29,608 nucleotides of DNA, taken from positions 1-29,608 of the forward strand of contig JBHLRS010000039.1 of NCBI GenBank assembly GCA_048882325.1, read 5' to 3'. The position numbers were made by a program, and so were the translations under genes. The notes beneath the pieces are model-generated. The model was given only the letters and a program-made list of their open reading frames with translations. It did no database searches and had not been told where the DNA came from. Positions within the stretch are counted from its first letter, which is position 1. Each line of letters opens with the position of its first letter. This stretch comes from Candidatus Thorarchaeota archaeon. Lineage in GTDB: Archaea; Asgardarchaeota; Thorarchaeia; Thorarchaeales; Thorarchaeaceae. Of the stretch, positions 1-29,608 are shown piece by piece.

Positions 1-351
1 AAAAGGAGAAGAACTCTCACAGAACGCGTACAGTCAATCTTCAGGTTCATAGAGGAACAACCAGAACCTTTCCCAAAGTCAGAGTTCCAGAGAATCGGTT
101 TGAATCCAACAACTGCAGAAACATGGGTTCGTCTCATTGAGTACATCCAGAGTCAACCAATGATAAGAGTCACGCGAATGGGTTCATCAACATACATTGA
201 GAAGATTGAGAACAAATACCTCAGTATGATGAGAAAGAGAATTCTCAATCCTAATTTGTCCTTGAAGGAGAGAAATGATGCAATGAGAGATTACATCAAT
301 GCTCTTCAGACACTCGAGATAATCGAGGATGGAAGAATTAAGAAAGGATAA
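1..351 (+). CDS. 5'-truncated hypothetical protein, possibly winged-helix-like
   Basis: Frame 1 is open from base 1 (KRRRTLTERVQSIFRFIEEQPEPFPKSEFQRIGLNPTTAETWVRLIEYIQ...) to the TAA ending at 351, so the TTG at 100 is probably not the true start. The helix-turn-helix plus beta-hairpin pattern is inferred by eye. Confidence 0.7.
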   Translation, partial: KRRRTLTERVQSIFRFIEEQPEPFPKSEFQRIGLNPTTAETWVRLIEYIQSQPMIRVTRMGSSTYIEKIENKYLSMMRKRILNPNLSLKERNDAMRDYINALQTLEIIEDGRIKKG

Positions 352-399
352 TGAATTTTTATGTAGGATGGACTTTTGTTAAACAGGACTTGATCTGTA

Positions 400-1971
400 A
401 TGCCTCGACCTTGCCACATATTCGCTTTTCTCTTTGTTTTGATAATCCTCAATCCAGTTCCACAGACTGAAGCTTGGACACTCCAAGATCATTTTCGGTC
501 ACAGAAAGATTATGGGAATTTCACGGTAGATGTGAGTGGAGCTCAGGTAGAGATTGTCAATACCCCTGAGGCTTTCGAGGGTTACAATCTCTTTGTGCTT
601 CTCAAAACAGACAAAGTAACACGAGATCGTGACTTCGTCATGTTGATAATTGGAGGAAATGGTGAAGTCATACTAGAGGAAGTCCTTCCTGAAAACAAGT
701 GGATAGGAGATTGTCCTGCAGAGTTTCTTGATCCAACATCCATTCTCGTCAGGTATAGCAATACAACAGCCCTTTACAACTTGACAGATGGTTCTGCAAC
801 TTTACTGCCCTTTGAGGGGCATCATGAGTTTGAATACAACCCCATCAATGATACGTTCTTTACTTTTCATTACGACACCGAAAAAATCGGGGAGGAAAAT
901 TACCTCTACGATTTACTTCTTGAATTTGACAGAGAGGGAAACATAGTCTGGTCGTTTAATGTTTCTACTTTGATGAGTCTTGACCAAGAGTGTCCATACC
1001 AAGATTATCAGTGGGGCCATCGTGATATCTCACATGCGAACACTATCTACTATGATGTAGAGGACGATTCCATATACCTGATGCTCAGAAACGCGAACAC
1101 CTTTTGGAAAATCGATCATTCCACCGGAGAAGTAATCTGGGGACTTGGAGAATATGGAAACTTTACTTTATACAACAGGTGGAAACAGTCTACTAACAAC
1201 CTCTTCTATCATGCACATGCTGTTGAAAGGATAGACGAAAACAACTTCATTCTGTTCGATAATGACTTTCACAATCAGACCAATGAATGGAGTCGGCAGT
1301 CAAGGATACTTGAAATTGAGTTAAACGAAAGCACGATGACGGCTAACACAAGTTGGGTGTGGACCGCGGATTCTGAATACTCTTCATATCTCTGGGGCGA
1401 CGCTGACAAACTACCAAACGGAAATAGACTGGGAGTCTTTGGAATAGTTGTAAGACCTGATCCATATTATGGGGGAAGGATTGTGGAGGTCAATGAGGAG
1501 CATGACATTGTCTGGGAGCTATCATTTGTAAATGACGAGTCCTACTGGTATGGGATTTACAGAAACGAAAGATTTCAGATGCAACCCTATCTTAGACTAG
1601 TTGATTCAGGAAATGAATATCCTCAGGGGGATGTCAGTCTGGAATGGCAGACTGGGTTTAATTATCGACCCAAGAGGGATATGCATGGTACCTTCGAACT
1701 CTATTTAGATGAGGTCCTCGTTGATGAAGGAGAGGTTATATTTGACCGCTATTGGAGGCCGACAACTCTATCTTATACATTTCAGAATCTCTCTCCAGAT
1801 TCCTACAATGCTACTTTGGTTGTATGGGATGGCTATGGCAATTCAGCAATATCATCGAAGATGATCCATGTAACTAGTGAGGGCAATTCAGCGTTCTTCG
1901 TCTTTATCTTGTCGATTATAGGAATTATTGCGTTGATTGTTCTTTGGAAATGGCATGGCTTCCGACGCTAA
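400..1971 (+). CDS. Arylsulfate sulfotransferase (ASST)-family beta-propeller protein, secreted and C-terminally membrane-anchored
   Basis: ASST-type motifs GHHEF, DISHANTIYY, LMLRNAN, HAHAV, LFDND, WGDADKLPNGN. N-terminal signal peptide, Ig/PKD-like domain (YNATLVVWDGYGN), C-terminal TM helix followed by KWHGFRR. Confidence 0.85.
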   Translation: MPRPCHIFAFLFVLIILNPVPQTEAWTLQDHFRSQKDYGNFTVDVSGAQVEIVNTPEAFEGYNLFVLLKTDKVTRDRDFVMLIIGGNGEVILEEVLPENKWIGDCPAEFLDPTSILVRYSNTTALYNLTDGSATLLPFEGHHEFEYNPINDTFFTFHYDTEKIGEENYLYDLLLEFDREGNIVWSFNVSTLMSLDQECPYQDYQWGHRDISHANTIYYDVEDDSIYLMLRNANTFWKIDHSTGEVIWGLGEYGNFTLYNRWKQSTNNLFYHAHAVERIDENNFILFDNDFHNQTNEWSRQSRILEIELNESTMTANTSWVWTADSEYSSYLWGDADKLPNGNRLGVFGIVVRPDPYYGGRIVEVNEEHDIVWELSFVNDESYWYGIYRNERFQMQPYLRLVDSGNEYPQGDVSLEWQTGFNYRPKRDMHGTFELYLDEVLVDEGEVIFDRYWRPTTLSYTFQNLSPDSYNATLVVWDGYGNSAISSKMIHVTSEGNSAFFVFILSIIGIIALIVLWKWHGFRR

Positions 1972-2147
1972 GGGAAACATCTAACATAGTGAGATTTCAA
2001 CAATGCGACTCGTGTTCTTTCTAGTGGATACATGACCTCATTCATTCCCAAGTTGCAGTGTTCTACGCAATAGGACAAATGTGTGTACGATGATAGCTTA
2101 TTTTCAATAGATGTTTGTGTAGAATTCTACGTTAGGAGTGACTCATA

Positions 2148-2348
2148 ATGGGTCTACCTAAGAAAATTGGAATCACTATTCTACTCTATGTGATACTTGG
2201 ATTTGTCTGGAGTGTGTTGATGTTCTACTCCATTATTCCGCCACCTGGTGGTCTTAGTGGACCTCTCAACATCTTGTACATCATTTTCTCGCCAATAACA
2301 ACAGTATTCTTCTTGATACTGGTGTCAGCTGGTGTAATTGCTCCATAG
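2148..2348 (+). CDS. Small 2-TM membrane protein
   Basis: Two hydrophobic helices separated by a PPPGG loop; SD-like AGGAGTGA just upstream of the ATG. Confidence 0.75.
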   Translation: MGLPKKIGITILLYVILGFVWSVLMFYSIIPPPGGLSGPLNILYIIFSPITTVFFLILVSAGVIAP

Positions 2349-2408
2349 CTAATTCTTTGAACATGAAGAACCGGACTCATATTCACGGGAGGAGATATCT
2401 AGTATGCT

Positions 2409-3371
2409 TCATAATTCAAGGGATAGAGTAGAGATAGTTTCCATCTGTTCAGATGACATAGAGAGTTTCATGGCTCCTGCATTCTGTTCTACCTGATAGG
2501 TCTTGGTGGCACCAGGGATCGTGATGATTGTATCACCATGGTAGTTGATGGTCCAACTCAAGGCGACTTGTGCTGCTGTTGCATTGTGTTCCGATGCAAT
2601 TGCCTCAAGAGTTTCAACCAGCTCTTTACTTTTCTTCAAACCACCTCGAATGCGAAACCTCCTTACCCTCGGCATCTTGTCCACAAGCTCCGGATTTCGA
2701 TGTAGGTTCCCTGTCAGAACACCTTGTCCTAAGGGGGTATATGCCATGATAGTGACGCTAAGTTCCTTTGCAGCTTCCAGTGTGCCATTGAACTCAATCC
2801 CGCGCTTCAGAAGCGAGAAATGAACCTGATTAGCAGCTAGTGGAATTCCTCGTTCAGCAAGTGCATCATGAGCCCTAATCATGCGGTCTTTTGAAAAGTT
2901 ACTTACTCCCACAGCTTGTATTATTCCAGCTTCCATTAAATCCGCCATCTCATCCATCTGAGCTTCAACTGAGGAAACTGAATATGGCATGTGAACGAAG
3001 TAGAGATCTATAGGGTAAGGAGCCAATCGTTCAGTGCTCTTTGCTGCAGACTTCCGAATCGATTTGGCACGTTTGAGCATGGGAAACCATTTGGTGGAGA
3101 TTACTACATCTCCGGGAGACTTTTCAGCAGCTTGAAGAGACCTAGACACTGCGCATTCTGAATATCCAGAACCGTAGATTTCAGCCGTGTCAATCAGACT
3201 AATCCCAGAATCCAGAGCGACCTTCACAACTTCATTTTGAGTTTCGGGTTCAACAGGTGTGAACATGAAACGGAAGAAACTATGCCCGCCTGCAAGCTCC
3301 ATTGCACCAAAACCAATTGGACTTACCTCGATGTCAGTCTTCCCTAGCTGACGTTTTGTGAATTCCTGCAT
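2409..3371 (-). CDS. Aldo/keto reductase
   Basis: LGKTDIEVSPIGFGAM, IDTAEIYG (catalytic Asp/Tyr), ISTK, DLYFVH, VGVSNF, NQVHFSLL, AYTPLGQG, AQVALSW, IPGA. Confidence 0.95.
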   Translation of the reverse strand: MQEFTKRQLGKTDIEVSPIGFGAMELAGGHSFFRFMFTPVEPETQNEVVKVALDSGISLIDTAEIYGSGYSECAVSRSLQAAEKSPGDVVISTKWFPMLKRAKSIRKSAAKSTERLAPYPIDLYFVHMPYSVSSVEAQMDEMADLMEAGIIQAVGVSNFSKDRMIRAHDALAERGIPLAANQVHFSLLKRGIEFNGTLEAAKELSVTIMAYTPLGQGVLTGNLHRNPELVDKMPRVRRFRIRGGLKKSKELVETLEAIASEHNATAAQVALSWTINYHGDTIITIPGATKTYQVEQNAGAMKLSMSSEQMETISTLSLEL

Positions 3372-3474
3372 GTTCTCTCATATAGTTTTTTTATCAACCG
3401 CTTTTAATCGCTCATATATGCCCATTGTTCCCTTTACCATGCAATCAATTCATGTTCCTCTGAGAGGAGGACAA

Positions 3475-3494
3475 GAAGGGGAAAACTCCCCTTC
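3475..3494 (-). terminator. Stem-loop immediately downstream of the 3502..5586 gene, possible terminator
   Basis: Perfect 8-bp inverted repeat GAAGGGGA-AAAC-TCCCCTTC starting 7 nt after the stop codon on the minus strand. Confidence 0.45.
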
Positions 3495-3501
3495 CTTCAT
3501 C

Positions 3502-5586
3502 TCAGCAATTGGACGTAATGAAGACAAACCAGCTGAACGATCCCGGCGTTGGGTCTGAACAGACATATCCAAAACCATAAGCATGGTCATTGATTGGATC
3601 GTCAAGCTGTGGATTCCCTGGGTCAGGAGACTTCGTTGCATAGAATACTGCCGCTTGAATATCACTTCCCTCGGTTTCAGCACATGCCCTGAACCAAGCT
3701 TGGACTATTGTTCTTGGAAGAATGAGAGAATAGAGCCCGGTCATATAGAGACCAAATTTCACTCCCCTCGTCTGTACATTACGACTTGTTGTTGCAAAGG
3801 AGCAAATCTGATGAAGACCTTGAAGGGTTTGGTCCCATCGTTCGAAGACAGTGTCACCGTTGTCGTTTTCCCATGCAAGAGGACTACAGGCATCGAAAAC
3901 AATAGTTTCGAGGTCGCCATCTCCTAGTCGCATCTCTCCAGGACTTAACCAACCATTATCATGTTGAGATGTGAATGAAACTCCATTGGGATTGCCATGG
4001 TCTTGATAATAGACAATATCAACACAATCAACCCATTCTGTATCTGTTCCACCCTGAGCTACCTCTTTGAAGTCTTCCTCCCATGCTGACCATTCGCCCC
4101 AATTGAACTCTCGATTGAAGGCGCCTTGAGTCCCCATCCAGTTATAGAATCCCTCGATGTTTGTTTCAGTATTCCACAGTGGAGAGTCAAGATCGGACAT
4201 TCCTACCCACTCAATACCCACTTCCTTAACCCCGTCATCATATGCACCTGAGGGTGCGCTGGGTGTAAATTTTCTTGAATCAGAAATCTCACTACTAGCA
4301 AAAGATACTGGTAAGAACATGAAAGCTGAGAACATCATCAGGAGAAACAGCAACACCAAACTACCTCTCCTCCTCCTCACCACAAGGAAAGAAGCTAAAA
4401 CAAGAACAATGCCACTTGTTATGATAATGGTGATTTGTGGGTCCATCTCAAAGTCAACTGTTTCAATTGTTACTGCAATACAATCACTGGCACCTCTTCC
4501 TTCAGCATCTATAACACGTACTGAGATTGCATGTGGTACTGGGTAATCCTTCTTGGTCACTTCCGTCAGGGATATTGTTGTGAAGGACTTTGATGTACTA
4601 AGCACACCATCGAAGTCAGAAGCCCATTGATATGTATAAGGGGCAGTTCCCAAGGACACACTGCAATCAAAGGTGATGGATGCACCAGGCATCATTGAGA
4701 TGCCATGATTAGGTGTCGTGATTTCGACTATGGGGTTGAATAATGTCCCATCAAGGTAAACGAGTTTAAGAAGTCCAGAATGCTCATCCGATGCATCCTC
4801 TTTGATTGAAACCTCCCACATAGGGTAGAGAAGAACCGCACCATCTTCATCATCCGTCTTGTATACGAGACGATGGTCTACAACCTCCTCAGGGTTGATA
4901 CCGTGAGCATCAAGAGCAGACTCGTATTCAATTAGGCTCGATGTTGCGTGAGGTTCAGGTGCAATGTCCCTCCATTTCCAGTCAAAGCCTACCGTGTCCC
5001 CACCCTCTCCAATCATTACAGAGATCTGTGCTGTTTCACCTGCTATTGGAATATCATCGACCATGAATTCGTAATTCACATGCCATTGAAGTACCTTAGT
5101 CCGTAACTCATCACTGTCAGGATTGTAGGCTGTAACATTGGTCGAACCAATGTTCTTCAATATCGCATTACGAGGAAGTAGTCCCTTCTGTACAAGCCAT
5201 GTTTCAGCGATGGTTTGGCAACTAGAAGGACTGGGAACTTCAATTCCAAGAGCAACATTCCAGAGTTTATCGTAGTCAGCATACCAGATGGAGCCATCAC
5301 GGCTGTCAATCTCAAAGGTCTGGTTAAGATAGTTGACCACGAAACCATATTCAGTTTCGTTAGCTAAGATCTCCGGGATAGGAGTCAAAGAGCGAGCCAT
5401 CACTTCGGTATAGGTCTTATTGACTTCCGGAGTTACAAGTTCGTATATTGGCATCTCAGTCTGTGAGATAACATATTTTGAAGTATCAACGATATTTCGT
5501 TCTACTGAAATCGTTTCGCCAGTTTCAATTGGTACAGAAACCAAACATAATAGCAGTATAATCAATAGAATTGCATCCCTCTTCAC
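3502..5586 (-). CDS. Two-ectodomain membrane protein: N-terminal secreted domain with PKD-like module, internal TM hairpin, C-terminal DUF6345-like domain with putative His/Cys dyad
   Basis: GTG at 5586 follows GGAGG and gives the signal peptide MKRDAILLIILLLC (the ORF track starts at TTG 5601). PKD-like GTAPYTYQWASD...VRVIDAEG; TM-RRRR-TM; YYQDHGNP and IVFDACSPL motifs resembling DUF6345. Confidence 0.75.
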   Translation of the reverse strand: MKRDAILLIILLLCLVSVPIETGETISVERNIVDTSKYVISQTEMPIYELVTPEVNKTYTEVMARSLTPIPEILANETEYGFVVNYLNQTFEIDSRDGSIWYADYDKLWNVALGIEVPSPSSCQTIAETWLVQKGLLPRNAILKNIGSTNVTAYNPDSDELRTKVLQWHVNYEFMVDDIPIAGETAQISVMIGEGGDTVGFDWKWRDIAPEPHATSSLIEYESALDAHGINPEEVVDHRLVYKTDDEDGAVLLYPMWEVSIKEDASDEHSGLLKLVYLDGTLFNPIVEITTPNHGISMMPGASITFDCSVSLGTAPYTYQWASDFDGVLSTSKSFTTISLTEVTKKDYPVPHAISVRVIDAEGRGASDCIAVTIETVDFEMDPQITIIITSGIVLVLASFLVVRRRRGSLVLLFLLMMFSAFMFLPVSFASSEISDSRKFTPSAPSGAYDDGVKEVGIEWVGMSDLDSPLWNTETNIEGFYNWMGTQGAFNREFNWGEWSAWEEDFKEVAQGGTDTEWVDCVDIVYYQDHGNPNGVSFTSQHDNGWLSPGEMRLGDGDLETIVFDACSPLAWENDNGDTVFERWDQTLQGLHQICSFATTSRNVQTRGVKFGLYMTGLYSLILPRTIVQAWFRACAETEGSDIQAAVFYATKSPDPGNPQLDDPINDHAYGFGYVCSDPTPGSFSWFVFITSNC

Positions 5587-5723
5587 GAGTTCAACCTCCA
5601 AAAGGTTTCACACATCTCAAGTATAGAATGTCTATTCTCTCACCACAGTACCCTAAAAATTTCTCTAGTTGTTATTTGTTCGGTAGAAACATTAAAAGAA
5701 AGCCATGAAAGCCATAATGCCCT

Positions 5724-6110
5724 ATGGCACTTGGAATGTATTTTGTCACTGCAGCACTAATCACATACTCCATTGCTGTGTGGGGCGAACAGTTGACAAA
5801 CGACCTCAAACCTGCCTTTGTAATCATGTTTTGCATAGGAGTGATCTGTGATGCTACAGGAACTCTAATGATGTTCTTCGACATGCAAGCAGGTGGTTCA
5901 GTTTTGGGGTTGTTTGACACCATATTTCATATTGTGACTGGACTGACTGCAATCCTGCTAATGTTCATCCACGCAATGTGGGCAATCAGGGTTCTGCGAT
6001 TAGGTGATGAGGAATCAGCGGCTAAGTTCCACAGGTTCTCAAAGTTTGTGTGGGCATTCTGGTTGATTCCATTCCTCTCTCCGATGATCTCTGCTATGTT
6101 ATCACCTTGA
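5724..6110 (+). CDS. HsmA/TIGR03987-family 4-TM membrane protein (putative heme binding)
   Basis: Family-like pattern YSIAVWGE...LKP...GVICDATGT.MM...HIVTG..AI.LM.IHA.WA...KFHRFS..VW..WLIPF with conserved His residues. Confidence 0.8.
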   Translation: MALGMYFVTAALITYSIAVWGEQLTNDLKPAFVIMFCIGVICDATGTLMMFFDMQAGGSVLGLFDTIFHIVTGLTAILLMFIHAMWAIRVLRLGDEESAAKFHRFSKFVWAFWLIPFLSPMISAMLSP

Positions 6111-6158
6111 ACAAGTAGAAACATAACTATGTTCAGCAATTGACCCCTCGTGGTATCA

Positions 6159-8981
6159 ATGCAATCAAAGGTCATTATCGTCCCTCATACTCATTGGGAT
6201 CGAGAATGGTATCTTCCTTTCCAGAGGTTCAGACTGAAGCTTGTCAACTTGATAGATGTGCTCCTAGACATTCTAAATCACAGTGATTATGCGTTTATGC
6301 TCGATGGTCAGACGGTCCTGCTAGAGGATTATTTGGAGATCAGACCAGAGAAAAGAGATGAGCTTCTGAAACGGATAAGAGAGGGAAAAATTGCGGTTGG
6401 ACCTTGGTATCTACTTCCTGATGAATGGTTGGTGGGAGGAGAGAGTCTTGTTCGAAACCTTGAACTCAGTCATAAACTTGCGAAGGAAATGAAGATAACA
6501 CTCATGGATATAGCTTATCTGCCCGATCAGTTTGGTCATTCATCAACAATTCCACAGCTCCTCTTTGACGTTACACACCTCAGAACCGCAGTCCTGTGGC
6601 GTGGTGTTCCACCAGAAATAGTGACTGTGCCATTCACATGGTCTTCCCATCCATCCTCTAAAGCGCATATTCGAGGAATCTATCTTCCAGAGGGGTATGG
6701 GAACTTTGCTATTCTTCCAGAAGATTATGATAGTTTCTCCGACCTCGTGAAAGATAACATTACCGAGCTTGAGCCGTTCTCGCCGGTTCCGATTTATTTG
6801 CTGATGAATGGATCAGATCATCGGTTCCCACAAGCCTACGCTATAGATTATGTGAAGAAATTGCAAAAAGAAGGTCATGACTCCTCGATTGGAACACTTC
6901 GTGATTTTGCCAATCATCTTGAACAAGCTATCTCCGAGTCTAACCTCGAAGTTCCAGCGTACTCTGGAGAGTTTCGATCACCCGCCAGAGCCCCTCTACT
7001 GCAAGACACCTATTCTGCAAGGATGTGGATCAAGATCTGGAATCAAAGAGTTGAGGATCTGCTTACAATGTGCGTGGAACCTATCAGTTCCTATCTTTGG
7101 TTCGACCTTGATAGAGCCTATCCTAGTGGTTTCATAGAAACTGCATGGAAGTGGCTTCTCAAGAATCACCCACACGACTCGATATGTGGATGCTCAATAG
7201 ATCAGACCCATGACGAAATGAAGTCTAGGTTCTCATGGGCTGAGTCTATCGGGGAGGGTGTGATTGATGATGCTTGTGGATTAATCCAGAAAGCTGGAAC
7301 ACCATCAGATTCCTCGAGTCTTTTGGTGTTCAATGCCTCAGGAACCGTGAAATGTCCCGTATACATAGAGTTCTCATATCCTAAAGAGAAGAGAGTGGGA
7401 GGTGTGAAGTTCTCAGATGGAACTATGTTTCAGGTTCAACCACTTGCATCAAGAGAGGACATCTTCCTACAAGCCACAGTTGGTCTTACTATGGCAAAGA
7501 TGGGAATGAGGTTGTTGCCAGGACGCAAGCTGATGGATTTCTACATCAATGGTGTAGAGTATTATGATGGTGATGAGCCAGGGTTACTTGAACTGAGATT
7601 CATAGCAGATAGATACCCTATAGGAGATTTCGATATGGATGAGTTCAAACGCGAGGCCCAAAAGATGATTGAGAGCAAGAGATACAAGAAGGTTCATCTT
7701 GTCGCGGCACGTCCGACTCAAAATGTCTATGCGACTGTCATCCCGTTGCAGCCATGGACATTTACGCAACTACAACCAGTCGAGGATACTCCTGAAACAG
7801 AGGATGCTTTCTTGAAAACGGACCCAAATCAGGTAGAAAACCGCTTCTATGGTATAACTTTCAATAAAGACGGATCCCTTCAACTCTTGAACAAAGAAAC
7901 AGGTACACTTTATGATCACCTACATGCTTTCGAAGACTTTGGAGACAGAGGTGATGAATACACCTTTGGTAGAGTGCGTCCCGAGAAAACAAAGAGCAAG
8001 AATGTCAAGCGCGAGGTTATTGCAAATGGACCGATATTTTCAGAGATCAGACAGACATTGACAATCGAGATCTTTGAGAGTTTGGACCCAACCAGAGTGA
8101 AGAGAATTGGAACAACGACAATACCAGTTGAATCAACTTTTCGGTTCTATCGTGACATTCCACGGGTTGATGTGAAGACGAGAGTTTTGAACTCAGCAAA
8201 AGACCATAGATTGAGAATTTGTTTTGACGTACCATATAATACGGACAAGACAATCACAGCAACCCACTTCGGCTGGGTTCTTCGTGAAAGTAATCCTGGA
8301 ACCATCCCATCAGCGGTTGAACTGGAAAAGACAAGGTCAACATACCCCGAGTTGCCATCAGGCATTCAACCTCAGAAACGGTACATCAGGGTTGAGCACA
8401 ATGATGGCAACGATGCAATAACATTGCTAAACAAAGGACTACCAGAGGTTGAACTTGTGAATGGTAAACGACTAGCAATCACCTTGATTCGTTCTGTTGG
8501 TTGGCTGTCGCGCTCTGACATCCCTGAGAGACCAATCCATGCAGGTCCACCTGAAGAAACCCCTGATGCGCAGGAATTACACAGTGAGTATGTATTTGCC
8601 TATGGTTTCGTTGCTCATTCAAAAGATATGCCAATATCAAAGAGTGTAGATCACGCAGATGCCTTCGCAGACGAACCAACCGTGATTTCGTTCAATGAAG
8701 CTAAAGCTCCAGACCTGCTTCCTAGAGCAATATTCCAAATCGACAATCCCTCTGTAAGAATCACATCAATGCGAGTGAGGAATGGCTATCTTCTAGTGAC
8801 ATTGTATAATCTTGAGAATGCTGAAATCTCTACGAAAATGCGTCTTGCAGATAGAATCGTCAGTTGTTCAGAAGTTCAAATTCACGGATCAGTAAAGACA
8901 AAGCATGATATACGTGAGGGGGTAGTTGAATTGAGTTTCAGTCCTCGCGAAATCAAGATGTGTCAGTTTCAACGTGGTTAG
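6159..8981 (+). CDS. Glycoside hydrolase family 38 alpha-mannosidase (MngB-like)
   Basis: HTHWDREWY, LDGQ, GPWYLLPDE, nucleophile motif YLPDQFGH, NGSDH, HPHDSICGCS, DRGDEY, ITLIRSVGWLSR. Start taken at ATG 6159; GTG 6150 is the alternative. Confidence 0.93.
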   Translation: MQSKVIIVPHTHWDREWYLPFQRFRLKLVNLIDVLLDILNHSDYAFMLDGQTVLLEDYLEIRPEKRDELLKRIREGKIAVGPWYLLPDEWLVGGESLVRNLELSHKLAKEMKITLMDIAYLPDQFGHSSTIPQLLFDVTHLRTAVLWRGVPPEIVTVPFTWSSHPSSKAHIRGIYLPEGYGNFAILPEDYDSFSDLVKDNITELEPFSPVPIYLLMNGSDHRFPQAYAIDYVKKLQKEGHDSSIGTLRDFANHLEQAISESNLEVPAYSGEFRSPARAPLLQDTYSARMWIKIWNQRVEDLLTMCVEPISSYLWFDLDRAYPSGFIETAWKWLLKNHPHDSICGCSIDQTHDEMKSRFSWAESIGEGVIDDACGLIQKAGTPSDSSSLLVFNASGTVKCPVYIEFSYPKEKRVGGVKFSDGTMFQVQPLASREDIFLQATVGLTMAKMGMRLLPGRKLMDFYINGVEYYDGDEPGLLELRFIADRYPIGDFDMDEFKREAQKMIESKRYKKVHLVAARPTQNVYATVIPLQPWTFTQLQPVEDTPETEDAFLKTDPNQVENRFYGITFNKDGSLQLLNKETGTLYDHLHAFEDFGDRGDEYTFGRVRPEKTKSKNVKREVIANGPIFSEIRQTLTIEIFESLDPTRVKRIGTTTIPVESTFRFYRDIPRVDVKTRVLNSAKDHRLRICFDVPYNTDKTITATHFGWVLRESNPGTIPSAVELEKTRSTYPELPSGIQPQKRYIRVEHNDGNDAITLLNKGLPEVELVNGKRLAITLIRSVGWLSRSDIPERPIHAGPPEETPDAQELHSEYVFAYGFVAHSKDMPISKSVDHADAFADEPTVISFNEAKAPDLLPRAIFQIDNPSVRITSMRVRNGYLLVTLYNLENAEISTKMRLADRIVSCSEVQIHGSVKTKHDIREGVVELSFSPREIKMCQFQRG

Positions 8982-9017
8982 TAATTGTGTAAGACATTGA
9001 ATGAAATCTAGGTTGTA

Positions 9018-10805
9018 TCAAGACCTAGACCGAAGTTTATCGATTAAACCAAAGTAATACACGATCACGGTTGCTAGTATGAGCAATTCCACTACTACAA
9101 CAAGACTCCAAGGACTAAGGGGGTGTGCATCAGGTGGTGGATGAATGGAAGTCTCTGTTGTTGTTGGACTGGTTATTGATTTAGGCGGCGAACTGAACGT
9201 AGATGAAATGGAAACATCAAGAATATCGATGATGTTTTCCAAATTTGTATTCAACCACCTAACAGGACATGAAACACTGACATGCACATCGATGAGATCA
9301 ATCGCTGTAGAAAGATGGTCGATCGTATCAAGGTCATCATTCGTTTCCATTGCGTTTCTTGCATATCCTAACTGGTTGCTAATCATGTCTCTGAGAGTGG
9401 ATGCAGTTCCTCCGAACATGTATGAGTTCGGAAGGGAGCTCACTGACGACATGCAATCATCAATGACGCTGAGTAAATCAGATCGCATAATCGTATATTC
9501 GTTAGTTAGATAGCTCGCGAATGTGTCTACTACAGTTTCTGATGGATAGTCCTGCCTATTCACAGCACCGGAAGTATATGTTCTCTCAAAGAACGTTACC
9601 GAGAAGTTTGAACTCGCGACGGTATACCAGGTGTCCGGGTCGAAACTCGTAATTTCAGTGTAATAGTAATTACTACCGATAACAGATGTCACATCACTGC
9701 CCTTCAAATCAACGGTGGCAACATAGTTGAAGAATGGTTCAGTGTGATGTAAATCCCTATAGGTTATGAATCCGCGATTTATTGCTTCTCTGACTCCTCC
9801 AGAATTATAAGTACCGACATCAGCTTCGGTAAATCGGAGAATTGCTTCTGCCATCATTACTCCTAGAGACCCTGTGCTTTGGTACGAATCGAAATATCCA
9901 AAGGCCTCATCGAGGTAGGATGAAAGTGGGGCATTCCATATATCGATCATGGACACAATGGTCTCATCAGGATCCAGTGGAGCTCCAAGTGATGGAGCAG
10001 AAAAGTCATAGCTATCGATTGTTCCAGTTGTGGTGTCAATTGTCAAATCTAATATTCCCAATCCATTAGCATATGAACCAACTGAAGGAACAACAAGAGT
10101 ATTCCCTATAGTCTGTACACTTCCTCCCGCTTTGACGAGTAGATCAATACCTGTCACACTCGAGGCTATTGAGGTGGACAAGCATCCTAGGAGAATGATA
10201 AAGTCAATTCCTTGTCCCTGTAAGTCTGTGACAGCATTATTCACTGAGGTAACCTGATCCGCGAAAGTAACTTCATCCGGAGCATACCAGAAAGATGTTG
10301 AAAGTCCTATAACTCCAATGTCATAACCTGCTATGGTTTCAATTGAGTATGGCAGTGGTTTCGGATTACCAGGCCAGTCTACGTTCGCACTCAGTAGCTC
10401 AAAGTCAGCTGCATTGATCATAGCCTTGAGCGCAGGTGTCCCTGGATCAAACTCATGGTTGTCTAATGCCATTGCATCATAGCCAATGGTATTCATCACT
10501 TCAACCATAGGGAGCCCATTGTTGATGTCATTGACTCCACCCCCACTAATAATGTCACCACAGTCAAACAAGAGAGTAGGTCTTAGCGCTCGTAATTCCT
10601 GAATCTTAGTTGAAAGGAGGGTCATTCCTCCACTACATTCAGTCCCTGTCCAGCTACTATAGAGATGACTGTGCAAATCATGAGTGTAAGCAATAGTAAT
10701 GTCGATTGTTGTGTCTTGTAATGACTCACCTACAATGATCATTGGGGAGAGTGAAGTACTGAAGACAAGCAATGTCAAGACCAATACGAACTGCCTATGA
10801 CTCAT
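9018..10805 (-). CDS. 5'-nucleotidase/metallophosphoesterase-family surface protein with C-terminal TM anchor
   Basis: THDLHSH, DCGD, DNHEFD, LLSANV; C-terminal 5'-nucleotidase domain (NSGGVR, PFFN); Ser/Thr/Pro linker, TM helix and basic tail; N-terminal signal peptide. Confidence 0.85.
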   Translation of the reverse strand: MSHRQFVLVLTLLVFSTSLSPMIIVGESLQDTTIDITIAYTHDLHSHLYSSWTGTECSGGMTLLSTKIQELRALRPTLLFDCGDIISGGGVNDINNGLPMVEVMNTIGYDAMALDNHEFDPGTPALKAMINAADFELLSANVDWPGNPKPLPYSIETIAGYDIGVIGLSTSFWYAPDEVTFADQVTSVNNAVTDLQGQGIDFIILLGCLSTSIASSVTGIDLLVKAGGSVQTIGNTLVVPSVGSYANGLGILDLTIDTTTGTIDSYDFSAPSLGAPLDPDETIVSMIDIWNAPLSSYLDEAFGYFDSYQSTGSLGVMMAEAILRFTEADVGTYNSGGVREAINRGFITYRDLHHTEPFFNYVATVDLKGSDVTSVIGSNYYYTEITSFDPDTWYTVASSNFSVTFFERTYTSGAVNRQDYPSETVVDTFASYLTNEYTIMRSDLLSVIDDCMSSVSSLPNSYMFGGTASTLRDMISNQLGYARNAMETNDDLDTIDHLSTAIDLIDVHVSVSCPVRWLNTNLENIIDILDVSISSTFSSPPKSITSPTTTETSIHPPPDAHPLSPWSLVVVVELLILATVIVYYFGLIDKLRSRS

Positions 10806-10938
10806 AGAAACACAAACAGAACTTGTTATTGCATCTCATAAAACTATACTTTGGAGATAAATCCAAGCACGAATACATTGAATTGAGTAAAAGGTGTTAT
10901 AAGGTGCTCTCAGGATGTAAAAACAGTGTGGTGTATCA

Positions 10939-12357
10939 TTGGGTAGGGTTTCGGATTATTTTGGACTTGGTGAGGCGTCTCAAGAGGTCAAAAGCCTTGC
11001 ATCCAAATTCGCATCATTAGCACTGTTTATGCAGGCATCAGTTGCCATCTCATCAACGTTTTATCTCATCTTTGTCGCTACTTCACTTGGTCAAGGCGAC
11101 TTCATTCTAGGAATGACCTATGTGGGAATCCTAGTTGTGTTTCAGATGGCAATCCAGACATTGTTTGATTATCCAACAGGAGTTATTGGAGACTGGATTG
11201 GACAACACTACATTTTGACTACTGCCTTCCTAACATATGCAGTCGCTTTTGCTATGATCTCATTTGTCACATATTCCAGTCCTTTCATTGTCCTAATAAT
11301 CATCTATTCACTCATGGGTTTCGCAGGGTCTCAACAGAGCGGAGCTCTCGGGAGCTGGTTTGATAACAACTGGCGTGTTGCAATGGTTCATGATGAGGGA
11401 AGGAAACAGTATGGTGTCTTCCTAGGTAAGTTAGGGATGTTGTCATGGCTAACAAATGTCGTGATACTGATTCCAGGAGGTATCTTGGCCACGATTTTTG
11501 GTCGAGCATGGGTGTTTCAGGTTCAAGCAATTCTATGTGTGGTCATCGCCATTGCCTGTGCACGTCTAGTCCGAAACCTGTCTGAGGTTGAGGATCAAAA
11601 ACAGACCAAACCAACCTTAGACGAATACTTCGCTCTGCTTCGAGATGGTATTCATTACTTATTTAGTGGAAAGTTCATCACCTACTTATTGATGGGGTCC
11701 ATGTTGCTTAATAGCTGTCTGACTGTTTGGGCGAATCTCATCCTCTTTCCTATGTACTACAGCTATATGTTGACAGACGTGGCAGTAGCAAGTTTTCGTA
11801 CAATCGTTATGATTCCGCTAGTTTTCTACTCAGAACGATCTGGCGTGTGGGCAAAGAGATTTGAGCCAAAGAGATGGATCTCAAGGTTCCGATTTATACA
11901 GACTGGCGGAGCCATTTTCTTCTGGATATTTGCCATAATTATGCTCGTGTTTCCAGTCCCACCCCCAGGTGCTCCGATGATTGAGTTTGTGCTTCCTGGG
12001 ACAAATATACTACTACTAAGTGTACCAGTTAACTCGGTTCTTCCGGTTTTACTAATGATCGTGGTCTTCTATACCTTAGGAATCTTCTTTCAACTAGCTA
12101 ATGTACTCACATCAAGAGTGTTTGTTGATGCAATACCAAACCGAGTTCGTAATGGGGTGTATTCTCTGTTCCCCACAATTGTGTTGTTAATGGGTATGCC
12201 TCAGATAGCCTTCTTTGGATGGCTCATCTCTGTTGCACCAATTTCACTTACTCTTGTCTGCACGGGTCTAATCTCAACATGCGGAGTGATACTAATCAAT
12301 CAGGCATTTCAACATCCAAGACCCGAGGAAGAACCTATTGATGAGATACTTGTTTGA
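10939..12357 (+). CDS. MFS transporter
   Basis: About 12 hydrophobic segments, motif-A-like DYPTGVIGDWIG, and C-terminal-half DAIPNRVRNGVYS. Confidence 0.88.
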   Translation: MGRVSDYFGLGEASQEVKSLASKFASLALFMQASVAISSTFYLIFVATSLGQGDFILGMTYVGILVVFQMAIQTLFDYPTGVIGDWIGQHYILTTAFLTYAVAFAMISFVTYSSPFIVLIIIYSLMGFAGSQQSGALGSWFDNNWRVAMVHDEGRKQYGVFLGKLGMLSWLTNVVILIPGGILATIFGRAWVFQVQAILCVVIAIACARLVRNLSEVEDQKQTKPTLDEYFALLRDGIHYLFSGKFITYLLMGSMLLNSCLTVWANLILFPMYYSYMLTDVAVASFRTIVMIPLVFYSERSGVWAKRFEPKRWISRFRFIQTGGAIFFWIFAIIMLVFPVPPPGAPMIEFVLPGTNILLLSVPVNSVLPVLLMIVVFYTLGIFFQLANVLTSRVFVDAIPNRVRNGVYSLFPTIVLLMGMPQIAFFGWLISVAPISLTLVCTGLISTCGVILINQAFQHPRPEEEPIDEILV

Positions 12358-12365
12358 GAAGATAC

Positions 12366-12848
12366 TCAATCATTGCTCATGAATGCTGTTGCTTGCCGAT
12401 AGAGTGTGTCTTTCACATAATCGTACGACGCGATCTTCTTTGGAGTGACTGTGACAGCTACCCACTTAGTGAGCTTGAAGAGGCCATCTCTATAGTCTAG
12501 GGCGCGTCGATTGTCCATCCGACGATTGAATATCTTAAGAGCAATCTCACCCATGTTGTCTTCAGAAATCTCAGCCTCTCCATAAATAAGCACACCTCTT
12601 GTTGGAGGACCTTCATAATCGACTAGAACTGTCACATTGTTATCGCGTCGGATGTTCTTTGCTTTGACACTCTGATCCGGAGTGCCAAAGACAAGTTTCC
12701 CACCCTCATAGAAGAACCACACTGGAGCAGCATGGATGGATCCATCCTTGTTGTGGGTACAAACACGTGCAACAGTGACATAGTTTAGAAACTCAAGAAT
12801 TTCATCTGGAGAAAGTTGGGGAGACTGAGTATACGGCACGATTGTCAC
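12366..12848 (-). CDS. Pyridoxamine 5'-phosphate oxidase-like (PPOX/FMN- or F420-binding split barrel) protein
   Basis: ARVCTHNKDGSIHAAPVWF, SVKAKNIRRDNNVTVLVD, GVLIYGEAEI. Start at GTG 12848 or 12854. Confidence 0.88.
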   Translation of the reverse strand: MTIVPYTQSPQLSPDEILEFLNYVTVARVCTHNKDGSIHAAPVWFFYEGGKLVFGTPDQSVKAKNIRRDNNVTVLVDYEGPPTRGVLIYGEAEISEDNMGEIALKIFNRRMDNRRALDYRDGLFKLTKWVAVTVTPKKIASYDYVKDTLYRQATAFMSND

Positions 12849-12919
12849 ACACACGATTCAATAGTGTTTCATCGAGAAACAACATACAGTATATGCGTTT
12901 TGGATTCGTTAGAATCCAG

Positions 12920-13924
12920 CTACAATGCGCGTTCGAGATTGATTATTCGACATGCTAAATTGAAACCCGCTTTCTTGTACATATCAATTGCACCTGTGTT
13001 TGCCAGCGGTGTTCCAACTGCTGCATACCTGCAACCAAGGTTCTTCAGTGATGTCAAGACCTCATTCACAAGATACGATGCGATTCCTCGTCGTCTGAAA
13101 TCAGGTAGTACGGCCATTGGACCCAGAATACCAGTGAGAGGTTTGAATTTTGACTTCGAGATGAATGCTCCGAGAAATCCAGCAGGTGTTCCATCCACCA
13201 CTGCAATCTTCCTCAGTTCCTCGGGGGCGAGTCCATAGAATCCTTCAGCCATCCGTTGTAGGAGGGCTGTTGCCTGATTGTAATCGGTGACTGTCTTGTC
13301 AAAACCGTGAATCTCTCGCTCTTCAGGAGTTGAAGTGAAGGATTTGACAGTGATACTTGCTAAATCCTCAAACGTGTAATTCTCACCAGTTTCTATTTGT
13401 ATTCCGAGTGGTGGATTTGATATCTGTCTTATTCCCTCTAAGGACATTACAAGGTCGACTGCGTCAGGACGGCTCCTTTCGAACCCGACATCAGAGTATA
13501 CGCCAAGAATTCTATCAACAGACTCAGGCGAATTTATTGGATGTTTTAGAAGACAACCAACACTCTTGATTCCCATTGAAGTAAGATAATCCAGGGCCTG
13601 TTGAATTAATGCTCTGCTGATACCGGTGTCTTGAAATTCTGGGACAATCGCAGGTTCCCATCGTCTGATTCGAGCTACAAGTTCTCTATGACGAAGTCCG
13701 AGGACACCCACAATCTCATCATTATCTTCCAAGCGAGCGACCAAGAACAAGTGATTGGGCTGATTAAAATCAGCACGCATTTCCTCAAGTTCTTCATCTT
13801 TGTTAAAATCAAAAACAGGATTCTCCTGATACCAGTAGAGATGCTCCATCGCTGAAACCCAAGCATGAGAATAGGTAGTCCAATCACCTGCAGGTTCAAT
13901 CACGATTTTGAAATCCGAAACCAT
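12920..13924 (-). CDS. Tandem GNAT-family N-acetyltransferase
   Basis: Two acetyl-CoA motif-A copies (IVPEFQDTGIS; VLPDFRRRGIA) plus NTGAIDMYKKAGF. ATG 13924 is preferred over TTG 13975. Confidence 0.88.
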   Translation of the reverse strand: MVSDFKIVIEPAGDWTTYSHAWVSAMEHLYWYQENPVFDFNKDEELEEMRADFNQPNHLFLVARLEDNDEIVGVLGLRHRELVARIRRWEPAIVPEFQDTGISRALIQQALDYLTSMGIKSVGCLLKHPINSPESVDRILGVYSDVGFERSRPDAVDLVMSLEGIRQISNPPLGIQIETGENYTFEDLASITVKSFTSTPEEREIHGFDKTVTDYNQATALLQRMAEGFYGLAPEELRKIAVVDGTPAGFLGAFISKSKFKPLTGILGPMAVLPDFRRRGIASYLVNEVLTSLKNLGCRYAAVGTPLANTGAIDMYKKAGFNLACRIINLERAL

Positions 13925-14022
13925 CTTAGCTCTTCTTTTAGCTAGTGTCAGGACAAATAGAGATTGCGAAATCAAACGGACATGCTTATTTTGTGGTCTC
14001 CCAAAAAGAAACTTGACTCACC

Positions 14023-14301
14023 ATGAGAATCAAAGCAGTTCTTCGTGACACTGAGATTTTGCAAATGGAAGCAGGATCAACAGAGAGGATTTTTGCAGCG
14101 GCGAGGAAGAACATGGACAGAGTCGTTAATCTTCCGAGTCTCCTAAAGGTGATGGGTCTGAGTTTTGATGACAGAATTGCTATGCTTGATGCACTGAAGA
14201 AATCGGAACTTCATGTGTGGCTTTTGATCGATTCTGAGCAACATCTGATCTATATTACAGAGGATTCAGACAAAGAGTTTGATGGATACAAGTGGCAGTA
14301 A
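14023..14301 (+). CDS. Hypothetical protein (92 aa)
   Basis: Clean ATG-TAA ORF filling the gap between the divergent GNAT gene and the convergent TPR gene, with protein-like composition. No function recognised. Confidence 0.75.
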   Translation: MRIKAVLRDTEILQMEAGSTERIFAAARKNMDRVVNLPSLLKVMGLSFDDRIAMLDALKKSELHVWLLIDSEQHLIYITEDSDKEFDGYKWQ

Positions 14302-14325
14302 AGTACCCTAAGCTATCTGCGGTAA

Positions 14326-15066
14326 CTATAGTTGATTCTTGTAAATCGTGACGCGTTTTTGTATCCCATTTGAAACAGAGATGCGTCTGTTAGGAGCGCT
14401 AGCCAGAAGTTGTTCTATTTCTCCCAACACCCGTGCTCGATCATCTTCCAATAGGCAGCGTTCCTCATCAGGGAGTTCTTTTAGGTTTAGGATTTTTATG
14501 ACAATGTCAATCTGGTCTAAGAGATTCTGAAGCAATTCATTGAATAGAGATTCATTCTCCCTATCATCATAAAGTTGAGATTCTATCTGGTCTTCCTCAA
14601 TCTGAAGAAGATACCGGAGGGCATCGAAGGCTCTCACATTATGATCATGTTCTTCAGCTTGATTTCTAGCAATTTGAAAGGCGTCTTCAGAACGACCCTC
14701 TGAGTAAAGAATTCTACATAAATCCTCTACGGCGCAATGACCTACCGGATTCCTCTGAATGAAGTCACGAAATATCTGCTCAGCCTCATCTGTTCTAAGT
14801 GCCTGATCCAATAGACGTCCGAGACCACAGACAGCATCTTCATGATTTGGGTCCCGAACAAGGACAGCCCTGAATGTAGACTCAGCCTCGTGATCATTGC
14901 ACAACCGAGCTTGAATTATCCCAAGTTTGGTCATTAACATTAGATTGTCAGGATCTGCAGCTAGTTGTTCTTTGACAAGCACTTCAGCATCCAGCTCACG
15001 CTCATCGTGGCAGAGCGATGTGGCCTCCTTGAGCACTTCGTCAGAGTCGCGATTTATGACAAACAC
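14326..15066 (-). CDS. Tetratricopeptide-repeat protein
   Basis: TPR-like units LGIIQARLCNDHEAESTFRAVLVRDPNHEDAVCGLGRLL...AEQIFRDFIQRNP, followed by a helical C-terminus. Confidence 0.8.
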   Translation of the reverse strand: MFVINRDSDEVLKEATSLCHDERELDAEVLVKEQLAADPDNLMLMTKLGIIQARLCNDHEAESTFRAVLVRDPNHEDAVCGLGRLLDQALRTDEAEQIFRDFIQRNPVGHCAVEDLCRILYSEGRSEDAFQIARNQAEEHDHNVRAFDALRYLLQIEEDQIESQLYDDRENESLFNELLQNLLDQIDIVIKILNLKELPDEERCLLEDDRARVLGEIEQLLASAPNRRISVSNGIQKRVTIYKNQL

Positions 15067-15145
15067 CTTCCAATATGACCAATATAGGCAATACTTGCAG
15101 ACGCCTTTTTAAAGAGAATCTATGAGCCTAAAACGGGTAGTGAAA

Positions 15146-16585
15146 ATGCTAAAGGTCTACAACACACGGACCCGGTCTAAGGAAGAGTTCATACCACTTG
15201 ATGGAAATCATGTGAGAATGTATGTGTGTGGTCCGACTGTGTATGATTATCCTCACATCGGAAATGCGAGATCATTCTCTGTCTTTGACACAATTAGGAG
15301 ATACCTCGAATACAGTGGGTATCGTGTCACCTACATCACCAACTTCACAGACATTGATGACAAGATGATCAATAGAGCAAACGAGGATGGTATTGAGGTG
15401 TCTGAGCTCGCGTCAAGATTCATTGCGGAGTATCTCATAATTGAGAAGCAGCTCAATCTCAAACCAGCAACCGTGAATCCTCGTGCCACTGAACACATAG
15501 ACGACATCATCGAGATGGTTGAACTCATCATCAAGAATGGGATGGGGTATGATGTGAGTGGCGATGTCTACTTCAACGTACCAGCCTTTGAGGCATATGG
15601 AGGGTTCTCTCGAATACCTATGGAAGAGCTTGCCACAGGAGCAAGGGTTGATGTTGATGAAGCAAAGAGAGACCCGCGAGATTTCGCACTCTGGAAAGCA
15701 GAGAAGCCTGGAGAGCCCTCATGGGACAGCCCATGGGGTAAAGGTCGTCCGGGCTGGCATGCTGAATGTTCAGTGATGGGTAAGCACTACTTGGGGCTCC
15801 CGTTTGACGTCCATGGTGGCGGACAAGACTTGATATTCCCACATCATGAGAACGAGATAGCCCAGTCAGCAGCCGCATATGGGATAGAGACCCCAGTCAA
15901 GTATTGGTTGCATAATGGATTCCTAACAATTGACAGTGATAAGATGTCAAAGTCTGAGGGCAACTTCTCCACAGCGAGAGAGGTGCTTGATAACTATGAC
16001 CACCAGGCTGTTCGTTTGTATCTTGTGACAGGTCAATACAGACAACCTCTAGATTACAATGCAAAAGCTGTCAATCAAGCAATCCAGTCACTTGAGCGGA
16101 TCAGGAATGCAGTTGATACGGTAAAGGGACGAATCTCGATTCTTGAGAGGATTGGTAGTCGCGAGTCTGATGCTGATAAGAAACTTGCAGAAGCCTCTGA
16201 GAAAGTGAGGAAAGCGTTCGAGAAAGAGATGGACGATGACTTCAACACACCAGGAGCTTTGGCTGAGATCTTCACTTATGTGCGAGAGATAAATACACTA
16301 ACCAAGGATGTTGGCGGAGCTGCAGTGCTTCGAGAATCGTTGGCAGTCTTGACAGAGCTTGTGGGAATACTTGGAGTTGATCTGAGTGATGCAGGTCAAG
16401 TTGGAGAGGGTGAAGGTAAAGCAGCTGACACTCTAAAGGGAGTCGTTGATTTCCTTCTTGAGCTTCGTGAGGATGCCAGGAAATCCAAGGATTTCACAAA
16501 AGCTGATCAAATTCGGGACCGCCTGAATGAAATTGGCATAGAAATCACGGATACCAAAGATGGTCCAACGTGGAAGATGAGTTAG
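15146..16585 (+). CDS. cysS: Cysteine--tRNA ligase
   Basis: MYVCGPTVYDYPHIGNAR, NFTDIDDK, DFALWK, SPWGKGRPGWHAEC, HGGGQDLIFPHHENE, KMSKS, DDDFNTP, ADQIRDRL. Start at ATG 15146 (MLKVYNT); ATG 15122 is the alternative. Confidence 0.98.
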   Translation: MLKVYNTRTRSKEEFIPLDGNHVRMYVCGPTVYDYPHIGNARSFSVFDTIRRYLEYSGYRVTYITNFTDIDDKMINRANEDGIEVSELASRFIAEYLIIEKQLNLKPATVNPRATEHIDDIIEMVELIIKNGMGYDVSGDVYFNVPAFEAYGGFSRIPMEELATGARVDVDEAKRDPRDFALWKAEKPGEPSWDSPWGKGRPGWHAECSVMGKHYLGLPFDVHGGGQDLIFPHHENEIAQSAAAYGIETPVKYWLHNGFLTIDSDKMSKSEGNFSTAREVLDNYDHQAVRLYLVTGQYRQPLDYNAKAVNQAIQSLERIRNAVDTVKGRISILERIGSRESDADKKLAEASEKVRKAFEKEMDDDFNTPGALAEIFTYVREINTLTKDVGGAAVLRESLAVLTELVGILGVDLSDAGQVGEGEGKAADTLKGVVDFLLELREDARKSKDFTKADQIRDRLNEIGIEITDTKDGPTWKMS

Positions 16586-16616
16586 CCAGACCAAACCACG
16601 ATAAAAAACCTAACAA

Positions 16617-16638
16617 ACTGGAGGGGCAACCCTCCAGT
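16617..16638. terminator. GC-rich hairpin between convergent cysS and larA, likely terminator
   Basis: Perfect 9-bp stem ACTGGAGGG-GCAA-CCCTCCAGT. On the minus strand it is followed by TTGTTAGGTTTTTT. Confidence 0.65.
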
Positions 16639-16654
16639 CCTAAACCTAACAGAC

Positions 16655-18037
16655 TTAGTTGATTTGATTCTTCACGTTAATCAAAAGGCTGGGGTCATCG
16701 AGAATGTAAACCCTCGGATTTGGGATTTCCTTCAAAAATCTACCAACGAGGTCTCTTAAGATGTTTTGAACCTCTGAAGAGTCTATTACTTTGCAGCCTT
16801 CCATTCTATAAACTGACCTTAGCTCATCAGGATCAAGACCACTCACGATCTTTATGTTACCCTCAGCTACATCGAGCAGGATCCTGAACAGGTCAGGCGG
16901 TTTCTGGTTACCAATCTTGAATGTCTGTTCAGACCCGTAAGTCTCGATGACAAAGCGAAGTGCATCACGCACCTCTAGGTCTTTCGCTGAATGCATAGCT
17001 TCCTCATAGCCAGCACTTCCAATACCATCCTCGCAAGGTGCCAATAGCACAATCCAACCTTTTCTGTCGTGACGTAGTGCATTCCATGCTGCATGAATTC
17101 CTTTTCCAGCCTGATACAAGTTCACCCCGAGCTTCCCAACTGAAACAAATGCGATATCCGCAGGTTCATCAACATCGACCACTCGTAGCCTTCTCAGAGG
17201 AGCTGACGCTGCCTTGTGACACTCAATGATGTCACCTGCTTGGAGGTAAACGATCTCACCATGATGGACAATCGTGTCCACACAGAAGATGGGGATGCGG
17301 TCCTTCATGATGGTAGTTATCTCAATCATGTCCTCAATGACCGGGTTATCATCGCAATTACCAAGACGACACGCCTCATTGAAGCCCTTCTCGAGGTCAA
17401 ACATTCTGGGATGGTTCACTCGTATTGTTTCACGACCAGCCACACCAGGACAGAACAGCTTTACGGTTCCTGCTTGTCCAGCAAAGTAGTGATACTCACT
17501 GTCACTTAAGGGGATCAAGAGTGCAGAGTCTAGAACCTGTTGATCGATAAGGATGGGTGTACCTCGTGAGGTTTCTCCAACACGAGTGTTGCCACTATCA
17601 CAGTCATGAGTCAAGACATGATTTCCCCACTCCTTGTATAAGGTGTGACCAAGGATTCTTTCCTCAACCTCCTTCGGGCTAGCGGGAACGTGTGAACCAC
17701 TAGAGATTATGATACCGATGTCCTGCTTCTGAACACCAATGTTCAAGAGACGAGTGGTAATGAGAGGGAGTAGAATCTTCGTGTGAATATTCGGGCGTGT
17801 CTTATCATCAACCATGAATAGAATTCGCTTTCCTACTTCATAGACCTCTTTAACCAAATCGTCAAAGGGTTTAGATCCAATTGGCGAATCGAGAACTTCA
17901 CCGAGTTTGTCCTCTAGATCAATAAAATCAGGTGTGTATTCATCAACTTGCAGAATTGTCACATCTGCAATAGTCTTTGGGATGAACTCGTCTATCGCAT
18001 CGCCGCCATAATTCAGAGGAGTGCTGTGATAGGACAT
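16655..18037 (-). CDS. larA: LarA-family (DUF2088) nickel-pincer-dependent racemase/epimerase
   Basis: VDDKTRP, SSGSH, HDCD, GETSRGTP, YHYFAGQAGTVK (His and the cofactor-linking Lys position), RVNH, NLYQAGKG, APCEDGIG. Start taken at ATG 18037. Substrate not determinable from sequence. Confidence 0.85.
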   Translation of the reverse strand: MSYHSTPLNYGGDAIDEFIPKTIADVTILQVDEYTPDFIDLEDKLGEVLDSPIGSKPFDDLVKEVYEVGKRILFMVDDKTRPNIHTKILLPLITTRLLNIGVQKQDIGIIISSGSHVPASPKEVEERILGHTLYKEWGNHVLTHDCDSGNTRVGETSRGTPILIDQQVLDSALLIPLSDSEYHYFAGQAGTVKLFCPGVAGRETIRVNHPRMFDLEKGFNEACRLGNCDDNPVIEDMIEITTIMKDRIPIFCVDTIVHHGEIVYLQAGDIIECHKAASAPLRRLRVVDVDEPADIAFVSVGKLGVNLYQAGKGIHAAWNALRHDRKGWIVLLAPCEDGIGSAGYEEAMHSAKDLEVRDALRFVIETYGSEQTFKIGNQKPPDLFRILLDVAEGNIKIVSGLDPDELRSVYRMEGCKVIDSSEVQNILRDLVGRFLKEIPNPRVYILDDPSLLINVKNQIN

Positions 18038-18105
18038 GTTATCGCCAACTAGTTTGTGTTGCCCAGATATGTAACAATTGTGGTTTGTCCCTTTGGATAT
18101 GCTTA

Positions 18106-18157
18106 TTAGTCCCATCTAACTTTTTTAGTTTAGACTAAGTTTTTTAGTTTCATCTAA
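18106..18157. promoter_or_regulatory. Three tandem DtxR-family-like operator boxes (TTAG-N6-CTAA) at a 19-bp period
   Basis: TTAGTCCCATCTAA (18106-18119), TTAGTTTAGACTAA (18125-18138) and TTAGTTTCATCTAA (18144-18157), upstream of an operon ending in a DtxR-family gene. Confidence 0.75.
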
Positions 18158-18211
18158 GATTTGAACACTGGCGTCTGTCACATGCCGGTCCTCAAGTCAG
18201 GAGGCTTGAAA

Positions 18212-18607
18212 TTGGACAAGAAAGGGACCCTCGTTGATATGGACAATCACATTCGATTGACTTCTGTAAGACCGGGAAGGACATGTAGACTTGTAGGTAT
18301 TTCTAATACTGGAGGACGAGGACTTGGTCGTTATAGACATCGAGAGCACCAGGAACACGCAAGTTTCCTCCATAGATTACGCCGACCCGATGAGCAACAT
18401 GAGCACAAGAAACAGTGGCAACATAAAGGTCAGAGGCAGGTCGAGAAGCGGTTGCTGGACCTGGGATTGACTAAAGGCTGCACGTTTAAAGTTGTACAAG
18501 GTCGAGGAAGTGGTCCAGTCCTTGTAGAAGTACGCGGGACAAGAATAGCACTAGGTTATGGACTTGCAAGTAAGGTCTTAGTTGAAGTTTTGGAGGGTGA
18601 AGAATGA
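18212..18607 (+). CDS. feoA: FeoA-family protein with His/Arg-rich insertion
   Basis: LTSVRPGRTCRLVGI...KRLLDLGLTKGCTFKVVQ...GPVLVEVRGTRIALGYGLASKVLVE. The start is uncertain: TTG 18212 follows GGAGG, with ATG 18182 and ATG 18239 as alternatives. Confidence 0.9.
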   Translation: MDKKGTLVDMDNHIRLTSVRPGRTCRLVGISNTGGRGLGRYRHREHQEHASFLHRLRRPDEQHEHKKQWQHKGQRQVEKRLLDLGLTKGCTFKVVQGRGSGPVLVEVRGTRIALGYGLASKVLVEVLEGEE

Positions 18608-19419
18608 AGATCAGGGTTGCACTTATTGGAAATCCGAATGTGGGCAAGTCTGTAATCTTCAACAGCCTTACCGGATTGAAACAACATACTGGGAACTGGC
18701 CCGGAAAGACTGTTGAGAAGAAGATGGGATATTTCAATCATCACGGAATCGAATTTGAGGTGGTTGATCTCCCAGGCGTGTACAGTCTCAGCGCAGTTTC
18801 TGAAGACGAGAAGGTCGCCAGATCCTACATAGTTGACCATCGTCCAGATGTCGTTGTCGACATTGTTAATGCCTCACAGTTAGAGAGGAATCTCTACCTC
18901 ACATTACTGCTAATCGAACTTCAAGTCAATCTTGTTGTCGCCTTGAATATGTATGACATAGTCAAGGCAAGGGGGGACAGGATTGATGTAGATGGATTAT
19001 CGCAACGGTTGGGGGCACAGGTTGTGGCGACAACTGCAACGAAAAAAGAAGGGATTGAGGAACTCAAGGATGCAGTTTTGGCTGCTGTCCCTCAACACTA
19101 TTTCGATAATGTAGAGGAGAATGGTTCAATCCAATTGCACACTGCTGGTGATGTAGATGAAGGTGACCACTTACATTATCATCCCAAATTTCACCATCAC
19201 GGAGATTTCGAACGTCTGAAACCTCCAACAATAAAGTACAGCCCCAAAGTGGAAATGAAACTAAAAACGCTAGTAGAGATTCTCCAAGAAGAAAAGGATC
19301 TACTAGACAGATTTCCTCCGAGATGGCTAGCTCTTAAGGTCCTTGAGAGGGATCCAGAGATTCTTACTCTATTTGATGATTCGCCAATAAAAGATCGAGT
19401 GTTGGAGGTGACACTGTGA
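18604..19419 (+). CDS. feoB: FeoB N-terminal GTPase/GDI portion encoded as a separate gene
   Basis: G1 GNPNVGKS, GNWPGKTVE, G3 DLPG, ERNLYL, G4 NMYD, His-rich linker and helical PRWLALKVLERD. ATGA overlap with feoA. Confidence 0.92.
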   Translation: MKIRVALIGNPNVGKSVIFNSLTGLKQHTGNWPGKTVEKKMGYFNHHGIEFEVVDLPGVYSLSAVSEDEKVARSYIVDHRPDVVVDIVNASQLERNLYLTLLLIELQVNLVVALNMYDIVKARGDRIDVDGLSQRLGAQVVATTATKKEGIEELKDAVLAAVPQHYFDNVEENGSIQLHTAGDVDEGDHLHYHPKFHHHGDFERLKPPTIKYSPKVEMKLKTLVEILQEEKDLLDRFPPRWLALKVLERDPEILTLFDDSPIKDRVLEVTL

Positions 19420-20738
19420 CACCTCCCGATGACCCATCACTTGAGTTGGACCTGGTCGAGAAAGATGACCCAATTGACCCCCAGATACTTCTTGCTGATG
19501 AACGCTATGAAGTCATTGGCCAGATTCTCTGTGAAACCTATGAACCTGGACAGGGCAAATGGGTCCTAAGTGATATGCTGGACCGAGTTCTGCTTCATCG
19601 TTACCTAGGCCTACCGATTTTCATTGTCATTATGTGGGCGATGTTTCACTTTACCTTCGAGATATCTCTTGTATTCATGGAAATGATCACTCAATTCTTT
19701 GCATGGGTGGGTTCATACACAATCCAAATACCTAATCCGATCATTGCTTCGCTTCTGACTGATGGGATTATAGGTGGAGTCGGATTCATACTAACATTCG
19801 TTCCACCCATTTTCTTCCTATACTTGGTTATCTCTATACTCGAGGACACAGGTTATCTATCCAGAGCAGCTTTTGTGATGGACCGGTTCATGATGAAGAT
19901 GGGACTCCACGGAAGGTCATTCATTCCTCTGCTTCTTGGATTTGGTTGCAGTGTGGCTGCTGTGATGGCTTCCAGGACCGTTGATGGAGAATCAAATAGA
20001 CTCACAACCATTCTCGTTAGTCCGCTGATGTCGTGTGCAGGGCGTTTACCGATTTACATATTGATTGCAGGGGTGTTCTTCCCGACGATAGCAGGTACTG
20101 TGGTTTTTCTGATGTACATGCTTGGAATTGTAATGGCTATCATAGTTGCAATCATCTTCAAGAAGACCATCCTACGAGAGGAAACCTCTTCCATGCTTAT
20201 GGAGCTCTCGCAATATCAGATTCCAACAGCTCATGGCTCATTCAGACATATGTGGGACAGAGGTGTACTGTTTGTGAAGACCGCAGGAACCTATCTTCTA
20301 GCTGGAGGCATAATAATGTGGGTCTTGTCGGCGTTTGGTCCAACTGGATTAGGAGGCCCAGTGGATGAATCATTCGCTGCGATTCTCGGTAGGTTTGTGC
20401 AACCAATCTTTGGACCACTTGGATTTAGCTGGCAAGTTGTAATGGGATTAATATTTGGCTTTCTGGCTAAAGAGGCAGTCATCCAGTCACTAGCTGTCGT
20501 CTATGCAGTAGGAAATGTTAGTTTGGAATCTGCTCTTATTGCGAGTATTAGTCCACTGACGGCTGTGGCTTTGATGGTGTTTGTACTTCTTTACATTCCG
20601 TGTCTGGCAACAGTTGGAGCAATCAGGAAGGAAACAGGTTCTTGGAAATGGACTGCATTCTCAGTCATCTATCAGCTTGTCTTGGGGTACATCATAGCTT
20701 TACTTGTAGTCATAATAGGAGGTTTCTTCATTGTATAG
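19416..20738 (+). CDS. feoB: FeoB membrane portion encoded as a separate gene
   Basis: ADERYE, LDRVLLHRYLGLPIF, LEDTGYLSRAAFVMD, GFGC, PLMSCAGRLPIY, AKEAV, LYIPCLAT, IRKETGSWKW. Has its own GGAGGTGA SD at 19404-19411 and a GTGA overlap. Confidence 0.92.
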   Translation: MTPPDDPSLELDLVEKDDPIDPQILLADERYEVIGQILCETYEPGQGKWVLSDMLDRVLLHRYLGLPIFIVIMWAMFHFTFEISLVFMEMITQFFAWVGSYTIQIPNPIIASLLTDGIIGGVGFILTFVPPIFFLYLVISILEDTGYLSRAAFVMDRFMMKMGLHGRSFIPLLLGFGCSVAAVMASRTVDGESNRLTTILVSPLMSCAGRLPIYILIAGVFFPTIAGTVVFLMYMLGIVMAIIVAIIFKKTILREETSSMLMELSQYQIPTAHGSFRHMWDRGVLFVKTAGTYLLAGGIIMWVLSAFGPTGLGGPVDESFAAILGRFVQPIFGPLGFSWQVVMGLIFGFLAKEAVIQSLAVVYAVGNVSLESALIASISPLTAVALMVFVLLYIPCLATVGAIRKETGSWKWTAFSVIYQLVLGYIIALLVVIIGGFFIV

Positions 20739-21210
20739 AGAAGAACTAAGTCTTCCAGAGAACGGTAAATGGCCTTCAATATTGGCATTAATCATTGGAA
20801 TTGCGTACCTCTCCATAGGAATCGTACAAATCCTTTCCAGTCTGCAATTGATCACCCCAATTGTTGGATTCTCAGATCTCGTAGGGGGATTTCTGCTCAT
20901 CATCATCTCAGTAGTGTTTCTCACTGGCGTGAGACCACTTCATGAGAACAATCAAGAAGGATATGCATTCATTGCAGTTGGTTACATTCTTGCCGCACTT
21001 CTCTTTGGCTTACAGATTTTGGTTATCTTAACAAATGGATTAGGGTGGATCCTTCAGTTTCAAAATTGGATATCGTGGAACATCTGGAACGACATCACAC
21101 CATCTCTCTGGATGTTTATCATCTTGATGACAGGGACAGGCTCACTCTGGGTCATTGGGAATATGAGAGATAGAATCATGGGAGCTTCTAAAGGAGGCGC
21201 TAACTCTTGA
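20731..21210 (+). CDS. Uncharacterised 4-TM membrane protein in the feo operon
   Basis: Four hydrophobic segments; GGAGGT SD; overlaps the upstream and downstream operon genes. Confidence 0.75.
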   Translation: MYREELSLPENGKWPSILALIIGIAYLSIGIVQILSSLQLITPIVGFSDLVGGFLLIIISVVFLTGVRPLHENNQEGYAFIAVGYILAALLFGLQILVILTNGLGWILQFQNWISWNIWNDITPSLWMFIILMTGTGSLWVIGNMRDRIMGASKGGANS

Positions 21211-21491
21211 TAAAGAAGGTCTTGCAGCTGCTGATTAGCGAAGGGATGCTGGACAAGAACCAGATTGCACGCAGAGTAGGAATGCAAGTTGAAACCCTCG
21301 ATGATATCATTCGATTACTCATCGAGAGGGGATATCTGAGAGTGGAGATGAATGGATGCGATACAGAAACTTCCTGTTCTGGGTGTCATAGCGCCAAAGG
21401 CTCTGATATGATAACCAATACAGGTCAGGTTTACTATGTCACAGCTAAAGGCAGAGCCTATGCATCAATGAATGGAGGTAGTAACAAGTGA
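21207..21491 (+). CDS. feoC: FeoC-like winged-helix protein with Cys-rich wing
   Basis: wHTH QIARRVGMQVETLDDIIRLLIERGYLR, wing CDTETSCSGCH, then YYVTAKGR; position in the feo operon. Confidence 0.78.
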   Translation: MIKKVLQLLISEGMLDKNQIARRVGMQVETLDDIIRLLIERGYLRVEMNGCDTETSCSGCHSAKGSDMITNTGQVYYVTAKGRAYASMNGGSNK

Positions 21492-21889
21492 ACTCATCAG
21501 AATCAGAGAGTGTGGAACTCACAAAAGCACTTGAAATGTACGTGAAGGTTGCATATGAATTAGAAGAGGAAGTTGGGACTGCAACGGTCTCTGATATGGC
21601 TGAACGACTAGGGGTTAAAGCCCCAAGTGTGACAGCAGCTCTTCAGAAACTAGATAGCATAGGCATGGTGAAGTACCGACGCTACCAAAATGTAAAACTA
21701 ACAAAACTCGGGAAATCAGTAGCAAAGAAACTCCATAGTCGAAACAAGACACTGATGGATTTTCTCCTAATGATCGGAGTCGATGAGGAGACTGCAACAA
21801 CGGATGCTTGCGAGATTGAGCATGTCGTGAATCCTGTGACCATTGAGAGACTTGCATTGTATCTAAGGAAACTGGAATTGACAGAGTAA
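21488..21889 (+). CDS. DtxR/MntR-family metal-dependent transcriptional regulator (two-domain, no SH3-like domain)
   Basis: EMYVKVAYEL, ATVSDMAERLGVKAPSVTAALQKL, VKLTKLGK, DACEIEHV. Confidence 0.93.
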   Translation: MNSSESESVELTKALEMYVKVAYELEEEVGTATVSDMAERLGVKAPSVTAALQKLDSIGMVKYRRYQNVKLTKLGKSVAKKLHSRNKTLMDFLLMIGVDEETATTDACEIEHVVNPVTIERLALYLRKLELTE

Positions 21890-21890
21890 T

Positions 21891-23987
<2,097 letters not shown>

Positions 23988-24064
23988 CTATAAAGTGCAC
24001 AGTCAAACGTTAAATGCAAGTAAAGAGTATGTCAGTTCGCCACTTGTCGTAGGAGGCAACCTGT

Positions 24065-24664
24065 TTGAGCTCTCGACCTGAAGTGTATAGAATACTCGTT
24101 GCCGGAGATGAGGAGCTTGGGTACAGTCTCTGTGCTAAAGCTCTGAACAGGGACTTAGTTGATCCCAGAACGGTAGCAAAGGAGTCCCTTCAAGATGAAT
24201 GGCCAAAGGATGAATGGATCAAACACACTACTGTGTCTCATGAAGGCCTAATCGCAACACTCGAGCTAGATTTAGAGTTGCATGGGCCGTGGGTTTGGGA
24301 ACTCTATGAAACTCTGGAACCGAGAGATTACTTTCGAAGATTTGCAGGAGTTATGTTATGCGCTGATCCAACTCGTGAAACACTACCCTCAGAGCTGTCA
24401 AACTTGATGGAAACAGTCAGTCTTCATGTTGGAAAAGCATTACCAACAATAATAGTGGTAGACCGGTCTCGTAAGTTAGCAAAGGGACAGACAGATGCGC
24501 TACGAGGCATTGCTGAAACACTTTCAGTACCGATCTTTTTCATTCGCCTGAACACAGGAGAGAACATTGACAAGGCTATCAAGCATCTTGCCACTCGAAT
24601 TTTCGTTAATGAGCATTTTGTCCATAGTCTTGAAGATGACCAACAGATTTATGATTTGGATTGA
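24065..24664 (+). CDS. Degenerate Ras/Rab-like small GTPase-fold protein (candidate pseudo-GTPase)
   Basis: Small-GTPase scaffold: YRILVAGDEELGYS, DYFRRFAGVMLCADPT, PTIIVVDRS, IAETLSVPIFFIRLNTGENIDKAIKHLA. AGGAGG SD at 24051-24056. Confidence 0.7.
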   Translation: MSSRPEVYRILVAGDEELGYSLCAKALNRDLVDPRTVAKESLQDEWPKDEWIKHTTVSHEGLIATLELDLELHGPWVWELYETLEPRDYFRRFAGVMLCADPTRETLPSELSNLMETVSLHVGKALPTIIVVDRSRKLAKGQTDALRGIAETLSVPIFFIRLNTGENIDKAIKHLATRIFVNEHFVHSLEDDQQIYDLD

Positions 24665-24694
24665 ACATGGGTCCATCACTCACGGGGGTGGGTA

Positions 24695-25135
24695 ATGATG
24701 GTAGACCATAATGAGAGAATAACAGTCCAGCATGTCTCAGATCGTGCTGATGTACAAGAGAAGATGAAAGTCTGGTTGAGTCGAGCAGCCTACAACGGAT
24801 ACAAAGTGGAATCAAACAAAGAGAACTATGCGGTTGTAAAGAGGCAATCAAATCAGAAATTCCTAGGAGTTATTGTAGCTCCAATCATGGGGTTCTTCTA
24901 TGGATTGTTCATGTATGGGTCTTTTGGAGCAATAATATGGGCCCTCACCGGTTTAATATGCGGGTTCTGTGGAGTCCCACTTGTAAAGCCTACAACCATT
25001 TCGACTTCATGGAACAATGAATCGCCATTCTATGTAAATGTCGACGCAACTGCAAATTCCAAAGGTGATTTCAAGAACGTGATTGAGGACTTGAGGTATA
25101 TTCTGTCTACAGATCCAGGAACATCTCTTCAGTGA
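24695..25135 (+). CDS. Hypothetical membrane protein with a central 2-TM hairpin
   Basis: Hydrophobic Gly-rich hairpin FLGVIVAPIMGFFYGLFMYGSFGAIIWALTGLICGFCGVPLV flanked by soluble segments; starts 30 nt after the GTPase-like gene. Confidence 0.7.
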   Translation: MMVDHNERITVQHVSDRADVQEKMKVWLSRAAYNGYKVESNKENYAVVKRQSNQKFLGVIVAPIMGFFYGLFMYGSFGAIIWALTGLICGFCGVPLVKPTTISTSWNNESPFYVNVDATANSKGDFKNVIEDLRYILSTDPGTSLQ

Positions 25136-25209
25136 CACATACCTCAGTGACCTGCGAAAATGAGTAACTTAAATTGAATTGAGGTCATAGGAATCTTGGT
25201 GGTTGAGGT

Positions 25210-26457
25210 TTGAGATTAAAGGTAGTTATTGGGATAATAGCTATGTTAATGATACTCTCAATCCTCATTCCAGCTAGTAGAGCGGATACGGAAATAGTTC
25301 CAAAGGCGGAGGAAGAGGAACTCACACCTATACTATTTGCAACTGCCGCTCTTGAGCCGTGGTTCGAATCTTACACACCACACGACATGTGTGTGTCAAA
25401 TGATGGCACCATGTTCGCAGTAGGTTTCAATCCAATGTGGCAATTAATCAGGGGAGATACACCTACCTCCTTGGTCGCTTGGGGGAATGACGGTAATGTC
25501 TTATGGTCACGCAACTCCTCAGTATTTTCCATTTTGCTGTACGAGGTCGCCACTGATGACCAACATGTCTTTGTTGTAGGAAGATATAGTGGAGACATCT
25601 ATCTAGCGAAGTACGACTTCCTTGGCAATAATCTATGGAACATATCATGGGACCTTGGAAACTCAGAATATGGAACCAGACTGGCCCTTCTAGATGACGG
25701 GACAATCGTCATAGGTGGAAATTCCTTCAACTATTCAGAGCCCTACACTTCACAAGACTTCTTGATGGCATTTGATCAAGATGGAGGATTTCAATGGATT
25801 CACATGTTTCCTGAGCCGGTCTCCTTCTGTTGTCTCTCAAACTCCATCTATTCAGTCACAAATAACACATTGCAGAAGTGGACCAGCAACGGTGACCTTG
25901 CATGGTCAAGAACATGCGACGAAGGAAAATTGGTGTGCATCAGTGAGTACCTGATATATGTCTTAGATCCTCCAGATATCATAATCTATGGTTCTACATC
26001 CTTCAATGTAACAATGTGGAACATCCAAACCAATGAAAGAATCTGGTCACACTCCTACCGAATCTGTGATACATACCATAATGTGTACAATAGTTCAAGT
26101 TTTGATTACGCCGTCACAAAAAATGGATCATTGATGGTTCTCTTCAATGTGCTGGTACTTCATTCAATATACGTACTGAACATAGATCATGAAGGCACGT
26201 TAACTCATCAGGTGAAACTCCTGAACAGCACAAATGTTGCCGCTTGTTTTGACCTAGACGAAACCGATAGGATTCATATCGCAGGTTCGAGTAAGGAGTA
26301 TGACCTCTTTGTTGCCGTTTTCCGTTTAGAGAATTTACCTCCTTCACACTCAGACGGACTCCTTTCAAACATTCAGATTGTTGCGGTTGTGACTATAGCA
26401 GTGATTCTGGTTGACGCAGGGATTATCATCGCACTGAGAAGGAGATACAGCAGTTAA
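25210..26457 (+). CDS. Secreted beta-propeller protein with C-terminal TM anchor
   Basis: Signal peptide; repeated blades (GNVLWSR, LAKYDFLGNNLWNISW, FDQDGGFQW, WTSNGDLAWS); many NxS/T sequons; TM helix followed by RRRYSS. Confidence 0.8.
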   Translation: MRLKVVIGIIAMLMILSILIPASRADTEIVPKAEEEELTPILFATAALEPWFESYTPHDMCVSNDGTMFAVGFNPMWQLIRGDTPTSLVAWGNDGNVLWSRNSSVFSILLYEVATDDQHVFVVGRYSGDIYLAKYDFLGNNLWNISWDLGNSEYGTRLALLDDGTIVIGGNSFNYSEPYTSQDFLMAFDQDGGFQWIHMFPEPVSFCCLSNSIYSVTNNTLQKWTSNGDLAWSRTCDEGKLVCISEYLIYVLDPPDIIIYGSTSFNVTMWNIQTNERIWSHSYRICDTYHNVYNSSSFDYAVTKNGSLMVLFNVLVLHSIYVLNIDHEGTLTHQVKLLNSTNVAACFDLDETDRIHIAGSSKEYDLFVAVFRLENLPPSHSDGLLSNIQIVAVVTIAVILVDAGIIIALRRRYSS

Positions 26458-26844
26458 GATGAACCACTGTTGAAGAGAGTACTCGGAATAGAATAAACGA
26501 TTCAGTGGTTACGATTCTTTTCATGGTCAAAGAGTGTCCCTCCTGACTCAACAGTTCTCTGTAAGAGCTGCCTCAAGGAACTCTTCCTCGAAGTTCACTG
26601 ATTGCCAAACAGTAAGACTGATGTCGTAGAATCGAGCTCGCTTTCAATAAATCCGCCGCTTGACCTTTCGCAATGCTTCTTCCCCATTCATGTAGGTTTC
26701 TGTACGGTTATCTCATAGGAGACTCCTGAGCCCTGAGTCTTGTCAAGACTCCTTATACTCAAGAGTCCCTCTAAACTTAGTTCCAACCATTCATGACGCA
26801 TCAAGTCGAATGATGAATCATGAATGATTCACTCCTGAACCGTC

Positions 26845-29608: not shown

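Follow-up and report, generated by a model that had tools for sequence, protein, structure and literature searches.

Asgard archaea are of interest for the origins of eukaryotic membrane traffic, and the numerous small GTPases that they encode are generally taken to be switches. A gene on a Candidatus Thorarchaeota archaeon contig (JBHLRS010000039.1, positions 1 to 29,608; this entire 29,608-nucleotide stretch is called the window here) raises the question of whether a Rab-like protein can be maintained in these organisms after its nucleotide-binding motifs have been replaced. A sequence-only reading of this DNA had described the product as a Rab/Ras-like protein with eroded G-motifs, and had proposed a nucleotide-independent scaffold that is possibly recruited to the membrane by a small protein with two transmembrane segments (2-TM protein) encoded next to it. 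We call the gene the pseudo-GTPase gene in what follows.

The reading frame runs uninterrupted for 199 codons from a TTG start codon, and the AGGAGG that stands eight bases before it bears out the earlier description of an intact ORF with a strong Shine-Dalgarno sequence. GGAGG occurs at the same spacing in most of the orthologous loci whose upstream regions were compared. Farther upstream lies a promoter-like box (Table 1), and TCAAAYGTTAAATG recurs roughly 50–60 nt upstream of the orthologue in six compared loci of the genus; it is retained whether dtxR is the immediate upstream gene or, as in the window, ligA is inserted. We infer from this conservation that the box is a candidate promoter of the gene's own. 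The encoded protein, with a pI of 5.0, is acidic; it lacks hydrophobic segments as well as a Cys near its C terminus, and it is predicted to be soluble. The lack of a C-terminal Cys motif, also remarked on previously, is thus confirmed for this copy; a scan of the family reveals a sub-clade of orthologues that ends in CGC[TAS].

Table 1. Positions of the pseudo-GTPase gene, its start signals, its motif equivalents and the downstream gene in the window
Feature	Position	Strand	Basis or remark
Promoter-like box TCAAACGTTAAATG, probable BRE/TATA	24003..24016	+	~50-60 nt 5' of start codon
Shine-Dalgarno AGGAGG	24051..24056	+	8 nt 5' of TTG start; read directly
Pseudo-GTPase gene	24065..24664	+	199 aa, Ras/Rab fold; profile searches, profile-profile alignment, structure comparison
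G1 (P-loop) equivalent GDEELGYS	24104..24127	+	hhalign columns onto GDGxVGKT of canonical paralogues
Family-specific insert after helix 1, ending in PKDEW, replacing switch I	24143..24217	+	alignment gaps
Signature over beta3 and switch II, ELDLELHGPWVWELY...PRDYFRRF	24263..24343	+	invariant or nearly so in 27 orthologues
G4 equivalent VVDRSR in place of NKxD	24455..24472	+	hhalign, MAFFT
G5 equivalent FIRLNTGENI in place of (E)TSAKTGxNV	24539..24568	+	HMMER, hhalign
146-aa protein, two-helix membrane hairpin	24695..25135	+	occupant of variable slot, not conserved partner

Standard domain annotation does not identify the protein. Pfam returns no match to the Ras model PF00071 at E values up to 1, so that the gathering cut-off of that model is not reached, and the Rab-type C-terminal Cys prenylation motif is missing as well. 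A PF00071 search of the whole genome yields 34 Ras-family matches, and the pseudo-GTPase gene is not among them. The one Pfam stretch reported for the protein, a sub-threshold PTPase match with an E value of 0.013, was taken as noise. A single-sequence search of the PDB gives weak matches (E of 0.05 and above), all of which are Rab proteins. Relatives of the protein number 136 in a search of 5.8 billion proteins, where those with a named source come mostly from Thorarchaeota and nearly all carry the label 'hypothetical'. The orthologues, 27 of these 136 relatives, were used to build a profile called A1.

This profile was needed to obtain clear matches in the PDB. Rab1B is the best match (E 5.5e-8), followed by Sec4, Rab8, Rab27, Rab33 and other Rab-type chains among the best 60 of 473 matches. 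When aligned by hhalign to the genome's own canonical Rab-like proteins, the profile reaches a probability of 98.5% and an E value of 3e-15 over 165 columns. In an AlphaFold2 model computed on A1 (pLDDT 88, pTM 0.83), strands and helices follow one another as in a G domain, and a Foldseek search with the model, the check that had been proposed against the Ras superfamily, returns KRAS, Rab1b, Rab8 and a Thorarchaeota Rab (7ezb/7ezd/7eze) with E values of ~1e-10. Superposition by VIA-align places 167 of the 170 KRAS residues onto the model (Z 20, rmsd 2.3 A). The predicted structure has the six-stranded sheet, the five helices and the G-domain order of the Ras superfamily and can be superposed on Ras and Rab proteins. 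Since profile search, profile-profile alignment and structure comparison agree independently of one another, we regard the predicted small-GTPase (Ras-like) fold as secure, and the claim of an intact Ras-like strand and helix order is borne out. The nearest relatives are Rab-like, and the best explanation for the family is that it is lineage-specific and derived from the Rab-like small-GTPase expansion of Thorarchaeota.

The motif strings on which the sequence-only reading was built are all present, namely GDEELGYS (residues 14–21), LELHGPW (70–76), DYFRRFAGVMLCADPT (88–103), VVDRS (131–135) and FIRLNTGENI (159–168). In canonical G domains, the P-loop Lys and the NKxD and SAK motifs serve phosphate and guanine binding. 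Here the Walker Lys is replaced by Tyr, and by Phe in most orthologues. Indeed, of 127 family proteins, only a few have a residue other than Phe or Tyr at this position, and GK[ST] occurs in 0 of the 127, so that orthologues with intact motifs, which would have made the change a peculiarity of this copy, were not found. At the aligned positions of G4 and G5, NKxD becomes DRSR and SAK becomes IRL. These canonical G1, G4 and G5 motifs are gone from every member found, including those that are only 25–30% identical. What most close orthologues do retain is the Gly scaffold of the P-loop (G14 and G19) along with Ser 21, which occupies the Ser position of GK[S/T]. In the wider family the P-loop drifts, as in GDPWMAYR, GDVWMGYR and GEPESCLR.

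The region of switches I and II has been remodelled more extensively. Switch I contains a family-specific insert of 14 residues (hhalign) or 19 residues (MAFFT), in which an extra helix is predicted at residues 34–41 with a model pLDDT of 88–95. The insert ends in a P[KE]DEW sequence that is found in 107 of the 127 family proteins scanned. For G2, T56 falls on the Thr of TIG in the hhalign alignment, but it is lost in distant members, and the 14–19-residue insert lies in switch I. Two further signatures, E[LI]HGPW[VI]W.LY and P..[DE]YF.R[FY], persist in members with only 25–30% identity. The position of G3 depends on the register. HMMER, hhalign and MAFFT place W78-E79 on the W-D of WDxxGQ, which yields WELYET, with no Gly and no Gln. 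In the model, strand beta3 ends at L72, which places E71-x-x-G74 on DxxG, so that ELHGP stands for DTAGQ and the Gln becomes Pro. The predicted secondary structure thus favours the second register, which is the one adopted in the sequence-only reading. The catalytic Gln is absent under both.

The distribution of the family was assessed in 301 genomes of the phylum, comprising 77 of one Thorarchaeal GTDB family and 224 others, with a strong match defined as full-length with an E value of 1e-32 or better. Strong matches are present in 33 of the 77 genomes and span six genera, with 21 in the window's genus (of 25 genomes searched there) and 12 in the five others. None of the 224 other Asgard genomes carries a strong match; the matches that they do yield have E values of 2e-9 or worse and lack the N-terminal part among the matches listed. 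These weak matches outside the GTDB family mostly cover the C-terminal half of the profile and are canonical GTPases. A profile search run exhaustively against 1.84 billion representatives recovers only about nine family clusters at 50% identity, below which come canonical Ras/Rab domains, mostly matched through the C-terminal half alone. Only the C-terminal half of the family aligns with canonical proteins, and the branch leading to the family is very long. One protein with ten matched stretches (P0129, 608 aa) proved to be a tandem-repeat protein that matches through a short segment, and it is no relative.

Within its own genome, the family is single-copy as judged by an A1 profile search. 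All 34 PF00071 matches keep [NT]KxD, which the pseudo-GTPase does not. A GxxxxGK[ST] pattern is found in 30 of the 34, a 31st has it just upstream of the matched stretch, and the remaining three have a damaged P-loop with NKxD still present. The pseudo-GTPase gene therefore appears, from these motif patterns, to be the sole fully degenerate Ras-family member in the genome. Three loci with Ras-family domains (G000 C6:67281-67823, C6:68652-69194 and C2:70718-71245) offer a useful comparison, as they combine a damaged P-loop (GEDGVGIN, GEDGVGKE) and the loss of DxxG with a retained NKxD and G5-like motif. Their scores lie above the Pfam cut-off for Ras, and they have 200–300 aa of extra sequence at the N terminus, whereas the pseudo-GTPase is a bare domain. 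In the A1 profile search of the genome, these three degenerate Ras-like proteins do not emerge as special relatives.

If the motifs had simply been lost through neglect, the replaced segments would not be expected to be the best-conserved part of the family, yet that is what is observed. 'Eroded' is therefore the wrong word for them. The invariant columns of the A1 alignment cluster at the former P-loop, PKDEW, ELDLELHGPWVWELY and PRDYFRRF. A comparison of ten orthologues from the genus gives saturated dS and a dN of 0.07–0.30. The 11 of 45 pairs with finite dS have a median dN/dS of 0.067 and a maximum of 0.15, and the proposed dN/dS check among orthologues accordingly returns values of ~0.05–0.15. 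In the same ten sequences, pN is 0.12 in the motif segments versus 0.23 elsewhere, with similar pS. No stop codon was seen inside any strong match in the 301-genome search. The low dN/dS together with the conservation of the replaced motifs demonstrates strong purifying selection on the gene. Selection is strongest on the rewritten surface of switch I, interswitch and switch II (PKDEW, ELHGPWVWELY and PRDYFRRF), which includes four invariant Trp residues. In Rabs, the switch surface is the contact face for effectors and regulators.

The neighbours of the gene vary on both sides. In the genus, the usual upstream order is larA (divergent), then feoA, feoB G-domain, feoB permease, an MJ0565-like gene, a feoC-like gene and dtxR on the same strand as the pseudo-GTPase gene. 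In the window and in one other genome (G087), a bacterial-type NAD-dependent ligA on the opposite strand lies between dtxR and the gene. Downstream, a variable slot separates the gene from two TFIIB genes. In some genomes this slot is empty; in others it is occupied by a gene for a 117-aa or 200-aa protein, a PLD-like, Imm5-like or DUF998 protein, a PQQ-like surface protein or the 2-TM protein. Outside the genus, tldD-pmbA lies upstream on the same strand in three genera, and M32 carboxypeptidase, VIT-family transporter and PALP enzyme genes follow. None of the genes at the loci compared travels with the pseudo-GTPase throughout, and thus the pairing noted in the window is a feature of the variable slot rather than of the family. 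The pseudo-GTPase gene appears to be transcribed from its own promoter-like box, without a conserved operon partner.

The 2-TM gene does begin 30 nt past the stop codon of the pseudo-GTPase gene, as had been stated. Its product has hydrophobic segments at residues ~55–75 and 78–98; the N-terminal and C-terminal parts that flank them are predicted to meet on the same side of the membrane as a single soluble domain. A search of the PDB gives no match to this fold at E 0.001 or better, and relatives are limited to five other clusters in 5.8 billion proteins. Weak rows resembling a KA1 domain (E 7e-3, TM 0.43–0.66) are a lead only.

Taken together, the Rab-like fold, the loss of motifs in all members and the strong purifying selection make a scaffold the best reading of this protein. 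Specifically, it is probably a class-i-like pseudo-GTPase that works independently of nucleotide and whose rewritten switch surface serves to bind a partner. Canonical guanine-nucleotide binding and switching have most likely been lost, because the P-loop Lys, NKxD and SAK are replaced and an insert occupies switch I. The protein keeps the whole G-domain fold, with P-loop Lys, NKxD and SAK replaced and an insert with a predicted extra helix at switch I. In the proposed mechanism, its fixed, Trp/His/Tyr-rich switch surface would bind a partner protein, and the soluble, acidic molecule would be constitutively available for such binding, whether it serves as an adaptor or as a decoy. Three observations count against this model. 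Most close orthologues still have the P-loop residues G14, G19 and Ser 21, one register would allow E71-x-x-G74 to be read as a conservative version of DxxG, and no conserved neighbour at the loci compared points to a partner. A more specific proposal is that the protein, free of nucleotide, mimics a single fixed conformation of a Rab, and that it would occupy or organise the effectors or regulators (roadblock, longin or TRAPP-like) of the canonical Rab-like switches. We view this as possible, though rather doubtful. It has a less likely variant, in which the acidic, His/Cys-bearing former pocket senses a metal; this would explain the repeated placement of the gene beside iron-transport genes.

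Two alternatives look to the neighbouring genes for the function. The recruitment of the pseudo-GTPase to the membrane by the 2-TM protein, as a functional pair, was part of the sequence-only reading and is suggested by their same-strand adjacency in the window. The arrangement recurs at L038/L039, where the two genes adjoin, and at L040 and L043, where one opposite-strand DUF998 gene lies between them; the soluble domain predicted on one membrane side also counts in its favour. However, the 2-TM gene was found in just 2 of the 28 species genomes searched in the genus, compared with 21 of 25 for the pseudo-GTPase, and it is absent downstream of the closest orthologues (84–86% identity), from most orthologous loci and from all compared loci outside the genus. 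The two are also unlinked in G275, in which the 2-TM gene and a surface-protein gene directly follow dtxR of the feo-dtxR operon and the pseudo-GTPase gene has different surroundings on a separate contig, and the slot before the TFIIB genes differs between genomes. The recurrence of the 2-TM gene at a few related contigs fits shared local synteny in this slot. A co-folding prediction for the two proteins scored 0.00, below the mark, which speaks neither for nor against binding. With the proposed synteny check showing a neighbour that is not conserved, we hold such a pair to be highly improbable, and membrane recruitment is the part of the scaffold proposal that is not supported, while the fold, the loss of the G1, G4 and G5 motifs and the purifying selection stand. 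A role as an accessory of iron homeostasis, for example as a regulator or chaperone alongside Feo, DtxR or a transporter of the VIT family, is very unlikely as well. At most loci of the genus the gene does directly follow feoA-feoB(G domain)-feoB(permease)-MJ0565-feoC-dtxR on the same strand, and in three other genera a gene for a VIT-family (iron/manganese) transporter is one or two genes away. Set against this, the gene has its own promoter-like box, and the TTAG-N6-CTAA boxes of a DtxR-type operator, as found before feoA, are absent from 16 of 16 of its upstream regions. Furthermore, ligA separates it from dtxR in the two genomes named above, it lies away from feo in G103 and G275, and the protein resembles Rab rather than the G domain of FeoB. 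All genomes come from one family, and the shared gene order may therefore reflect inheritance only.

The other two alternatives concern the protein itself. The former pocket might still bind a ligand, such as a non-canonical nucleotide, a metal or a small molecule, which would make the protein a sensor rather than a ligand-free scaffold. The retained G14, G19 and Ser 21 are compatible with this, as are the invariant E71 and G74, which may stand for DxxG under the register suggested by the model. In addition, D15, E16 and E17 are invariant in the genus along with C23 and H73, and this acidic/His/Cys set could coordinate a cation. However, the variation of the P-loop across the wider family makes a conserved ligand site there unlikely, and two acidic P-loop residues, combined with the loss of Lys, NKxD and SAK, oppose the binding of phosphate and guanine. 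On balance, we consider a bound ligand unlikely. We give almost no credence to the idea that the gene is a Rab-like paralogue in decay and without function, for which one could cite the loss of all nucleotide motifs and the failure of every Pfam model to recognise the protein. This explanation is excluded by the selection data, as every genome has an unbroken frame, dN/dS stands at ~0.07 with saturated dS, and members are conserved down to 25–30% identity over six genera with the replaced motifs conserved best.

The protein can be set beside relatives and analogues that have been studied directly. The Thorarchaeal Rab of known structure (Thor-Rab; 7EZB/7EZD/7EZE) has canonical G1–G5 motifs and binds GDP and GTP-gamma-S (PMC10933270). 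The pseudo-GTPase shares its G-domain fold (Foldseek E 4e-10 to 7ezb_A) and has vestiges of a Rab, including a Trp before G3, YFRRF for YYRGA, LCADPT for LVYDxT and TGENI for TGxNV; neither protein has a long prenylated C-terminal tail. Unlike Thor-Rab, the pseudo-GTPase lacks the P-loop Lys, NKxD and SAK, has the 14–19-aa insert at switch I and fails the Pfam Ras model.

Class-i pseudoGTPases, a category introduced by Stiegler and Boggon (2020) and taken here from PMC12490416 and PMC10211241, neither bind nucleotide nor catalyse its hydrolysis; of their features, the combination of a G-domain fold with loss of G-motif residues is found in the Thorarchaeal protein. Eukaryotic members, such as CENP-M, p190RhoGAP pG1/pG2 and the AAGAB psGD, share with the Thorarchaeal protein a G-domain fold whose motifs are gone and that is under selection, and they are thought to act by protein–protein contacts. 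The Thorarchaeal protein differs in its apparently independent origin from Asgard Rab-like proteins and in being a stand-alone, single-domain prokaryotic protein. No sequence link to CENP-M, p190RhoGAP pG or AAGAB psGD was detected, as the best 60 of 473 PDB profile matches and the structure searches gave canonical Ras/Rab-type chains only. AAGAB, a solved class-i pseudo-GTPase, binds its partner on a face away from the switches (PMC12490416), and switch-surface binding is therefore not a given; the conserved face of the Thorarchaeal protein is the switch region, as opposed to the face used by AAGAB. Our search of the literature on pseudoGTPases in archaea and Asgard found no description of this family, although its incomplete coverage means that this is not proof of novelty. 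Pseudo-GTPases themselves are known, and the Thorarchaeal protein appears to represent a new family among them.

In at least this one conserved lineage of Asgard small GTPases, the nucleotide has apparently been given up while the effector-binding face has been kept and rewritten. The best-known examples of such a pattern are pseudo-GTPases of eukaryotes, among them CENP-M, p190RhoGAP and AAGAB. If the protein indeed mimics a Rab, then pseudo-GTPase regulation, which has been characterised mainly in eukaryotes, already operated in the small-GTPase network of Asgard archaea. Pfam-based censuses of 'Rab-like' genes miss this family entirely, and a partner of the pseudo-GTPase could expose a piece of the Asgard GTPase network that is invisible to sequence annotation. 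The claim is directly testable, since the protein is small, soluble as predicted and single-domain, and since the SMTZ1-45 MAG, the source of the Thor-Rab crystal structure, also carries an orthologue (P0038).

The pseudo-GTPase gene and the gene for the 146-residue, two-helix membrane protein that lies 30 nt downstream of it in the window are naturally uncoupled in one compared genome, G275. Contig C30 of this genome (locus L044, C30:1-7259) carries the feo-dtxR operon of iron-transport and regulator genes, followed by a gene for a PQQ-like surface protein and the membrane-protein gene, with no pseudo-GTPase gene, which instead resides on a separate contig (C38). The N- and C-terminal halves of the 146-residue neighbour are predicted to form a single beta-alpha-beta-beta / beta-beta-alpha domain (pLDDT 78) that is interrupted by the two-helix membrane hairpin. 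This predicted fold is only weakly similar (Foldseek E 7e-3) to KA1 domains, which are kinase-associated, lipid-binding domains.

Upstream, dtxR is separated from the pseudo-GTPase gene by an inserted ligA gene in the window and in a second genome, G087, and the two LigA proteins are 73% identical. The remaining compared loci of the genus lack ligA at this position, and the gene was probably acquired by the archaeon. The ligA and pseudo-GTPase genes are divergently oriented, and the perfect palindrome in the interval separating them may constitute a back-to-back pair of TATA-like boxes, or it may be a regulator site brought by the ligA insertion.

Coordinates of the ligase gene, the palindrome and the additional degenerate Ras-family domains
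Feature	Location	Strand	Description
ligA	window 21891-23948	-	bacterial-type NAD-dependent DNA ligase; adenylation, OB, HhH and BRCT domains
palindrome	window 23972-23992		TATAGGT-N7-ACCTATA, perfect
Ras-family domains	window's genome, C6:67281-67823 and C6:68652-69194		damaged P-loops; tandem
Ras-family domain	window's genome, C2:70718-71245		damaged P-loop

Among the most divergent family members (genera g9, g14 and g16; loci L031, L032, L035, L004, L025, L026 and L029), a tldD-pmbA pair lies upstream of the pseudo-GTPase gene on the same strand. No gene separates the pair from the pseudo-GTPase gene in genera g14 and g16. In g9 the number of intervening small genes ranges from one to three, and at two of the three loci from this genus they include a gene for a C_GCAxxG_C_C redox protein. 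The tldD-pmbA neighbourhood may represent the ancestral location of the pseudo-GTPase gene, or an operon. At locus L027 of genus g13, an intact Ras-family gene (9872-10429, minus strand; PF00071 E 1.6e-42) is found 1.3 kb upstream of the pseudo-GTPase gene (7977-8549, also minus strand); a PRC-barrel gene lies between the two.

One sub-clade of the family (P0038-P0055 and P0103-P0119, for example L033:7623-8174), which includes the SMTZ1-45 MAG orthologue, ends in ...EEICGC[TAS] immediately after the last helix, a CxC-like tail that recalls the prenylation motifs of Rab proteins. In place of this tail, the protein encoded in the window carries an 18-residue acidic extension common only to it and its closest relatives.

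Two orthologues (L023:8001 and L024:8001) have CTG at the conserved start position, preceded by a normal GGAGG/GGGGG site, which suggests that translation begins at CTG or, in the case of L023, at an alternative start codon nine bases further upstream.

The three further Ras-family domains of the window's genome probably make up a second pseudo-GTPase family, one that is partly degenerate. Their P-loops read GEDGVGIN (Lys to Ile) or GEDGVGKE; DxxG is absent and NKxD is kept. Each domain terminates a 420-450-residue protein with a long acidic N-terminal part.
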